Under the pieces are notes generated by a model. The model searched no databases. It was not told where the DNA came from and saw only the letters and a program-made list of their open reading frames with translations. A stretch of DNA of 64,000 nt, from NCBI RefSeq assembly GCF_965216895.1, contig NZ_OZ244205.1, positions 34,791 to 98,790 on the forward strand, read 5' to 3'. The position numbers were made by a program, and so were the translations under genes. The DNA comes from Nisaea sp. GTDB lineage: Bacteria; Pseudomonadota; Alphaproteobacteria; Thalassobaculales; Thalassobaculaceae. Shown here piece by piece: positions 1 to 64,000 of the stretch. The number at the start of each line of letters is the position of its first letter. The first letter of the stretch is position 1.

Positions 1-150
1 ATCGACGCAAGCCGGGAGAAGCCGTCCGGCGGCGCGCTCCCGCTGCTGTCCGTAACCGGAGAATATCTCGCGTTATTGGCGCTATAACGTTGAGATTACG
101 GCGGTACGGTCTCCTTGGTCGCACAACAGCGAACCTTGAGGAGGCTGGGA

Positions 151-1257
151 ATGTCTTTCCTGACGAAATCAATACCGCTATCGGCCTGTGCGTTGCTTGC
201 TGCGGGATGCGCCGCGACGCCGGACGCCATCATCAACTATCCGCTCGCCACCAGCGACGGCACCGTCACCGTCACGCGGAATGTCAGCTGTACGGTCCGC
301 AACGAACTCATCGTGCAAACGACGGTGGCTGCGAACATGATCCACTACGCGGACCCGGTAGATCGCGGAAGTGTCCGCCTCGGCGATCTCGACGGGGCCT
401 TTTCGAACACGTCGCTGGACTTCGAGATGCATCCGGACGGGCGCCTCAAAGGGGTGAACACCTCAAGTACGGGCCAAGGTCAAACGGTCCTGAATGCCGC
501 GCTTAAACTGGCCGGAACGGTCTTGCCCTTGGCCGGAGTAGCGGGTGTCATGCCGCTTGCGGAAATTGAAGCGCCGGATGCCTCGCCCGAAGAACGGACC
601 CGCCTTGCCCTCGCGAAGAAGATCTGCGACTACATCAACGACGGCGAGATGAAGGACGGGAAACCGGTGCGCAGCAAGTCGGTTTCTTTGACGTTCGATG
701 CCACGATGAACGGTGACCGGGTCGCACTGGACAGCATGCTCGCCTTCAGGCCGAGGCCGAGCAGCGAATTTGCGTGGAAGGAGCTCCAGCCTGCGCTGGG
801 CAATATTTCTGGGCGAGTCACCGTTCGTCAGTCCGACTTCGTACCGGTGACGCTGGGCCCCGATATCGCGGCCGGCGCCTATCTGAAGATGCGTGAGCCC
901 GCGATGGCGGATATCGAGATCAATATGGGGCCGGGGGTGCTCGTCAGCGAGGACTGGACCGGGACGGTCATGCTCGCCCAGTTCGGCCCCGAATACGAAA
1001 TTCCGATCCCGAAATCCGCTCTTTTCGGCAAACAGACCTTCGAGCTCGCCGTTTCCGAAGCGGGGCGTGTCACCAAGATCGGATACGGCAAGGACACCGG
1101 AGCGGCCGAAGCGCTCGGCGTGGCGCAAACCGCGGTCGACATGTTCAAAGACGAGAGCGCGGCGTCGGAGGCGAAGAAGCTGAATGACGAAGCCGATGTG
1201 ATCAAGGCACAACAGCGGCTCACGAAATGCCAGGCCGATCCCGCCACCTGTGAATAG
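151..1257 (+). CDS. Hypothetical lipoprotein
   Basis: ATG at 151 with GAGGAG RBS at 138-143; signal peptide with lipobox LAAG-C; no recognised catalytic motif. Confidence 0.8.
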   Translation: MSFLTKSIPLSACALLAAGCAATPDAIINYPLATSDGTVTVTRNVSCTVRNELIVQTTVAANMIHYADPVDRGSVRLGDLDGAFSNTSLDFEMHPDGRLKGVNTSSTGQGQTVLNAALKLAGTVLPLAGVAGVMPLAEIEAPDASPEERTRLALAKKICDYINDGEMKDGKPVRSKSVSLTFDATMNGDRVALDSMLAFRPRPSSEFAWKELQPALGNISGRVTVRQSDFVPVTLGPDIAAGAYLKMREPAMADIEINMGPGVLVSEDWTGTVMLAQFGPEYEIPIPKSALFGKQTFELAVSEAGRVTKIGYGKDTGAAEALGVAQTAVDMFKDESAASEAKKLNDEADVIKAQQRLTKCQADPATCE

Positions 1258-1276
1258 CAGCCGGGACTGACCTGAC

Positions 1277-1309
1277 CTCGGGCAAGTGCGACTATTGCGC
1301 TTGCCCGGG
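1277..1309. terminator. Hairpin between convergent genes, likely bidirectional terminator
   Basis: CGGGCAAGTGCG-actat-TGCGCTTGCCCG, 12-bp stem with two G-U pairs; no U-tract. Confidence 0.5.
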
Positions 1310-1321
1310 GGGCTGAGCGTC

Positions 1322-2227
1322 TCAGACCGTCCCCTCCAGCGCTTCCTTCTCCTTCTGAAACAGCCGTGCCAGTTCGTCCATCATCGCGCGGACCCGGGGC
1401 AGGGTGCGCAGATCTCGATGGACCAGCATCCACTGGTCGGCGATGACGTCCTCCAGAACCGGCGTCGCGCGGACCAGAGACGGATCCGCATCGCCGACAA
1501 AGCAGGGCAGCACGGTCACGCCGGCGCCGGACGAGACCGCGTAATGCAGACTGTTGCCATTGTTCGTGCGTATGGCCGGCGAACGGTTGCCGAGCAGGCG
1601 GCTGATCCATGCCTGGCCCGGCATGTAGTGGTGCTCCTCATCGAAGCCGATCCACGGCAGGTAGGCGAGGGAGCCGTTCAGAGCGTCTCTTTCGGGACTG
1701 CCGATCTGCCCGACCAGCTGCGGCGTGCCGTAGACCGCATAGCGGAAGCGGCCGATCCGCCGTGTCACCAGGTCTGCGGCGTCCGGCACCACTTCGCGAA
1801 TGGAGATGTCCGCTTCCCGGCGCGACAGGTTCGCCATCAGGTGGGTGACGTGGAACTCGATCTCGATCTCCGGCAGGCGGTCGCGCAGTTCGACGAGATG
1901 CCGGGTCAGGAACTGCATCATGTGCTCGCCGACCGAGACCCGCACCGTGCCGCGCGCCGTGTCGGTAAGGCCGAGGCTGCGGCGCTCGATGGCCTGTGCG
2001 GCATCGTCCATCGCCTCGACATCGGCGAGCAGCTGTTCCGCCGCCGGCGTAAGCACGTAGCCGTCCGGCAGACGGTCGAACAGCCTGGCGCCGATAGCGT
2101 CCTCCAGAGACTTCACGCGGCGCGCGACGGTCGGATGACTGACATTCAATGCCTTCGCCGCTGCCGTGAGGCTGCGTTCGCGTGCGAGGGTCAGAAAGAC
2201 CCGGTAATCGTCCCAGTCGGTCAACAT
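1322..2227 (-). CDS. LysR-family transcriptional regulator
   Basis: N-terminal wHTH (SLTAAAKALNVSHPTVARRVKSLE...LFDR) plus substrate-binding domain; 301 aa; divergent from the ABC gene. Confidence 0.95.
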   Translation of the reverse strand: MLTDWDDYRVFLTLARERSLTAAAKALNVSHPTVARRVKSLEDAIGARLFDRLPDGYVLTPAAEQLLADVEAMDDAAQAIERRSLGLTDTARGTVRVSVGEHMMQFLTRHLVELRDRLPEIEIEFHVTHLMANLSRREADISIREVVPDAADLVTRRIGRFRYAVYGTPQLVGQIGSPERDALNGSLAYLPWIGFDEEHHYMPGQAWISRLLGNRSPAIRTNNGNSLHYAVSSGAGVTVLPCFVGDADPSLVRATPVLEDVIADQWMLVHRDLRTLPRVRAMMDELARLFQKEKEALEGTV

Positions 2228-2249
2228 GAGCGCACCCTACTGCGAGTGG

Positions 2250-2293
2250 ATCGCAATTTTGCAGTACAAATTTGTTCATTGCGATGCAAAATT
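2250..2293. promoter_or_regulatory. AT-rich divergent promoter region with nested inverted repeats, probable LysR operator
   Basis: ATCGCAAT (2250-2257)/ATTGCGAT (2278-2285); palindrome ACAAATTTGT (2266-2275); AATTTTGCA/TGCAAAATT. Confidence 0.45.
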
Positions 2294-2391
2294 TATCCAA
2301 CGCTGGAATATTATCATTCGGATAATCTGATCGCGGTTGGAATCCGGACGCTGGCTCCCGCGCGTCCGGACTGTCGCAAGGGGACCCAGCG

Positions 2392-5300
2392 ATGCATTTC
2401 GAGACCCGGCTCTGGCAATTCACCGAAGGCGTCCGTGGGCGCATTTCCTGGGCAATACTGGTCGGCCTGCTCGGGGTCACCCTCGGCGTGGCGCGGCTCG
2501 GTCTGCTTGGCTGGCTCATCGGACAGGTCTTTGCCGGGAAGTCGCTGACGGAGCTCTGGCCCGCGATCGCCGGGATCGCGGCCGTCATGGTCGCCCGCGG
2601 CTGGGTCGAGCAGTGGCGCAACATGGTGGCGCACGAGACTGCGGCCAAGGTGCAGATCAGCCTCCGACGCAAGGTTTACGACAAGCTTGCGAGCCTCGGC
2701 CCGGCCTATGTCGGGCGGGAGCGGTCCGGCACGATCTCGCTGGCGCTGACCGACGCGGTGGACCGGCTCGAGGTCTATTTCGGCCAGTACCTGCCGCAGC
2801 TCGCGGTCTCGTTGCTGACTCCGCTGCTGATCTTTGCCTTCGTTGCCTGGATCGACCTGCCGGTGGCGGCGGTGATGCTGGCATTCGCCCTGGTCGCGGT
2901 CTTTGCCCCCTCGCTCTGGCACAGTTCGAACGAGAAAAGCGCCCGGCGGCGGCAGCAGGCCTATGCCTCCTTCGCCGCGGAGTTCCTGGATTCCCTCCAG
3001 GGCCTCGCCACCCTCAAGGCGTTCGGCCAGAGCAAGGCGCGGGGCGACGTGCTGGAGGTGAAGGCTCGCGAGGTCTTCCGCAGTACGATGTGGGTGCTGA
3101 GCGGCAATGTTCTGGCGCGCGGCATCACCGACAGCGCGATCGCCTGCGGCGCTGCGGCGGCGCTCGCGCTCGGCGCCTTCCGGGTGACCGAGGGCCAGCT
3201 CGAACTGACATCGCTGCTCGTCATTCTGATGCTCGGGGTCGAGGTCTTCCGGCCGATGCGCGAACTGCGCAATGTGCTGCACGAAGGCATGGTCGGGCTC
3301 TCCGCCGCAAAGGGCATCTACCGCGTGCTCGACGGCGAACCGGACGTGGAGGATGCGCTGTCTCCCGCCGGCGGCAAACTGGAACCCTCCATCGCCTTCG
3401 AACAGGTCGGTTTCCGCTATCCGGGCAACCAGCGCACCGTGCATGACGGGCTGGACTTCGCCGTGCAGCCTGGCGAGCGCATCGGACTCGTGGGCCCGAG
3501 CGGCTGCGGCAAGAGTTCCGTCGTCCGGCTCCTGCTGCGCTTTTTCGATCCGGTCGAGGGCCGCATCCTCCTCGGCGGAAAGCCGCTCAACGAGCTTTCC
3601 TTCGAGCAGATCCGTTCGATGATCTCCGTCGTCAACCAGGACACTTTCCTCTTTCACGGCACGGTCGAGGAGAATATCCGCATGGGTGATCCGGCGGCGG
3701 ATCACGCGTCTGTCGTCGCGGCGGCCCGGGCGGCGAACATCCACGCGTTCATCGAGGGGCTGCCCGACGGTTACGGCACGGTGATCGGGGAGCGCGGAAT
3801 CAAGCTTTCCGGCGGCCAGCGCCAGCGCGTGGCGATTGCCCGGGCGCTGCTGCGCGATACCCCGATCCTCGTGCTCGACGAGGCGCTGTCGGCGGTGGAT
3901 GCCGAGAACGAGGCGGTGATCCAGGGCGCGCTGAACCGGCTGATGAAGGGGCGGACCACGCTCGTTCTCGCGCACCGGCTTTCCAGCGTGATCGATTGCG
4001 ACCGGATCCTCGTGCTCGACCAAGGCAAGGTGGCCGAGGAGGGGACCCATTCCGTACTGATGAAGGCAGGCGGCATCTATGCGGGGCTGATGGCGGAGCA
4101 GGCGCGCGAAGCCGCCGCCGCGAAGACGGGCGAGCCGGCAGCGGTGCAGGAAGAGGCGCCGGAACCGGCCGGCGAGACCCTCTCCGACATTCCCGGCGGC
4201 GCGGTGCAGGCGCCGACCGAGGGCATCATCAAGGCCGAAGGGCTGTCCTGGTTCGAGGTCGTCGTCGAGCTGATGAAAGTGATCATGCCCTGGAAGGGGC
4301 GGCTCCTTTTCACTTTCCTTTTTGGCGTGCTCCGGGTGGTGGGCTTCATCGGCGTCGGCGTGCTGAGTGCACTCGTCGTGCTGGCACTGAAGAACGGGGA
4401 AGACTTCACGCCCTTTCTCTGGGCGCTCGCGGCGGTGGCGCCGCTCTCCGGCGTGCTGCACTGGCTCGAGAGCTGGCTCGCCCACGATATGGCTTTCCGA
4501 CTCCTGGCCGAGATGCGGGTCGAGGCCTATCGCAAGCTCGATGCGCTGGCGCCCGCCTATCTCGTCCGCCGCCGCACCGGCGACCTGATGACGCTGGTCA
4601 CCCACGATATCGAACTGGTCGAGTATTTCTTCGCCCACACCGTGGCGCCGGCTTTCGTCGCCATTCTTGTGCCGGGCTGCGTACTGCTCTGGCTCGGAGC
4701 GGAGAGCCCGGCCCTGGCCCTTGCTCTCATTCCCTTCCTGCTCGCGGTCGGGATCAGCCCGTTCCTGATGCGCCGCCGGGTCGACAGGCTCGGCTCGGAA
4801 GCGCGCGAGGCTTCGGGCGAGCTCGGCGCCTTTGCGGTGGACAGCGTGCAGGGCCTTGGCGAGATCGTCGCCTTCCAGCAGGAGGCGGAGCGCGGCGACA
4901 AGCTGGACGAGCTGGGCCAGCGCCATATCAACCTGCGTCTGCCCTTCTTTCGCCAGCTCACGGCGCAGCAGAGCCTGCTGGAAACTTTCACCGGTCTTGG
5001 CGGTCTCGCCATCGTCGTCACCGGGGCGGCGCTCGCCGCCGCCGGCGCGATCGATCCGGGCGTACTGCCTTTGCTGACCATCCTCGCCATGGCCGCCTTC
5101 CTGCCGGTCTCGGAGATTGCGCAGATCGGCCGCCAGCTCGCCGATACGCTCGGCTCCACCCGCCGGGTCTACGGGCTCTGGAACGAGCCGGTACCGGTGA
5201 CGGACGGACCGGGGGTGGCGGCCAAGGAGGGGCCGGTTTCGCTCGCTCTCGAAAAGGTGGATTTCCGCTATCCGGGGCAGACCCGGCGGGCGATCCGCGA

Positions 5301-5979
5301 TTTCAGCCTCGAGATTCCGGCCGGCAAGACGGTGGCGCTGGTCGGCACCTCCGGCGCCGGAAAGACCACGCTGGCGCAGATGCTGATGCGGTTCTGGGAC
5401 CCGGACGCGGGCCGGGTGATGATGAACGGGACGGATCTCCGAGACTACAGGCTCGACGAACTGCGCAGCCGGATCGCGCTGGTCGCCCAGGACACCTATC
5501 TGTTCAACGATACGCTCCGCGCCAACATCCTGCTGGCGAAACCGGGCGCATGCGAGGAGGAGCTCAAGGACGCGGTGCGCCACGCCTCTTTGGAGGATCT
5601 GGTGGCAATTCTGCCCGACGGGCTCGATACCCAGGTCGGCGAGCGCGGCACCAGCCTTTCCGGCGGTCAGCGCCAGCGCGTCGCCATCGCCCGGGCGTTT
5701 CTCAAGGACGCGCCGGTGCTGATTCTCGACGAGGCGACCTCGCATCTCGATGCGGTGAACGAGCGCGCTGTGCGCATGGCCCTCGACCGGCTGCAGTCAG
5801 ACCGCACCACGGTGGTCATCGCGCACCGCCTTTCCACCGTCCGTGACGCCGATCTGATCGCGGTGCTGAGCGAGGGCGCGCTGATGGAGACGGGCACGCA
5901 CGAGGAGCTGGTAGCCAAGGGCGGACTCTATGCGAAGCTGGTCTCCCACCAGCTCGCATCCGCCGTGGCTGCGGAGTAG
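2392..5979 (+). CDS. Single-chain ABC transporter, TMD-NBD-TMD-NBD (type IV fold; CydDC/IrtAB/YbtPQ-like)
   Basis: Two Walker A motifs (GPSGCGKS, GTSGAGKT), two LSGGQRQR signatures, two Walker B motifs and H-loops, two multi-TM domains; 1195 aa. Confidence 0.92.
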   Translation: MHFETRLWQFTEGVRGRISWAILVGLLGVTLGVARLGLLGWLIGQVFAGKSLTELWPAIAGIAAVMVARGWVEQWRNMVAHETAAKVQISLRRKVYDKLASLGPAYVGRERSGTISLALTDAVDRLEVYFGQYLPQLAVSLLTPLLIFAFVAWIDLPVAAVMLAFALVAVFAPSLWHSSNEKSARRRQQAYASFAAEFLDSLQGLATLKAFGQSKARGDVLEVKAREVFRSTMWVLSGNVLARGITDSAIACGAAAALALGAFRVTEGQLELTSLLVILMLGVEVFRPMRELRNVLHEGMVGLSAAKGIYRVLDGEPDVEDALSPAGGKLEPSIAFEQVGFRYPGNQRTVHDGLDFAVQPGERIGLVGPSGCGKSSVVRLLLRFFDPVEGRILLGGKPLNELSFEQIRSMISVVNQDTFLFHGTVEENIRMGDPAADHASVVAAARAANIHAFIEGLPDGYGTVIGERGIKLSGGQRQRVAIARALLRDTPILVLDEALSAVDAENEAVIQGALNRLMKGRTTLVLAHRLSSVIDCDRILVLDQGKVAEEGTHSVLMKAGGIYAGLMAEQAREAAAAKTGEPAAVQEEAPEPAGETLSDIPGGAVQAPTEGIIKAEGLSWFEVVVELMKVIMPWKGRLLFTFLFGVLRVVGFIGVGVLSALVVLALKNGEDFTPFLWALAAVAPLSGVLHWLESWLAHDMAFRLLAEMRVEAYRKLDALAPAYLVRRRTGDLMTLVTHDIELVEYFFAHTVAPAFVAILVPGCVLLWLGAESPALALALIPFLLAVGISPFLMRRRVDRLGSEAREASGELGAFAVDSVQGLGEIVAFQQEAERGDKLDELGQRHINLRLPFFRQLTAQQSLLETFTGLGGLAIVVTGAALAAAGAIDPGVLPLLTILAMAAFLPVSEIAQIGRQLADTLGSTRRVYGLWNEPVPVTDGPGVAAKEGPVSLALEKVDFRYPGQTRRAIRDFSLEIPAGKTVALVGTSGAGKTTLAQMLMRFWDPDAGRVMMNGTDLRDYRLDELRSRIALVAQDTYLFNDTLRANILLAKPGACEEELKDAVRHASLEDLVAILPDGLDTQVGERGTSLSGGQRQRVAIARAFLKDAPVLILDEATSHLDAVNERAVRMALDRLQSDRTTVVIAHRLSTVRDADLIAVLSEGALMETGTHEELVAKGGLYAKLVSHQLASAVAAE

Positions 5980-5998
5980 GTCAAACCTGCCGAAATGG

Positions 5999-6031
5999 GT
6001 CGTCATCCCCGCGTTCGCGGGGGATGACGAC
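5999..6031. repeat. REP-like GC-rich hairpin between convergent genes
   Basis: GTCGTCATCCCCGCGTTCGCGGGGGATGACGAC folds to about 15 bp with one bulge; resembles alphaproteobacterial GTCATCCCCGCG-type palindromic elements. Confidence 0.55.
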
Positions 6032-6072
6032 TGTCTTGGGAGGATTGAGGTTAAGTGCCGAAAGGGCTGAGG

Positions 6073-7230
6073 CTACTCGAGCGTTTCCAGCAGTCGCACC
6101 CACATCTTGGCGCGGGGTTCCAGCGAGGAGAAATAGATCTTCTCTTCCAGCGTATGGGCGCCCGCGCCGTCGGCGCCGAGGCCGTCCAGGGTGGGGACGC
6201 CGAGGGCAGCGGTGAAGTTGCCGTCGCTGCCGCCGCCGGTGGTGGTGGTGGCCTCGAGCGCGAGCCCGACCTCCGCAGCGCATTTTCGCGCATGCTCGAA
6301 GAGCTTCAGGCTTTCCTCGGTGGCCTCGAAGGGCGGGCGGTTCATGCCGCCGGCGACCTCGACACTGACGTCCGGATTCTGGGCCTCGAGCGCCAGGATC
6401 CGCGCCGTCATCTCTTCACCGTCTTCCTTTGTCAGCACCCGAAGATCGATCTCGGCGACCACGTCGCGCGCGACCACGTTCACAGCCGTGCCGCCGCTGA
6501 CCAGGCCGACATTGGTGGTGACGCCGCGTTCGTAGTCGACCATGGCGTCGATCGCCTTGATCTGGTTGGCGAGCTCGCTGATCGCGCTGCGGCCGTCCTC
6601 GTGCTTGGCGCCGGCATGTGCGGGGCGGCCGGTGATCTTCAACGTGAAGCGGCCGACGCCCTTGCGCGAGACCACGACCTTGCCGCCGTCGCGGGCAGGT
6701 TCGGTGACCAGCACGTATTTGGCCTTGCGGGCCTCTTCCTCGATGATCTCCTGGGAGATCGGGCTGCCGACCTCCTCCTCGGAGACATATAGGAAGGTCA
6801 CGGGCAGCTTCGTCGTGCGCCCGAGACGCTGCAGGTGACGGTAGGCGTAGTAGGGCAGGTAGGCCCCCGCCTTCATGTCGTAGATGCCGGGGCCATAGAC
6901 TTCGTCGCCCTCGCGGCGGATCTTCAACGCGCCCTCCTTCACGCCGATCGGATGCACCGTGTCGATGTGGCTGAGCACGAGGATGCCCTTTTCGCCGGAG
7001 GCGTTCTCGGTGCGTGCGCGAACGATATCGCCGAAGCCATCGCGGCCCGGCGTCCGTTCGATCGCGAGGCCCAGCCCCTGATAGAGGCCCTGAACCTTGT
7101 CCACGACTTTGTTCACGGCCGCCGCGTCGGTGGTCGGGCTTTCCGCTTCGACCCAGTCGAGGATGCCGTCCAGGATTTCTTCGGGTTCGACTTTCGGAGT
7201 GTTGGATTGGGCGCTGGAGTCCGGGCTCAT
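6073..7230 (-). CDS. M20-family metallopeptidase (glutamate carboxypeptidase-like)
   Basis: SHIDTVHP, DMKAG, SEEEVGS, EPAR and GAGAHT metal/catalytic motifs; GGGSDGN. Confidence 0.9.
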   Translation of the reverse strand: MSPDSSAQSNTPKVEPEEILDGILDWVEAESPTTDAAAVNKVVDKVQGLYQGLGLAIERTPGRDGFGDIVRARTENASGEKGILVLSHIDTVHPIGVKEGALKIRREGDEVYGPGIYDMKAGAYLPYYAYRHLQRLGRTTKLPVTFLYVSEEEVGSPISQEIIEEEARKAKYVLVTEPARDGGKVVVSRKGVGRFTLKITGRPAHAGAKHEDGRSAISELANQIKAIDAMVDYERGVTTNVGLVSGGTAVNVVARDVVAEIDLRVLTKEDGEEMTARILALEAQNPDVSVEVAGGMNRPPFEATEESLKLFEHARKCAAEVGLALEATTTTGGGSDGNFTAALGVPTLDGLGADGAGAHTLEEKIYFSSLEPRAKMWVRLLETLE

Positions 7231-7255
7231 TGGGGCGCGGCCTTTCGTTTGGATG

Positions 7256-9070
7256 TTATTTTTGTGCTGCGTCCTCCGGCGGAAGACGCCGGAAGCTGAC
7301 GGGGCTTGAGAAGCCTCTTATAGCTTGGCGATCCTGCTCCATCCATTGCGAATTCAGAATGTGCGCCGCCGCCGGATCGGCGGCAATCGTCTCGCTCAGA
7401 ACGATCTCACCCGGCCGTGCCTTGCCTTGAAGGCGGGCCGCCATGTTCACCGTGCCGCCGAAATAGTCGAGCCGCCCATTGAGCGTGACGGCGATGCAGG
7501 GACCGGCATGAAGTCCGAGTTTGAGGCCGATCGGGCTGCCCTGGTGCCGTTGGTTGAAGTCTCGCACGTGAGCGCGGATCTCCAGTGCTGCAGCCAGCGC
7601 GCTTTCCGGCTCGGTGAAGGCGGCCATTACCGCGTCGCCGATGGTCTTCACCACGCCGCCGTCATGCTCGCGGACGATACGGGAGAGAAAGTCGAAATGC
7701 TCGCGAACCAGGCCGTAGGCCGGGGCGTCGCCGATCCGTTCGTAGAGCGCAGTGGAGCCGGAAAGGTCGGTGAACATCAGTGCGATATGGGCGATGCCGA
7801 CCTCGTCGCCGCCGCGCAGCACGTCTTCGGCGAAGAGATGGCGGAAGGCCTGCATCGTGGTGACCCGGTGCGCGGTCAGCGCGTCTTCGGCCCAGTCCCG
7901 CGCCTCGACGATGACCACGCGCGGGCGCTCGCAGCGGTTTCTCAGCGTCACGATGCCCGGCGCCGCGGTCTCCGCTTCCGCCGCGATCCCCTTCTCGTCG
8001 ATCGCGATGGCAGGGAAACCCCCGCCGGAAAAATCGAGAATGCGCTCCGGGCCCGGCTCCAGCGTCCGGATCCGGTAGGACCCGGGTGCGAGCTCCGTCT
8101 CCACGTCTTCGCTGCCGCCGGGAGCGATGCGGACCTGCAGGCGGACATGCGGCGTCGACATCGGACCGAAGAGGCAGAACTCGCCATGCACCACCTTGCG
8201 GATGCTGGCCGCGGGCTGGAAGGTCAACTCCACATTGCGGGCGAAGTCGCGGTCGTAGCTGACGTTGCAGGACGCGCAGTGCGCTCCCTGGGGCAACTCG
8301 TCGAGACTGGTCTCGGAGAGCTTGGCGCCCTTGCAGCGCGGGCAGAGCAGGTCCCAGCGGCTTTCCAGCAGCCCGTCTTTTACCGCCTCGAGACAGAGCT
8401 CGATGACGTGGCGTTCCTCTTCCTGCCACATGCGGGCAAGTTTCAGAGGGCGGATGCTCATCAAATCGACTTCCTGCGCCGAGAGCAGCCAGTCGGCGAG
8501 CGTTTGACCGAGCCCGTGCCCGTAGCGCGACGCATCGACGCGGCCGAGTGCCGTTTCCAGTCTCCGGCTGTGGGTCTCGTCGAGCATCAGCGGTTCGGTC
8601 GGGTAGGGCGTGTCCGCCTGCTCCTTCGCCCAGGCTTCCACCTGCTCGGCGACGCGATGGAAGTCGCGCTCGGTCGCGGCGAAGACGCCCTTGCGTGCGA
8701 TCAGGCCGCCGAGCAGTCCGGCCGGTTCGACATCGATCCGGTAGCGGACGGTACAGCCGCTTTCCCCGTCCTCGAAACGGACGAGGACATTGAGCTGTTT
8801 CAACGGACCTTTCAGGAACAGTCGGCGATGGCGGAACCAGCGCCCGGCGGCCCATTCCTGGGGGATGTCTTCCCAGTGCAGGGTGAAGGGGCCGAGTTTC
8901 GCCGTGGCGAAGAAGCGGACACTGCCGTCCGGCTGCAACTCCTCCCGGATCTGGTGTTTCGGCAGGCCGATGGACTCGTTGTAGCGCCTGGTGTCGGCGA
9001 GCGCTTCCCATACAAGCTCGCGCGGTGCCTCGAAGTGCCGCACGAACTCCCGGGAGAGCGGGGCGCTCAT
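7256..9070 (-). CDS. Class III adenylate cyclase with N-terminal SRPBCC-like and DUF5939-like domains
   Basis: [33 protein letters not shown] (K and D indicate ATP specificity); CPRC...CASC; ATGA overlap with upstream gene. Confidence 0.85.
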
Positions 9071-9915
9071 CCGTCCCGGCCGTCTTCCTGCTGGGCCAGG
9101 AATTCCTCGCCGAGCGGCACATAGAAGGCGGCGGCGAATCCTGCGAGCTCGCGGGCCGGGACATTGAATGGCGGCTTAACGCCGCCGCGGAAATGGGTCC
9201 GCACCAGATGCTGCCAGGTCTCGATCCTGGGTTTGCCTTCGCGGTCGCAGACATGGTCGAACCAGCGCTTGCCGACGGCGACATGGGTGATTTCGTCGTC
9301 GAAGATCACCTGCAGGATCTCGGCGCTCGCGTCGTCGCCGACCTCGCGCATTTTCTTGATCATCGCCGGCGTCACGTCGAGGCCGCGCGCCTCGAGCACC
9401 AGCGGTACGATGGAGAGACGGGCGAGCAGATCGGACGCTGTCTCGGTCGCCGCCTGCCAGAGACCGTCATGTGCATTCAGGGCACCGTAGTACGAGCCGA
9501 GTTCCTCGAGCCGGTCGGAGAGCATCAGAAAATGCTTCGACTCGTCGTCGGCGACCTTCATCCAGTCGATGTAGAAGCCTTCCGGCAGATCGTGATCGGT
9601 GTAACGCGCGATCATGTCCCAGGAGAGATCGACCGCGTTCAGTTCGATATGGGCGAGAGCATGCAGCAGGGCGACGCGGCCCCCGGGCGCCTCGGTGATC
9701 TTGCGCTTCGGCACTTCCCGCGGCGGCCGCAGCGCAGGGTTTTCCGGGCGCCCGGGGCGCTCCGGCGGTGTCGCAGAGCCGATCCCTTCGAAGCGGCCGT
9801 CCCGCCATGCGGCGACGGCCGCGCGGCCGAGGGTTGCCTTCTCGCGCGTATCGGCGGTCTCGAGGACGGCAACCGCGGCGTCGGCCAAAGTCTTGAGGTT
9901 CTTCACGTCGGACAT
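9067..9915 (-). CDS. Ferritin-like DUF455 protein
   Basis: [41 protein letters not shown]...R; start set at MSDVK (9915). Confidence 0.9.
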
Positions 9916-10047
9916 GCGGACCCGTTCATTTTGTGCTCGGTGTCTATCAGGTTGTACGCGCTCCGGGGCGGTTCGGTCCACTTTTGGTGCCGTTGCGGCG
10001 AATGCATGGCAGGGCCTATAACCGGACGAGACCTCAGGAGGGACAAC

Positions 10048-10497
10048 ATGACGACGGACAGCCTCTTTGCCGCGCGCGGGAGCAAGGCGGAAATCGAGGA
10101 AGGCGACGCTTTCCAGCCGGAATTCGATGCGGAGGGGCTGATCCCCTGCATCACCCAGCATGCCGAGACCGGCGAGGTCCTGATGTTCGCCTTCATGAAC
10201 CGCGAGTCGCTCGCACGCACGCTGGAACTGGGAGAGGCGGTCTACTGGAGCCGCTCGCGGAACGAGATCTGGCACAAGGGCGCGACCAGCGGCCATGTGC
10301 AGAAGGTCGTTGAACTGCGTACCGACTGCGATCAGGACGTGGTGCTGCTCCGCGTGCTTTCGGGGCCGGCCTGTCATGTCGGCTATGACAGCTGCTTTTA
10401 CCGGGCGGCGACGGTCGAGGACGGAAAGGCGGTGCTGACGGTGGTGAAGGACGGCAAGGCCTACGACCCCGAAGCGGTCTACGGCCGGAAGGACTGA
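10048..10497 (+). CDS. hisI: Phosphoribosyl-AMP cyclohydrolase
   Basis: [30 protein letters not shown]; AGGAG RBS. Confidence 0.95.
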
Positions 10498-10501
10498 GCC
10501 C

Positions 10502-11053
10502 ATGGCCGAGATCGAGATCGTGCTGCCGGCGATCGCGGACGAGGACGGGGTGATCGAAACGGAAGCCGGACGTTTCCGAATTGCCGGCCAGTCGATCCCC
10601 GAGAAGCGGGTCATGGCCGATCCGGCGCTCCTGCGCGACCTCGTGAAGGCGGCGCGCGCGGCGGCGGCGCGGGCCCATGTGCCGTACTCGCATTTTCATG
10701 TCGGCGCGGCCGTGATCATGGCGGACGATCCGGAGGACCGTATCGTCACCGGCGCGAATATCGAGAACGCCTCTTTCGGCGCGACCGTCTGCGGCGAGCG
10801 CAACGCGCTGCATGCGGCTGCAGCCTTGGGTTTCCGGAAGATCCGCTTTCTCGCCCTTTCGACGGCGGACAGCCTTGACGGCCCGCTGCAGGAGCGTTCG
10901 CCCTGCGGGATCTGCCGCCAGGTGATGCGGGAATTCATCGAGCGGGACGAGGCCGGCGGCGCGGCCCTTATCCTCGTTGATACGGGTGATGCCGATTTCA
11001 CCGCCGACATCCTCGATATCGACCGGCTGCTGCCCTTCGGGTTCCGATTCTAG
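10502..11053 (+). CDS. cdd: Cytidine deaminase
   Basis: PYSHFHVGAA, GANIENASF, CGERNA, SPCGICRQ zinc motifs. Confidence 0.9.
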   Translation: MAEIEIVLPAIADEDGVIETEAGRFRIAGQSIPEKRVMADPALLRDLVKAARAAAARAHVPYSHFHVGAAVIMADDPEDRIVTGANIENASFGATVCGERNALHAAAALGFRKIRFLALSTADSLDGPLQERSPCGICRQVMREFIERDEAGGAALILVDTGDADFTADILDIDRLLPFGFRF

Positions 11054-11143
11054 ACCGCGTCCGGGCGTCACCATGGTGCAGGCTGACATCCAGAGGCCTT
11101 AGAACCCGTTACCGGGTCATCCGGGGAGGGTTGAGATGTGGGT

Positions 11144-11986
11144 TTACTGGAACAGTCCGAGGATCGTCTGCGGGCGCTGGTTGGCGAGGCCGAGCGTCTG
11201 CACCGCAAGCTGTTCCTGGACCTGCAGGGCCGTGAGGCGGGCGCTCTCCCGGGCCATGTTCGCATCGACGATATTTCCAAGCCCCTCATCGACGGCGTCG
11301 CGTGTGCTTTCCAGGAAGGTCGTCTGCAGGTTCAGAGCCCGCGCGTCGGCGCCCAGCTCGCCGAGAGCCGTGCCGATATCCGTCATCGCGGTTTCCCAGA
11401 CGGTCAGGGCGTCCAGCGCGTTTGCAGGCGTGCTGATATCCTCGTTGGCGAGCCGCGCATAACTGACGTCGATGCGCTGGCCGCGCAGGGTCAGGGTGCC
11501 GCCGTCGATATTGGAGAGCACGTTGATGTTGTTCACCGTGCCGACCACGAGATTGAACGGGATCGCCACCTCGATCAGGATATTCTCGCCGTTGAAGGTG
11601 GAGTTCTCGAGGATTTGCCGCATCTGCGCGAGCATGTCCGTGTAGTCGTTCTGCAGGATCTGCTGCTGTTGCGCCGTGTTTCCCTCGTTGGCACCTTCGG
11701 TGATCTTCTTGCGGATGTCGATCATGAGGTTGGAGACGGCGGTGGCGCCGGCGATGCCGACCTGGGAAATACCCTTGGCATTGTTCAGTCCCTGGATGAC
11801 GGCATCGAATCCGCGAAGATCGGTGCGGATCCCTTGAGCGATGGCGAAGTTCGAGGCGTCCTCCACCGCGCCGGTCACGCGCAGTCCGGTCGAGACATGG
11901 TTCTGTACCGTGTCCTTCGCGCTCTGGATGCCGGTCAGGTTTCTGAGGGCGGTCATCGCCGGCGGATTTGTGTGTATGGAGAGCAT
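11144..11986 (-). CDS. Flagellin (short alphaproteobacterial type)
   Basis: N-terminus MLSIHTN..AM.ALRNL, VSTGLRV..A..DAS.FAIAQ; C-terminus GNIVDANMARESARLTALQVQEQL..Q.L..AN..PQ.IL.LF. Confidence 0.92.
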   Translation of the reverse strand: MLSIHTNPPAMTALRNLTGIQSAKDTVQNHVSTGLRVTGAVEDASNFAIAQGIRTDLRGFDAVIQGLNNAKGISQVGIAGATAVSNLMIDIRKKITEGANEGNTAQQQQILQNDYTDMLAQMRQILENSTFNGENILIEVAIPFNLVVGTVNNINVLSNIDGGTLTLRGQRIDVSYARLANEDISTPANALDALTVWETAMTDIGTALGELGADARALNLQTTFLESTRDAVDEGLGNIVDANMARESARLTALQVQEQLAVQTLGLANQRPQTILGLFQ

Positions 11987-12000
11987 GACAAATCTCCAGA

Positions 12001-12016
12001 AGCAAGATTTGTGCCT
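12001..12016 (-). promoter_or_regulatory. Possible sigma54 -24/-12 element for flagellin
   Basis: Minus strand AGGCACAAATCTTGCT versus consensus TGGCAC-N5-TTGCW; the implied start site is only about 4 nt before the ATG, which conflicts with the GGAG RBS. Confidence 0.4.
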
Positions 12017-12103
12017 GTTCTTGGAGGCTGTCTTCGGTTGCATCGCGGAGCCAAATTTGCCTGAATGGCGCGCATTCGGACTTGACCGCGATTGAGATCC
12101 GAA

Positions 12104-12574
12104 ATGTCGGGCAATGCCTCGTTTCTGGACGGCGGACGCACCTGCGGCGTGATCCGCTGCCGTCCTGAAGGCGCGCCACTTTTCGTCAATTGCAGTCACT
12201 GTTTCTGGTGTCAGAGGGAGGCCGGTTCGGGTTTCGCTCTGAGTGCCATGATTGAAGCGGACAGGGCGACGCTGGTGAAAGGGCGCCGGTGATGATCCCG
12301 ACGCCATCGCCCAGCGGCAACGGCCAGAAAATCTGGCGATGCGAGCGCTGTCACGCCGCGCTCTGGAACAATTTTTCCGGGGCCGGGGGGCAAGGTGAAT
12401 TTCGTCCGCGTCGGGACCCTCGACGATCCGGACGCGCATATCTTCACCACGATAAAGCTCTCCCGGGTCCGGATTCCGGAGACGGTGCCGGACTTCCCGG
12501 ATTTCTACAATCCGGCCGACGTCTGGCAGAAAGAATCGCTGGCGCGCATGCAGGCGCTGCGCGGCCGGTTTTGA
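12104..12574 (+). pseudogene. GFA-family (glutathione-dependent formaldehyde-activating / CENP-V-like) pseudogene
   Basis: Family motifs are split over three frames: GG.TCG..R..P...LFV.C.HC..CQRE.GS.FAL / PS.SGNGQKIWRC..C...LW / FVRVGTLDDPD.HIFT...FY....VW..ESLAR. Confidence 0.8.
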
Positions 12575-12584
12575 GGAGGCAGGA

Positions 12585-13007
12585 ATGACGGATCGGAAGC
12601 CGGTCGTGCTCGCTCCGCATCGGGGACGCGGCTACGAGATGGGCCGGATCAGCGCGCTGTTCAAAGCCGATGGCGCTGAAACCGGCAGCCGCTACTCGAT
12701 ATCCGAATGGTGGCTGGAGGCGAACACGACCGGGCCGGGTGCTCATGTTCACGAAGAGGGGGACGACGTGTTTTTCGTGCTGGAGGGCACCATGAGCTTC
12801 CTCGTCGGCGATGCCTGGCAGGAAGCCACGGCCGGGTCGTTCGTTCTGGTCCCGGCGGGCATGCGGCACGATTTCGAAAACCGCAGCAATGCCCGCGCGG
12901 GACTGTTGAATTTCTCGATCCCGGGCGGGTTCGAGCCGCACATGCCGTCGATAGTCGACTGGTTCCGTGAGAACCCACCGGGAGATGCTCGTCCGCCCGA
13001 GGTCTGA
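12585..13007 (+). CDS. Cupin domain protein
   Basis: GPGAHVHEEGDDVFFVLEG and VPAGMRHDFEN cupin motifs; GAGGAGG RBS. Confidence 0.9.
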   Translation: MTDRKPVVLAPHRGRGYEMGRISALFKADGAETGSRYSISEWWLEANTTGPGAHVHEEGDDVFFVLEGTMSFLVGDAWQEATAGSFVLVPAGMRHDFENRSNARAGLLNFSIPGGFEPHMPSIVDWFRENPPGDARPPEV

Positions 13008-13010
13008 GGG

Positions 13011-13472
13011 TCAGAGCGCTTTCGCTGCCGCTAGAACGTCGTCCGCGTGGCCCGGGACCTTCACCTTGCGCCAGACATTGCGGATCTTTCCGTCTCCGTC
13101 GATCAGGAATGTGGTGCGTTCGATGCCCATGTACTTCTTGCCGTACATGTTCTTCTCGACCCAGACGCCATAGCGCTCGCAGACATCGCTCTCGGCGTCC
13201 GAGGCGAGGGTGAAGGGGAGGTCGTATTTCGCCTTGAACTTGTCGTGCTTGGTGACCGGGTCCTTGGAGACACCGATGATTTCGGCATCGATGCCGGAGA
13301 AGTCCGGCATGGAATCGCGAAAGGCACAGGCCTCCTTCGTGCAACCGGGCGTGTCGTCCTTCGGGTAGAAGTAGAGGACCACTTTCCGGCCCTTCAAGGC
13401 GCCGAGCGAGACCTCGCCGCCGCCGTCCGTCGCCATGCTGAAATCAGGTGCCTTGTCGCCGACATCGACCAT
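13011..13472 (-). CDS. bcp: BCP/PrxQ peroxiredoxin
   Basis: YFYPKDDTPGCTKEAC, GIERTTFLID. Confidence 0.95.
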   Translation of the reverse strand: MVDVGDKAPDFSMATDGGGEVSLGALKGRKVVLYFYPKDDTPGCTKEACAFRDSMPDFSGIDAEIIGVSKDPVTKHDKFKAKYDLPFTLASDAESDVCERYGVWVEKNMYGKKYMGIERTTFLIDGDGKIRNVWRKVKVPGHADDVLAAAKAL

Positions 13473-13554
13473 GAATCATCTCCGGAAATTGGATTGTCTT
13501 GAGGACGCGAGGCAATCTGGCACGCCGGCCGGCTCCGTCAAGTGCCGCCGGATT

Positions 13555-14691
13555 TCAAGGGCTGAAGATCAGCATCACATAGGCGCAGAAAAGGACCAGA
13601 TGAACCGCGCCCTGAAGCACGCTGGTCCGAATCCCGCCAAAGGTCAGGTTGCTCATCATCAGTGTCAGAATGAGGATGACCATCGAAGCATCGTCGAGCC
13701 CAAGCACGATGGTCTCGCCAAACACGAGACCGATGGCCAGTACCGCGGGAACCGTCAGGCCGATGGTGGACAGCGCGGACCCCAACAGGAGATTGATGGA
13801 CCGCTGCAGACGGTTGGAGCGCGCGGCCCGCAAGGCCGCCATACCTTCGGGCACGAGGACCAGCACGGCAATGATGACGCCGCCGATCGCCGGCGGAGCG
13901 GATACCTCGACAATTCCGTAGTCGACGATTTCGGCCATGCGCTTCGAGAGCAGAATTATGGGCAGCAGCGTCAAGAGCAGGAAAACGGCGTGCATCGCGG
14001 TCATGCGCAAGCCGCCGGGACGGTGCCCGAACACCGGCTCCGCACCGTCCTCGAGCACCCGATCGCGCTCCTCCGGTTCGATGAAGAATGTCCGGTGACG
14101 CATGGTCTGGATGCCGAGAAACACGCCATACAGCAGTACGGTAATCAGCGCAAAGAAGCCTGCCTGGAAGCTATCGAAGGTGGGTTCCGTGGTCGAGGTC
14201 GTGAAATTCGGGAGTATGAGCGCAAAAACCGCCAAAGGAACGAGCACGGCGATAAAGGCCCTGGCGCCGAGCAGGTTGTAATCCTGTTGTCCGTGACGCA
14301 GTCCGCCAAGCAGGAGAGCGGCACCGCAGAGTCCGTTGAGAACGATCATCAGGACGGCGAACATGGTGTCGCGGGCGAGGGTCGGAGAGGCCTCGCCGGT
14401 TACCATGACCGCCGTGATCAGCGCCACTTCGATTCCGACAACCGCCAGGGTCAGGATCAATGTCCCGTAAGGCTCGCCGAGAGCTTCGGCCAACCGGTCC
14501 GCGTGCCGGACCACGCCGAACGCCCCGATCAGGATCGTCGCGAACAGCCAGGCGAAGATCATTGCCGCAAGCATGTGGCTGTCGAGATCCGGAAGCAGCC
14601 GGTCGGCGCCATATTCGAATGCCGCCAAAGTGGCGGCACCAACGAGAAACGGGCTCCCGTAACCGGACGCCAGACGAAGTCGTGCAAACAT
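13555..14691 (-). CDS. Ca2+/H+ antiporter (CaCA family, ChaA-like)
   Basis: LAEALGEPYGTLILTLAV..IE, ARDTMFAV.MIVLNG, LVL.PEG.AA, LGSALSTIGLTVP; start uncertain. Confidence 0.88.
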   Translation of the reverse strand: MFARLRLASGYGSPFLVGAATLAAFEYGADRLLPDLDSHMLAAMIFAWLFATILIGAFGVVRHADRLAEALGEPYGTLILTLAVVGIEVALITAVMVTGEASPTLARDTMFAVLMIVLNGLCGAALLLGGLRHGQQDYNLLGARAFIAVLVPLAVFALILPNFTTSTTEPTFDSFQAGFFALITVLLYGVFLGIQTMRHRTFFIEPEERDRVLEDGAEPVFGHRPGGLRMTAMHAVFLLLTLLPIILLSKRMAEIVDYGIVEVSAPPAIGGVIIAVLVLVPEGMAALRAARSNRLQRSINLLLGSALSTIGLTVPAVLAIGLVFGETIVLGLDDASMVILILTLMMSNLTFGGIRTSVLQGAVHLVLFCAYVMLIFSP

Positions 14692-14799
14692 TGTTGAGGT
14701 GGCGGTCGCAGCCAAGATCTGGCTCCAGAGGATCGGAGGAAGCTTTGGTTAACCTAAGTAATCGCTTTTGCGCGGGCCTCCAAGTGTTCCCGCGCCGTG

Positions 14800-16641
14800 T
14801 CAGGCATCACTCCGTGCCTGCTCCAGAATCAGATCAATGAAGGGCGCCGCGAATTTTTCCAGCTTGGCCTGCCCGACGCCGTGGACGGCGGCGAAGCTGT
14901 CCCTGCAGGTCGGCCGCTTGGCCGCCATGTCGGCGAGGCTGCGGTCGGTGAAGACGACATAGGCCGGGACATTGCCTTCGCGGGCGATCTCTGAGCGGAG
15001 CTGTTTCAGGGCCTTGAAGAGGCGAAGTTCCGGCCCGCTCATCGACTCTGTCGGCGCGGAGGCGGAGCGCGCGGTCTTCGCGTTGCGCTCGCGCCGGAGG
15101 CTGTCCTGACGATAGCGGAATTCCGCCTCTCCGGCGAGCAGCGCCTTGCCCTTGTTGTTGACCGACAGGCCGCCGAAACCCTGGATGTCGAGATCGAGGA
15201 AGCCGCCCGCGACCAGTTGCCGGATCAGGGACTGCCAGTCCTTCGCCCCGTGCGCGGTGCCGGCGCCGTAGGTCGAGACCTTTTCGTGCCCGAATTTGCG
15301 GATGCGTTCCGTATTGCCGCCGCGCAGCACGTCGACGATGTGCACGGTGCCGAAGCGCTCCCCGGTCTCCTGGATGGTCCGCAGAGCCAGTCTGGCATCC
15401 TCGGTTCCGTCAGCGGTCTCCGCCGGGTCGAGACAGGCGTCGCAATTTCCGCAGGGCGCCGACTCCTCGCCGAAATAGCGCAACAGCGACTGGCGCCGGC
15501 ATTCCGCAGCCTCGCAATAGGCGATCAGGGCATCGAGCCGCTTGTGTTCGCGCCGCCGCCGGTCGCCTTCGCCATGCTCCTGGTCGATGAACATTCGGCG
15601 CATGCGAATATCATCGAGCCCGTAGAGCATGAGCGCATGGGCGGGGGCCCCGTCGCGGCCGGCGCGCCCGAATTCCTGATAATAGGCCTCGACGCTGCCG
15701 GGCATGTCGGTGTGCAGGACAAAGCGGACGTCGGGCTTGTCGATCCCCATACCGAAGGCGATGGTCGCGACCATGATCACCGCGCTCTCGGACATGAAGA
15801 TGTCCTGGTTGCGGTCGCGCTCTTCCTTGTCCAGGCCGGCATGGTAGGCGAGGGCGTTATAGCCCTTGTCGCGCAGAAAGGCGGCGACCTCTTCGGTCTT
15901 CTTGCGAGAGAGGCAATACACCACGCCGCTCTCGCCGGCATGTGTTTCGATGAAGTCCAGAACCTGCTTCTTCCAGTCGGCGCGCAGCGCGACGTCGAGG
16001 CGGATGTTCGGCCGGTCGAAGCCATGGACGAAGATTTCCGCCTTCCCGCCAAAGAGCTTTTCGGCGATGTCGAGCCGGGTGATCTGGTCCGCTGTGGCCG
16101 TGAAGGCGGCGATCGGGACCCTCGGAAAGACGCTCTGCAGGCGGGCGAGATCGTCATATTCCGGGCGAAAGGAGGCGCCCCACTGCGAAATGCAATGTGC
16201 CTCGTCAACCACGAGAAGTGAAAGCGGCAGTTTCGAAATCGCGGCCAGCATGCGGTCCGTCATCAGCCGCTCGGGCGAGAGATAGAGCAGGTCCAAATCG
16301 CCGGCCGCAACCTTGTGCCATACCGCGACGTTGGAAGTCCGGTCCTTGGCCGAGTTGATTGTGTCAGCCCGAACCCCGGCGAGCTTGAGGGCCGCCACCT
16401 GGTCCTGCATCAGCGCGACAAGGGGCGAGACGACGATCGTAAGCCCGCCGCGGACCAATGCCGGAAGCTGGAAACAAAGCGATTTGCCCGACCCGGTCGG
16501 CATCACCGCGAGGGCATTGTTGCCGGCGAGGATCGCGTCGACCACCGGCTCCTGTCCGGGCCGGAACCCGTCGAATCCGAAGACATCTTTCAGAATGCGG
16601 TATTTTTCGCTTTCCGGGTCCGGACGGACGGCGTGCATCAT
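14800..16641 (-). CDS. recQ: ATP-dependent DNA helicase RecQ
   Basis: MPTGSGKSLCFQ, VDEAHCISQWG..FRP, VATIAFGMGIDKPDVR, RQC and HRDC domains; start may be 16722. Confidence 0.95.
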   Translation of the reverse strand: MMHAVRPDPESEKYRILKDVFGFDGFRPGQEPVVDAILAGNNALAVMPTGSGKSLCFQLPALVRGGLTIVVSPLVALMQDQVAALKLAGVRADTINSAKDRTSNVAVWHKVAAGDLDLLYLSPERLMTDRMLAAISKLPLSLLVVDEAHCISQWGASFRPEYDDLARLQSVFPRVPIAAFTATADQITRLDIAEKLFGGKAEIFVHGFDRPNIRLDVALRADWKKQVLDFIETHAGESGVVYCLSRKKTEEVAAFLRDKGYNALAYHAGLDKEERDRNQDIFMSESAVIMVATIAFGMGIDKPDVRFVLHTDMPGSVEAYYQEFGRAGRDGAPAHALMLYGLDDIRMRRMFIDQEHGEGDRRRREHKRLDALIAYCEAAECRRQSLLRYFGEESAPCGNCDACLDPAETADGTEDARLALRTIQETGERFGTVHIVDVLRGGNTERIRKFGHEKVSTYGAGTAHGAKDWQSLIRQLVAGGFLDLDIQGFGGLSVNNKGKALLAGEAEFRYRQDSLRRERNAKTARSASAPTESMSGPELRLFKALKQLRSEIAREGNVPAYVVFTDRSLADMAAKRPTCRDSFAAVHGVGQAKLEKFAAPFIDLILEQARSDA

Positions 16642-16741
16642 TGGAGTGTAGGTCCAAGTCTGGTGGGGTTCGGCCTGGTGGAGGTCAAGATCTGGTGTTC
16701 TAGGTACAGGAGGCACTGTCATCCCGCAACCATCCCTCCGC

Positions 16742-19700
16742 TCACTCCGGCGAAACCGCATCGGCCGGCGGCAGAGCGCCGGCGGGATCTTCGACCAGGG
16801 TCCTGAAGGCTTCGCGCACCTGCATTCCCCGTTTCTCGATGATTCTGTCGAGATCCTCGAAATTCTTGACGCCGGCAGAATTGGCGAGCCGTGCTTTCAG
16901 AGCGGCCGGCGCAGTCTCCGGATCGAAACTCTCGTCCACGGTCAATCGGAGGATCCACTGGATCGCGCGCCAGAGCCGGGTGGTTCCGGCGAGCATGTCG
17001 GCCAGACCGGAGTCGAGGATTTTGACCTCGCTCAGCCGGTCGAACACGTCGGCCGTATTGCCGGTCAGAAGTTGCGGATGCTCCCGGCAATGTTTGAGCA
17101 GGAGATATTGCGCCATGAATTCGAGGTCTACCAGTCCGCCCCGCCAATGCTTGATCTTCCAATGGGAGGCGCTGGAATGTTCCCGCGCGATCCGCTCGCG
17201 CATGTCCGCGACATCGCGGAGCAGCTTGTCCTGATTGCGCTCCTCGGTTAGCAGATCCGCGAACAGCGTGTCGAGCTTCGCGCCCAGTTCCGGCGAAGCG
17301 GAGACGACCCGGGCCCGGGTCAGCGCCATCCGCTCCCAGGTCCATGCTTCGCCGCGGTGATATCTTTCGAAGGCCTCGAGGCTCGGCACCATGGTGCCCT
17401 TGTTGCCGCTAGGGCGCAGTCGCAAATCGACCTCGAACAGTCCGCCCTCCGCCGTCTGCGCGGTCAGCGCCGCGAGCAGGCGCTGGCCGAGGCGGGTGAA
17501 ATAGGTACTGGCGGCAAGCGGCTTCTCGCCGTCCGATTCCGTGTCGAACGGGGCATCGTAGAGAAACACGAGATCGAGGTCGGAACCGGCCGAGATCTCC
17601 CGTGCTCCCAGTTTGCCGTAGGCGATGACGGCGAGCGCCGGGAAATGGCAGCCCGGGACGCGTCCGTGCCGGATCGCGAATTCCGCTTCAACCCGAGGCA
17701 GGAGGGCACGGATTCCCGCATCGACGATGTCGGACAGGCATTCGGCCGCGCGTGTCGCCGGGACACGTCCCTGCAGGACCTGAACGCCGACGAGGAAGCG
17801 TTGGTCGTTGATCCAGCGCCGCGCTATGTCGAGCACGTCCTCATAGAAGCGGGCGCCTGCGAGATCGCGTTCGAGTTCGGCCTCCAGGCTTTTCCGATCG
17901 CCGAGTTTGTCCGAGGGGTCGTGAGTCAGCACGCCCTCGAAGAGCGACGGGCGGAGGCCGAGCTGGCGCGCCAGGGACGGTGCCATGCCCATGATATCCG
18001 CCAGCATTTCGAGCAGCGGCGGATTGGCCTGAAAGAGGGAGAACAGCTGCACGCCCGCCGGCAGTCCCTCTAGAAACCGGTCGAAACGGCGAAACGCGGT
18101 GTCCGGCTCCGGTGCCTGTCCGAAGGAGGTCAGCAGTGCGGGGACGATCTCTGTCAGGATCTGGCGCGAGCGCTCGCTTCTGGTTGCCCGGTAGCGTCCG
18201 TGGTGCCAGGTGCGGATCCGGGTGGCGACGAATTCCGGATCCTCGAAGCCGAGGGATTCGAGGGTCTTCAGGGTCTCGGGGTCACTCTCGACCCCGGTAA
18301 AGACCAGGCTGCCCGCGTCCTCGACGTCGGAGGAGAGCGGTGCACTTTCCTCGAACAGGTTCCGGTAATGGTGCGCCACGGTGGAGAGTTGATGAATGAG
18401 CTCGCGCCGGAAGCGGTCGACTTCCTCGATGCCGAGGAATCCCGAGATCCGGGTAAGCCCGTCCGTTGTCTCCGGGAGCGAATGGGTCTGCGCGTCGTTG
18501 ACCATCTGCAGGCGGTGCTCGACCGTGCGCAGGAAGCGGTAGGCATCCATCATCGCCTTGGCGACGTCCGCCTTGACGCGGCCGAGATCGACCAGCGCCT
18601 GTATCGCGTCGCCGGTCTTCTTGCCGCGCAACCGCGCGTCGCGGCCACCCCAGATCAGCTGCTGGGTCTGAACGAAAAACTCGATCTCTCGGATCCCGCC
18701 GCGGCCGAGTTTCACGTTGTGGCCTTCGACCTTGATCTTGCTGCCGCCCTTGTGCGCGGCGATCTGCCGCTTGATCGAATGAATGTCCTCGATCGCGGCA
18801 AAATCGAGATGCTTGCGCCAGACGAAGGGGCGGATCAGGGAGAGAAACATCTCCGCCGCTTGTCTGTCGCAGCCGATCGGGCGCGCCTTGATCATGGCCG
18901 CGCGTTCCCAGTTCTGGCCGAGGCTCTCGTAGTAGATCTCTGCGGCAGCGACCGAAACCGCGAGCGGCGTGGCGCTGGCATCCGGACGCAGGCGCAGGTC
19001 GGTGCGGAAGACGTATCCGTCCGGGGTCCGCTCCTCGAGGATGCGGACCACCAGCCGGGTCATGGTAACGAAATGCTTCTGCAGTTCCTCGATCCCGGCA
19101 TAGGCCGGAAGTTCATTGTCGTAGAAAACGATCAGGTCGATATCGCTGGAATAGTTGAGTTCCTTCGCGCCGAGCTTGCCCATGCCGAGACAGATCAGCC
19201 CGGAGCCGTCGAGGATGTCACCCGGCCCGTCCGCGTCGAGCGGCAGTCTGCCGGCGCGCGCCTCGATCCCGAGCGCATGGCGCCAGGCCGCGGTGATGGC
19301 AATGTCGGCCAGCTCGCTCAGCGCTCCCGTTACCCGCTCGAGCGGCCAGGCACGGGTGATGTCCGCGATCGCCGTCGTAAGGGAATAGTGCCGCTTGAGG
19401 ACCCGCAACGCCGCCATCAGGCTGACGGTATCCATGGCGAGCGGTTCCAGCGCCGCCGCCCGTTCCTGCAGCCGCCGCTCCATCGCGTCCGGCCCGTTTT
19501 CCAGAAGATCGGCGGCAAACTCGATATCCCGAATCATCAGGCGGGTCAGGTAGGGACTGTTGGCGAACAGCCCTTGCAACAGAGGCGCACCGTTCCGATG
19601 TCCGGCAAGTGCCGCGACACGCGCGGCGAGGTCGGTGTCGCCCGTCAGGTCTGGTTGCTCGCGCCATCTTTCAAGCCCGATACGGGCCGCGTCGCTGTCC

Positions 19701-19765
19701 GTGACCGTCGGAAAATACGTGATCTGGTCCAGAAACACCGGCGCCCCCGCTCGAGATTTGACCAT
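16742..19765 (-). CDS. glnE: Glutamine synthetase adenylyltransferase/deadenylase
   Basis: Two nucleotidyltransferase repeats (GMGKLGAKELNYSSDIDL; YGKLGAREISAGSDLDL), DLRLRP, KLGRGGIREIEF. Confidence 0.95.
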   Translation of the reverse strand: MVKSRAGAPVFLDQITYFPTVTDSDAARIGLERWREQPDLTGDTDLAARVAALAGHRNGAPLLQGLFANSPYLTRLMIRDIEFAADLLENGPDAMERRLQERAAALEPLAMDTVSLMAALRVLKRHYSLTTAIADITRAWPLERVTGALSELADIAITAAWRHALGIEARAGRLPLDADGPGDILDGSGLICLGMGKLGAKELNYSSDIDLIVFYDNELPAYAGIEELQKHFVTMTRLVVRILEERTPDGYVFRTDLRLRPDASATPLAVSVAAAEIYYESLGQNWERAAMIKARPIGCDRQAAEMFLSLIRPFVWRKHLDFAAIEDIHSIKRQIAAHKGGSKIKVEGHNVKLGRGGIREIEFFVQTQQLIWGGRDARLRGKKTGDAIQALVDLGRVKADVAKAMMDAYRFLRTVEHRLQMVNDAQTHSLPETTDGLTRISGFLGIEEVDRFRRELIHQLSTVAHHYRNLFEESAPLSSDVEDAGSLVFTGVESDPETLKTLESLGFEDPEFVATRIRTWHHGRYRATRSERSRQILTEIVPALLTSFGQAPEPDTAFRRFDRFLEGLPAGVQLFSLFQANPPLLEMLADIMGMAPSLARQLGLRPSLFEGVLTHDPSDKLGDRKSLEAELERDLAGARFYEDVLDIARRWINDQRFLVGVQVLQGRVPATRAAECLSDIVDAGIRALLPRVEAEFAIRHGRVPGCHFPALAVIAYGKLGAREISAGSDLDLVFLYDAPFDTESDGEKPLAASTYFTRLGQRLLAALTAQTAEGGLFEVDLRLRPSGNKGTMVPSLEAFERYHRGEAWTWERMALTRARVVSASPELGAKLDTLFADLLTEERNQDKLLRDVADMRERIAREHSSASHWKIKHWRGGLVDLEFMAQYLLLKHCREHPQLLTGNTADVFDRLSEVKILDSGLADMLAGTTRLWRAIQWILRLTVDESFDPETAPAALKARLANSAGVKNFEDLDRIIEKRGMQVREAFRTLVEDPAGALPPADAVSPE

Positions 19766-19905
19766 CCGAGGGTGCGCACCGGAATTGCCGGCGTCAACAC
19801 GGACGAACCGGGCCGTTCCGATGATATGCCGGAGCCGCCTCTTTGGCGTCGCGCCGCCGGGCGCCCTATGTTAAGCGGAATGATCCGGAGCCAAGAGTAC
19901 CCCGC

Positions 19906-22900
19906 GTGCTGAGAAGAACCACCAAGATCGCCCTGGAAGTCGTGGCCGCGGTTTTCACGGGCCTCATCGTCCTCTCGGCCCTGGTATTCTGGCGTGCAAG
20001 CACGCAGCCGATTCCGCTGGAATTCCTGAAGGACCGGGTCGCCGCAGCACTTTCTCCGGCGGATCTCGGCACGGCGACGATCGGCGAACTCAGGATGGAA
20101 TGGCGCGGCTGGAGCCGGCTCTTCGAAGTCAGGGTCACCAGCCTCAAATTCGAGAACGAGGCGGGCGGCGTGATCCTCTTTGCCCCTTCTGCCGATATCG
20201 CGCTTTCCGGCCCGCGTCTCCTGCTCGGCGAAATCGCGCCTGTGCAGATCGCGGTCGATCAGCCGGTTCTCAATCTGGAGCGGCGCTCCGACGGCACCTA
20301 TCAGCTCTATGGCGCTCCTCCCGGGGACGAGGGAGCCATCGCGGGCGATCTCTTTTCCATTCTACAGCGGCCGACCGGAGACGGGGCTGCGGGGCTTGCC
20401 GGTCTTGAACGGCTGGAACGGCTCCTGCTCCGGCGTGCTACCGTGCGGATGACGGACCGCGCCGGCAGGCTAGACAATCTCCGCCTCTCCGGGCTCGATG
20501 GTGTGTTTGCGCGAGAACGTGACGGCTGGCGGGTGGAAGCCCGTGCAGACCTCACGCTCGGTGACGAAACCGTGGAGATTAGGGGCGACGGAAACTACTT
20601 TTTCCGCAGCCGGGAACTCGACGGCTCGGTTCTGTTTCAGGGACTGACGCCGGACCTTGTGCTCTCGCATCTGCCGCATTCACCGGTGGATCTCAGCGTA
20701 TCAAGTCGCCTCAGCGGCAGCATCGCCTTCTCGCTGGCGGATTTCCGCTCGCTGCTCAATGTCGACGTCATCGCTACCGCCGCGAAGGGGCAAGTGGCGT
20801 TCGGATCCGTTCTGCCGGCGCCGATTCCATACGACAGCTTGCGTTTCCAAATCGGTTACGACGCGCAGGACGACGCCGTGATGTTGCGCAATTTCGTTCT
20901 CGAACGGGGTGACATGACCGCGATGCTGAGCGGTTCCCTGCGCGATCTCGCGGCCCCCAAGCTGGAACTCAGGACCAAGGTCACAGGGATGCCGGTGAAT
21001 GAGGTCGAGGGGCTCTGGCCGGCGGATCTCTTCGAGTTGGCCCGCAATTGGACAACCAGGAACCTGCGATCGGGAACCATCACCGAAATGGTTGCGACCC
21101 TCGAAGGGCAACTGGACATCAGCGAGAAAACCCGCCTGCGTGACGTGTCGCTCCAGGGCTTCATGAATTTCGACGGGGTGACCGTGCACTACCTTCGTCC
21201 GCTGCCGCCCGCCCTCGGGGTGGGCGGCCGTGGAACCTTCACGGAGAAGCGCATAGACGTCGAAGTGACGAAGGGGCATCTCGACGACGTTCAGCTGCGG
21301 CGAGCAGATGTCTCGTTGACAGGAATCCATACGGTCAGCGACGACTTCGCCAGCATCGAGGCTGAAATCGACGGCCCGATCTCGGATATTCTCCGCGTTC
21401 TCGATACCGAGCCGTTCGGTTATGCGCGGGCGCTTGGCCTGGAGCCGGAGGAAGTCGGCGGAACGGGGGCGGGCATCATGCGCTTCGAGATGCCACTGCT
21501 CCGGGAAATGACCTTCGAGATCGTCGATCTCCAGGCCATGGGGCAGTTCACCGGTGTCTCGCTCCCGACCCGGACGACCCGGCTGCCGTTCGAGAACGGG
21601 ACTTTGTCCCTGGATCTCGACAAGACCGGCATGTTGCTCGACGGCACTGGCGATCTTTCCGGCCAACCGGCCCAGATCGCCTTTCTGCAATCCTTCGAGG
21701 AGGCATCCGAGATACACCGGCGCACCCACGTCATTGTGCGCCCCGACGTGGAAAAGATTGCGCAACTCGGTCTCGACATGCGGCGTTTCGCCGGCGGGGA
21801 GGTCGAACTTGATGCGACCATCGAGGAACCGCGCATCGGCGACACGCGGGTCGATCTGGTCATGGGGCTGCAGGAAACCGAGTTCAGGGTCAGCGAACTC
21901 GGTTGGGCGAAACCGGCGGGAGCGGCCGGGACATTCAGGGCCAAACTCAGGGCCCGAGACGACGCGGTCGTCGCAATCGACCAGTTCAGCGCCGCGACGG
22001 CGGACCTGGCCGCTTCCGGATCGGTGGAGTTCTCCGACACGACACGTCGGCCTTCCCGCTTCATGATCGACCGGCTTCAGCTCGGCAAGACGGATCTCTC
22101 CGGTGTCATCGCGGCCGACGGGGAGGGCGGCTACACGGCAAATGTGCAGGGGCCCTTTGCCGATCTGCGCAAGCTGGTCGAGGAATTCGACGAGAAGGAG
22201 GCGCCATCCAAGGTCCCTCTGGTTGTAAACGCCCGGATCGATCAGGTCCTGATCGGCAAGCTGGACCCGATGCAAGATGTGACCCTGCTGGTCGAAGATG
22301 ACGGAAAGGGACGGGTTTCTCTGGCGGCCAACGGCGTGATCGGTACCGAGCCCGCCGATTTTCTCTACTCCACGGCGACGGGGATACCGCATTTCGAGCT
22401 GACGACGCAGAACGCGGGGAACGTGATGAAGGCTTTCGAGGGCTTCGACTCGATCTCCGGCGGCAAGCTTGTGGCCTCCGGCGAGATGGAAGAGCGCGAC
22501 GGCGACCAAGGCTGGAACGTCTCGCTCACGGTACTCGATTTCGATCTGGTCGACGCACCCGTGATGGCGCAGTTGCTGAGCGCGGTCTCGATCACCGGGC
22601 TGCCGGCGGTGGTGCAGGGGCGCGGTGTGCATTTCGACCGGCTGGACCTGAACATGCACGTCAACGACGAGAAGCTTTCACTCGACCGCCTGCTGGCCCA
22701 GGGCGCTTCGCTCGGCATATCGGCCTCCGGCGAGATCGACCGGGTTATCGACGAGAGCGACCTGACGGGAATGGTGGTTCCCGCCTATGTGCTGAACCAG
22801 ATTCTGGGATCGATCCCAATTCTCGGCACGCTCCTCACCGGCGGCGAGGGCGAGGGCTTCCTTGCGTCCGAGTTCACCGTGAAGGGACCGCTGCAGCGCC

Positions 22901-23028
22901 CCGAGGTCACGGTGAACCCGCTGACGGCGCTGACACCGGGGATTTTCCGGAATCTGTTCCGGCTGGAGGACGCGCGTCCGAAAGATCCGGAGCCGGCCGA
23001 GTCGCCGAGTCAGGACCGCAGCCCCTGA
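19906..23028 (+). CDS. AsmA-like/YhdP-family (DUF3971) envelope protein
   Basis: N-terminal TM anchor, about 1040 aa beta-rich, AsmA-like C-terminus (GMVVPAYVLNQILGSIPILG...GP...PEVTVNPL); start uncertain (19843-19906). Confidence 0.8.
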   Translation: MLRRTTKIALEVVAAVFTGLIVLSALVFWRASTQPIPLEFLKDRVAAALSPADLGTATIGELRMEWRGWSRLFEVRVTSLKFENEAGGVILFAPSADIALSGPRLLLGEIAPVQIAVDQPVLNLERRSDGTYQLYGAPPGDEGAIAGDLFSILQRPTGDGAAGLAGLERLERLLLRRATVRMTDRAGRLDNLRLSGLDGVFARERDGWRVEARADLTLGDETVEIRGDGNYFFRSRELDGSVLFQGLTPDLVLSHLPHSPVDLSVSSRLSGSIAFSLADFRSLLNVDVIATAAKGQVAFGSVLPAPIPYDSLRFQIGYDAQDDAVMLRNFVLERGDMTAMLSGSLRDLAAPKLELRTKVTGMPVNEVEGLWPADLFELARNWTTRNLRSGTITEMVATLEGQLDISEKTRLRDVSLQGFMNFDGVTVHYLRPLPPALGVGGRGTFTEKRIDVEVTKGHLDDVQLRRADVSLTGIHTVSDDFASIEAEIDGPISDILRVLDTEPFGYARALGLEPEEVGGTGAGIMRFEMPLLREMTFEIVDLQAMGQFTGVSLPTRTTRLPFENGTLSLDLDKTGMLLDGTGDLSGQPAQIAFLQSFEEASEIHRRTHVIVRPDVEKIAQLGLDMRRFAGGEVELDATIEEPRIGDTRVDLVMGLQETEFRVSELGWAKPAGAAGTFRAKLRARDDAVVAIDQFSAATADLAASGSVEFSDTTRRPSRFMIDRLQLGKTDLSGVIAADGEGGYTANVQGPFADLRKLVEEFDEKEAPSKVPLVVNARIDQVLIGKLDPMQDVTLLVEDDGKGRVSLAANGVIGTEPADFLYSTATGIPHFELTTQNAGNVMKAFEGFDSISGGKLVASGEMEERDGDQGWNVSLTVLDFDLVDAPVMAQLLSAVSITGLPAVVQGRGVHFDRLDLNMHVNDEKLSLDRLLAQGASLGISASGEIDRVIDESDLTGMVVPAYVLNQILGSIPILGTLLTGGEGEGFLASEFTVKGPLQRPEVTVNPLTALTPGIFRNLFRLEDARPKDPEPAESPSQDRSP

Positions 23029-23053
23029 GCCTGCCCGGAGGCGACGACCTCGA

Positions 23054-24301
23054 TCAGACTTCCAGCAACACGTGCTTCTTCTTGCCCGAAGAGAGCTTGA
23101 TCACGCCGTCGGCGATGTCCCGGGTGCCGAGCTTCAGTGTCTCTTCGGACACCTGCACGTCGTTCACGCGCGCCCCTCCGCCCTTGATCAGCCGGCGGGC
23201 TTCCCCGTTGGTCGCGGCAAGGCCGGCGATCCGGAGCGCATCAACGATCCAGAGACCATCGGCGAGCTGGGCGCCCTCGACGGAAACGCGCGGCAGTCCG
23301 TCACCGAGGCTGCCCTGCTCGAAGGTCTTGCGGGCGGTCTCGGCGGCAGCTCCGGCATCGTCCTTGCCGTGCAGCAGCGTGGTCGCCTCGTTGGCGAGGA
23401 TCTTCTTCGCATCGTTCAGCTCCGCGCCCTCCAGCTTTTCCAGCCGGGCGATCTCATCCAGCGGGAGCTCGGTGAAGAGGCGCAGGAACTTGCCCACATC
23501 GGCATCCTCGGTATTGCGCCAGAACTGCCAGTAATCGTAGGGCGAGAGGCGTTCCTTGTTGAGCCAGATCGCCCCCTTTTCGGTCTTCCCCATCTTCTGC
23601 CCGGAGGCCGTGGTGAGGAGCGGCGTCGTCAGGCCGAAGACAGTCTGCTGATCGACCCTGCGAGCCAGTTCGACGCCATTGACGATGTTGCCCCACTGGT
23701 CCGAGCCGCCCATCTGCAGCTGGCAGCCGTAACGCCGCCGCAGCTCGAGGAAGTCGTAGCCCTGCAGGATCATGTAATTGAACTCGAGGAAACTCAGCGA
23801 CTGCTCGCGGTCGAGGCGCAGCTTCACGCTGTCGAAGCTGAGCATCCTGTTGACCGAGAAATGCTGGCCGATCTTGCGCAGGAACGGGATGTATTCAAGC
23901 CCGTCCAGCCATTCCGCGTTGTCGCACATGATCGCATCGCTCGCCTCGTCCCCGAAGGTGAGGAAGCGCTGGAACACCTTCTTGATGCCGTTCTTGTTGT
24001 GCTCGATATCCTCGTCGGACAACAGCTTGCGCGCCTCGTCCTTGAAGGAGGGATCGCCGATCTTGCTGGTGCCGCCGCCCATCAGGACGATCGGACGATG
24101 CCCTGATTTCTGCAGGTGCCGCAGCATCATGATCTGGATCAGGCTGCCGACATGCAGGCTGTCCGCCGTGCAGTCGAAGCCGATATAGGCGGTCACGACC
24201 TTGTTGCCGAGCAGTTCGTCCAGCGCCTCGGCATCGGTGCACTGATGCACGAACCCGCGCTCGGTCATGGTTTGCATGAAGCCCGACTTGAACTGGCTCA
24301 T
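23054..24301 (-). CDS. tyrS: Tyrosine-tRNA ligase
   Basis: [32 protein letters not shown]-terminal S4 domain. Confidence 0.97.
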
Positions 24302-24431
24302 GGTCGTGTTCCCGGTGAAGATGTGTCAGAATCCAAGGCGCGTGGACTTAGCACATGGCCCCCGGCGCCTCAACCGGAACCGCCGCTGAGGGACGCACGG
24401 ACGGACAGTTTTCGGGCGGAGCGGGTTTCAG

Positions 24432-25535
24432 GTGGAAGCGCGGAAGAGCTACAAGGCCATCGGATTGATGAGCGGGACTTCGATGGACGGCGTCGACGCG
24501 GCGCTGATCGAGAGCGACGGCGAGGGCTCCGTACACCGTTGCGGGTTCTTCAGTCTGCCCTACACGGAAGAGTTTCGCGGCCGCCTGAAAGCCGTGCTTG
24601 GCACTTCGGGCCCGCATCCGGATCTCGCCCGGGATTTGACGGAACGGCACGCGGATGCAGTCGCCGGTCTTCTGGAGCGCGAGGGCTGTCCCGCCGGCCA
24701 GATCGACGTGATCGGATTTCACGGCCAGACCATCCTGCACGAGCCGCATGTCCGCCGGACAGTGCAGATCGGGACGCCGGATCTTCTGGCCCGGATCACG
24801 GGACGGCCTGTCGTGTTCGACCTGCGGCTGGCGGATGTCGCCGCCGGTGGGGAGGGGGCGCCGCTGGTTCCGGTCTATCACCGGGCACTCACGCGCGCCC
24901 TGGGGACCACTGTCGCCGTGCTGAATCTGGGCGGGGTCGGCAATGTGACCTGGATCGACGGTAGTGACGGCGCCGGACCGGAGACGATGCTGGCCTTCGA
25001 CACAGGCCCGGCGAATGCTCCGGTGGATGATTTCGTTCGCCAGCGCCTTGGCGCGCAGTGCGACCTGGATGGCGCGCTCGCGGCAACCGGCGCGGTCGAT
25101 GAGGACCGGTTGTCGGCGCTCCTCGAAGATCCCTATTTCATGCGGCGCCCGCCCAAGTCGCTCGATCGCGACCATTTCGGCGCTCGTGCCGCGAAAGCCG
25201 TCGAAGATCTTGCCGATGCGGATGGCGCCGCCTTGCTGACCGCTTTCTCGGCGGCCTCGGTCGCGCTGGCGCAGCGGTGGTTTCCGCATCCGCCCGGGCA
25301 ATGGATCGTCTGTGGCGGCGGTCGGCGCAATGCCACGCTCATGCGGGAACTGGCAAACCGGCTCGACGCCCCGATCGTTTCCGCGGACAGCCTCGGCTGG
25401 AACGGTGACGCGGTGGAGGCCGAGGCGTTCGCCTATCTGGCGATCCGCAGCCTGCTCGGCCGCCCGCTGACCTTCCCCGGGACGACGGGGGCTCCCGTGC
25501 CGCAGACCGGCGGCACGCTGCACCGGCCCGACTGA
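24432..25535 (+). CDS. anmK: Anhydro-N-acetylmuramic acid kinase
   Basis: GLMSGTSMDGVD, GFHGQT, GGEGAPL, NLGGVGN, FDTGPAN, EAEAFA. Confidence 0.95.
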   Translation: MEARKSYKAIGLMSGTSMDGVDAALIESDGEGSVHRCGFFSLPYTEEFRGRLKAVLGTSGPHPDLARDLTERHADAVAGLLEREGCPAGQIDVIGFHGQTILHEPHVRRTVQIGTPDLLARITGRPVVFDLRLADVAAGGEGAPLVPVYHRALTRALGTTVAVLNLGGVGNVTWIDGSDGAGPETMLAFDTGPANAPVDDFVRQRLGAQCDLDGALAATGAVDEDRLSALLEDPYFMRRPPKSLDRDHFGARAAKAVEDLADADGAALLTAFSAASVALAQRWFPHPPGQWIVCGGGRRNATLMRELANRLDAPIVSADSLGWNGDAVEAEAFAYLAIRSLLGRPLTFPGTTGAPVPQTGGTLHRPD

Positions 25536-25544
25536 ACCCTCCGG

Positions 25545-26210
25545 CTACTTCGCTTCGACCAGCTGTTCCGTCTCCGGCAGCGACTTGTTGAGATAGTCGG
25601 TGACGATCTTGTTCACCTCGTCGAGATGCTTGCCGAAATAGTGGTCGGCATTCTTCACCAGAACATGATCGATGGTGATGCCCTTCTGGGTGGAGAGCTT
25701 GTCGACCAGCTTCTTGACCGAGTCCGGCGGTACCACTTCGTCGGAATCGCCATGCAGCATCAGCCCGGACGAGGGGCAGGGGGCGAGGAAGCTGAAATCG
25801 AACATGTTGGCCGGCGGCGCGATGGAGATGAAGCCGGTGATCTCCGGACGGCGCATCAGCAGCTGCATGCCGATCCAGGCGCCGAAGGAAAAACCGCCGA
25901 TCCAGCAATAGGGAGCGTTCGGATTGTAGGTCTGCAGCCAATCGAGGGCCGAGGCGGCATCGCTGAGCTCACCCTCGCCGCGGTCGAAGACACCCTGGCT
26001 GCGCCCGACGCCGCGAAAGTTGAAGCGCAGCGTCGAGAAGCCACGGTTCACGAAATTCTGGAACAGGGAATAGACGACCTTGTTGTTCATGGTGCCGCCA
26101 TGCTGCGGATGCGGATGCAGCAGCAGGGCTATGGGGGCGTTCTCTTTCTTGCTGTGGACATATCGTCCTTCGAGCCGCCCCTCGGGACCATTCATGATTA
26201 CTTCAGGCAT
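25545..26210 (-). CDS. Alpha/beta hydrolase (conserved family usually near isc/suf genes)
   Basis: HPHPQHGGTMNNKV, RFNFRGVGRSQG, GFSFG nucleophile elbow. Confidence 0.9.
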   Translation of the reverse strand: MPEVIMNGPEGRLEGRYVHSKKENAPIALLLHPHPQHGGTMNNKVVYSLFQNFVNRGFSTLRFNFRGVGRSQGVFDRGEGELSDAASALDWLQTYNPNAPYCWIGGFSFGAWIGMQLLMRRPEITGFISIAPPANMFDFSFLAPCPSSGLMLHGDSDEVVPPDSVKKLVDKLSTQKGITIDHVLVKNADHYFGKHLDEVNKIVTDYLNKSLPETEQLVEAK

Positions 26211-26567
26211 TCGATCCGTTCCTCAACACCGGCGGGCCGGTTTTTCCAAATCCGAGATGGGCTTAGGTGTCGCCATAATATTCTTTTCGCGACCCGGAAA
26301 TCAGCCGCCGCTATCCCGGTTTACTTTCATTAGGCGATGGCTGTAATCTCAATCTGACAGTCGGAGTCTGGCTTTAGCTCAGTCCGGCAGTTGAATTCAA
26401 GTGTAGCATTGCTGCCCTGAAACGGAAGCATGGCGCAATGCCGCGAGCGGTCAGCCGGTTCGACTGGCCGCGGGTACTGAACGGATGGGACCCCGTTCTG
26501 CTGAAAGTGATCGCCGATGTTGGGGGCTCGGCGATGGGTAACGTGTTCGGCACGGGGGTCTAACAAG

Positions 26568-26981
26568 GTGAAATTCAGTACTAAGGGGCGATATGCCGTG
26601 ATGGCGGTTTGCGATCTTGCGCGACACGACGATGGCCGGCCGGTCTCGTTGGCAGAGATCGCATCGCGACAGAAAATTTCAGTCTCCTATCTCGAACAGA
26701 TGTTTGCACAGCTCCGCAAGGCGCGTTTTGTCCGCAGTGTCAGAGGCCCGGGCGGCGGCTATCTGCTTGCCCTCGAACCGGACCAGATCAAGGTCTCCGA
26801 AGTGATGACGGCGATCGAGCAGCCGGTGCGCGGCAACAGTGACGATGACGGAATGTTCGCGACGCGGGGATGCGAAGACGACCCGACGAAGCCGCTCTGG
26901 GAGGAGGTCGGGCGTCAGGTTCTGGGATATCTCGAAAAGGTCACGGTCGAGGATATCGTCTCGGGACGGATACCGCATTAA
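26568..26981 (+). CDS. Rrf2/IscR-like regulator lacking most Fe-S ligands
   Basis: GTG start; STKGRYAV, SYLEQ.F..L, SVRGPGGGY.L; only one Cys in the ligand region. Confidence 0.88.
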   Translation: MKFSTKGRYAVMAVCDLARHDDGRPVSLAEIASRQKISVSYLEQMFAQLRKARFVRSVRGPGGGYLLALEPDQIKVSEVMTAIEQPVRGNSDDDGMFATRGCEDDPTKPLWEEVGRQVLGYLEKVTVEDIVSGRIPH

Positions 26982-26993
26982 ATCCGGAGATTC

Positions 26994-27022
26994 TTGACGG
27001 GGTTGTCTCGTCTGCCTATCTC
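26994..27022 (+). promoter_or_regulatory. Possible internal sigma70 promoter for the cysteine desulfurase
   Basis: TTGACG-N17-TATCTC. Confidence 0.35.
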
Positions 27023-27053
27023 GGCTGTGCGCTTCACCGGGATCCGGATTCTT

Positions 27054-28175
27054 ATGCCTGCTGCAATTTATGCCGATTACAATGCGACCGCGCCGCTCAG
27101 GGACGTTGCCATCGAGGCGATGACCGGGGCGATGCGGTCCGTCGGCAATCCCTCCTCTGTGCACGGGCAAGGCCGGGCGGCGCGCGCTGCGATCGAGAAA
27201 GCCCGCGCCCAGGTCGCCGCTCTGATTGGTGCTGCGCCTGACGCCGTGGTGTTCACGAGCGGCGGCACGGAGGCCTCGGCGCTGGCCCTGAGGGGGTCGG
27301 GGCGCCGTCATGTCGTGACCAGTGCCGTCGAACATGAAGCGGTCCTGGCGGCGGTTCCGGACGCGGTCCGGCTTCCCGTCGACCCGGACGGCATTCTCGA
27401 TCTCGATGCCCTCCAGTCTGCGCTTGAGACGCGAGGACCGGAGACGGTCGTCTCGGTGCAGTGGGCCAACAACGAGACCGGTGCCCTGCAGCCGATGGCA
27501 GAGATCGTCGGCGTCGCGCGGAAGTTTGGCGCCCTCGTGCATAGCGATGCGGTTCAGGCGGCGGGCAAGGTGGCGCTCGACGTGACGTCCGTCGGTGCCG
27601 ATCTGCTCTCGCTTTCCGCGCACAAGATCGGTGGGCCCGCCGGAGTGGGCGCGCTCTACGTCCGCGAGGGTCTGGATCTCGTGGCGCAGCAGTCTGGCGG
27701 CGGCCAGGAAAAGGGACGTCGCTCGGGAACCGAGAACAAGATCGGGATCATCGGGTTCGGCGCGGCAGCGGAGGCCGCGTGCGAGACGCTGGCCGATTGG
27801 GACCGGGTTGCCGGATTGCGCGACCGTTTCGAGGCTGCTGTCCGCGCCGCCGGTCCGGGCGCGCGAATATTTTCCGCCGCAGTGCCGCGGCTTCCGAACA
27901 CGAGCTGCGTCTCGCTCTCGGGCATGCGCGGCGAGACCCAGGTGATCGCCCTCGACCTCGCCGGTATCGCGGTCAGTTCGGGCGCCGCCTGCTCCTCCGG
28001 AAAGGTCCGCCGCAGCCATGTGCTAGACGCCATGGATCCGGGGTCGCCCGATGCGGAGTCCGCGATCCGGGTTTCCCTCGGCTGGGACAGCACGGATGAG
28101 GATATCGACAGGCTTGTCGGCGCGTGGTGCGATTTGTACAACCGGGCGTCAGCCGACGCGCAGCGATCCGCCTGA
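27054..28175 (+). CDS. iscS: Cysteine desulfurase (group I, IscS/NifS-like)
   Basis: [37 protein letters not shown] (PLP Lys), SSGAACSSG. Confidence 0.92.
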
Positions 28176-28200
28176 AAGCCGAAACCCAACGGAGAGAAAT

Positions 28201-28521
28201 TTGCCCCGCATGACATTCATCGGCCGCGACGGCACCCCCCAGGACGTCGACGCGCCGCTCGGTTACACGCTGCTGCAGATTGCGCGCGAGAACGATGTGG
28301 ATATCGAAGGAGCCTGTGAGGGTTGCCTCGCTTGCGCCACGTGCCACGTGCATGTCGCGGCGGAGTGGTACGACAAGCTGCCGGCGCCAAGCGACGACGA
28401 GGAGGATATGCTGGATCTCGCCTTCAATCTTTCCGACACTTCCCGCCTCGGTTGCCAGATCCGGATTACCGAGGAGCTCGACGGGCTTGTCGTCACGCTG
28501 CCGCCGGACGGCTCGGCATGA
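28201..28521 (+). CDS. fdx: 2Fe-2S ferredoxin (adrenodoxin type)
   Basis: [14 protein letters not shown]...EEDMLDLA...SRLGCQI; TTG start behind GGAGAG. Confidence 0.92.
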
Positions 28522-29210
28522 GCGCTGCGCTCGTCCCGGGAGGAAGCTATCTCGACCGCCTGATCCGCTCCGCGCCCGCGGAATGGGCGGCCTATACCGA
28601 ACATCCCTTCGTTGCCGGCATGGCGGACGGCACGCTTCCGGAAGCGGCGTTCCGGCATTATCTCGGCCAGGACTATCTCTTCCTGATCCATTTCGCCCGC
28701 GCCTACGGGCTTGCCGTCTACAAGTCCGACCGGCTGGAGGACATGCGAGCGGCCTCCGCTGTGATCAGCGGCATTCTCGACGTGGAGATGGACCTGCACG
28801 TCAAGTATTGCGCCGGCTGGGGGCTTGCCGAGGCGGAGATGGCGGCCCTGCCGGAAGATCCTGCATGCATGGCCTATACCCGCTTCGTGCTGGAGCGCGG
28901 GATGGCCGGAGACGTCCTGGACCTGCATGTCGCGTTGGCGCCCTGCGTCGTCGGTTACGGCCTTATCGGCGCGCGGCTGGCAGCCGACCCGGCAACGAAG
29001 CGTGACGGGAATCCCTACCTCCCCTGGATCGAGATGTATGCCGGCGAGGAGTACCAGGACGTCGCCCGCGGCGCCGCGGCGCATCTGGAGGAACTGGCGG
29101 CCAGGCGCGGCGGCGAGGCGCGTCTTGCGGACCTCGCGAAGACATTCGCGGCGGCGACCGTGCTGGAGCGCGATTTCTGGCAGATGGGACTGAGTGCGGC
29201 CGACGCGTGA
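28518..29210 (+). CDS. tenA: Thiaminase II / TenA family
   Basis: [12 protein letters not shown]...FRHYL.QDYLFL..FARA, LAPC..GY, Y..WI..Y, E..FWQM; ATGA overlap with fdx. Confidence 0.9.
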
Positions 29211-29276
29211 CCCTGGAAGCTGGCATGCGCCGAGTTTGCTTGTCTCCGCCGCTGCTTTTCCTATATTGCGGCCATT

Positions 29277-30452
29277 ATGACCGCCACGAAGCTCAACTCG
29301 CTCGGAATTGCCAAGGCCCCGGAGGACACGCGCGTCGTCGTCGCGATGTCCGGCGGTGTCGACAGTTCCGTGACCGCGGCACTGATGGCCGAGCAGGGCT
29401 ATGACGTCGTCGGCATTACCCTGCAGCTCTACGATCACGGCGCAGCGCTTGCCAAGAAGGGCGCCTGTTGCGCCGGGCTGGACATCCATGACGCCCGCAA
29501 TGTGGCCGACAAGCTTGGTTTTCCGCATTACGTGCTCGATTACGAGAGCCGGTTTCGCCAGGAAGTGATCGACGATTTCGCCGACAGCTATCTGCGCGGC
29601 GAGACGCCGATCCCTTGCGTGCGCTGCAATCAGACTGTCAAGTTCCGCGACCTGCTGGCGACCGCGAAGGATCTGCAGGCGGATGTGCTCTGCACCGGCC
29701 ATTACGTGCGCCGGGAAGTGGGGCCTGCCGGCGCGGAACTGCACCGCGCGATCGACCCGCAGAAGGACCAGAGCTACTTCCTTTTCGCGACCACGCGCGA
29801 ACAGCTCGACTTCCTCCGTTTCCCGCTTGGCGGGATGGAGAAGGAGGAGACGCGGGAGCACGCCCGGCGTTTCGGCCTCGCCATCGCGGACAAGCCGGAC
29901 AGCCAGGACATCTGCTTCGTGCCGAACGGCCGCTATGCCGAGCTGGTCGAGAAACTGCGCCCCGGCGCGGCGGAACCGGGCGAGATCGTGCATCTCGACG
30001 GCACCGTCCTCGGCCGGCACGAGGGCATCATCCATTATACGATCGGGCAACGCAAAGGCCTCGGCATCGGCGGACGCCGGGACGAGGACGGCAATCCGGA
30101 CACCGAGCCGCTCTACGTGGTGAGGCTCGATCCGGCCGGCAAGCGGGTCATCGTCGGGCCGCGGGACGCGCTGGGACGGGACACTGTTTTTGTGAGCGAT
30201 GTGAACTGGCTCGGCGAGAGCCTGCCGGGCGATGAGGGTGTCGCCGTCGAGGTGAAGCTGCGCTCGGCCTCCGCGCCGACCCCGGCCCGCCTCTATACCG
30301 ATGCGAAGGGCGGCGGGCGTCTCGTGCTGGCGACACCGCAGCACGGCATTGCACGTGGCCAGGCGGCCGTCTTCTATGCGCCGGGTAACTCGAGCCGGGT
30401 CTATGGCGGCGGCTGGATCACCGGTACGGAAGAGCGCGCCGAAGCGGCCTGA
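29277..30452 (+). CDS. mnmA: tRNA 2-thiouridine(34) synthase
   Basis: [46 protein letters not shown]. Confidence 0.97.
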
Positions 30453-30458
30453 CCCGCC

Positions 30459-31040
30459 TCAGCCGAGATATTTCAACAGGGCGAAGCCGCCGACCAGCAG
30501 CAGGAAGCCCGCGGTCGTCCAGAGTCCGAGATTTTTCTCGATGGTGTTCTGCACCGCGGGACCGAAGCGCCAGCAGATTGCGGCGACCAGATAGAAGCGA
30601 AGGCCCCGCGCCAGGACCGAGGCGACGACGAAGATCAGCAGGTCGAGATGGGTGACACCGCTCGCGATGGTGATGACCTTGTAGGGGAAGGGCGTGATGC
30701 CGGCGCCGAACACGATCCAGGCACCCCACTCGTTGTATTGCGCGGTGAAGGACGCGAATTTCTCCGCATAGCCGTAGAACTCCAGCAGCGGCAGTCCCAC
30801 CGTGTCGTAGAGCAGTGCGCCGATCGCATAGCCGGCAAGACCGCCGAGCACAGAGGCGATGGTGCAGATCCCCGCCGCCTTCCAGGCGTTGTTTCTGTCC
30901 GCCAGAACCATCGGGATCAGCATGGTGTCGGGCGGGATCGGGAATACCGAGCTTTCGATGAAGGAAATCAGCGCCAGCCAGTAATTCGCCCGCCGGTGGG
31001 CGGCCGCCCGCATCAGGCGGTCATAGGTCGCTTGCAGCAT
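30459..31040 (-). CDS. YqaA/DedA-family membrane protein
   Basis: SFIESSVFPIPPD, SVLGG..GY, TPFPYKV.TI.SG, RG.RF. Confidence 0.9.
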   Translation of the reverse strand: MLQATYDRLMRAAAHRRANYWLALISFIESSVFPIPPDTMLIPMVLADRNNAWKAAGICTIASVLGGLAGYAIGALLYDTVGLPLLEFYGYAEKFASFTAQYNEWGAWIVFGAGITPFPYKVITIASGVTHLDLLIFVVASVLARGLRFYLVAAICWRFGPAVQNTIEKNLGLWTTAGFLLLVGGFALLKYLG

Positions 31041-31455
31041 GTTGTCCCGTCAAATGGCGCGGCCGTATCGGGGCCTGTCGGGACGGATGTATCAGGCGAG
31101 GACAGCGGCATGCAAGATCGCCGCTCGGCGGTTGCCCGCTTAACCGCTGAAATTGGCGCGCACCCCTTTGCCTGCCGCACGCCGGGACCCCGGCACGGTG
31201 TGCTCGGTTATTGATTTCAAGAAGTTGAAAACGCATCCGCCAAGATGCGGTAATTGTGCCGCATCATTCCCATGCAGGTTCTGACCGGGCCTTCGTGGGC
31301 GGAGAGCGTCGGAGAAAAGAGCGCCACCTATGATTGCCCCGGTTACTCGTGCGGTACGGTCGAGCAGCCGACCGTCAGCGAAGTTGCCTGCAATCGGGCG
31401 GGGCGCGAACCAGGATGCTTCCTTCTGCTGCAAAGGGAGGGAGTGTCCTGCACGG

Positions 31456-32577
31456 TCATCGGGCCTCTTCGCCTTGGGGAATGGGGGCGGTGTCCGACTT
31501 GGCGCTGATAGTTTGCAAGGCATCGAAGAAGGTCGCGACAGTCGCTTTCGGCAGGCCGCGCGTAATGAAGATGATCTTGCTGCGGTGGTCTTCCGTCGGC
31601 CAGGTGTCGAGCCAGACCGGTTCGTGGAAGATATGCTGAACGCCGTGAATAATGACCGGCGTTCCCGGTTTCTCGAGGATATTCAGGATTCCTTTGACGC
31701 GGAGAAGGTCCGAGCCCTTGTAGGAGATCAGGAGGTCGAGGGCGACTGTGAAGGCGGCGGCGCTGATGGGCCTGTCCAGCTCCAGGCTGAAGGCTTCGAT
31801 GTCCGCGCCATGACGGTTGATATCGTGATGATGTTCGCCATGGTGATGCCCATGATCGTGATCGTGATGATGCGGATGGTTATGACCATCCGAGTAGGCC
31901 TCTGAATTGAGCCATTTCTGAACGTCGAGGCTCTTCGAGTGGGGATCGTAAAGCGACGTATTGAAGAGTTCCCTCAGGTCGAATGCGGGATCGTTCCGGT
32001 CGAGGATTCCGGCGCCGGGGTTGAGCTTGTGCAGTCGGGCCCTCAGAGCCATGAGATCCGAGCGGGATGTCGGATCACACGCCATGTCCGTCTTGGTCAG
32101 GATGAGACGGTCCGCCACGGCGACCTGCTTGACGCTTTCTTCGTGGTTCTCGAACGTCATTTCGGCCGTGACGATATCCACCGCCGTGACCACGCCGCCA
32201 AGCATATAGCGCCGTCCGAGCCGTGGGTCGGTCATCAGGGTATGAATAACCGGCGCAGGGTCGGCCAAACCGGTCGTTTCGATGATCAGGCGGTCGAACG
32301 CCGGGATTTGTCCTTCGCCCTGGCGCCGATGCAGGCTGAGAAGCGTCTCCCGGACATCGCCGCGGATGGTGCAGCAAAGACACCCGGAGGTCATTTCGAC
32401 GGTCTGTTCAAGGGAATGTTCGACCAGGAACCCGTCAAGGCCGACCTCTCCGAACTCGTTAACGACGACGGCCGTATCGCTGAACCTGGGATCGCGCAGG
32501 ACCTGCGTCAGCAGAGTTGACTTGCCGCTTCCCAGAAAGCCGGTGAGCAGGGTTACGGGAATTGGCGATCCGGTCAT
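31456..32577 (-). CDS. COG0523/CobW-family metallochaperone GTPase
   Basis: GFLGSGKST, NEFGE, GCLCC, ETTGLA.P, His-rich tract HNHPHHHDHDHGHHHGEHHH, LLRVKG. Confidence 0.95.
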   Translation of the reverse strand: MTGSPIPVTLLTGFLGSGKSTLLTQVLRDPRFSDTAVVVNEFGEVGLDGFLVEHSLEQTVEMTSGCLCCTIRGDVRETLLSLHRRQGEGQIPAFDRLIIETTGLADPAPVIHTLMTDPRLGRRYMLGGVVTAVDIVTAEMTFENHEESVKQVAVADRLILTKTDMACDPTSRSDLMALRARLHKLNPGAGILDRNDPAFDLRELFNTSLYDPHSKSLDVQKWLNSEAYSDGHNHPHHHDHDHGHHHGEHHHDINRHGADIEAFSLELDRPISAAAFTVALDLLISYKGSDLLRVKGILNILEKPGTPVIIHGVQHIFHEPVWLDTWPTEDHRSKIIFITRGLPKATVATFFDALQTISAKSDTAPIPQGEEAR

Positions 32578-32999
32578 TGCAGGGCCTTACCTTTCGCGCC
32601 TTCGTTGCACTCGATGCAGCAGCCCTTGAGTTCGACACTTCCCGTCCGGACGTCGAAACCGATGTCGTTGGCTATTTCCCTGAGCCGTGATTCGATGGCT
32701 GGATCCGAAAACTCGGAGACCGCACCGCATTGCTCGCAGATGGCAAAGACACCGGGGCTGGCGTGCTTGGGGCAGGTGCAGATTATATAGGCGTTGAGGG
32801 ACTCGATCCGGTGAACGATGCCGCGCGCGATGAGCCGATCGAGCGCACGGTAAACGGTAGGCGGTCCGGACACGCCGTCGCTCTGCAACCGATCCAGAAT
32901 CTGATAGGCGGTCAGCGGACCGTTGGCGCGATTAAGCACGCGGAGCGTGAGGAGTTCATTGGAGCCGCGTTTTTTTGCAGTGTTTTGTGCGAGACTCAT
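32574..32999 (-). CDS. zur: Fur-family regulator, Zur-like
   Basis: LTAYQIL..L, PPTVYRALD.L...G.VHRIES.NAYI.C, CEQC and CIEC; ATGA-coupled to the COG0523 gene. Confidence 0.8.
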   Translation of the reverse strand: MSLAQNTAKKRGSNELLTLRVLNRANGPLTAYQILDRLQSDGVSGPPTVYRALDRLIARGIVHRIESLNAYIICTCPKHASPGVFAICEQCGAVSEFSDPAIESRLREIANDIGFDVRTGSVELKGCCIECNEGAKGKALQ

Positions 33000-33048
33000 G
33001 GGGCTCCAAGACTGGTAAGCGGATCACGGATGGTTTCATTATTCAATA

Positions 33049-33070
33049 ATGTAATGTTATATCATTACAT
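33049..33070. promoter_or_regulatory. Zur-box-like operator
   Basis: ATGTAATGTTATATCATTACAT, 10 of 11 positions palindromic, about 50 nt upstream of zur. Confidence 0.75.
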
Positions 33071-33296
33071 GCACAAACAGAAACCGAGCATGAGAGCTCG
33101 AACGCTGGTTGGCCGAGGATTTCGCTGTTGCCTGAGGCGGGATCGCGCACCGCTTCTTCTTGCCGGCGAGACAGGGAAGGGCAGGTTCTTGGCGAAGAGA
33201 CTCTGCGCTGTCCTGCTATTTGGGCGGCCGCTACGGCGCCGACGCAAGTGAATCAATATCGTCCCAAGAGACGCGCGCACGGCAGTTGCTTGGCGA

Positions 33297-33324
33297 TTGA
33301 CCGCCCAAGCTGTTTGGCTATTAT
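33297..33324 (+). promoter_or_regulatory. Sigma70 promoter of tRNA-Leu
   Basis: TTGACC-N16-TATTAT followed by a GC-rich discriminator (GCGCGC). Confidence 0.55.
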
Positions 33325-33346
33325 GCGCGCTCCTCGCCGAGGCGGG

Positions 33347-33433
33347 GCCCCTGTGGCGGAATCGGTAGACGCGGCAGACTCAAAATCTGTTTCCGGCAAC
33401 GGAGTGGGAGTTCAAGTCTCCCCGGGGGCACCA
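33347..33433 (+). tRNA. tRNA-Leu(CAA)
   Basis: Acceptor stem GCCCCTG/CGGGGGC, D-loop GGTAGAC, anticodon arm GCAGA-CT-CAA-AA-TCTGT (anticodon 33381-33383), long variable arm, TTCAAGT T-loop, encoded CCA; 87 nt. Confidence 0.97.
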
Positions 33434-33560
33434 AATCATCGCTGGATGTTTGCAGGTATGCGCAATTCCGCGGCACGCGCTGCAATCCATCAGTTATCCG
33501 GGCAGGCCGGTCCGTTCTCGCGCAACCGACGGCACATCGCGCCTCCAGGCGCCATGCGGC

Positions 33561-35633
33561 CTAGCTCTTTTGCGATAAGACCCATGCGCCATCCCAGTGC
33601 TCCGGCGGGTGCTCGATCAGGCTCTTGCACCGCGCGATGTAGACGCTGGTGACCGGGTCGTCCGGAGCATCGGATCGACATTCCCTGAACAGCCGCAAGG
33701 CCGCGTCGAAATCGCCCCGTCGGTAGGACCGGACTGCGCCGGCAAGCAGCTCCGGATCGGTGCGGAACTCGGCCTGGCCCGGACGGAGCAGTTCGAAAAT
33801 CGTGCAGGCTTCGGTCCGGCCCTTGACGACAACACGGTCGATTTCACGAAACTCCAGAGCGTCGGGTGCTTCGAGAAGGGCGTGCGTGCGATCGGTGAAA
33901 ATGGCCGAGGCACCATAGAGCCTTGTCAGCCCTTCGACCCGCGATGCGAGATTCGCGGTATCGCCAATGACGTTTGAATCGAGCCGCCTTCCGCCGCCCA
34001 ATGCTCCGATCATCAACGGACCGCTATTGATTCCGAGGCCGAAGAATATCGGCCTCTCGCCCCGGTTCTCGCGCTCGCGATTGAAGGCGATCTGGGTGTC
34101 CATCATGGCTTCGGCGCATCGCAGCGCATCGTCGGCGGACCCCGGAAACAATGCCATGATCGCATCTCCAAGATACTGGTTGATGAATCCGTTCGCATCC
34201 GCGATCAGGGGCTCCATCGTTGCCAGGAATTCGTTGAGAGCGACGAAAATTTCGGTCGGACCCAGTCTTTCGGACAGCATTGTGAAGCCGCGAATATCGG
34301 CGAACAGGACGCTCATGGTTTTCAGAACGCTGTCACCGGTCCGGATCTCCTCGATGCTGGATCTGTCCAGAAGCTCGAGAAACTGGAAGGGAACGAAACG
34401 GCTATAGGACTTGGTCAGGCTGGCTAGCCGCTGATTGTGCGCCATGACCTGGGCATTCAGTTGACGGTTTGTCCACAGCCCGCCCGCCTGACGGACGAGG
34501 ACGGAAAAGGCTACGCGGATATCGGGCCAGATTTGCTCGTAGAAATCCATGTTTTCGGCGGTCACCCCGGCAAGAATGACACCGCCGAGTTCGTCGTGTC
34601 GGTCAAGGAACGGGCAGATGATCGCCGTCGCGAAACCGAGGTCGGACCATTGTTGCAGGACCTCGCTCTGCTCGTCCGCTATCCAGCATTCTCGGCAAGA
34701 GAACCATTCGTTCCGGTAGGGCAGGAAGCTTGGTGCGTTCTCTAGGCCAAACTGGGAGACAATCTCCATTCGTGCCGGACGTGCCCCGTCGATCTGCATG
34801 AAGACGGCGGCTTCCAGCTCGAAAGCCTCGATGATGGCTTCGAGTGTGAGCTGGAAAAACGCCCCATCGTTTTCGACATCCAGGGTCTTGGCTGTGTATT
34901 CCTGAATGGACTTGAACCGCATCAACTCGTCATCGACCTGATCTTTGGCGCGGATAAGGTCGCGCTGGAGAACGAGCTGGCGTCCATGCTCCGTTTCCAG
35001 GCGGCGATTTTGTTCGATCAACTCGAGATTCAGGGCTCTGTTGTTGAGGACAGAACCGATCTGGCGCGCCATCACCGTGAATGCTGCGCTCCTCTCCGCC
35101 GTGATCGGCTCATAGTGTTCGCAATTGTCTGTCGTGACGCCGCCCAGAATGATGCCGCTCAACGTGCCGTTCGCGCTCCAGAGCGGACAGGCTATCGCTT
35201 CTCGCAGCCCCAGCGAGCGCCAGCTTGCGAGGATGGCATTGTTCTCATTGATCAGGCTGCTGGATTGGTCAGTGAACCATGCGGTCTCGTAATCCAGGTC
35301 GACCGGTTTTTGGTCGAAGCCGAAATGGCCCGCGGTCTGCAACTTACCCGGGGTATCCGAGGGGCGCAGGACGAGTGCGACTTCGAACTCGAAGGCATCG
35401 ATCACCGCTTCAAGCGCGTTGTCGAGAAAATCTCTGTCCGAGTCGGCGGCGAGAGATGTTTCGAAAAAGCTCTGGATGGTCTGGAAGCGCCGGAGCTCCT
35501 GATCGATCCGGGATTTCGCCGCGGTCAGCTCGCGCTCGAGTACCAGTTGCTCCGCAATCCGTTCTTCGAGCCGGGCACAATGCGCACTGAGCTCGTCATA
35601 GCTTGACCGACGATCCTTCACCGACCTCGCCAA
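33561..35633 (-). CDS. Class III nucleotide cyclase with two tandem coiled-coil/GAF-like repeats and a TPR-like tail
   Basis: VLFADIRGFT, INQYLGDAIMALF, GINSG, DSNVIGDTANLASR; 190-aa internal repeat; C-terminal WDG. Confidence 0.9.
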   Translation of the reverse strand: MARSVKDRRSSYDELSAHCARLEERIAEQLVLERELTAAKSRIDQELRRFQTIQSFFETSLAADSDRDFLDNALEAVIDAFEFEVALVLRPSDTPGKLQTAGHFGFDQKPVDLDYETAWFTDQSSSLINENNAILASWRSLGLREAIACPLWSANGTLSGIILGGVTTDNCEHYEPITAERSAAFTVMARQIGSVLNNRALNLELIEQNRRLETEHGRQLVLQRDLIRAKDQVDDELMRFKSIQEYTAKTLDVENDGAFFQLTLEAIIEAFELEAAVFMQIDGARPARMEIVSQFGLENAPSFLPYRNEWFSCRECWIADEQSEVLQQWSDLGFATAIICPFLDRHDELGGVILAGVTAENMDFYEQIWPDIRVAFSVLVRQAGGLWTNRQLNAQVMAHNQRLASLTKSYSRFVPFQFLELLDRSSIEEIRTGDSVLKTMSVLFADIRGFTMLSERLGPTEIFVALNEFLATMEPLIADANGFINQYLGDAIMALFPGSADDALRCAEAMMDTQIAFNRERENRGERPIFFGLGINSGPLMIGALGGGRRLDSNVIGDTANLASRVEGLTRLYGASAIFTDRTHALLEAPDALEFREIDRVVVKGRTEACTIFELLRPGQAEFRTDPELLAGAVRSYRRGDFDAALRLFRECRSDAPDDPVTSVYIARCKSLIEHPPEHWDGAWVLSQKS

Positions 35634-35648
35634 TGCCGGAAGGCCAGA

Positions 35649-36854
35649 CTAGTTGGCCACGTTGCGCACGATCGGGAACAGCGACGTCGTGTAGCTGTGA
35701 AACGCGTTTTTCCCCGCGAGCCTGGCATATTCGCTGAAACCGTAGATTCCGAGCCAGGGCACCATCTCATCTCCGCAGATCGGGTGCTGCATCTTTGCAA
35801 TGATCTCGTCCTTCAGCACGCGGTTGAACATCAGGCGGCCCCGGGCCATGCAGTCGGCATGGAAAACCGCGACCGGCCTGCGGCCGGCCAGCCGATCGCC
35901 CAAGCGCTTCATCAGGCGGTCGACACCCTCGAAAATGAGATGTTCGTCCCGCTGCATCAAAGTGTACCTGGTGCCGACGGCAACGGAGGTCGGCAGATAG
36001 AAAGATTGCTGATCGTCCGACACCTTGATCGGAACGCGCAGGATCTGCGGATTGTCGTAGTCGGCGCTTTCTTCGTCGTTCAGATCCATACCCAGGCCGG
36101 CGATCGGAAGGGCATCGGCCGGAGGGGTAGCGGCCGGGAGCCCGAGCTTGGCCATCAGTGTGGGCCACGCGGGTTGTCCGTCCAGTTCCAGTATCCGGTT
36201 GGCGTCGCATTTCGTGACCTCGAACGCCACCGCTTCGAGCGGCACGGATCCATGGTGAACGCCGGTAACAAGCTCGAGCGAGGGATCTGAAAAACCGACA
36301 AGGACCAGTCCGTCTTCCATGACATTCTCGTCGTGGAACTGGAAGGTCCGCTTTGCCTTTCCGTTGTCCGCCGTCGTCAGACCGAAGATCGTGATGTCGG
36401 CGCCAAACACCTCTTCGATGCCGTCAATCACCTTGTCGCCCGAAACATCGAGCCCGGCAGAAAGGACATAGATCATATTGATGTTGTCGGATTGTGCTTT
36501 CAGGTCTGTCGCGACAGATCGGGCGAGGTCCGCCGAGTTCCGGCCGTTCAAGCCGGCTCCGGATGCAACGGAAATCTCGTCCCCGGTGATGGCCATGAGT
36601 GCCAAGGATCGCATCGTCTCGCTGACGCCTTCACTCGCGATCACGCCGCTGCCACTTCCTCCGACGATCTGGGCGGTCGGACAGGCTTCCCGCGCGGCGG
36701 CGATGAGTTGCGGAAAACTGTGCCCAACGGTCGAATAGACGATCAGCAGGTTGCAACTGTCGGCGTCGTCCTCCTCGAAAGCGCGATCAAGGGATTCCCT
36801 GACCGCAGTATTGGGGTTTACGGCATTGCTGCTTCCGGACCGGAAATGCAGCAT
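35649..36854 (-). CDS. FIST-domain protein (FIST_N plus FIST_C; NosP-like)
   Basis: IVGGSGSG.I, VHHG..P, VTKC..NRILELDGQPA, DCMARG, G.YGFSE; GGAGG RBS before MLHF. Confidence 0.82.
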   Translation of the reverse strand: MLHFRSGSSNAVNPNTAVRESLDRAFEEDDADSCNLLIVYSTVGHSFPQLIAAAREACPTAQIVGGSGSGVIASEGVSETMRSLALMAITGDEISVASGAGLNGRNSADLARSVATDLKAQSDNINMIYVLSAGLDVSGDKVIDGIEEVFGADITIFGLTTADNGKAKRTFQFHDENVMEDGLVLVGFSDPSLELVTGVHHGSVPLEAVAFEVTKCDANRILELDGQPAWPTLMAKLGLPAATPPADALPIAGLGMDLNDEESADYDNPQILRVPIKVSDDQQSFYLPTSVAVGTRYTLMQRDEHLIFEGVDRLMKRLGDRLAGRRPVAVFHADCMARGRLMFNRVLKDEIIAKMQHPICGDEMVPWLGIYGFSEYARLAGKNAFHSYTTSLFPIVRNVAN

Positions 36855-37418
36855 GGTTTCCTCCCAGACCGCCGTTTTCCGGCGTTTATTGATTGACACA
36901 AAAGAAACTGTATTTTGAGTATCGATCGAGTATAGCCGAACTCTCGCGCAATGTACGATTTTCGACCTTCTTAAAACCAGTTGAGGCGAAGAGGCGGTCG
37001 GTAGCCAATCTTCTCTGGGCACAGGAACAGGCAATCTTCCGGGCTGCGGTCCCCGAAGTGGGGCATCGCGCCTCTCCTGCGCGCATGCGGTCGAGGCCCA
37101 AGAGCCGCATGCGTGAGGGAACGGTGCGGGACGCGACAACGACCGCTGCGGCGGAGCCTCTTCGAGCGACGTATTCAGTCGGGATAGACCGCCAGCCGGC
37201 GAATAGCCGCCATGCCCGTCGCCATCGTCGACAGCACAATCCGGCGGCCGGTCGCTCAATCGCGGATATTCTTGCGAAACCGCGCAAGAGGCGCTCGGGC
37301 ACTGATGCCGATCAATGTCCTGAGGATACCAGGTTTCCGTGGCCCTGACCTGGTCTGCTACGCGACAAAGAAAGGAAAAGGCACTTCAAACATTCTCTCC
37401 CGGAAGAGAGAGCCTCGC

Positions 37419-37655
37419 TTATTTCAGTGCTTCGGCGGCGTTCAGGTAGGACTGGCAGGCATCGACCTTGAGTTGGTCGCCGGCGGCTTCCTCGACGCAG
37501 GCCTGATACTGCTCCACAAGCTTCAGCCGCTGACGGGCGACGTCTTCCTGTGCCTCGAAAGCCTTTTCCTGCGCTTTGGCAGCGTCATCTGCCGGCGTTG
37601 AACAGCCGGCCAGGAAGCCGGCGAGGAGAATCGTTACCGGAAGGTAATGGCGCAT
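37419..37655 (-). CDS. Small hypothetical lipoprotein
   Basis: Lipobox LAG-C, helical 78 aa, two further Cys. Confidence 0.7.
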   Translation of the reverse strand: MRHYLPVTILLAGFLAGCSTPADDAAKAQEKAFEAQEDVARQRLKLVEQYQACVEEAAGDQLKVDACQSYLNAAEALK

Positions 37656-37894
37656 GATAGTGGCTCCGTTGCGATATCTGGGACTGAAGCGAGGATCTGG
37701 CGACCAGAATTGCCGTCAGTGTCCTGATTTGCAAGAGGCTGGCTCGATCCGGCTCACGACATTGTTCGGTCCCAGCATGGCTGTCGGAAACATGGTCTCC
37801 GGAAGAGATCGATACCGCGCCTCTGCGTGGTTCAATCTATGGGAATAGATCGGCACTCAACATCGCTCGTTGCCTCGCGATAGGGCCGTGCGCA

Positions 37895-37910
37895 GTAACC
37901 GTTCCTTAAC
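37895..37910 (+). promoter_or_regulatory. CtrA-like binding site
   Basis: GTAA-CCGTTCC-TTAAC versus TTAA-N7-TTAAC, one mismatch. Confidence 0.45.
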
Positions 37911-38000
37911 GCGATTATGGCCACACTGCGCTAAATTCTTGCAAAAACAGCGATTTTTTGCGGTAATTGAGGTAATCACCAATGCTCGGGGTGTCGCCAT

Positions 38001-39233
38001 ATGGCGAACAACATTAATGTCGCGCAGACATTTGAACGGCGCGGGACGACCGTGCCTTTCACGGCGAACGAGTCGCTGCGTCACGTGCGCGCCCGGATCT
38101 ATCAGCATGGCAATGACAGGGTGCTCGAGGCCGTGATCCCGAGCCTCGGCGGCGGACGGCGGGGCGAGTTGATGGTGGTGCCCTGGAAGGATCTTCCGGA
38201 TTTCGTCCAGCTCAACGAACGGGACCTGCAATTGCACGACGGTGTTCCTGGGATCGTCGGAAAAAACGGAATCGATCCGTTGCAGGTCCGCGATCTGGTC
38301 AACAAGGTGAATGCCGCCTATTCGGACGATCCGGACGTCCGTGCCCAAGCCCAGGCGCAGGCGAAACAGGACAGCGAGGACAAGGAAGTGGTCCGCATGT
38401 CCTGTATCGCGCAGCTGATGAAGGAGTGCGGGATCGAACGGGGCGATCCGGTGATGGCGAACGCCAATACCAAGACCCTCGTCGAGTTGATGACGGCGGA
38501 GGAATCAAAGACCCATTTCGACCTCGAGATGCTGATCGACCGGGTGTTCCTCTTCGCCTCCCAGCGCAGCGGGGTCAGCGTCGAGAATGTCCGTGAATGG
38601 CTGGAGCCGCTGGTCGGACTGATCACGCCCTTCGGCACGGTGAAGGGCACGCAGAAGGACCGGACCAACGGGCATCTGTTCCTCGAACATGTGAATCTGA
38701 TGGAATTCCGTAAATCCGTCGCGGCCTATCTCGAGGAGAAGCCCGACGAATACGCTGCAACGGCGGAGATTCTGCTTCAGGTGATCGATCAGACCATCAT
38801 GTATGTCGACGAGCGGATCGTGACACTGGACTCCCTGCTCGGCAGTTTCGCCAATGTCTTCGGCAAGCAGGACGCGAATGTGTCCTACCTGATCAAGCTG
38901 CGCCGGGATGTGGCCTTTGCGCTGGACGGCTGGTCGAGCCTGATCGAGCGTTGGACGGAGGCGGATGCCGACGATTGCAAGGTCGCGGGCAGCACGGAAC
39001 ATCGCGACAGGGCCGTTGCCTATGTCATGAGCTTCCTGCCGATCATCCCGCACAAGGAGCTCTATCCGGACGACGGGTTCGATACCCAGGCAAGCATCGA
39101 GCGTGCCCGTGTGAAGATCGTTTCCGCAATGCACTCCTGGTCGACAGAGGAACTCGATGTCGAACTGGCGCGTCGGGTCGAGAAAGGGCAGAAGCAGGTC
39201 GATGACAAGGAGGCCGGGCGGCTGATTTCCTGA
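38001..39233 (+). CDS. Hypothetical protein, 410 aa
   Basis: Long ORF with genome-like codon usage and soluble composition; N-terminus (TFERRG..VPFT...R.R...P...GG.RG...VPW) recalls an uncharacterised Rhodospirillales family. Confidence 0.8.
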   Translation: MANNINVAQTFERRGTTVPFTANESLRHVRARIYQHGNDRVLEAVIPSLGGGRRGELMVVPWKDLPDFVQLNERDLQLHDGVPGIVGKNGIDPLQVRDLVNKVNAAYSDDPDVRAQAQAQAKQDSEDKEVVRMSCIAQLMKECGIERGDPVMANANTKTLVELMTAEESKTHFDLEMLIDRVFLFASQRSGVSVENVREWLEPLVGLITPFGTVKGTQKDRTNGHLFLEHVNLMEFRKSVAAYLEEKPDEYAATAEILLQVIDQTIMYVDERIVTLDSLLGSFANVFGKQDANVSYLIKLRRDVAFALDGWSSLIERWTEADADDCKVAGSTEHRDRAVAYVMSFLPIIPHKELYPDDGFDTQASIERARVKIVSAMHSWSTEELDVELARRVEKGQKQVDDKEAGRLIS

Positions 39234-39246
39234 CCCGCGGACGCCT

Positions 39247-40125
39247 TCAGACGCGCTTCGGCTGCGGTAGCACCACCATTGCCACGCCGCCCGCCGTGAC
39301 CAGGATGCCGATGCCGGCGATGATGCTGATCTCTTCCCCGAAGGCGATATAGGCCATCAGGGCCGCTGTTGGCGGTACGAGATAGAACAGGCTCGCCACC
39401 TTGGTTGCCTGTCCATGCTTGATCAGCATCATCAGCAGGGAAAAGGCGCCGAGCGAGACGGCGAGCGAGGACCAGAGAAATGCCCCGATGAATGCCGGTT
39501 CCCAGACCAGCACCATGGTCTCGAACAGAGCGGCGCCGGCCAGTGTGACGAGACACCCGGTGGCCGCCATGATTGCGTTGCCGGTCAGCAGGTTCATCTC
39601 CGCGGCGTTCCGCCTCTGGTAGAGCGTGCCGAAGCTGATGGAGAAGAGGGCAAGTACCGAAAAGCCGATGCCGAGGAGGGTGACGCCCTCGACGCTGATC
39701 CGGTCCGAGAGCACGAGTGCCATGCCTGCGAACCCGACAAGGCAGCCGGCCCATTGGCGCCGGCTCGGCGGTTCGCCGAGAAAGAGGCCGGCGGCGATGG
39801 CGGTCAGGACCGGCTGCAAGCCCGAGACCAGCGCAACCAGTCCGGAAGGCATGCCGCCCCTGATCGCGATGAACACGCTCGAGAGATAGACGGCGTGAAG
39901 GAATAGCCCGACCACGGCGATATCGAAATAGGAGCGCGGGGAGCGCGGCCAGGGGGCTCTCGCCGCCAGCGCCATGGCGACGAACATCACCGTGACGAAA
40001 CCGAAGCGCGTGGCGAGGAAAGTGAAGGGCTCGACATGGGCGACGCCGAATTTGGCGGCGATGAAGGCAGAACTCCAGAGGATCACGAAGATCATCGGAG
40101 CGACGACCTGCGACAGGAAGGTCAT
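39247..40125 (-). CDS. EamA/DMT-family transporter
   Basis: WSSAFIAAKFG, PFTFL..RF, LQPVLTA, V.SLFYLVPP; about 10 TM segments; ATGA overlap with upstream gene. Confidence 0.92.
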   Translation of the reverse strand: MTFLSQVVAPMIFVILWSSAFIAAKFGVAHVEPFTFLATRFGFVTVMFVAMALAARAPWPRSPRSYFDIAVVGLFLHAVYLSSVFIAIRGGMPSGLVALVSGLQPVLTAIAAGLFLGEPPSRRQWAGCLVGFAGMALVLSDRISVEGVTLLGIGFSVLALFSISFGTLYQRRNAAEMNLLTGNAIMAATGCLVTLAGAALFETMVLVWEPAFIGAFLWSSLAVSLGAFSLLMMLIKHGQATKVASLFYLVPPTAALMAYIAFGEEISIIAGIGILVTAGGVAMVVLPQPKRV

Positions 40126-41384
40126 TCGAGAAAATCCGGGTTGGAGCTGTGATTGGCCTCGGAGAGCCGCGTCCAGGGCAGGGCATAGGCGAATTGCGTG
40201 AGCGTCGCGGTCAGGCTGCGCGCATCGCGCGGATGGCCTTCGTTCGCGAGGAAAGCCTGGTACTCTCCGCCGATCTCGAGAAAGCGCGCGGTGGCTGCGG
40301 AAACCGTCTCGGGTCCATCGTCCGAGGCCTCCATCTCCTCCACGGCCGCAAGGATCTCGGTCGGGCTGTTGTCCTCGGTCAGGAAGCCGCACTGTTTTAC
40401 CGCTTCGGCGTCGGCATGATGGGCTGTACCCGATCGGAGCAGGGAAGTCAGGCGGGCAGGTCTGCCGTCTTCGACCGTGCGGTAGGACTTGAACAGCAGC
40501 CGGTCGCCCGGATTTGTCCACATCTCGCATTGAAGAACGCAGTTCACCAGAAGCTGCGGTACGCCGAGAACCCGGAACGCGGCCTCCGGACCTGATGAAC
40601 AGGTGATCCCGAAACGCGCGCGTGCGATCAGTCCCGGATCGAGCAGGGTGGTGTAGTCCGGTTCCCGCCAGACCTCGATATAGCGCGGGTCTTCGACCGG
40701 ACAGGGGATCGTGCCGTCAACGCCCAGGCGCAGCACCCAGTAGCCCTTGTCGAGCAGATGCCGGATCGCCGGGATGTAGGTCGAGATATCGGCGGCGCGG
40801 TAGAAATGTATCGCCTGGTCGGCAAGGAAATTCCGGTCCCGAACATTGAGTATGACCACACGGTCGCTGTCCGTGATCCCGCGGCTCGCGCAGAAATCGC
40901 GGGCGGCGTCCCGCACCGGCGGGGGCACCTTGAAGTGGCGTGGGCGCGCGCCGGTCTCGTTCAGACGCTTGATGTAGTCGTCCAGAAGGCCGCTCGGACC
41001 GCGCTGGTGCCAGGTGAGTCCCTGCAGTTCGAGGATTCCGGCATCCACATGGCCCATGATCATGATTCCAGGCTCGTCGGTTTCCTGAATGCGGAAATAG
41101 GGATCGATGACGGCGCGCATGCCGAGACTGTGGGGGGCCACGCGGCTGTCCGGAAAGAGCAGGACCATGCGGTCGCGGGTGTCCCCGTAGAGTTCCCAGA
41201 GCGCATGCGGTTCCATGGCGATATGCCCGATGCGCCAGGCCAGCGGCATGATATGCAGAACCGTTCGGCCTCCTCCCTGGAGATGCGGTGCGACGATCTG
41301 GATCAGCCGGGTGACGCGCTCGGGATCGAAAATGTTCCGGAGCTGGGATTCCCCGAGCCGGTTCGTGGACCGTGTCTCCGCCAA
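40122..41384 (-). CDS. TIGR04372-like putative glycosyltransferase
   Basis: GHIA.EP, V.LNVRD...H.YR.ADI.TY.PAI..L...GY.V.RLG, LD..L...ARF.I...SG, DN...EI; TTG start with AGGAG RBS. Confidence 0.7.
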   Translation of the reverse strand: MAETRSTNRLGESQLRNIFDPERVTRLIQIVAPHLQGGGRTVLHIMPLAWRIGHIAMEPHALWELYGDTRDRMVLLFPDSRVAPHSLGMRAVIDPYFRIQETDEPGIMIMGHVDAGILELQGLTWHQRGPSGLLDDYIKRLNETGARPRHFKVPPPVRDAARDFCASRGITDSDRVVILNVRDRNFLADQAIHFYRAADISTYIPAIRHLLDKGYWVLRLGVDGTIPCPVEDPRYIEVWREPDYTTLLDPGLIARARFGITCSSGPEAAFRVLGVPQLLVNCVLQCEMWTNPGDRLLFKSYRTVEDGRPARLTSLLRSGTAHHADAEAVKQCGFLTEDNSPTEILAAVEEMEASDDGPETVSAATARFLEIGGEYQAFLANEGHPRDARSLTATLTQFAYALPWTRLSEANHSSNPDFLE

Positions 41385-41395
41385 GCTCGAACTCC

Positions 41396-42457
41396 TCAGG
41401 ACAGCAGCGGTTGAAGAACGTCCCGCTCGGCCGCCAGCCAGTCGAAGACCTCGTCGAGCAGGATGTCGAGCGAGCGTTTCGGCGCCCAGTCGAAGGTGGC
41501 CATGGCGCGCCGCGCATCGGTGACGAACCAGGGGATGTCCGCCGGGTTCGTGTCCGGCTGCGCGGCGATCTCCAGTTCCCGTCCGGCGCGGGCGGTGCAT
41601 ACGCCGGTCAGGCGGCGGAGCGAAGTCGCGTTCGTGTCGCCTCCGCCGACATTCCACACTCCCGTGGCAGATACTGACATGTCGTCGAGCTGTCGGACGA
41701 GCAGATCGTAGAGGTCGGCGACATGCAGCACGTCGCGGACCTGGTGTCCGTGACCGCCGAAGCCGTTGTAGCTGAGCTTTCCGCCATAGAGATGCCGGGC
41801 GGCCCAGAGGCATATGAAACCCTGGTCGACCTTACCCATCTGCCACGGCCCCGCGAGCACGCCGCAACGGTTGACGATGGCTTTCAGGCCGAAGGCGGCG
41901 CGGTATTCCTCGATGAACTGCTCGGAAGCGAGCTTGGTGGCGCCGTAGAGAGAGCGGTGTCCATCGAGCGGGAAATCCTCCGCGATGCCGTATGCAGACC
42001 ATCCTTGACCTGCGGCCCCGGGAGGGATGGCAAGGCCTTCATTCTCGGTCTCCAGCGGCAGCGCGCGCAGCGGATCGATCGGATAGACCCGGCTTGTGGA
42101 GAGGAAGACGAGGGCGGCGTCGTGGCGCCGTGCGGCTTCCAGGCAATTCAGCGTGCCGCGCAGATTCGTATCGAGCAGGTAGGCGGGGCTGCCGGAATAG
42201 CCGGCCTGGACCGAGGGTTCGGCCGAACATTCCAGCAGCAGATCCATGGGGCCCAGCGCCGAGAGGTCTTCCGGGTCGCGGATGTCGGCATGTTCGAAGC
42301 GGATCCCGGCATCCCTGAGACGCGGCAGGTTCAGTTCGCTGCCGCGCCGCTTCAGATTATCTGCGGCGATGATTTCGGCGGAAGGATTGTCGTGCTTGAA
42401 CGCGAGGGCAAGACTTGACCCTACGAAGCCGGCGCCGCCGGTTACGAGAATGCGCAT
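41396..42457 (-). CDS. NAD-dependent epimerase/dehydratase (CDP-paratose/tyvelose 2-epimerase-like)
   Basis: TGGAGFVG, DNL.RRGSE.NL.RL, YGATK, RCGV.AGPWQMGK.DQG, G.G.QVRD.LH..DL. Confidence 0.85.
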   Translation of the reverse strand: MRILVTGGAGFVGSSLALAFKHDNPSAEIIAADNLKRRGSELNLPRLRDAGIRFEHADIRDPEDLSALGPMDLLLECSAEPSVQAGYSGSPAYLLDTNLRGTLNCLEAARRHDAALVFLSTSRVYPIDPLRALPLETENEGLAIPPGAAGQGWSAYGIAEDFPLDGHRSLYGATKLASEQFIEEYRAAFGLKAIVNRCGVLAGPWQMGKVDQGFICLWAARHLYGGKLSYNGFGGHGHQVRDVLHVADLYDLLVRQLDDMSVSATGVWNVGGGDTNATSLRRLTGVCTARAGRELEIAAQPDTNPADIPWFVTDARRAMATFDWAPKRSLDILLDEVFDWLAAERDVLQPLLS

Positions 42458-42659
42458 GGGTTTGTCTTGTGCTCCCGGATTCTACCTGACCCGGCTTAGC
42501 GCAGCGCAGTGAGCGGGGCAAATCCAAATGAAAACCATCCATTCCAAGAATGCAATTGCATCCCACGATGCGGAAACTTAGAATGAGTCAAAGTCAGATG
42601 TCGGCGGTAAAGTCGCGCCTGCGTAAATTGTATACAAAACTAGGGAAGAATTCGAGCAC

Positions 42660-43460
42660 ATGACCGCATCTCCAAAGCGATCGGATGCAGAACGGTCGGG
42701 CCAGATCCAGTCGGTTGCGCGCGCAATCAGCGTGCTGAACGCACTCGCGGCAGACGAGGACGGCATGACCCTGACAGAGATTGCCCATACCGTTACGTTG
42801 CCGCCGTCCACGGTCCACCGGTTGCTCACCACGCTGCAGCAGGAACGCTATGTCCGTTTTGATACCGAACGGGGCGCATGGCAGATCGGCGTTCAGTGTT
42901 TCGCCGTCGGCAATGCCTTTCTGCGCACCCGGGACCTCGTCGCGATCACCCGTCCCTACATGCGGCGCCTGATGGAAGAAAGCGGGGAAACCGTCAATCT
43001 CGCGGTCCGTGATCATGACGAAATGGTCTATCTGGCGCAGGTGGAATGCCGCGAGATGATGCGGGCGTTCGCCAAGCCTGGGGCTCGTGTGCCGATTGCC
43101 GGCTCTGCGGTGGGAAAGACCCTGCTCGCGCGGCTCAAGACGGACGAGGTTTCCAAACTGCTTGCCCGGGTCAGCGTGGAACACAAGACGCGCCGTACGA
43201 TCGACGCACTGCCGCGCATGGAAGCCGAACTGCAGCGGGTCCGCGAGGTCGAGTTCGCGGTCGACAACGAGGAGCATTCAGTGGGATTGCGCTGCGTTGC
43301 CTCTGCCGTTTTCGGGCATCACAGCGAGCCGCTGGCGGCAATCTCGATCTCGGGACCGACGGCTCGCATTACCGATGAGCGGATCGACAAGCTCGGCAAG
43401 ATCGTCTGTACTGTCGCCAGAGAAGCGACCGTGGCCCTTGGAGGGATCTGGCCGCAGTGA
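42660..43460 (+). CDS. IclR-family regulator (AllR/BhcR-like)
   Basis: QSV.RA..VL, LTEIA....LP.STVHRLL.TL, SGETVNL, DNEE...GLRC.A, AAISISGP. Confidence 0.92.
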   Translation: MTASPKRSDAERSGQIQSVARAISVLNALAADEDGMTLTEIAHTVTLPPSTVHRLLTTLQQERYVRFDTERGAWQIGVQCFAVGNAFLRTRDLVAITRPYMRRLMEESGETVNLAVRDHDEMVYLAQVECREMMRAFAKPGARVPIAGSAVGKTLLARLKTDEVSKLLARVSVEHKTRRTIDALPRMEAELQRVREVEFAVDNEEHSVGLRCVASAVFGHHSEPLAAISISGPTARITDERIDKLGKIVCTVAREATVALGGIWPQ

Positions 43461-43506
43461 GGCGTGGCTGCTCCGGCGTTCTCACGCCGGGCGGGGCGCG
43501 ATCCGG

Positions 43507-44325
43507 TCAGTCGTATTCTTCCGCCAGGAACTGCTGGTTCATGGAGAGCGCCGGCTGTTCGCAGCCGGCCGTGCCCACTTCACGCGCCGGAACGCCGGCG
43601 ACGGTGGTGTTCGGCGGCACGTTCTTCAGCACAACGGAGCCCGCACCGACGCGGGAGCATTCTCCCACCTCAATGTTGCCGAGAATCTTGGCGCCGGCGC
43701 CGATCATGGTGCCGCGCCGGACTTTCGGATGCCGATCGCCGGTCTCCTTGCCGGTACCGCCGAGGGTGACCGCGTGCAGCAGCGAGACGCCGTCCTCCAC
43801 CACTGCGGTCTCGCCGATGACGAGTCCGGTGCCGTGGTCGACCATGATGCCCTTGCCGATCTGTGCCGCCGGGTGGATATCCACGCTGAACACGCTGGCG
43901 ACGCGGCTCTGGAAGTATTTCGCGAGATATTCGCGCCCATGGCCCCAGAGCCAGTGAGCGATGCGATAGGCCTGCAGGGCATGGAACCCCTTGAAGTAGA
44001 GGAACGGCTCGAGATAGCCGGTGCAGGCGGGATCGCGCTCGTAGGTGGCGGAGAGATCCGCCCGGGCCGCCTCGCCGATCCTGGGGTCTGAAAGCACCGC
44101 GTTGTGCACGACCTGGTAGACCGACAGATCGCTCATTTCCGGCCCGCCGATCTTCTGCGAGATGAGATAGGAGAGCGCGTCTTCGAAGGTCTGCTGGTCG
44201 AGGACGCTGGCATGCATCCAGCTCGCGAGCGCGGATTCCTTCTCCGCCCAGGCCGCCGCGTCCCTCAGCATGTCGTTCCACACCGGGTCGAGGACCGCTT
44301 TCGGTCTCGGGTTGGCGTCAACCAT
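43507..44325 (-). CDS. cysE: Serine O-acetyltransferase
   Basis: RDPAC, FKGFHALQAYR, VDIHPAA.IGKG..VDHGTG, VTLGGTGKETGDRHPKV. Confidence 0.95.
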   Translation of the reverse strand: MVDANPRPKAVLDPVWNDMLRDAAAWAEKESALASWMHASVLDQQTFEDALSYLISQKIGGPEMSDLSVYQVVHNAVLSDPRIGEAARADLSATYERDPACTGYLEPFLYFKGFHALQAYRIAHWLWGHGREYLAKYFQSRVASVFSVDIHPAAQIGKGIMVDHGTGLVIGETAVVEDGVSLLHAVTLGGTGKETGDRHPKVRRGTMIGAGAKILGNIEVGECSRVGAGSVVLKNVPPNTTVAGVPAREVGTAGCEQPALSMNQQFLAEEYD

Positions 44326-44446
44326 TCAGTCCTCCCCGCCGCATCCACGGCGTCCTTGGCTGCCGGGCACCGTCGGGAGCGCCGACGGTGCTAGCTTAGA
44401 TAAGCATGCCGGTTGCTGAAGCAATATTCGGCGAGATGCAAGGATA

Positions 44447-45499
44447 TCATGCCAAAACCGCAAGATAGAGGGCAAATCCGTAGGCCACGGCGAGGGAGCC
44501 GAGCAGGCCGAGGCTGAGATACCAGGCGAAGACCCCGCCACGAACCAGCGCGAACACGGCCATCGATGCCGGAATGCTGGTGATCCCGCCCGCGATCATG
44601 AAGGCGAGTCCGGCCGCCGGCGTCATGCCGAGATCCATCAGGCCGCCGACCAGAGGAATGGCCGCGTAGCCGTTGAGATAGGTCGGAACTCCGACCAGGA
44701 TGGCGGCGGGAATGGTCCACCATTCGCCACCGCCGAGATAGGTCGCGATCTTGTCCGCGGGCACATAGGAGACCATCAGGCTCTCGAGCAGGAAGGCAAG
44801 GGTCAGCCACTTCAGCAGGAAGAGGCCAGTGGTCTTCGCCTCGCCGGCGAAAGCGGAGCGGCGCTCGGGTTCGGACCAGAAAGACCAGACAACCTTTTCC
44901 GTCTTCAGGGCGCTGGAGCCGCCGCAACCGCTGCCGCATCCCTTCGTCAGTTGCGGGCGCAGGGCGTCGGCGAAGGCGCCGCCCTTGACCAGAATATGGG
45001 TGGCGAAACCGGCGATCGCACCGATGCCGAAGGCGGCGAGCATCTTCGCGACGCTGAATTCGAACCCCATCACCGGGAGCATCAGGATGAACATTTCGGG
45101 GTCCATCAGCGGCGAGGCGAGCCAGAAGGCCATGACCGGAGCCAGCGGCACGCCGGCGCCGAGCAGCCCGGCTATGATCGGCACGACGCCGCAGGAGCAG
45201 AAGGGCGAGAGTGCGCCGAAGGCGGCGGCCAGAAGGATGGCCCGTGTGGCATTGCCGGAAAAGGCACGGCCGATCTGGTGATCGAGACCGCTCGCCCTGG
45301 CAAAGGCGGCCACGGCGACCGAAACGGCGAGATAGGGCGCGATGCCGATCAGGGCTTCGATCGTGAACCGTGCGCTGGCGGGGACCTGAGCGGAAGCCAG
45401 GACAGCGAGCGCCGCAAAGATCAGGGCGACGGCGATCCAGACCCGGTCGATGCGGCCGAAGCGGAGGGAGAGGGAACGTGTCAGTTCTGCGGTGGTCAT
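44447..45499 (-). CDS. DUF318 permease (ArsP-like)
   Basis: SPFCSCGVVP, MAFWLASPL, GVP.Y, G...AF.I.G..TSIP; start set at MTTAE. Confidence 0.85.
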   Translation of the reverse strand: MTTAELTRSLSLRFGRIDRVWIAVALIFAALAVLASAQVPASARFTIEALIGIAPYLAVSVAVAAFARASGLDHQIGRAFSGNATRAILLAAAFGALSPFCSCGVVPIIAGLLGAGVPLAPVMAFWLASPLMDPEMFILMLPVMGFEFSVAKMLAAFGIGAIAGFATHILVKGGAFADALRPQLTKGCGSGCGGSSALKTEKVVWSFWSEPERRSAFAGEAKTTGLFLLKWLTLAFLLESLMVSYVPADKIATYLGGGEWWTIPAAILVGVPTYLNGYAAIPLVGGLMDLGMTPAAGLAFMIAGGITSIPASMAVFALVRGGVFAWYLSLGLLGSLAVAYGFALYLAVLA

Positions 45500-45552
45500 G
45501 ATCTTGTCCCGTGATTCCAGAATTGTCGAATTAACATCCCAAATAAAAAGGC

Positions 45553-45873
45553 CTACGCGCCTTCCTGTTCTTCCATCGGCACGACATCGAGCCCGTTGCA
45601 GCATTCCGAGCAGAGATAGGCGACGAGCTCGTCCGCCAGTTCGAAATTTGCCGTGCAACGCAGCACCCGGCCTTGCCGTTCCTGGCGGGCAAGCCCGGCC
45701 CAGACCAGATGCGAGATATGATGCGAGAGGGTCGATTTCGGGATGTTCAGATGCTTCTGAATTTCGCCGACAGACACCCCCTCCGGTCCCGCTTTGATCA
45801 GCAGGCGGAAGGCCTCCAGCCTGTGCGGGTTGCCGAGTTCGGAGAGGCACTTCGATGCGGTTTCGATATCCAT
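45553..45873 (-). CDS. arsR: ArsR/SmtB-family repressor with a C-terminal Cys cluster
   Basis: LG.PHRL..FRLL, IP.STLSHH...L..AGL..QER.GR, YLCSECC. Confidence 0.85.
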   Translation of the reverse strand: MDIETASKCLSELGNPHRLEAFRLLIKAGPEGVSVGEIQKHLNIPKSTLSHHISHLVWAGLARQERQGRVLRCTANFELADELVAYLCSECCNGLDVVPMEEQEGA

Positions 45874-45879
45874 GCCCCA

Positions 45880-45908
45880 AATCTAGGCCCGGTAACGGAT
45901 CGAGTCAA
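45880..45908 (-). promoter_or_regulatory. Sigma70 promoter of arsR, implying a leaderless mRNA
   Basis: Minus strand TTGACT-N17-TAGATT; +1 falls at about the ATG (45873); no RBS. Confidence 0.5.
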
Positions 45909-45928
45909 CGATTGTTCTAGAGTTATCG
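45909..45928. promoter_or_regulatory. Putative ArsR operator
   Basis: CGAT-N3-TCTAGA-N3-ATCG palindrome, flanked by GTCAA and TTGAC. Confidence 0.45.
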
Positions 45929-46056
45929 AATTGACATGATGCCGCAATCATCCTGTTGCTATCTGTCATGCAGCTTTCACACCGGGACATCTTGCCCGAC
46001 CCGTGCGGCGGGAGGAGAATGCCGCGTCATTTACCGATTTCTTGTGAGGGTTTCCG

Positions 46057-47550
46057 ATGACGCGGCCGCGTTTTCTCTTTGTGCTTTTCGACGGGCTGCG
46101 CCGGGACATGGTGCGCGCTGATACTGCTCCGGCGATTCACGGCTTCCGCCAGGCCTGGACGGATTTTCCGAACAGCGCTTCCGTTTTTCCTGTCGAGACC
46201 CGGGTTCAGGTCTCCAGCTTTGTCACGGGGTCTTTTCCGGGCCACGCCGCTTTGCACCCTGCAGGCGACAACCGGCACGCGGGCCACGGGATCATGGGCA
46301 ACAGCTTCTACGATCCGGACCTTGGCTTTGACGGGCCGATGGACACGTCCGACGATGCAAAGATGTCGGCCGCGGCGAAGCATTACGGCCGCCTGCAGGG
46401 CTCGCGCAACATCGGCGAGATCCTGCATGAGGCGGGACGGAAATACGCCGTGGTCACGACCGGAAAGATCGGCAACGCGCGGCTGCTCAATCTCGGGGCC
46501 GCCGCTCACGGCCAGCCGGTATTCTCGATCTGGGGCGCGGATATCTCCAGCCCGGCGGCGGAATTCGACGCCGTGATCGAGCGCTTCGGCCCGGTGCCCG
46601 AACAGCAGTTTCCGAATGTCGCGGTGATGGATTATGCGACCAGCGTGCTGCTTGATGAATTCATTCCGAAGCATGACGCGGATATCCAGGTGGTCTGGTT
46701 CAACGAGCCGGACCTCAGTTTCCATTACCGGGAGATCGGTTCGCCGGACAGCCTGCGGGCGATCAGGGCGGTGGACGATGCCTTCCGCCGTATCCTCGAC
46801 TGGTGGGAGGCCGAGGGACGGGAAGAAGGCTGGCAGATCGTCGCGGCCTCCGATCACGGCCAGATCACCGTCACCGGACAGATCAACGTGGCGGAGGAAC
46901 TGGCAGGAGCGGGGTTCCGTGTCGGCAGGGCCCTGGGCCCGGACGTCGACGTGGTTGTGAAACGCAGCTATGCGGGCGGCATAAGCATCCGCGACCGAGA
47001 TCATGAGACGACGGAAAGGGTTTTCGACTGGCTGAGCCGGCAGGACTGGTGCGGGCTGGTCTTCAGCCGCGAGGAGCGGAAAGGCGCGCTGCCGATGAGC
47101 GCGATCAATGTCGCGGGAAGCCGGGCGCCGGACCTCTACATGGTGCTGCGCACCTCGGAGGGCGCCAATGCGCACGGCTATCCCGGTCTCTGCTACGCCG
47201 ACAACGGCGACATTCCGGTCGGCGGCGGCATGCATGGCGGCCTGCAGCAGCACGAGTTGAACAACCTGCTGACGGCGGGCGGCGAGCTGTTCCGCGAAGG
47301 GCATGTCGTCGAAACCCCGACCGGGCTGGTCGATGTCGTCCCGACCATGCTGGCGGCGCTGGAGGTCGAGGCGCCGGAGAGCATGACCGGGCGGGTCCTG
47401 GCCGAGGCCCTCCGGATCGATGCCAAACCGCCATTCTGGCAGGAGATGCTGCTGCGCGCGGAGCGCGGCGACTATGCCCAGGAACTCCGCATCGCGCAGG
47501 TCGAGGGTGCGCCGAACCACTATCTGCGTGGCGGTCGCCGCACCGCATGA
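46057..47550 (+). CDS. Alkaline phosphatase superfamily / nucleotide pyrophosphatase-phosphodiesterase-like
   Basis: LFDGLR.D, Thr nucleophile in PVETRV, EPD..FH, SDHGQ, GMHG. Confidence 0.85.
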   Translation: MTRPRFLFVLFDGLRRDMVRADTAPAIHGFRQAWTDFPNSASVFPVETRVQVSSFVTGSFPGHAALHPAGDNRHAGHGIMGNSFYDPDLGFDGPMDTSDDAKMSAAAKHYGRLQGSRNIGEILHEAGRKYAVVTTGKIGNARLLNLGAAAHGQPVFSIWGADISSPAAEFDAVIERFGPVPEQQFPNVAVMDYATSVLLDEFIPKHDADIQVVWFNEPDLSFHYREIGSPDSLRAIRAVDDAFRRILDWWEAEGREEGWQIVAASDHGQITVTGQINVAEELAGAGFRVGRALGPDVDVVVKRSYAGGISIRDRDHETTERVFDWLSRQDWCGLVFSREERKGALPMSAINVAGSRAPDLYMVLRTSEGANAHGYPGLCYADNGDIPVGGGMHGGLQQHELNNLLTAGGELFREGHVVETPTGLVDVVPTMLAALEVEAPESMTGRVLAEALRIDAKPPFWQEMLLRAERGDYAQELRIAQVEGAPNHYLRGGRRTA

Positions 47551-47553
47551 CGG

Positions 47554-48951
47554 TCAGGCGGTCGCGCCTTCGCGGGCGATCGCGCGGTGCATCAGCACTT
47601 CGAAGCGGATCATCAGCGCGAAGCAGGCGGCGGTCAGGCCGACTGCAAGTCCGCTCCAGACGCCCGCGCCCTTCAGGTCGAACTCGAAGGCGAGCAGCGC
47701 GCCGGCCGAGAAACCGAACACCCAGTATCCGAGAAGGGCCAGGATCGCCGGGATCGTCGTGTCCTTCAGTCCGCGCAGATTGCCCGCGGCCACGGCCTGC
47801 CCGGCGTCGACGAGCTGGAACACAGCGCTGATCCAGAGGAACAGAACGGCGAGCCTGACCGCGTCGGCGTTCTCCGGATCGTCGAGGCGGAGATAGAAAC
47901 CGACCAGAATCTCGCTCCCGAACCAGAAAGTCAGGGCGGCAATCACCGCGAAGCCGACGCCGACATAGGTCGATGTCCGCCCCGCAAGCAGCGCGTCGTG
48001 CAGCCGTTTGCGGCCCATGGCAAGGCCGACCCGGATGGTTGCCGCCTGGCTCACCCCGAGCGGCACCATGAAGGCGACGGACGAACATTGCAGCGCGACC
48101 GCATGCGCGGCGAGCTGGTCCGGCCCGAACAGCCCGACCATGAAGGAACTCGCGGCGAACAGCCCGGCCTCGGCGAGAACGGTCAGGCCGATCGGGACAC
48201 CGATCTTCTGTATCTCGAAATAGCGGTTCCAGTCCGGGCGCCAGAAGCGGCCGAACAGGTTGTAGCGCCGGAACTTGCGGTCCGTCAGGACGAAAGCGGT
48301 CTGGGCCAGGAACATGAAGCACTGCACGGCCACCGTTGCGATCGCGGCGCCGATCAGTCCCATTTCCGGGAAGCCGAACTTGCCGAAGATCAATGCATAA
48401 TCCAGCGCCGCATTCAGGCCGATGGACAGGATCAGGATCACCATCGAGGATCGCGGCCGGGAATGGGCGGTGACGAAATTGCGCAGCACCGTGAAGCACA
48501 TCAGCGGCAGCAGGCCCCATTTCGCATACGCGACATAGCTGTCGGCCGCAGCCGCGAGCCCGGAATCCTGTCCCATCAGGAGCAGCAGGGCCTCCGCGTT
48601 CGAGAGCAGAAGGATGCAGGGGATGCAGAGCGTGATCGCGACCCAGAAGCCCTGGCGCAGCGTTCGTCGCACGCCACGCAGATTGATCGCCCCTATCTCA
48701 TGGCTGAACATCGCCGCGGTGGCCGCCAGCAGACCGATGCCGAAGAACACAAGCGGAAAAATCGTGGAGGTCGCCAGCGTGGCGGCCGCCAGCTCGTCCG
48801 GACCGAGCCAGCCGATCATGATGACGTCGATGGTGTTGAGCGCGATGGTCGCGAGCTGGGTCAGGACCAGCGGCCAGGCAAGCTTCAGGGTCGCGGAAAG
48901 CTCATGGCGCCAGGTCGCGCGGGCAGGAGTGATCGTGGAAACATCGGACAT
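47554..48951 (-). CDS. MATE efflux transporter (NorM-like)
   Basis: LAWPLVLTQL, D..MIG.LG, GKFGFPEMG..GAA.AT, IG.PIG....E, D..QAV..G.LRG. Confidence 0.93.
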   Translation of the reverse strand: MSDVSTITPARATWRHELSATLKLAWPLVLTQLATIALNTIDVIMIGWLGPDELAAATLATSTIFPLVFFGIGLLAATAAMFSHEIGAINLRGVRRTLRQGFWVAITLCIPCILLLSNAEALLLLMGQDSGLAAAADSYVAYAKWGLLPLMCFTVLRNFVTAHSRPRSSMVILILSIGLNAALDYALIFGKFGFPEMGLIGAAIATVAVQCFMFLAQTAFVLTDRKFRRYNLFGRFWRPDWNRYFEIQKIGVPIGLTVLAEAGLFAASSFMVGLFGPDQLAAHAVALQCSSVAFMVPLGVSQAATIRVGLAMGRKRLHDALLAGRTSTYVGVGFAVIAALTFWFGSEILVGFYLRLDDPENADAVRLAVLFLWISAVFQLVDAGQAVAAGNLRGLKDTTIPAILALLGYWVFGFSAGALLAFEFDLKGAGVWSGLAVGLTAACFALMIRFEVLMHRAIAREGATA

Positions 48952-49366
48952 GGAAAAAGCTCAGGCAAGAAAGGGACGAAAACCGGCGGGCGGACACCGC
49001 GTAGTGCGGCCGCCTATTCGGGCATTCGTGGCGGTAGGGCCTGGAGCTTGATTTCCATGAAGCTGTCTTTACGCTTCCGGCGAGGGGTGGTCAACCCGGA
49101 CCGCCAGGTGGTTTGGAGGGCACGGTGAGCCGGTGGCGAAGCCGCGCGGCAATCCGGAGGTGGCCGGCCCATGCCGGCCATGAGGGCAGTTCCGACAGGC
49201 ATCTCGATCGGCGTACCGAATGTCCGTGGCGGCGGTCCCGCAGCTTGCCGCTGGTCTTTGCTTGTCTTTCCTTTCCGGCGCGCCTGTGATGTATCTTTCG
49301 GCGAGTACCGGCCAGCGCCTGAGTACCCCCGCAGCCCGTCAATCTCGTCCGGACCGGAGTTCGCCC

Positions 49367-49978
49367 ATGACACTGGAAACCGCGCTCGCCTTCGCGCTCG
49401 GTATGGTCATCCTGACCCTTACGCCCGGACCCACGATGCTGACGACCATCGCGAAATCCCTCGCAAGCGGGTTCTGGAGCGGTTTTCAGTACAATATCGG
49501 GGTCTGCATCGGGGACCTGATCTTCCTGATGCTGGCCATCTTCGGTCTGCAGATCGTCGCCGAACTGCTCGGCGACGTCTTCTTCGTCGTAAAATGGGTG
49601 GGGGCGGGCTATCTGCTCTGGCTCGGGACGAAACTCTGGCTGGCGAAGCCGGTTCCGCTCGAGGCGCGGCCGGTCGGTGCGAAGGGGCTGCTGCGAGAGG
49701 TCACGGCCGGGGTTCTGGTCACGCTCGGGAACCCAAAGGTGATCCTGTTCTATGGAGCCCTGCTGCCGACCTTCGTAAAGCTCGACTCGCTGGTCGCAGG
49801 CGATATCGCAATCCTCGCCGGCATTGTCGTGGTCGCAATCGTTGTGGTGAACAACTTCTACGGCCTGATGGCGGCGCGGGCCCGTCGTGTGTTTCGCTCA
49901 GCCCGCGCCGTTCAGGTGCTGAATCGCAGCGCCGGCGGCGTAATGATCGGTACGGGCGTCTTCATTGCCACGCGCTGA
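49367..49978 (+). CDS. LysE/RhtB-family translocator
   Basis: LTPGP, G...GD, KWVGAGYL.WLG, LGNPK.ILFY. Confidence 0.92.
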   Translation: MTLETALAFALGMVILTLTPGPTMLTTIAKSLASGFWSGFQYNIGVCIGDLIFLMLAIFGLQIVAELLGDVFFVVKWVGAGYLLWLGTKLWLAKPVPLEARPVGAKGLLREVTAGVLVTLGNPKVILFYGALLPTFVKLDSLVAGDIAILAGIVVVAIVVVNNFYGLMAARARRVFRSARAVQVLNRSAGGVMIGTGVFIATR

Positions 49979-51427
49979 CCGGCCGGGCGGCGGCGGTGTG
50001 ATCGTCCGGGACGGCGGAAGCAGAACGGAAGCCGCAAGACCGCCACCCGCCAGATTGGTGATCTCCATCGCACCGCCATGCAGTTCAGCAAGGATCCTGC
50101 AGATCGGCAGGCCGAGGCCCGAGCCATGGAAGCCCCGGTCCTCGAATTCGCGTGATCCTGAAAACGGAATCAGCAGACTTTCGGCCTGTTCCTCCGGAAT
50201 CCCGGGACCGGGATCCGTCACGGTAAAGCAGGCGGTGCCGCTGGGTTTGGCTTCGTAGGACATCTCTACGGTTCCGCCTTCGGGGGCGTGTCGCAGGGCG
50301 TTCTCGAGCAGTTTGCCGAGCAGGGAAACCATGAGGTCGCCGTCGACATGCAGTGACGGATTCGTATCGTCCCGTGACACCCGCAGGCGCACATCGCGAT
50401 TGCGCGGCAGAGACGCGGCGTTCGTCTCGGCGCGACTCAGAATGGACGCGACCGGCGTCGGTGCGAAGGCCGGCTCGATTTCGCCGCCCTCGAGCCGGGT
50501 AAGTTCAAGCACGTTCTCGATCAGAAACAGGAGATGGCGGGCGGCCTGATTGATGTTGCCCGCGTAGCTCAGATAGCGCTGGATCGTGTCCGGTCCGAAA
50601 CGCCGACTGCTGACGATCTCGGAGAACCCGACGATGGAGTTCAATGGCGTCCGGATCTCGTCGATCACGCGAGCGACGAAATCGGATTTCGACTGATGCG
50701 CCCGTTCTGCCTTGTCGCGCAGCCGGGTCAGGTCGGCTTCGGTTCTCGTCTGTCGGTCCTGCAGCGCATTGTAGGCCGCCACCACCTGACCGATCTGGTC
50801 CTCGCTCTCCCAGTCGATCGGGATCCGGGCGCCACTGTCGCGCTGGATGTGAATGGCGTTCAGCATCATGTCGAGCGGCTGGCCGACGGTCGCCCGGAGC
50901 ACGAGATGCGCCGCGACTGCGGCAGAAGCGATGAGAGCCAAACCGAGCAGGGAGATATAGACCAGGGAATTGAGGAGGCTCGCGATTGCGGGCCCGTCGC
51001 TCATGCTGACGATGAGCGTTCCGACTCGCTGGTAGCTGTCCTCGCCCATATGGTTGATTGCGATACGTCCGACCAGCGGGTCCGCCTGATCCGGGATCGG
51101 GCCATACTTGTTCAGCACGGAGCCGTGCCGGTCGAGCACGGCAATGGACGCGACATCCCGGTCCGCGATGGTCTGCGCGACCAGAAGGCCGATCCGGTCG
51201 TCGCGCCGGTTGGCGACAGCTTCTCCCAGAAGCAGGGATTGCCGGGCCATCAGCGTATCGAGCTTGCTGGCGAGATCCGCCTTCGACTCGCGGTAGGTGA
51301 CGGTGCCGTAAATGGCGATCAGGACCGCGAAGACGACAACAATGATCGGCACGAACCGGGTCAGATAGCGCGAGCTGATCGATTTCAGGATGGAGTGGTT
51401 CCCGGCGGTGGCGGGCGGGTTAGTCAT
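49898..51427 (-). CDS. Membrane HAMP histidine-kinase homologue with His-to-Asp in the H box (putative pseudokinase)
   Basis: Two TM segments, HAMP, KSDFVARVIDEIRTPLNSIVGFSEI, ENALRH, DPGPGI, GSGLGL. Confidence 0.85.
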   Translation of the reverse strand: MTNPPATAGNHSILKSISSRYLTRFVPIIVVVFAVLIAIYGTVTYRESKADLASKLDTLMARQSLLLGEAVANRRDDRIGLLVAQTIADRDVASIAVLDRHGSVLNKYGPIPDQADPLVGRIAINHMGEDSYQRVGTLIVSMSDGPAIASLLNSLVYISLLGLALIASAAVAAHLVLRATVGQPLDMMLNAIHIQRDSGARIPIDWESEDQIGQVVAAYNALQDRQTRTEADLTRLRDKAERAHQSKSDFVARVIDEIRTPLNSIVGFSEIVSSRRFGPDTIQRYLSYAGNINQAARHLLFLIENVLELTRLEGGEIEPAFAPTPVASILSRAETNAASLPRNRDVRLRVSRDDTNPSLHVDGDLMVSLLGKLLENALRHAPEGGTVEMSYEAKPSGTACFTVTDPGPGIPEEQAESLLIPFSGSREFEDRGFHGSGLGLPICRILAELHGGAMEITNLAGGGLAASVLLPPSRTITPPPPGRSARGNEDARTDHYAAGAAIQHLNGAG

Positions 51428-51926
51428 TCAGGACCGCCGCCGGGATCTTTTCGATCACCGGCCAGGTCCGGTCGGCGATCGCGATGTTCTTGTCGAGCTC
51501 GGCCTTCCAGAGAGTCTGGGTCGCGCGGTCCAGCTGCAGATAGAGCTTTCCTTCGACCAGCGCGAAGACTTCCGGGTCGCCGTCGAACTTCTGGCCGACT
51601 GCGACGCCATAGGCGCAGAAGCCCCCATAGCTCGGCACATAGAGGCGCGGTTCCAGGAGGAACTCCTCACGCCGCGCCGCCGAGGCGAAGTGATAGGTCG
51701 CGCCTTCGTAGGTTGCCGTGAAGGAGGCGTCTCCGCGCTCCGCCTGGCCGGCGGTGAAATAGGCAACGGGATCGTAGCCCCTGAGTGCGACACCGTTCTT
51801 GTCCAGATTGCGCTCCGGAGAGGCGGCGAGAACCTGGCTGCCCCAGAGGAGCACAGCGACGAGAGCGGCAAGCGCCGGCGCCCAGAGAACGGCTGGTTGA
51901 AGGGCTTTGCTGTTGTTGCACTTCAT
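51420..51926 (-). CDS. Exported YHS-domain protein
   Basis: Signal peptide; GYDPVAYF, Y.FAS, P.YGG.CAYG, GKLYL. Confidence 0.88.
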   Translation of the reverse strand: MKCNNSKALQPAVLWAPALAALVAVLLWGSQVLAASPERNLDKNGVALRGYDPVAYFTAGQAERGDASFTATYEGATYHFASAARREEFLLEPRLYVPSYGGFCAYGVAVGQKFDGDPEVFALVEGKLYLQLDRATQTLWKAELDKNIAIADRTWPVIEKIPAAVLND

Positions 51927-52119
51927 GACGAAGGTCCGCGAATCGTTTGCAGATCAAATATCGGGGCAATTCGTTACCAATTTCTAAATACCGCCGCGTC
52001 TCACCCGACGCTCGGAACGGCAATTGTTCCCGCTCGGCGACTGGATCGGGCGGCGGAATCCGTTAGGATGCGGGCCGGAACCGGGAACCGGTGCGACACA
52101 GGCGACAGGAGTCAAGGAA

Positions 52120-53058
52120 ATGGCAAGGCCGACCAGGGTGGAAATTACGGAAGTCGGGCCGCGCGACGGTCTTCAGGCGGAGCCGAAGTTTGTGCCGACG
52201 GAGCTCAAGATCAAGCTGATCAACGAGCTGATCGACGCTGGCGTGAAACGCATGGAATTCTCCTCTTTCGTCTCGCCGCGTGCGGTGCCGCAGCTGGCGG
52301 ACGTGCTTGACGTGCTCGCCGGCATCGATCGGACCAAAGGCGCGGTGCTTGCGGCGCTGGTGCCGAACGCGAAGGGCGCAATCCGCGCCGCCGAGGCGGG
52401 CGTCGACGAGATGATCGTCTTCGTTTCCGCCTCCGAGAGCCACAATCAGAAGAACGTGAACCGGTCGACCGACGAATCCCTTGCCGGCTTCGCCCAGGTC
52501 GCGAAGATTGCCGAGGAAGCGAAAATCCCTGTCTCCGCTGCGATCGCGACCGCTTTCGGCTGCCCGTTCGAAGGCAACGTGCCGGCCGAGCGGCTTGGCT
52601 ATGTCGCCAAGCATTTCGTCGATTTCGGCTTCCAGAGCGTGGCGCTCGGCGACACCACCGGCATGGCGACGCCGCCGCTGGTGTCGCGCAACGTGCGTTA
52701 CCTGAAAGAGCATGTGCCGGGCCTGCCGATCCATCTCCATTTCCACAATACGCGCGGCATCGGCCTGGTGAACGTGGTGGCCGGGCTGGACGAGGGCGTG
52801 ACGCACTACGACAGTTCCTTCGGCGGCGCCGGCGGCTGTCCCTTCGCGCCAAAGGCGACCGGGAACATCTGTACCGAGGATCTGGTCTACCTGATGCACG
52901 AGATGGGGATCGAGACAGGTATAGATCTCGAGAAGCTGATGCATATCGCCGGCGAGGTCGAGGAAGCGCTCGAGCATCCCTTGCCGGGGCAAGTCATGAA
53001 GGCGGGCCCGCGCCTGCAGCTTCATGGCATGGGAGATGTACAGACGGCGGTAGGCTGA
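52120..53058 (+). CDS. HMG-CoA lyase family (DRE-TIM)
   Basis: EVGPRDGLQ, LGDTTG.ATP, LHFHNTRG, GGCPFAP.A.GN..TEDL. Confidence 0.92.
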   Translation: MARPTRVEITEVGPRDGLQAEPKFVPTELKIKLINELIDAGVKRMEFSSFVSPRAVPQLADVLDVLAGIDRTKGAVLAALVPNAKGAIRAAEAGVDEMIVFVSASESHNQKNVNRSTDESLAGFAQVAKIAEEAKIPVSAAIATAFGCPFEGNVPAERLGYVAKHFVDFGFQSVALGDTTGMATPPLVSRNVRYLKEHVPGLPIHLHFHNTRGIGLVNVVAGLDEGVTHYDSSFGGAGGCPFAPKATGNICTEDLVYLMHEMGIETGIDLEKLMHIAGEVEEALEHPLPGQVMKAGPRLQLHGMGDVQTAVG

Positions 53059-53063
53059 CGCGC

Positions 53064-54224
53064 ATGCCTCTTTCCGATATCCGGGTCGTCGATCTGACCC
53101 GCATTCTGGCCGGGCCGTTCTGCAGTCAGTTGCTCGCCGACATGGGCGCCGAAGTGATCAAGGTCGAGACGCCGTCCGGCGACCCCGTCCGTGATCAGGG
53201 CGTCGTCAAGCACGGTGTCAGCTGGTATTTCGCCCAGTTCAACCGCAACAAGCGCTCCGTCGTGCTCGACCTCTATACCGACGAGGGCAAGGAAACGCTC
53301 GCCCGGCTGATCGAGACCGCGGACATCCTGGTCGAGAACTATCGTCCCGGTGTGCTCGCCAAGATGGGGTTCGACCATTCGCGCCTCGACCGGTTGAACC
53401 CGAATCTGATCGTGACCAGCATCAACGGCTACGGCTCGACCGGACCCTATGTCGACCGGCCGTCGTTCGATTTCATCGCCCAGGCGATGAGCGGCTTCAT
53501 GAGCGTGAACGGTGCCGACGGTGGGGACCCCATGCGGGCGGCGCCGCCGATGAGTGATCTCATCGCCGGCCTCTACGCTGCTTTCGGGACCGTGACGGCA
53601 TTGCACGCCCGCGGCCGCATCGGCAAGGGACAGCGGGTCGAATCCTCGCTGACCGGCGGCCTGATCAGCATGTTGGGCTATCTCTCGGCGGAGTATTTCG
53701 CGACGGGCGCGATCCCGAAGCGGACCGGAAACGACCATCCGATCGTAGCGCCCTACGGCCTCTTTCGCGCCTCCGACGGCATGGTTGCCGTGGCGCCGTC
53801 GAACGATGCCTTCGTCGTCCGTTTCCTCGATTGCATCGGGCTCGGACAATTGCTGGAGCGTCCGGATTATGCGACGAACGAGCGCCGCATGCAGAACCGG
53901 CCGGCGCTCAATCAGGCGATCAACGAGACGATGGAGAAAGAGACCGTCGATCACTGGATCGCCGCAATCAACAAGGCCGGCTGTCCCTGCGGACGGGTGA
54001 TGAACCTGGAAGAGGTTTTCAGCGATCCGCAGGTACTGTCTCAGGATCTTGTCTTGGATGTCGAGCAGCCGGATGGTAGCACGATCCGGATGACCGGGTT
54101 CCCGGTCAAGCTATCCGACACACCGGCGAGGCTCCGCCGACCCGTTCCGGCGCTCGGAGCGGACACGGAGGCCGTCCTGGCATCTCTCGGCACGGTGTCC
54201 GAAGACAGAGGAGAATCCGCATGA
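53064..54224 (+). CDS. Class III CoA-transferase (CaiB/BaiF)
   Basis: RV.DLT..LAGP, LAD.GA.VIKVE, NRNKRS..LDL, ENYRPG, FD..AQA.SG. Confidence 0.93.
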   Translation: MPLSDIRVVDLTRILAGPFCSQLLADMGAEVIKVETPSGDPVRDQGVVKHGVSWYFAQFNRNKRSVVLDLYTDEGKETLARLIETADILVENYRPGVLAKMGFDHSRLDRLNPNLIVTSINGYGSTGPYVDRPSFDFIAQAMSGFMSVNGADGGDPMRAAPPMSDLIAGLYAAFGTVTALHARGRIGKGQRVESSLTGGLISMLGYLSAEYFATGAIPKRTGNDHPIVAPYGLFRASDGMVAVAPSNDAFVVRFLDCIGLGQLLERPDYATNERRMQNRPALNQAINETMEKETVDHWIAAINKAGCPCGRVMNLEEVFSDPQVLSQDLVLDVEQPDGSTIRMTGFPVKLSDTPARLRRPVPALGADTEAVLASLGTVSEDRGESA

Positions 54225-55183
54225 GCGACCGCAAGGGTCTGTTCAATACGTCTGCCTATGGCGGTCCCGGCTGGTCCGGACGCGCGCGCTCGCACCGCGA
54301 GGAGATCGGCGATCTCTGGGCGCCGTCCGGCATCGACACCGAGTGGGCGCCGCTGAAGAGCGTGCTGATGCACCGTCCGGGTGCCGAGCTCGACATCTCG
54401 CATAACGACCCGGACGCGGTGCAGATGCTGGCGCCGGTCGATCTCGGGCTCGCCCGGGCCCAGCATGATGCGATCGCCGAGGCCTACAGGGCGAATGGGG
54501 TCGAGGTGCACTATGTCGGCCCGCCGGCGACGCCGTCGCCGAACCAGATGTTCTGCGCCGACCTCTTCGTCATGACGCCCGAAGGCGCGATCCTCGCCCG
54601 CCCGGCCTCGACCGTACGCGCGGGGGAGGAGCGGCAGGTCGCGAGGCGGCTGGCGGATATCGGGGTTCCGGTCCTCAGGACGCTGCGCGGCAACGCGCTG
54701 TTCGAGGGGGCGGACCTGATGTGGCTCGATCCGGAGACCGCGATGATCGGTCTCGGGCAGCGCACCAACGCCGAGGCTGCGATGCAGATCGAGAATGTGA
54801 TGTCCGATATGGGGGTCGAAACGATCCCGGTCGACATGCCGTTCGGCTGCATGCACTTCATGGGACTGCTTCGGATCATCGACAAGGATCTGGCGGTCTG
54901 CTGGTGGCGCCGCACGCCGCATGCGACGGTCCGGACGCTGGAAGAGCGCGGCTACAAGGTGATCTGGCTTCCGGAAGGCCCGGATCTCGAGCTGAACCGG
55001 GCGATGAACATCGTCACTCTCGGTCCGCGCAAGATCCTGATGTGCGCGGGATACGAAGCGGTGCAACAAGTCTACGAGGAGGCCGGCGTGGAATGCGTGA
55101 CGGTCGATTGTTCGGAACTTGTGAAGGCCGCCGGCGCGATGGGCTGCCTCACCGGCGTGCTGCATCGCGAAGCAGTGGCCTGA
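54221..55183 (+). CDS. Amidinotransferase/arginine deiminase superfamily hydrolase
   Basis: SEW..LK-like TEWAPLKSVLMHRP, PNQMF..D, R.GEE, FEGAD, MHF, N..TLGP, catalytic Cys in GAMGCLT. Confidence 0.85.
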   Translation: MSDRKGLFNTSAYGGPGWSGRARSHREEIGDLWAPSGIDTEWAPLKSVLMHRPGAELDISHNDPDAVQMLAPVDLGLARAQHDAIAEAYRANGVEVHYVGPPATPSPNQMFCADLFVMTPEGAILARPASTVRAGEERQVARRLADIGVPVLRTLRGNALFEGADLMWLDPETAMIGLGQRTNAEAAMQIENVMSDMGVETIPVDMPFGCMHFMGLLRIIDKDLAVCWWRRTPHATVRTLEERGYKVIWLPEGPDLELNRAMNIVTLGPRKILMCAGYEAVQQVYEEAGVECVTVDCSELVKAAGAMGCLTGVLHREAVA

Positions 55184-55206
55184 CCTGAAACGGGCGGCCG
55201 CGCGGC

Positions 55207-55419
55207 TCAGAAGTCCGTCGCGCGGCCCTTGTGTTCCCAGTCGCCGAAGCGGGTCGGTTCCGGCCCGTCATAGCCGCCGATCTCCTCCGCATCCGCAGTT
55301 CCTTTGGTCTCCGGCTTCAACTGGGCCGGGACGACGAATTCGTCTGCGTCCAGCACCTTGCGCGTGGCGCCGGAGCGCTTGACCGTGACTTCGGTGAAGC
55401 TTCGTTTCTTCTCGCTCAT
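55207..55419 (-). CDS. DUF1674 (SDHAF4/Sdh8-like) small protein
   Basis: EIGG..GPEPTRFGDWE.KGR..DF. Confidence 0.9.
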   Translation of the reverse strand: MSEKKRSFTEVTVKRSGATRKVLDADEFVVPAQLKPETKGTADAEEIGGYDGPEPTRFGDWEHKGRATDF

Positions 55420-55540
55420 GCGTATCTATATGCGCTCTCGCATCCGCTCCGCCAAGTCTTGATCGGGCGATGGCGGTTCCCACCTATTCTAGCGGTCCAA
55501 AGGTTGCCGGACGGGATCGCAAGAGAGAAAAGAGGGATAG

Positions 55541-56404
55541 ATGGGATACGCACGGACCGCTTTGCTTCTGGCCGGGATGACGGCGCTGTTTCTGGGCGTC
55601 GGATACATGCTTGGCGGCGAGGCGGGCATGCTGATGGCCCTGGTCTTTGCGGCCGGCATGAATCTCTTCACCTACTGGAATGCCGACAAGATGGTGCTCG
55701 GCATGTACGGCGCGCGGGAAATCCAGCGCGGCGATCTGCCCTGGTTCCATGATATGGTCCGGGACCTGGCGGCGCGTGCCGATCTGCCGATGCCGAAGGT
55801 CTACCTGATCGACCAGGCACAGCCGAACGCTTTCGCGACCGGGCGCAATCCGGACAATGCCGCCGTCGCGGCGACCCGGGGTCTGCTGGAACTGATGAGC
55901 CACGAGGAAGTGGCGGGCGTCATGGCGCACGAGCTGGCGCACGTGAAGAACCGAGACACGTTGATCATGACCATCACCGCGACCTTCGCCGGCGCGATCT
56001 CCATGCTGGCGAACTTCGCGCTCTTTTTCGGCGGCAACCGGAACAACCCGCTGGGACTGATCGGCACCCTTGCCATGATGTTCCTCGCTCCCTTGGCCGC
56101 CATGCTGGTGCAGATGGCGATCAGCCGCTCGCGGGAATACGAGGCGGACCGGATCGGGGCCGAGATCTGCGGCCGGCCGCTCTGGCTCGCCTCCGCATTG
56201 GCCAAGCTGGAGAAGGGCGCGCGGACGATCGACAATCACGCCGCCGAGCGGAATCCGGCGACGGCGCACATGTTCATCATCAATCCATTGCACGCCCATG
56301 CCGTTGACAGCCTGTTCTCGACCCACCCGAATACGCGCAACCGCATCGCCGCGCTGGAGCGGATGGCCGGGTCGCGGGGCGCGGTGCAGGGGCCGTGGGG
56401 CTAA
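55541..56404 (+). CDS. htpX: Zinc metalloprotease HtpX
   Basis: [29 protein letters not shown]. Confidence 0.95.
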
Positions 56405-56417
56405 GGCGCGCGGGAAA

Positions 56418-57755
56418 CTAGTCTGCGAGGTGGTCGGAGAGCTCGTCCAGGAGGCGCATGACCTCGTCCGAAGCCCTGCTCGCCTCGTAGACAAGTTTGA
56501 TCGCCCCGTCCAGGTCGCCGGAATTGAAGGCCTCCGCCGCCGCGATGCCGGCACGGTGAACCTCGGTGTGCGGCGCGACCAGCGCTTTCCAGGCCGGGTG
56601 GCCGGTCAGTGCGGGGTCGGTCTGCGTGTCGTACCATTTGCCGAGGCGGCAGCTGTGATGGTCGGCGAGTTCGGTCGGGTCGAGAGCCTGGCGCCCTGCC
56701 AGCATCTGTGAGAGACGGCGCATCCAGATCATGTGATCCGATTTCGCTGCGTGAACGGTCGCGTTGGGCGTGCCTTGCTTAACGAATGCATCGATCGACC
56801 TGGCGACGATCGGGGCGGTGCGTTCCAGCGAGGTGATGGCACCATTGATCAGTTCGACGTTCTCGGCGCTCATCCGGGCGATGACCGAAACGCCACTGGC
56901 GATCTCCGAGGTGGCGGCCTCCTGTTCGATCAGGATACCGGCAACCTGCTCCATCCTGTCGGTGACCGAGGTTATGCCGGCCGCGAGGCGCTCCATTTCG
57001 GTTCCGGCGGAATCGATCGAACCGCGACCGTGCTCCACCTTCTCGGCACCATCGCGCATGACCCCGACGATCTCGTCCATTTCGGTGCGCAACTCGGAGA
57101 TCCGCGAACGGATGTCGTCGGTTGCATCGGCGGTCTGGTTCGCCAGTCCCTTCACTTCTCCGGCGACAACCGCGAAACCCTTGCCGGCTTCACCGGCGCG
57201 CGCCGCTTCGATCGTCGCGTTGAGGGCGAGCAGGTTGGTCTGCTTGGCGATGGCTTCGATGGTAGAGACGATCTCACCGATCGTTTTCGAGGCTTCGGCC
57301 AGGGACTCGACTTTTTCCACAGCCGACTGCACGACCTCGAAGACCGACTCCATCGCCGCAACCGCATCCGTGGTCGCACGGCGCCCGGATTCCGAAACCT
57401 CGACGGCGTCCCTGGCTTCGGTCGCAGCGGCCTCCGAAGAGGTGCTGATGCTCTGCACCGTGGCCGAGAGCTCTTCCACCGCCGAAGCAATGGACTGGGT
57501 ACGGTGATCGACCTCTTGAACGGACCTGGTCATCTCCGCGACCTGCCTGACACTGCTGTTGGCCGTGACCGACATCTCGACCCATTGCTTCAGCTGTTCT
57601 TCGGCGTCGAGCGATCCGTTGAGCGCGGCGAGGACTTCCGTGGTGCGTGGGCCGAGATAGGGTTCGATCAGATCGGCACGGCGGGTGAGAAGGGCGTCGA
57701 TGAACGCGTCCGGGATTGATGCGCCGGTCTCTTCTGCTTCGGTCATGGTCGACAT
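56418..57755 (-). CDS. Soluble methyl-accepting chemotaxis protein with C-terminal CZB domain
   Basis: [34 protein letters not shown]; CZB DH..W...[11 protein letters not shown]...H..VH; no TM segment. Confidence 0.93.
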
Positions 57756-57942
57756 ATCCTCGCCCTGTCTTGCCTGATGCGTGGTCGGTCGGCATCACTC
57801 TGGGCGGTTCTGGTTAAATTTTTGCAAAGATTTTATATTCCCGGCTCTGCACGGTTGCCGGCGCGGGGACGATCTGTCCTGCATGGCGGCATTGCAGCGA
57901 ATTCTCTGGCCTGCCGATAGCGAACTGCATTATCCGACGCAG

Positions 57943-59241
57943 ATGGACACAGAACGTAAACAGGATGTCTCCGCGGCCCGGAGCGTGGCCTTTGACCTGC
58001 TCCGCGCGGTTCTGACCAAGAACACGCCGCTCGACGACGCGATCGCGGTGCATGACGGTCTGAACAAACTGCCCCGGCGGGACCGCGGCTTTGCCCGGAG
58101 CATTGTCGGCGTCGCGCTGCGCCGCCTCGGCCAGATCGATGCCCTGATCGAGAGCTTCGTCGAAAAACCGCTGCCGCGTCAGGCGAGCGCCGTGCGTGAC
58201 ATTCTCCGGCTCGCGGTCGGCGAGTTGATGTTTCTCGACGTGGCGCCCCATGCCGCCGTCGACAGCGCGGTGACGCTCGTTGAGAGCCGCGGACATCCGA
58301 AATTCAAGGGACTGGTCAACGCGGTGCTCCGCAGGACGGCCAAAGAAGGCCGTGAGCGACTCGCCGACCTGCCTGTGGAGCTCAATTATCAGTCCTGGAT
58401 GATCGAGAGCTGGCAGGCGGCCTACGGCGCCGATACCGCGCATGTGATCGCCGAGTCGTCCCTGACCGCGCCGACGCTCGACATCTCGGTGAAGGCCGAT
58501 CCGGAGATCTGGGCCGAAAAACTTGAGGCGTCGCTGCTGCCGACCGGCTCGCTGCGCCGCGAATTCGACGGTGCGGTCACCGGTCTGCCGGGTTTCGACG
58601 AGGGCGCCTGGTGGGTGCAGGATGCGGCCGCCGCGCTGCCGGCGAAGCTGCTCGGCGACATCCGGGGCAAGCGGATTTTCGATCTCTGCGCGGCGCCCGG
58701 CGGCAAGACGCTCCAGCTCGCCGCCATGGGCGCGAATGTGCTTGCGGTAGACCGTTCGCCGAAGCGCCTGAAGCGGTTGGAGCGCAATCTCGACCGGCTT
58801 GACCTGCGGGCAGGTGTCGCGGCGGCCGACATCACCGGCTGGACGCCGCCTTCTCAGCCCGACGCGATCCTGCTCGACCCGCCCTGCACGGCGACCGGCA
58901 CGATCAGGCGTCACCCCGACATCCTCCATGCCAAGGGGATTGGTGACCTTGCGAAACTGACCAATCTGCAGTTCCGGCTGCTGGCAAGAGCGGCGGGAAT
59001 GCTAGGCCCGGGCGGTCGGCTGGTCTATTGCACCTGCTCGATGCAGTCGGAGGAGGGCGAGTCCCAGGTTGCACGCGCGCTGACCGAGTTGCCGCTGGAG
59101 CGCGACCCGGTTACCGCGGACGAACTCGGCGGTCTCGACAGGCTCTTGACGGCCGACGGCGACATCCGCACTGGCCCGCATCTCTACAGGGAACTCGGCG
59201 GTTTTGACGGGTTCTTCATCGCAAGGTTCCGGAAGAAATAG
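57943..59241 (+). CDS. rsmB: RsmB/NOP2-family (Fmu/Sun) RNA m5C methyltransferase with NusB-like N-terminus
   Basis: VQDAAA, DLCAAPGGKT, LDPPCTATGTIRRHPD, YCTCS, DGFF.AR; start uncertain (57883 or 57943). Confidence 0.88.
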   Translation: MDTERKQDVSAARSVAFDLLRAVLTKNTPLDDAIAVHDGLNKLPRRDRGFARSIVGVALRRLGQIDALIESFVEKPLPRQASAVRDILRLAVGELMFLDVAPHAAVDSAVTLVESRGHPKFKGLVNAVLRRTAKEGRERLADLPVELNYQSWMIESWQAAYGADTAHVIAESSLTAPTLDISVKADPEIWAEKLEASLLPTGSLRREFDGAVTGLPGFDEGAWWVQDAAAALPAKLLGDIRGKRIFDLCAAPGGKTLQLAAMGANVLAVDRSPKRLKRLERNLDRLDLRAGVAAADITGWTPPSQPDAILLDPPCTATGTIRRHPDILHAKGIGDLAKLTNLQFRLLARAAGMLGPGGRLVYCTCSMQSEEGESQVARALTELPLERDPVTADELGGLDRLLTADGDIRTGPHLYRELGGFDGFFIARFRKK

Positions 59242-59282
59242 GTACTCTTGTCCCCTGCGGGGCAACCTGATAGGTGAAGGCC

Positions 59283-59948
59283 ATGCAGCAGAACACGCGA
59301 ATCGCACCCTCGATCCTGGCGGCGGATTTCGCCCGGCTCGGAGCGGAAATCGAGGCCATCGACAAGGCGGGCGCCGACTATATCCATGTCGATGTGATGG
59401 ACGGCCATTTCGTGCCGAACATCTCTTTCGGGGCGGCGGTCACGAAGGCGGTCCGGGGCGTCACCGCCAAGCCCTTCGACGTGCATCTGATGATCTCGCC
59501 CGTCGATCCCTTCATCGAGGCTTTCGTGGATGCCGGCGCCGATATCATCACCGTGCATCCGGAGGCTGGCGCGCATACCCACCGCACGCTGCAGCTGATC
59601 AAGTCTTTCGGCAAGAAGGCCGGAATAGCGCTCAATCCCGGAACACCGGTCGAGATCGTGGACAACCTGATCGACCTTTGCGACCTGATTCTCGTCATGT
59701 CGGTGAACCCCGGCTTCGGCGGCCAGAAATTCATCGACAGCCAGCTTGCGAAGATCGAAGCGATTCGAAAGCGCATCGACGCGACCGGTCGCACCATCGA
59801 TCTCGAGGTCGATGGCGGCGTGACGGCGGAGACGGCACCGCGCTGCATCGCCGCGGGCGCGGACGTGCTCGTCGCCGGGACCGCCGTGTTCAAGGGCGGA
59901 CCGGAAGCCTATGCTGCGAACATTGCGTCGATCCGGGGGGCGGGCTGA
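59283..59948 (+). CDS. rpe: Ribulose-phosphate 3-epimerase
   Basis: IAPSILAADF, HVDVMDGHFVPN, DVHLMI, MSVNPGFGGQ, EVDGG. Confidence 0.97.
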   Translation: MQQNTRIAPSILAADFARLGAEIEAIDKAGADYIHVDVMDGHFVPNISFGAAVTKAVRGVTAKPFDVHLMISPVDPFIEAFVDAGADIITVHPEAGAHTHRTLQLIKSFGKKAGIALNPGTPVEIVDNLIDLCDLILVMSVNPGFGGQKFIDSQLAKIEAIRKRIDATGRTIDLEVDGGVTAETAPRCIAAGADVLVAGTAVFKGGPEAYAANIASIRGAG

Positions 59949-59976
59949 CGATCGGCCGGGCCTTTTGGGGGCTGTG

Positions 59977-61599
59977 ATGCGCACATTGAAGGAACTTTAC
60001 TTCGCCTCGCCGATCTATCGATGGCGCCTTGGGGCGAAACCCCTCATCGGCTTCAGGGAGCGGCTCTCGGACGATTTGCCGGGCGATGCCGAGCGCGGCC
60101 GCGCGATCCTGGAAGGCCGCATGCCCTACGCGCAAGGCGTTTTCGCGCTCGGCGAGGATACCTGGGCGCGGGAACCGGGCGAGCCGGGCGCGCTTGAGCA
60201 TCTGCACGGCTTTTCCTGGTTGCGGGATCTCCGCGATCTCGGCGGCGAGGCGGCGCGGCACCGGGCCCGCGAACTGGTCGACGGCTGGCTTGAGCGGCAC
60301 GACGAGTGGGACGCGCTGATCTGGCGCCCGGACATCCTCGGTGCGCGCCTCGCAGCCTGGATCGGCAATTACGACTTTTTCGGCGCGTCCGGCGACGATG
60401 CCTTCCGGTCTGACTTCTTCGACTCGGTCGGCCGTCAATACCGCCATCTCGCCGGGGACATCGAGGCCTCCGTGCCCGGCGCCCGGCGCCTGCTTGCGGC
60501 CAAGGGGATGTTCGCGGCGATGGCGGTGGTCGGCGAGGGCGAGGGCCGGTTCGCGCAGGCTCTGCAATGGCTGCACCGGGAACTGCGACGGCAGGTCCGG
60601 TCGGACGGGGGACATATCTCCCGTTCTCCGGCCTTGCAGGTATCCGTTCTGGCTGATCTGGTCGAGATCAGGCGGGCGCTGCGCCTCGCCGGGCTGGATG
60701 ACGAGATGCTGGACGAGCGGATATCCTCGATGACCGCGATGCTCCGGATGCTGCGCCATGGCGACGGCGGCATGGCTGTCTTCAACCATGCGACGGAAGG
60801 GACGGTCTGGTTCATCGACAGCCTGATCGCGCAGGCCGAGACCAAGCGAAAGTCGCAGCTTTCCGCGCCCGAAAGCGGCTTCGAACGGCTGATCGCCGGG
60901 CGTACCTGTCTGATCATGGATACCGGCAAGCCGTCCTCGGCCGATCATGCAGCCCATGCCGGCCTGCTTTCCTTCGAGCTCAGCGTCGGCAAGCAGCGCA
61001 TGATCGTCAATTGCGGCGCAAGCCCGGCCGATCCCAAATGGGACAACGTGCTGCGCGCCACGGCGGCACATTCCACTCTCGTTGTCGACGACCGAAACGC
61101 TGCCGAAATCGAGAACGACGGAACCGTAGGCAAGCGTCCCGGCTCGGTCACGGCGCGGCGATCGGATCAGGACGGGGACATGCTGGTGGAGGCCGAGCAT
61201 GACGGCTATCTGCCGACCCACGGCCTGAAACATTTCCGCCGGGTCTACCTCTCGCGCAGCGGCGACGACATCCGGGTCGAGGACCGGCTGCTCTATACCG
61301 GCGATCCGGGCGACATACCGGCCGAGGCCTGCATCCGCCTGCATCTGCATCCGAAGGTCCGCGCCTCGATCATCCAGAGCGGTACGGCGGCGTTGATCCG
61401 GCTTTCCAGCGGATCCGGATGGCGGCTACGCTGTGATCGCGGTCTGGCCCTCAACGAGAGTGTCTATTTCGGCCAGGACGGCAAGTTCCAGCGCTGCGAA
61501 CAGCTCGTCATCCGCGAGCCGCTTGCCGATATCCGGGCGAGTGGAGAGGTGACCATGCGCTGGGCCCTGCAGCGGGAAGACGGCAAGGCGGCCGGCTGA
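59977..61599 (+). CDS. Heparinase II/III-family protein
   Basis: LHGFSWLRDL, DGGH.SRSP, LRHGDG..A.FN, HA..LSFE.S, NCG, R.TAAHST, HDGY. Confidence 0.85.
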   Translation: MRTLKELYFASPIYRWRLGAKPLIGFRERLSDDLPGDAERGRAILEGRMPYAQGVFALGEDTWAREPGEPGALEHLHGFSWLRDLRDLGGEAARHRARELVDGWLERHDEWDALIWRPDILGARLAAWIGNYDFFGASGDDAFRSDFFDSVGRQYRHLAGDIEASVPGARRLLAAKGMFAAMAVVGEGEGRFAQALQWLHRELRRQVRSDGGHISRSPALQVSVLADLVEIRRALRLAGLDDEMLDERISSMTAMLRMLRHGDGGMAVFNHATEGTVWFIDSLIAQAETKRKSQLSAPESGFERLIAGRTCLIMDTGKPSSADHAAHAGLLSFELSVGKQRMIVNCGASPADPKWDNVLRATAAHSTLVVDDRNAAEIENDGTVGKRPGSVTARRSDQDGDMLVEAEHDGYLPTHGLKHFRRVYLSRSGDDIRVEDRLLYTGDPGDIPAEACIRLHLHPKVRASIIQSGTAALIRLSSGSGWRLRCDRGLALNESVYFGQDGKFQRCEQLVIREPLADIRASGEVTMRWALQREDGKAAG

Positions 61600-61644
61600 G
61601 ATGCGGCTGGCCCTCGATGTCGGCCGGAAGGTATAAGAACGCCC

Positions 61645-62670
61645 ATGCAACCGCTTTCGGCCATTGTCTTTTTCGTGCTCCTGTTCCTCGCGGCCCTGGT
61701 CGGGACGCGGCTCCTGATCACGCTGCTGACGCGACGCCGGGTCATCGATGTGCCGAACGCGCGCAGCAGCCACGACGTCCCGAAGCCGCGCGGCGGCGGC
61801 ATAGCAGTGGTTGCCGTCATGCTCGTCGGCTGGATCGGCTGGGCCGGGCTCACCGCAACTCTGGACGGGACCGTCCTCATTGTTGCGGGACTGACTCTGG
61901 CGCTCGCGGCCCTGTCCTTCGTCGATGACCTGAGGAACCTGCCGGCGCGCCTGCGGCTGATCATCCAGGCCCTTTGCGTCGCGGGCGGTCTCTGGGTGAC
62001 GCTGCCGGATGGCGGTCTCACCGGAGGCCTGCTGCCGGTCTGGCTCGAACTGCCGGTCGCGGGCTTCGCCTGGCTCTGGTTCGTCAATCTGTTCAATTTC
62101 ATGGACGGGATCGACGGAATCACCGGAGTCGAAACGATCAGCATCGGCAGCGGCATTCTTGCCCTTGTCCTACTCGGTGTCACGTCTGATGTGCTTCAGG
62201 TGCCGGCCCTTGCCATGGTGGCCGCCATTGCCGGCTTTCTGGTCTGGAACTGGCAACCCTCGAAAATCTTTATCGGCGACGTCGCTTCGATCCCGCTTGG
62301 CTTCCTGATCGGCTGGATGTTGCTGGAAACAGCCGCGACCTCCGGCGGTCTGCAGGGCTGGGCGGCGGCTTTGCTCTTGCCCGGCTATTACCTGTTCGAC
62401 GCGACCTTCACCCTCGGTAAGCGGCTGCTGCGGCGGGAGAACGTTTTCGAGGCGCATCGCCAGCATTTCTATCAGCAGGCGACCCGGAACGGGTTCAGCC
62501 ATGCCGGGGCCTGTCTTGCCATCGCCGGCCTGAACGCAGTGCTGGTCCTGCTCGCTCTGTTCGCGGCACCCGACGCCCCGGTCGCAGCACTGCTCGCCGG
62601 ATATGCAGCGGTCGTCGCGCTCTGTCTGCTGTTCAGGCACGGGCGCACGAAGAGAGAAGCGGCAGAGTGA
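61645..62670 (+). CDS. Glycosyltransferase family 4 (WecA/WbpL/MraY-like polyprenyl-phosphate sugar-1-P transferase)
   Basis: DVPNARSSH..P.PRGGG, S..DD, N..NFMDG.DG, IF.GD..S, AHRQH.YQ. Confidence 0.9.
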   Translation: MQPLSAIVFFVLLFLAALVGTRLLITLLTRRRVIDVPNARSSHDVPKPRGGGIAVVAVMLVGWIGWAGLTATLDGTVLIVAGLTLALAALSFVDDLRNLPARLRLIIQALCVAGGLWVTLPDGGLTGGLLPVWLELPVAGFAWLWFVNLFNFMDGIDGITGVETISIGSGILALVLLGVTSDVLQVPALAMVAAIAGFLVWNWQPSKIFIGDVASIPLGFLIGWMLLETAATSGGLQGWAAALLLPGYYLFDATFTLGKRLLRRENVFEAHRQHFYQQATRNGFSHAGACLAIAGLNAVLVLLALFAAPDAPVAALLAGYAAVVALCLLFRHGRTKREAAE

Positions 62671-62771
62671 TCCGGCAGGGGACATCCGGGGCAAGACGGA
62701 GCGGCCCATCTGGTTTAGGTTTGCATGTCTTCCCGGCGGCGGCCGGGCGCGAGATTGGATGAGCGGGTGCG

Positions 62772-64000
62772 ATGTTCGGGTCTAAACGCGGTCTTCTGAC
62801 TTACCTGCATGATGTCGGGATGGCGGCGCTCTCCTTCCTGATCTCGCTGACGCTCAGGCTCGGCCAGGATATCCTGGTCTGGCCGCGCGAGGTTGTCGTC
62901 TTTGGTCTCGTCGCCTTTACCGGCGTCTCCGCTCTGGTCTTCCTCTCGATGCGGCTCGACCGCACGGTCTGGCGATACGCCTCGATGAGCGATCTCAGCC
63001 GGATCGTACGCGCCGTCGTGCTCTGCATCACGCTGTTCCTCGCCGTGCAGTTTCTCGCCACCCGGCTGGACGATTTCCCGCGCTCCTTCCTGGTGATCGA
63101 GTTCTTCGTCCTGACGCTCCTGCTGGCGGGGCCGCGCTTCGCCTACCGCCTGGTCAAGGACGGTGCCTTCTCAAGTCTCTTCGAACGCAACGCGGCGAAC
63201 CGCGTGCCGGTGCTGCTGATCGGGGCCGGGGACGGTTCCGATGCCTTCATCCGCGAGATGGGGCGGGAGAAGGATGCGCCGTACCGCGCGGTGGGCATCG
63301 TCGACGATCGCGGCGGACGCGTCGGCCGCGCGATCCGCGGCGTGCCGGTGCTCGGAACGCTGAAGGAGCTCGACGAGGTCGTCGCCGGTTTGCGCAAGCG
63401 GGATACCGCTCCCCAGCGCCTGGTGATCACGCGCCAGTCGATTGACGGAGCGGTGGTGCGCGAGCTGCTCGACAAGGCGAACGAACTCGGGCTCGCGGTT
63501 GGCCGCATGCCACGGCTGGCGTCACTCGAAGGCGCGGAGCCGGGCGAGGACGCGGTGCGTTCGGTGAGTGTCGAGGACCTGCTCGGCCGTCCGCAAAAGA
63601 TCCTCGACCGCAAGGGCGTTTCCGACCTGATCCGGGGACGGCGGGTGCTGGTGACCGGCGCAGGCGGCACCATCGGCGGCGAGCTGTCGCGCCAGATCGC
63701 CGCGCTCGGTCCGGCGGAACTGGCCCTGATGGATATGGGCGAATTTCCGCTCTACCAGATCGATCTGGAAATCTCCGAGACTCATCCGGCCCTGCCGCGC
63801 CGGGCGTTGCTCACAGATGTCCGCGATGTTGAAGCGCTGAACGCCTGTTTCGCGTCCTTCGCACCCGATATCGTCTTTCACGCTGCGGCACTGAAGCATG
63901 TGCCGCTGGTCGAGGCGAACCCGGTCGACGGGATCATGACCAACGTCATCGGCACGCGGAACGTCGCGGACGCGGTGGCACGACACGGCGTCGAGGCGAT
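62772..64000 (+). CDS. CapD/WbpM/PglF-type polysaccharide biosynthesis dehydratase (runs off the window end)
   Basis: Four N-terminal TM segments, LIGAG, VEDLLGRP, LVTGAGGTIG.EL.RQI, FHAAALKHVPL.E.NP; absent from the ORF track because there is no stop codon in the window. Confidence 0.9.
   Translation, partial: MFGSKRGLLTYLHDVGMAALSFLISLTLRLGQDILVWPREVVVFGLVAFTGVSALVFLSMRLDRTVWRYASMSDLSRIVRAVVLCITLFLAVQFLATRLDDFPRSFLVIEFFVLTLLLAGPRFAYRLVKDGAFSSLFERNAANRVPVLLIGAGDGSDAFIREMGREKDAPYRAVGIVDDRGGRVGRAIRGVPVLGTLKELDEVVAGLRKRDTAPQRLVITRQSIDGAVVRELLDKANELGLAVGRMPRLASLEGAEPGEDAVRSVSVEDLLGRPQKILDRKGVSDLIRGRRVLVTGAGGTIGGELSRQIAALGPAELALMDMGEFPLYQIDLEISETHPALPRRALLTDVRDVEALNACFASFAPDIVFHAAALKHVPLVEANPVDGIMTNVIGTRNVADAVARHGVEA

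Follow-up and report, generated by a model that had tools for sequence, protein, structure and literature searches.

Within the 64,000 nucleotides of Nisaea sp. DNA analysed here (the window), a gene for a stand-alone FIST protein directly precedes that of a soluble class III nucleotide cyclase, and these two genes probably constitute an operon-like cassette encoding a signalling device of two proteins. Comparison across genomes shows that this FIST family is linked, in both directions, near-obligately and whatever the output, to a helix-GAF-helix module at the N-terminus of the neighbouring protein; it is this module, and not the cyclase domain, that is the conserved partner of the family, the cyclase being a minority output.

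Results

Gene pair and locus

The elements of the locus are as follows.

36860 to 36865, minus strand: Shine-Dalgarno-like GGGAGG, 5 nt before the FIST ATG (read from sequence)
35649 to 36854, minus strand: FIST gene, encoding a stand-alone soluble FIST plus FIST_C protein of 401 residues, ATG start
35634 to 35648, minus strand: 15-nt gap separating the FIST stop codon from the cyclase TTG (sequence and terminator scan)
33561 to 35633, minus strand: soluble class III nucleotide cyclase gene, 690 residues from TTG (open reading frame, translation and Pfam Guanylate_cyc)
34986 to 35624, minus strand: partner module copy 1 (residues 4-216), comprising helix, GAF-like domain and helix (HMM built here, 2.9e-75)
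34386 to 35027, minus strand: partner module copy 2 (residues 203-416; HMM built here, 1.1e-79)
33801 to 34319, minus strand: class III catalytic domain (residues 439-611; Pfam, 26-domain alignment and motif positions)
33564 to 33773, minus strand: TPR-like tail, the C-terminal ~70 residues (weak TPR_19/TPR_14 matches)
33347 to 33433, plus strand: tRNA-Leu(CAA) (ARAGORN and Rfam)

The cyclase comprises both copies of the partner module, followed by a helical linker, then the catalytic domain and finally the TPR-like tail. An earlier note on this DNA had described two co-oriented genes 15 nt apart, a soluble stand-alone FIST protein followed by a cyclase devoid of transmembrane segments, next to tRNA-Leu, and our analysis bears out each of these points: both genes are minus-strand open reading frames with the expected Pfam domains, neither protein contains a hydrophobic stretch of membrane strength (highest 19-residue Kyte-Doolittle mean 1.3-1.4), and the adjoining plus-strand tRNA carries a CAA anticodon. 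Two features set the start of the FIST gene: the GGGAGG ribosome-binding site and an M1-L2 that is near-invariant when 91 sequences are aligned. Should the cyclase in fact start at a GTG at 35621, as happens in L002, the closest orthologue, the gap between the genes would be 27 nt; intergenic gaps in orthologous loci run from -4 to about +30 nt. A terminator scan identified no terminator-like site on the coding strand between the two genes, and an Rfam scan of 33.0-38.2 kb returned the tRNA alone, revealing neither a riboswitch nor an sRNA ahead of FIST. The sequence runs that hold the locus appear to represent one sample of the organism, and the locus is in none of the four RNA-labelled runs bearing the same species label.

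Comparison with congeners indicates that tRNA-Leu(CAA) marks a variable locus, which holds the cassette, in the genus Nisaea: a cassette-less congener has its right-hand flanking gene 358 bp from the tRNA, as against 4.3-4.6 kb where the cassette is present, and other congeners have different cargo at the same tRNA-Leu. An attachment-site search of 33.25-38.05 kb found no tRNA-derived direct repeat flanking the cassette, and the evidence for its mobility is this congener comparison.

Linkage of FIST to the partner module

Amongst the 75 loci, drawn from many phyla, whose contigs run far enough past the FIST orthologue to be counted, the linkage is directly observed in 73, where the module begins within the first 30 residues of the gene immediately after FIST (E values from 1e-41 to 1e-98); of the two loci that break the rule, one has a REC-GGDEF gene downstream (L072) and the other the module gene upstream (L051). 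The reverse check gave the same result in all five informative cases (P0142, P0255, P0262, G142 and G029), each having FIST/FIST_C directly upstream of the module gene, and an unbiased sample of 400 further genomes from the phylum yielded the module in only two (G142 and G029), with FIST directly upstream in both. The window conforms to this arrangement, the gene immediately after its FIST orthologue having the module at its start, and its genome contains exactly one FIST gene and exactly one module-bearing protein, which adjoin. Given this one-to-one occurrence, the recurrence across loci and the rarity of the module in the phylum, the adjacency of FIST and cyclase is not due to chance.

The outputs that the module carries are varied, being mostly histidine kinases, with about 9-10% cyclases and also GGDEF, PP2C, STAS and sigma-54 activator outputs; the 77 cluster representatives include 57 histidine kinases, seven cyclases, four GGDEF proteins, three SpoIIE proteins and two sigma-54 activators, and at 50% identity the module is carried by about 680 clusters. 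On the FIST tree there are at least eight changes of output and at least three origins of cyclase output, and the window protein sits in a well-supported clade that is almost wholly cyclase-linked. The neighbourhood survey of FIST and cyclase genes that the earlier note had proposed found the pair in at least 23 other genomes, where it is the sole conserved unit; no third gene is universal in cyclase-type loci, an amidase gene following in nine loci of one subclade and being absent from this position in the window. The two-protein module suggested in that note therefore holds as far as the pair is concerned, but the true linkage of FIST is to the helix-GAF-helix module, and regulation of the cyclase is something we infer from genomics. 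The note knew of no characterised example, and full-text literature searches likewise found no paper on a FIST-cyclase pair. One further protein, from a Desulfobulbaceae MAG (L035), combines FIST, module and cyclase in 965 residues; as a single sequence on a single contig it may be an assembly or frameshift artefact, and we do not count it as strong Rosetta-stone evidence.

The helix-GAF-helix module

The module comprises about 220 residues and is present in two tandem copies, 35-36% identical to each other, at the cyclase N-terminus. No Pfam or NCBIfam model matches it: in the HMM scan Pfam GAF gave no match, neither window copy matching GAF, GAF_2 or GAF_3 even at E<=1, and a GAF_3 match at E 0.053 was obtained for one orthologue (L054). 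An AF2 model of copy 2 (pLDDT 91.5) nevertheless predicts a 50-residue helix, a GAF fold and a 60-residue helix, with Foldseek probability 1.0 to many GAF domains, amongst them 6ob8, 3k2n, 3trc and phytochromes, and TM scores of up to 0.75 on the target. The N-terminal helix bears a conserved D-x-E-L-x-R-F motif (residues 234-240 in copy 2), and the best-kept residues are charged and located on the helices (D35, E37, R40 and E66; 2.3 bits), whilst conservation is lowest in the GAF sheet and loops (1.64 bits), which are without an invariant polar pocket residue. This helix-borne conservation of charge is more in keeping with an interface than with a ligand pocket, and the module is a putative docking-type domain.

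The FIST protein

FIST domains form a large sensor family that is still poorly understood, and the ligand chemistry of the members studied is debated; to our knowledge the bacterial proteins that have been studied are NosP and CdpA only, tied to kinases or c-di-GMP enzymes. The HMM scan proposed in the earlier note identified FIST (PF08495; 1.3e-33, 117 bits against a cut-off of 23.2) and FIST_C (PF10442; 1.1e-9, 39 bits against 28.5). The AF2 model (pLDDT 93.3) is predicted to adopt the FIST fold, with Foldseek probability 1.0 to the FIST domains of FBXO22; its top solved match is the human FBXO22 domain (8ua3/8s7e; E 2e-10, TM 0.51-0.60), and cyclic amide hydrolases of the Toblerone fold come up as secondary matches, with a TM score of about 0.38 and an rmsd of about 13 Å. 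A sequence search against solved structures gave no match, and no bacterial FIST structure was matched in the PDB copy searched.

Orthologues, at 43-93% identity, are found in Proteobacteria, Bacteroidota, Myxococcota, Desulfobacterota, Verrucomicrobiota, Gemmatimonadota and one archaeon; between phyla the identity is 43-50%, with about 29 invariant residues that include His, Cys, Asp, Glu, Arg and Lys. The window protein scores 31 bits against the 450-bit cut-off of the NosP equivalog NF041558, which rules out that identity, and shares 14-18% of its residues with 20 true NosP proteins. Residues common to its clade and these 20 are H201 (100% in NosP), D334-C335-x-x-R338 and E375, and about 15 clade-specific invariants are not found in NosP (H45, E79, D190, W230, Y266, N268, R302, E304, K348, E350, W367, Y371 and H386 amongst them). 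The window genome gave no NF041558 match at E<=1e-20, a match that 82 of 401 genomes of the phylum do have, and contains no HNOB (H-NOX) domain. The description of the protein as NosP-like is thus apt for its fold and for the operon logic but not for NosP identity, and the suggestion of heme-based NO (gas) sensing is unsupported, because the NosP score falls so far below the cut-off and the identity is so low. Paralogues of the clade recur as fusions to Old Yellow Enzyme flavoproteins; neither the window nor any of the 80 best loci has an Old Yellow Enzyme gene near FIST, the association belonging to other branches.

The cyclase and its product

The catalytic domain matches Guanylate_cyc (PF00211; 5.2e-16, 59.2 bits against a cut-off of 21.9) and belongs to class III. 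Its catalytic residues are directly seen to be intact: the metal-binding D446 (in FADIRGFT) and D490 (YLGD) and the transition-state N561 and R565 (TANLASR) are present, and all are conserved in 26 FIST-linked cyclases. The TPR-like tail has tblastn matches in nearly all cyclase-type loci. At the base-specifying positions the window cyclase has Q486 and N554, rather than the canonical Lys with Asp/Thr or Glu with Cys/Ser/Gly; since these K-to-Q and D/T-to-N substitutions are kept in all 23 alphaproteobacterial FIST-linked cyclases, selection must be acting on them. Gln in place of Lys and Asn in place of Asp are likewise found in M. tuberculosis Rv0386, which in other respects differs, having cyclase, ATPase and LuxR-type HTH domains and no FIST partner. 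Castro et al. (2005) reportedly showed this protein to be active as an adenylate cyclase and, as a side activity, as a guanylate cyclase. The Rv0386 pair and activity are alluded to in a more recent preprint (bioRxiv 10.1101/2024.03.06.583649). The Gln/Asn pair suggests that the predicted product is cAMP, possibly with some cGMP as a side activity. That the domain is not an adenylate cyclase, but makes mainly cGMP or another cyclic nucleotide, or is a low-activity or regulatory domain, we think unlikely: the retention of Q486/N554 throughout the alphaproteobacterial set would be compatible with such a role, as would the guanylate-cyclase-like Glu/Ser pair of the Desulfobacterota FIST-linked cyclases, but the reported activity of Rv0386 and the intact metal-binding and transition-state residues argue otherwise.

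Discussion

Proposed mechanism and alternatives

In the mechanism that we favour, and believe to be probably correct, the stand-alone FIST/FIST_C protein would be an accessory sensor of some cytoplasmic cue that docks on the module and so controls cyclic mononucleotide synthesis. Docking would be non-covalent, on the N-terminal helix-GAF-helix module of the partner, here doubled in tandem, whose long C-terminal helix is predicted to lead straight into a cyclase-transducer-like segment (SYSRFVPFQFLELL) and thence to the dimeric class III catalytic domain; because the helix runs directly into this segment, a change in the FIST-module complex might be relayed along the helical spine so as to alter cyclase activity, the product then being read by cyclic-nucleotide-binding proteins of the genome. 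Physical binding of FIST to the module, the direction of regulation, the ligand and the nucleotide made are each something we infer. There is precedent in NosP, which binds and regulates the adjacent kinase (PMC12570481; PMC6769237). The FIST domain of FBXO22, a protein-recognition domain, offers a structural precedent for docking.

The gene pair might instead be a true NosP-type system, with a heme-containing FIST protein that senses NO and an NO-regulated cAMP/cGMP switch, amounting to a bacterial two-protein analogue of soluble guanylate cyclase. The fold family and operon logic are as in NosP, the residues common to both could form a cofactor site, and the genome, having neither H-NOX nor NosP, is without another dedicated NO sensor of these types; but the equivalog score and sequence identity, the clade-specific invariant residues and the helix-plus-PAS start of true NosP partners (hhalign probability against the module 0.4%) all speak against it, as do the Old Yellow Enzyme fusions, which point to chemistry other than that of NosP, and we judge it quite unlikely. 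It is very unlikely, in our estimation, that the roles are reversed, the GAF-like module being the ligand sensor and FIST an enzyme or carrier responsible for producing, destroying or delivering its small molecule. GAF domains classically bind small ligands, as is established for CyaB1/CyaB2 and phosphodiesterases; FIST is unusually conserved for a sensor, Foldseek gives the secondary hydrolase matches, the Old Yellow Enzyme fusions tie the family to an enzyme, and a FIST protein making or removing a ligand read by the module would also account for tight adjacency. Set against this, it is in the GAF sheet and loops that the module is least conserved, the matches to hydrolases are of poor quality, and we know of no FIST protein that is an enzyme.

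With about 10 cyclases and many kinases in the window genome as possible targets, FIST might also act elsewhere, its adjacency reflecting co-inheritance or co-expression only and the cyclase being run solely by its own GAF-like modules. This we consider scarcely credible in view of the near-obligate two-way linkage across more than eight phyla, its survival through repeated swaps of output, the one fused form and the one-to-one occurrence of FIST and module in this genome. Docking of an accessory FIST sensor on the module remains our preferred reading, and it may extend, as a possibility that we advance tentatively, to a portable and hitherto undescribed plug-in system of at least eight bacterial phyla and archaea, in which FIST subfamily and module would serve kinase, cyclase, GGDEF, PP2C, STAS and sigma-54 outputs alike and here lead to cAMP/cGMP. 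The cue in such a system might be redox-, flavin- or electrophile-related, and not NO/heme; a hint of this comes from paralogous FIST domains, which are repeatedly found fused to Old Yellow Enzyme flavoproteins.

Relation to known systems

As with NosP and NahK/NosK/VpsS, a stand-alone FIST plus FIST_C gene here adjoins that of a cytoplasmic signalling enzyme without a recognised sensor domain (compare P. aeruginosa PA1975/76, L. pneumophila lpg0279/78, V. cholerae and B. pseudomallei BPSS1647/46), and the NosP core residues H201, D334, C335, R338 and E375 are kept; the NosP FIST protein binds and regulates its partner (PMC12570481, PMC6769237, PMC8846402). In contrast to these systems, the window protein belongs to another subfamily, and its partner is a class III cyclase and not a kinase of NahK/NosK type. 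The helix-GAF-helix module is absent from the partners at 20 true NosP loci, where it was sought and not found (HMM E>10, in addition to the hhalign result); NahK-like partners at 16 NosP loci begin with a helix and a PAS domain.

A small sensor driving a dimeric output enzyme via helical linkers is also seen in H-NOX accessory systems (HnoX/HnoK, H-NOX/diguanylate cyclase), and a sensor, there a gas sensor, is coupled to a class III cyclase in animal soluble guanylate cyclase; unlike these, the window pair has an unrelated sensor fold and consists of separate sensor and cyclase polypeptides. Tandem GAF folds with long helices and a parallel dimer occur in Anabaena CyaB1/CyaB2 and GAF-regulated phosphodiesterases, in CyaB1/2 being placed N-terminal to a class III catalytic domain. 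In CyaB1/2 the GAF domains are recognised by Pfam GAF models and are themselves the cAMP-binding sites, whereas the window modules match no GAF HMM, each have a 50-residue N-terminal helix with a conserved charged motif, and are of a type that almost always comes with a FIST gene. FBXO22, whose FIST domain is the best solved structural match and reads the dimeric BACH1 BTB domain, differs in being part of a eukaryotic ubiquitin ligase, shows 11-12% identity and is without a signalling enzyme as partner.

Significance

The accessory-sensor system typified by NosP and its kinase thus seems to have, in this pair, a version with cyclase output that has so far gone undescribed. Its FIST subfamily is much more conserved than NosP, and different from it, and is wired to an adaptor for which Pfam and NCBIfam have no model, through which it is predicted to be able to drive cyclic mononucleotide synthesis. 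Recognition of the module would improve annotation for roughly 680 protein clusters in which the first 220 residues are at present blank, and the D-x-E-L-x-R-F helix is a concrete candidate for the docking element. As a soluble two-protein system with an easy cAMP/cGMP read-out, the cassette may offer a route to what FIST domains sense and transmit.

Organisation of the gene pair

The earlier note on this DNA had described two co-oriented genes 15 nt apart, adjoining tRNA-Leu, and the features located here bear out that description:

36854-35649, minus strand: FIST gene, 401 aa, with an ATG start and GGGAGG 5 nt upstream
35633-33561, minus strand: cyclase gene, 690 aa when read from TTG
33347-33433, plus strand (opposite to the gene pair): tRNA-Leu(CAA)

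A GTG at 35621, four codons inward, is an equally plausible start for the cyclase, so that the spacer between the genes is 15 or 27 nt; no terminator-like hairpin was found between them on the coding strand. The first protein matches the Pfam models FIST (1.3e-33) and FIST_C (1.1e-9), and the second contains a class III catalytic domain (Guanylate_cyc, 5.2e-16, residues 439-611). These are the models that the note had named, with the exception of GAF, which was not recovered: residues 1-430 of the cyclase gave no match to any Pfam or NCBIfam model. Neither protein contains a membrane-type hydrophobic segment, in agreement with the description of a soluble FIST protein and a TM-less cyclase.

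The 1.1-kb stretch upstream of FIST contains a gene for a 77-aa predicted lipoprotein (37422-37655, minus strand; MRHYLPVTILLAGFLAGC... lipobox), of which no homologue was found across all fetched loci. At 31456-32999 (minus strand) lie two genes overlapping by 4 nt, one for a Fur-family regulator and one for a GTPase of the CobW type that has a His-rich stretch; they resemble a Zur / zinc-chaperone pair and have no connection with the FIST-cyclase cassette.

FIST is linked to a module rather than to the cyclase

A FIST-orthologue profile scanned against one genome per prokaryotic species identified 503 loci, the best 80 of which (43-93% identity to the FIST protein of the window) were examined. 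Their sources comprise Alphaproteobacteria, Gamma- and Betaproteobacteria, Magnetococcales, Desulfobacterota, Myxococcota, Bacteroidota, Gemmatimonadota, Verrucomicrobiota and KSB1, together with one archaeon (a Methanolobus MAG). The alphaproteobacterial loci include one from a Nisaea MAG at 93% identity, so that the window probably comes from Nisaea or a close relative. Using a profile HMM made here, a helix-GAF-helix module of approximately 220 aa was found to open 73 of 75 readable genes downstream of FIST, within the first ~30 residues. The FIST-cyclase pair proposed in the earlier note does recur in this gene-neighbourhood survey, 15 of 55 FIST partners carrying a cyclase domain; the other outputs are HisKA/HATPase (33), SpoIIE (2), STAS (2), GGDEF (2, including the module-less partner at locus L072) and a sigma-54 activator (1). 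Among 77 unbiased cluster representatives the outputs were kinase (57), cyclase (7), GGDEF (4), SpoIIE (3) and sigma-54 activator (2). The conserved linkage is that of FIST to the module, not of FIST to the cyclase.

Two loci depart from the order of FIST followed by module: at L072:7265-8152 the gene after FIST encodes a REC-GGDEF protein that lacks the module, and at L051:293-973 the module-bearing ORF lies upstream of FIST. In a Desulfobulbaceae MAG (L035:6001-8898) FIST, FIST_C, module and cyclase are fused in one 965-aa protein; as one sequence on one contig, which could reflect a frameshift or an assembly artefact, this is taken as suggestive only. In a chromosome-level Thalassobaculaceae MAG (L003:7233-8717) the partner is in two pieces: an ORF of 222 aa that contains only the module ends at 7901, and the cyclase domain resumes from about 7944 in a different frame, which may reflect either an erroneous frameshift or a gene that is truly split.

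Architecture of the module

Residues 1-430 of the window cyclase consist of the module in two tandem copies (residues 4-216 and 203-416) that are ~35% identical. Copy 2, modelled with AF2 from an alignment of 72 sequences (pLDDT 91.5), has a helix of 50 residues, then an alpha/beta domain and a second helix of 60 residues, and the alpha/beta domain groups with GAF domains (Foldseek probability 1.0), e.g. those of a dual-sensor kinase (6ob8), a sigma-54 regulator (3k2n), PtsP (3trc) and phytochromes. The C-terminal helix passes straight into the segment SYSRFVPFQFLELL, and thence into the catalytic domain; we take this segment to resemble the cyclase-transducer element that Ziegler and colleagues are said to have described in 2017 for class IIIa/b cyclases.

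Conservation peaks on the helices, at D-x-E-L-x-R-F in the N-terminal helix and at E66, E73 and E75, with mean information of 2.3 bits for the helices versus 1.6 bits for the GAF sheet and loops. Since the best-conserved positions sit on helices, this sequence pattern fits an interface better than a ligand pocket. Among 1.84 billion representative proteins searched by profile, 676 clusters carry the module, 222 of them at E<=1e-30, and in the 150 best matches listed of the 676 clusters the module is N-terminal.

A two-gene cassette at a variable tRNA-Leu site

When 78 FIST proteins were placed in a maximum-likelihood tree, that of the window fell in a clade (SH-aLRT 100%) in which 23 of 25 members have a cyclase as the next gene, and the cyclase partners at L035 and L066 have separate origins on branches where kinases predominate. 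The tree requires at least eight output changes, and its well-supported branches force at least three origins of cyclase output. FIST and cyclase are the only genes conserved across the 23 cyclase-type loci, so the unit is a two-gene cassette. Within one marine subclade (L004:8749-10155 and 8 related loci) the gene immediately after the pair encodes an amidase (PF01425); the window lacks this gene.

Within this lineage the cassette is an accessory element, found in only one of nine other species of the genus and one of nine other genera of the family. The interval from tRNA-Leu(CAA) to the gene at 38001 (33347-38000) is a variable locus in the genus: the distance from tRNA-Leu to the right-hand flanking gene is 358 bp in a congener without the cassette versus 4.3-4.6 kb with it, and other congeners contain different cargo there (3.7-10.6 kb), in one case with partial tRNA repeats. 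The G+C content is 59.5% for the cassette and 59% for the region 33347-38000, against 63.9% for the genome; no attachment-site repeats were found in the window itself. Together, the congener comparison and lower G+C point to acquisition at a tRNA-associated variable site. The adjoining gene (38001-39233, plus strand) encodes a 410-aa protein without a Pfam match that is kept in 6/6 congeners checked, at 75-85% DNA identity.

Proposed mechanism and alternatives

In the mechanism proposed here, the FIST protein would dock as an accessory sensor onto the helix-GAF-helix module, and the signal would run down the C-terminal helix of the module into a dimeric output, here the cyclase; the docking step is supported by the location of the best-conserved module positions on helices. 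In published NosP systems a stand-alone FIST protein binds and modulates the kinase encoded next to it, in which no sensor domain is recognised (PMC12570481; PMC6769237; PMC8846402); this by analogy offers a mechanistic precedent for the FIST-cyclase pair. In a less likely reading FIST is a true heme/NO sensor, in line with the earlier description of it as NosP-like. H201 (invariant in both), D334-C335-x-x-R338 and E375 are common to NosP and the window FIST. The NCBIfam NosP equivalog model gives the window FIST 31 bits, against a cut-off of 450 bits; the protein is 14-18% identical to NosP and has around 15 further invariant residues that are clade-specific (including H45, W230, Y266, K348, W367 and H386). 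None of 20 bona fide NosP loci has a module within 1.5 kb, and the NahK-like kinases downstream in those loci open with a coiled-coil helix followed by a PAS domain, a region unrelated to the module (hhalign probability 0.4%). The genome of the window contains no H-NOX and no NosP-type match; across the phylum, 82 of the 401 genomes sampled have a NosP-type match. An AF2 model of the FIST protein (pLDDT 93.3) most closely resembles the FIST domain with which human FBXO22 recognises proteins; sequence and Foldseek searches of solved structures matched no bacterial FIST structure.

The roles might also be reversed, with FIST acting as an enzyme. As for the cue, nearly all long proteins with a FIST domain of this family are fused to an OYE-type FMN oxidoreductase (PF00724; about 50 clusters, ~780 aa); next to two such fusions (L105:5001-7355 and L106:5001-7343) there is a further stand-alone FIST gene with a histidine kinase gene after it, and at L102:1676-2773 a separate OYE gene directly precedes FIST. 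These fusions and neighbours are no more than a hint of a possible link between the family and redox or flavin chemistry, and of a cue that may be of this kind; no OYE gene was found near FIST in the window or the best 80 loci. A further alternative, that FIST and cyclase are merely co-inherited, is to be set beside the reverse check, in which a FIST/FIST_C gene lay directly upstream of 3/3 informative module proteins from the cluster list (a fourth, at a contig edge, being uninformative). An even sample of 400 genomes across the phylum gave only two module matches, both with a FIST orthologue directly upstream, and the genome of the window has a single FIST gene and a single module-bearing protein gene, which adjoin. 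Finally, the cyclase product may not be cAMP. The metal-binding D446 and D490 and the transition-state N561 and R565 are all present, and the base-specifying pair is Gln486/Asn554, versus Lys/Asp(Thr); retention of Gln/Asn in all alphaproteobacterial FIST-linked cyclases indicates a selected state rather than decay. The Desulfobacterota FIST-linked cyclases (L035 and L066) have a guanylate-cyclase-like Glu/Ser pair. Rv0386 of M. tuberculosis, which has the Gln/Asn pair in common with the window cyclase, is reportedly active as an adenylate cyclase, with a side activity as guanylate cyclase, as Castro and colleagues are said to have found in 2005. A preprint (bioRxiv 10.1101/2024.03.06.583649) alludes to this case.

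Implications

Besides approximately 10 class III cyclase domains, the genome encodes 9 cNMP-binding domains, and readers for a cyclic nucleotide signal thus exist. Full-text literature searches found no description of the FIST-cyclase pair or of the helix-GAF-helix module, consistent with the earlier statement that no characterised example was known. The accessory-sensor logic of NosP type, which the FIST-cyclase pair would follow, is already known; what is new is its setting in a different FIST subfamily, with a dedicated adaptor that has no Pfam or NCBIfam model and with a cyclic mononucleotide output.

Follow-up and report, generated by a model that had tools for sequence, protein, structure and literature searches.

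An acidic residue at the phospho-acceptor site of a Nisaea histidine-kinase homologue encoded beside an exported YHS protein

Organization of the locus and its gene products

The minus strand of the analysed window (the whole 64,000-nucleotide stretch of Nisaea sp. DNA) encodes an exported YHS-domain protein and, overlapping its 3′ end, a HisKA/HATPase_c histidine-kinase homologue, which in turn runs into a convergent LysE-family exporter gene (Table 1). The open reading frames, their positions and the 8-nt overlap agree with the original prediction. The same overlap is found by coordinates at three other loci (L001, L004, and L005), while the locus of a His-bearing orthologue (L105) has a 15-nt gap and not an overlap. 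The overlap suggests that translation of the YHS and kinase-homologue genes may be coupled.

Table 1. Features of the kinase-homologue locus (window coordinates)
Feature	Position	Strand	Size or basis
HisKA/HATPase_c kinase homologue	49898..51427	(-)	509 aa, ORF
Exported YHS-domain protein gene	51420..51926	(-)	168 aa, ORF
8-nt gene overlap, YHS stop and kinase-homologue start: ATGACTAA	51420-51427	(-)	sequence
Predicted periplasmic sensor domain, residues about 45-150	50978..51295	(-)	model secondary structure
DHp (HisKA) domain, residues 236-320	50468..50722	(-)	
Codon GAC, Asp256, phospho-acceptor position	50660..50662	(-)	
CA (HATPase_c) domain, residues about 355-475	50003..50365	(-)	
81-nt overlap of the 3′ ends of the kinase-homologue and LysE-family exporter genes	49898..49978	(.)	
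LysE-family exporter gene, convergent to the kinase homologue	49220..49978	+	

The kinase homologue is composed of a first transmembrane segment, a periplasmic alpha/beta domain, a second transmembrane segment, a HAMP-like linker, the DHp and CA domains, and a disordered tail. Both catalytic-core domains score above their Pfam gathering cut-offs, namely HisKA (PF00512; residues 246-315, 45.2 bits) and HATPase_c (PF02518; residues 363-472, 71.8 bits). A Foldseek search with the AlphaFold2 model (mean pLDDT 79.6) returned histidine kinase structures, the best match being the WalK-YycH model 9a5d. In the model, the periplasmic domain is PDC/PAS-like in shape, with helices followed by four strands, and this domain is common to the His-bearing, YHS-linked relatives. 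The overlap with the LysE-family gene covers tail residues from about 483 to 509 plus the stop codon; from residue 480 onward, pLDDT is about 30, dN/dS for residues 476-509 is about 1 at low dS (Nisaea pairs), and the His-bearing orthologue P0012 ends earlier, without a LysE overlap.

The YHS protein carries an N-terminal signal peptide. Its Pfam YHS match is weak, and it scores 133.2 bits against the NCBIfam model NF041384 (YHS_seleno_dom; cut-off, 70). A GxU selenocysteine motif is listed for this family (PMC13188914), and Cys104 of the GG[FY]CAYG motif (G102-F-C104), invariant in 11 homologues, aligns with the U position; the score and the Cys at this position together place the protein in NF041384. 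Its AlphaFold2 model is poor (pLDDT 54), and a PDB sequence search yielded generic YHS-repeat matches only.

Conservation of the linkage between the two genes, on which the original prediction depended, held: in each of the 10 Nisaea genomes, the YHS gene lies next to the kinase homologue, and at no fewer than 10 loci of His-bearing relatives it lies next to a kinase gene. Because His-bearing relatives share this link, it is older than the loss of the His. In five of those relatives, the YHS and kinase genes converge and are not co-transcribed. From adjacency, we infer that the two proteins may be physical partners. Across 80 loci, the neighbours of YHS-family genes (kinases, AraC, ECF sigma, LysR, TetR, and PNPOx-like genes) were too heterogeneous for a shared function or signal to be deduced.

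Loss of the phospho-acceptor histidine under purifying selection

The H box of the kinase homologue reads SKSDFVARVI-D-EIRTPLNSIVGFSEI, with Asp256 in place of the phospho-acceptor His, as first noticed. The residue at this site is acidic in every one of the 10 Nisaea genomes, being Asp (GAC) in seven and Glu (GAG) in three, and metagenomic relatives and clusters of the protein also have Asp or Glu; no His was found among these close orthologues. At least three switches between Asp and Glu are required by the tree, and no third residue occurs among Nisaea. All 16 aligned non-Nisaea sequences (eight YHS-linked relatives, P0012, and seven generic PleC-like kinases) have His. Among the 31 HisKA-type H boxes in the genome, those without His belong to the Asp256 protein and to the DivL orthologue, which has Tyr.

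Sequencing error, a concern raised by the single base that separates GAC from CAC, is ruled out, since the residue is Asp or Glu in 10 of 10 congeneric genomes. This evidence is more decisive than the identical locus sequence in four Logan assemblies, which are runs of one sample, possibly the genome's own source sample, and are then not independent support. Asp256 is thus a true, conserved residue and neither a sequencing error nor the mark of a dying gene.

Comparisons of Nisaea pairs gave a whole-gene dN/dS of 0.08-0.21 (dS, 0.55-1.3), and the lowest values of the protein were those of the DHp domain (0.02-0.08; CA, 0.06-0.25; periplasmic domain, 0.08-0.22). The open frame is full length in all 10 species, with dS of about 1 or more in the most divergent pairs. 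Within the DHp domain, 62 of 85 columns are invariant among 11 Nisaea sequences, and beyond the site, helix 1 hardly differs from that of His-bearing relatives. Directly after Asp256 lies E257-I-R-T260, which by its sequence qualifies as a putative transmitter-phosphatase motif of HisKA proteins (E/DxxT/N); E257, R259, T260, and P261 do not vary across the 27 aligned sequences. Two new Arg residues are fixed beside the site in Nisaea (N253R and Q297R), and at position 244, where the outgroup has Asn or Ser, 10 of 11 Nisaea sequences have His; the exception, L004, combines Asn244 with Glu256. As counterpoints to a phosphatase function, these Arg residues might merely neutralise the carboxylate, and an acidic side chain near a phospho-aspartate could repel the substrate.

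The ATP-binding boxes have fared differently in two subclades. The original prediction that the first N-box Asn is Lys and that the G1 and G2 boxes are intact was correct in its first part (K372), and its second part is true for the subclade of this species but not for the sister subclade. In this genome, the Mg-binding N376 is retained, the N-box Lys is replaced by R380, and G1 (D405-P-G-P-G, 405-409) and G2 (G435-S-G-L-G-L, 435-440) are intact. The sister subclade has DSGNT, DTGKP, or NTGKT as G1, IPL as F box, and GTGLSL or GIRLSL as G2, and its N-box Lys has decayed along with these boxes. Because the boxes decay while the protein is still constrained, kinase activity with ATP is not what selection maintains.

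The nearest relative outside the Nisaea clade, P0012 (41-42% identity), has His at the site and a matching gene order (DDAH, CoA-transferase, and HMGL; YHS and kinase; LysE, MatE, and phosphodiesterase). It is the positional orthologue and, judged by its sequence, a canonical kinase. A long stem branch (1.86 substitutions per site) leads to the Nisaea clade. With a kinase fold that lacks a usable phospho-acceptor and is under purifying selection, the Nisaea protein qualifies as a pseudo-histidine kinase. The two observations of strongest constraint in the DHp domain and of a decayed ATP lid in one subclade are consistent with a functional pseudokinase, in support of the reading proposed from the single sequence.

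As also noted from the sequence, response regulators are distant from the gene: there is no receiver domain within the 64-kb window, and the nearest lies about 120 kb away. The syntenic locus with His yielded none either, nor did 10 of 11 related loci, and the His-bearing relatives have no response regulator as a regular neighbour. PleC-like kinases are typically orphans in this genome, which encodes a DivK/PleD pair, a true DivL (832-aa open frame with Tyr at the site; G000:C1:3907485-3909983), and about 16 orphan PleC-like kinases whose helix-1 sequences are almost the same. One single-domain receiver carries Glu at its phospho-site (G000:C1:3361536-3362018) and was considered as a co-evolved dead partner, then rejected: the Glu is conserved in six other genera, i.e., all those sampled in which an orthologue was found, and so did not arise with the loss of the His. 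Four small runs with the same species label, guessed to be RNA, contained nothing from the locus and are uninformative about its expression.

Proposed mechanism and its alternatives

Our preferred, still tentative reading is that the protein is a genus-specific functional pseudo-histidine kinase that would retain contact with a response regulator, most likely as a signal-controlled phosphatase and less likely as a DivL-like scaffold. An orphan PleC-like membrane sensor kinase of the Nisaea ancestor, already paired with the YHS protein, would have lost its His to an acidic residue, with position 256 toggling between Asp and Glu ever since. Autophosphorylation at the canonical site would no longer be possible, and the response-regulator docking helix, including its E-x-x-T, would have been retained under high constraint. 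The protein would then act in the "off" direction only, removing the phosphate from a response regulator, encoded elsewhere, that it binds in phosphorylated form; carboxylate 256 and Thr260 would position or activate the hydrolytic water, and the YHS protein and the periplasmic domain would jointly set the activity level. The phosphatase chemistry, the role of the carboxylate, co-sensing by the YHS protein, and a metal or redox signal through its invariant Cys are all what we infer. In HK853, the His helps to activate the phosphatase water together with Thr264, and the H260A substitution lowers phosphatase activity (PMC5727384). By analogy, a carboxylate is a plausible substitute for His in this reaction. 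The E-x-x-T sequence by itself is no proof of a phosphatase, because DivL retains it too in the alignment and is described as a pseudokinase that acts by binding DivK~P and not by catalysis.

A less probable alternative, though a serious one, is that the protein is a DivL-type scaffold or allosteric adaptor with no catalysis of its own, which would pass the periplasmic or YHS signal without phosphoryl chemistry. The DHp and CA domains would bind a regulator, e.g., DivK, in one phosphorylation state, or would heterodimerise with or dock on a kinase, and the Asp or Glu could serve as a permanent phospho-His mimic. The precedents are DivL with CckA and RetS with GacS. The best PDB sequence match of the kinase homologue is DivL (4q20, 84.6 bits), potential partners are present in the genome in the form of DivK/PleD, DivL itself, and the orphan PleC-like kinases, and the interchange of Asp and Glu suits charge or mimicry better than precise catalytic geometry. 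In addition, the CA domain is still selected where the ATP boxes decay, and the CA domain of DivL is likewise required for its function. However, any specific partner is hypothetical, the kinase homologue is no DivL orthologue, DivL being encoded elsewhere in the genome, and it is not obvious what the invariant Thr260 would do in a pure scaffold, even if DivL has this Thr too.

It is improbable, although worth stating, that the acidic residue is a selected, permanent stand-in for His chemistry, with the YHS protein feeding a metal or redox signal into a DivK/CtrA-type orphan network without any kinase step. As a general base, the carboxylate would create a HisKA site that is constitutively phosphatase-competent and not gated by pH, [D/E]-x-x-x-T, which is reminiscent of D-x-x-x-Q in CheZ and NarX; as a phospho-His mimic, it would lock the DHp domain in a "phosphorylated" conformation. 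In either version, the periplasmic signal would be supplied by the exported YHS protein with its Cys (or Sec).

Continued kinase activity, through another residue such as His244 or by trans-phosphorylation of the His of a paralogue in a heterodimer, is very doubtful. The intact N376, G1, and G2 of this genome's subclade and the newly acquired His244 are in keeping with it, but Asn244 in the Glu256-bearing L004 rejects His244 as a general substitute acceptor, and no universal substitute His exists. Moreover, the canonical site is 12 residues (about 18 A) further down the helix than His244, the sister subclade has degenerate ATP boxes, and no close paralogue is available as a partner, the nearest in the genome being only 29% identical. 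Finally, the single-base difference from CAC and the absence of an adjacent partner regulator might suggest that the gene is a neutral relic, inactivated by one point mutation and now disappearing, or that the sequence or its assembly is wrong. Both possibilities are refuted by the comparative data: full-length frames at such synonymous divergence, the low dN/dS overall and in the DHp domain, and the restriction of the site to Asp or Glu. The identical assemblies from one Logan sample also speak against them.

Relation to known signalling systems

Only a few pseudo-histidine kinases have, to our knowledge, been studied (DivL, PsmA, and RetS-like proteins). The Nisaea protein offers a clean case for asking how a dead kinase signals: the ancestral state is available in a His-bearing positional orthologue, the replacement is restricted to Asp and Glu, the putative phosphatase motif and the docking helix are intact, and subclades differ in the decay of the ATP site. 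The case also suggests what the exported YHS (seleno)proteins of the NF041384 family may do, namely provide accessory input to a sensor kinase, which would be their first plausible role. Direct tests are feasible in at least one species of this marine genus, since Nisaea denitrificans DSM 18348 is available from culture collections.

DivL has cytoplasmic PAS domains, is not known to have a periplasmic sensor, and is widespread in Alphaproteobacteria. In contrast, the Nisaea protein has a periplasmic domain, a putative exported YHS partner, and a range of one genus; it also falls outside the DivL group in having Asp or Glu instead of Tyr at the site and, in the model, an N-terminal part of the TM-periplasmic-TM type and not of the PAS type. 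Like DivL of Caulobacter crescentus (4q20; PMC4211667), it belongs to the PleC/DivJ-type HisKA proteins of Alphaproteobacteria and lacks the phospho-acceptor His, retains the E-L-R-T-P-L motif after the site, and is an orphan with no adjacent regulator. PsmA, a hybrid histidine pseudokinase of Streptomyces venezuelae, is likewise a His-less HisKA-type protein of one lineage with degenerate ATP motifs, with Glu (S. venezuelae) or Asp (S. coelicolor) at its site (PMC12963549). However, the PsmA site is free to vary (E, D, Q, V, Y) and its E/DxxT/N motif has been lost, whereas the Nisaea site is Asp or Glu only and its motif is invariant; moreover, PsmA, a hybrid kinase, is cytoplasmic and binds DivIVA, and the Nisaea protein is a membrane protein.

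In HK853 and EnvZ in phosphatase mode, which share the DHp helix with E/D-x-x-T/N beside the phospho-site, the Thr and the residue at the His position place the hydrolytic water (PMC5727384). Those proteins have the His and switch between kinase and phosphatase, whereas the Nisaea protein could, judging from its sequence, only be a phosphatase. As in WalK-YycH/YycI, LuxQ-LuxP, and TorS-TorT, a membrane kinase may receive its input from a separately encoded, exported protein of a neighbouring gene; unlike in those systems, the putative accessory protein would be an uncharacterised YHS (seleno)protein of the NF041384 family.

Carboxylates at the phospho-acceptor site across Nisaea

The H box of the kinase homologue reads SKSDFVARVI-D-EIRTPLNSIVGFSEI, confirming the original prediction that Asp (codon GAC) occupies the position where canonical HisKA domains carry the phospho-acceptor His. 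The gene is full length and stop-free in all 10 genomes of Nisaea (Thalassobaculaceae, Rhodospirillales), the genus of the source genome; the site is Asp (GAC) in seven and Glu (GAG) in three, His in none, and metagenomic clusters P0002-P0010 match these genomes at the site. No other residue was seen in this clade. The Glu sequences do not group together in the maximum-likelihood tree, where two are basal within the two subclades and the third is nested; at least three Asp/Glu switches are required. With regard to the reads at 50662, a check proposed with the prediction, four Logan assemblies, made from runs of one sample, all carry the same sequence over the site.

When 1.84 billion cluster representatives were scanned, a single Asp/Glu cluster emerged, that of Nisaea; within the 150 best hits, His is otherwise missing only from two unrelated architectures. 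These are the PleC-like kinases P0201 (1079 aa, Asn) and P0256 (979 aa, Gln), both different in architecture from the kinase homologue. Among 31 HisKA-type H boxes found in the source genome, His is absent from two, the kinase homologue and an 832-aa DivL orthologue (EFIANVS-Y-ELRTPLN), which are therefore two independent His-less HisKA proteins.

Coordinates of the features discussed (window numbering, or G000:C1 for the same genome's contig outside the window)
Feature	Position	Strand	Remark
Kinase homologue	49898..51427	minus	509-aa ORF
HisKA	residues 246-315		Pfam
HATPase_c	residues 363-472		Pfam
Asp256 codon	50662..50660	minus	GAC
YHS protein	51420..51926	minus	168 aa; signal peptide
YHS/kinase overlap	51420-51427	minus	8 nt, ATGACTAA
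LysE-family exporter gene	49220..49978		convergent to kinase homologue
3'-3' overlap	49898-49978		81 nt; kinase homologue (-) and LysE-family gene
DivL orthologue	G000:C1:3907485-3909983	plus	outside window
Glu-type pseudo-receiver	G000:C1:3361536-3362018	plus	outside window
DivK/PleD-like pair	4359202-4360368		source genome
YHS paralogue	G000:C1:1401130-1401570	minus	outside window
YHS paralogue	G000:C1:2720572-2720910	plus	outside window
Gene cluster at L021	5725-14845	minus	genome G037, same class

NCBIfam gave partial matches to PhoR, PdhS and DivJ kinases, each far under cut-off. The AlphaFold2 model (mean pLDDT 79.6) places TM1, a small alpha/beta periplasmic domain (~45-145), TM2, a HAMP-like linker, the phosphotransfer helices (DHp, 211-313), the ATP-binding (CA) domain and a tail disordered from residue 480. 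Foldseek matched the model to histidine kinase structures, best to a WalK-YycH model, with DivL and RetS among the cytoplasmic cores.

Origin and selective constraint

The nearest sequence outside Nisaea, P0012 (496 aa, 41-42% identity), has a normal H box, ANMS-H-ELRTPLN. Its contig carries DDAH-like, CoA-transferase III and HMGL-like genes on one flank, and the YHS and kinase genes followed by LysE, MatE and phosphodiesterase genes, all in the order of the window; P0012 is therefore the positional orthologue. The branch from P0012 to the Nisaea clade is long (1.86 substitutions per site), and fixed on the Nisaea stem are L251V, N253R, M254V, S255I and H256D/E in helix 1, S295A, G296A, Q297R, N304E and D305N in helix 2, and N372K in the N box.

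In Nisaea pairs, dN/dS is 0.08-0.21 over the whole gene (dS 0.55-1.3), lowest in the DHp (0.02-0.08), 0.06-0.25 in the CA domain and 0.08-0.22 in the periplasmic domain. The last 34 residues have a dN/dS of ~1 with low dS; this tail is shaped by the other strand because the 3' end overlaps the LysE-family gene, and it looks like a read-through extension born in Nisaea, since the His-bearing orthologue ends before LysE.

E257, R259, T260 and P261 are invariant in 27 of 27 aligned sequences and span the E/DxxT/N transmitter-phosphatase motif (E257-T260). The helix-1 residues that come next (PLNSIVGFSEIV) do not vary within Nisaea and are almost the same in His-bearing relatives, so the regulator-docking surface looks preserved. 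The predicted N-box change was found (Lys372 for the first Asn), together with Arg380 for Lys, while the Mg-binding Asn376 is retained. The claim of intact G1 and G2 boxes holds for the source genome (DPGPG, GSGLGL) but not for one Nisaea subclade, where the ATP pocket has decayed: G1 reads DSGNT, DSGKM, DTGKP, DTGKT or NTGKT, the F box IPL and G2 GTGLSL or GIRLSL, and the N-box Lys has become His or Ser. Judged from these motifs, part of the clade appears to manage without ATP binding. The CA domain is nevertheless under purifying selection, and decay combined with continued constraint points to the DHp surface, not kinase chemistry, as the maintained function.

The YHS neighbour and the search for a partner

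The exported YHS protein matches NCBIfam NF041384, "YHS domain-containing (seleno)protein" (133 bits; cut-off 70). Its single invariant Cys, Cys104 in GG[FY]CAYG, aligns with GxU, the selenocysteine motif listed for this family (PMC13188914). Its gene lies immediately upstream of the kinase homologue in 10 of 10 Nisaea genomes, and the predicted 8-nt overlap was recovered, with verification in loci L001, L004 and L005. His-bearing relatives of the same sensor architecture (25-42% identity) also adjoin a YHS gene, as an operon at L012/L021, L026, L027, L058 and L105 (the P0012 locus), or convergently, with ~10-100 bp between stop codons, at L011, L016, L033, L047 and L052. The pairing is thus older than the loss of His. 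Convergent, non-operon adjacency, as kept in those five relatives, is unusual for a functional pair.

The YHS family is widespread (>580 loci) and its neighbours are mixed: kinases at 17 of 80 loci, as well as AraC, ECF sigma, LysR, TetR and PNPOx-like genes. At L021, a single-domain receiver gene is clustered with genes for an SBP56-like protein of the methanethiol-oxidase family, a MauG-like di-haem cytochrome c peroxidase, the YHS protein, a His-bearing kinase and an MCP ending in a hemerythrin domain; this grouping hints at a metal/redox (possibly copper or sulfur) context for the pair. Two further YHS paralogues occur in the source genome (38-39% identity), the minus-strand one upstream of genes for a 3-hydroxyisobutyrate-dehydrogenase-like protein, a PAS_5 protein and a 128-aa single-domain response regulator.

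The prediction of no nearby response regulator was borne out: no receiver domain was found in the 64-kb window, within ~120 kb of the kinase homologue or at the syntenic His-bearing locus, and none was consistent across related loci. The source genome encodes a DivK/PleD-like pair and ~16 PleC-like kinases, mostly orphan, with almost identical helix-1 sequences. A single-domain pseudo-receiver (~160 aa, C-terminal tail rich in GPDRR) has Glu for the phospho-Asp (VDVLLT-E-LH), kept in 16 of 16 orthologues found (L109-L124; Nisaea and six other family genera). Such proteins look like a family of natural phosphomimetics or pseudo-receivers. Co-arising with the loss of His was rejected, as all six other genera sampled with an orthologue have the same Glu.

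Candidate mechanisms and known pseudokinases

In HK853, the water used in the phosphatase reaction is activated by the His with Thr264, and phosphatase activity is lower in the H260A variant (PMC5727384). In Nisaea, only carboxylates occupy site 256, and neither the docking helix nor the phosphatase motif has been free to change. Unrelated response-regulator phosphatases pair an acidic residue with an amide at a spacing of one helical turn (CheZ DxxxQ, CheX ExxN, NarX DxxxQ). By analogy, [D/E]256-x-x-x-T260 could build a kinase-independent phosphatase site, and we tentatively suggest that the kinase homologue may be a signal-regulated phosphatase, a reading given slightly less than even odds. 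The main rival, a DivL-like non-catalytic adaptor in which Asp/Glu possibly mimics phospho-His, is possible but rather unlikely. Asp and Glu exchange freely, and Arg253 and Arg297 are new beside the site; both observations fit a charge role no less well than catalysis. Another acceptor residue or trans-phosphorylation is improbable; Asn244 alongside Glu256 at locus L004 and the decay of the ATP boxes both weaken this reading. A neutral relic, dying gene or sequencing error is scarcely credible given Nisaea-wide Asp/Glu, open frames and low dN/dS.

Without the phospho-acceptor His that defines a histidine kinase, the kinase homologue fits the broader kind of pseudo-histidine kinase. DivL, a known His-less histidine kinase, has Tyr at the phospho-site (PMC4211667), and the kinase homologue fails DivL orthology tests. 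In PsmA, the site is variable (E, D, Q, V or Y) and the phosphatase motif is gone (PMC12963549), whereas the Nisaea site is Asp/Glu only and the motif is intact. Four features are new relative to these systems: the replacement is strictly acidic and has toggled repeatedly between Asp and Glu; a His-less transmembrane sensor retains its phosphatase motif; a living His-bearing positional orthologue exists; and an exported YHS protein (Cys/Sec family) is conserved as putative partner.
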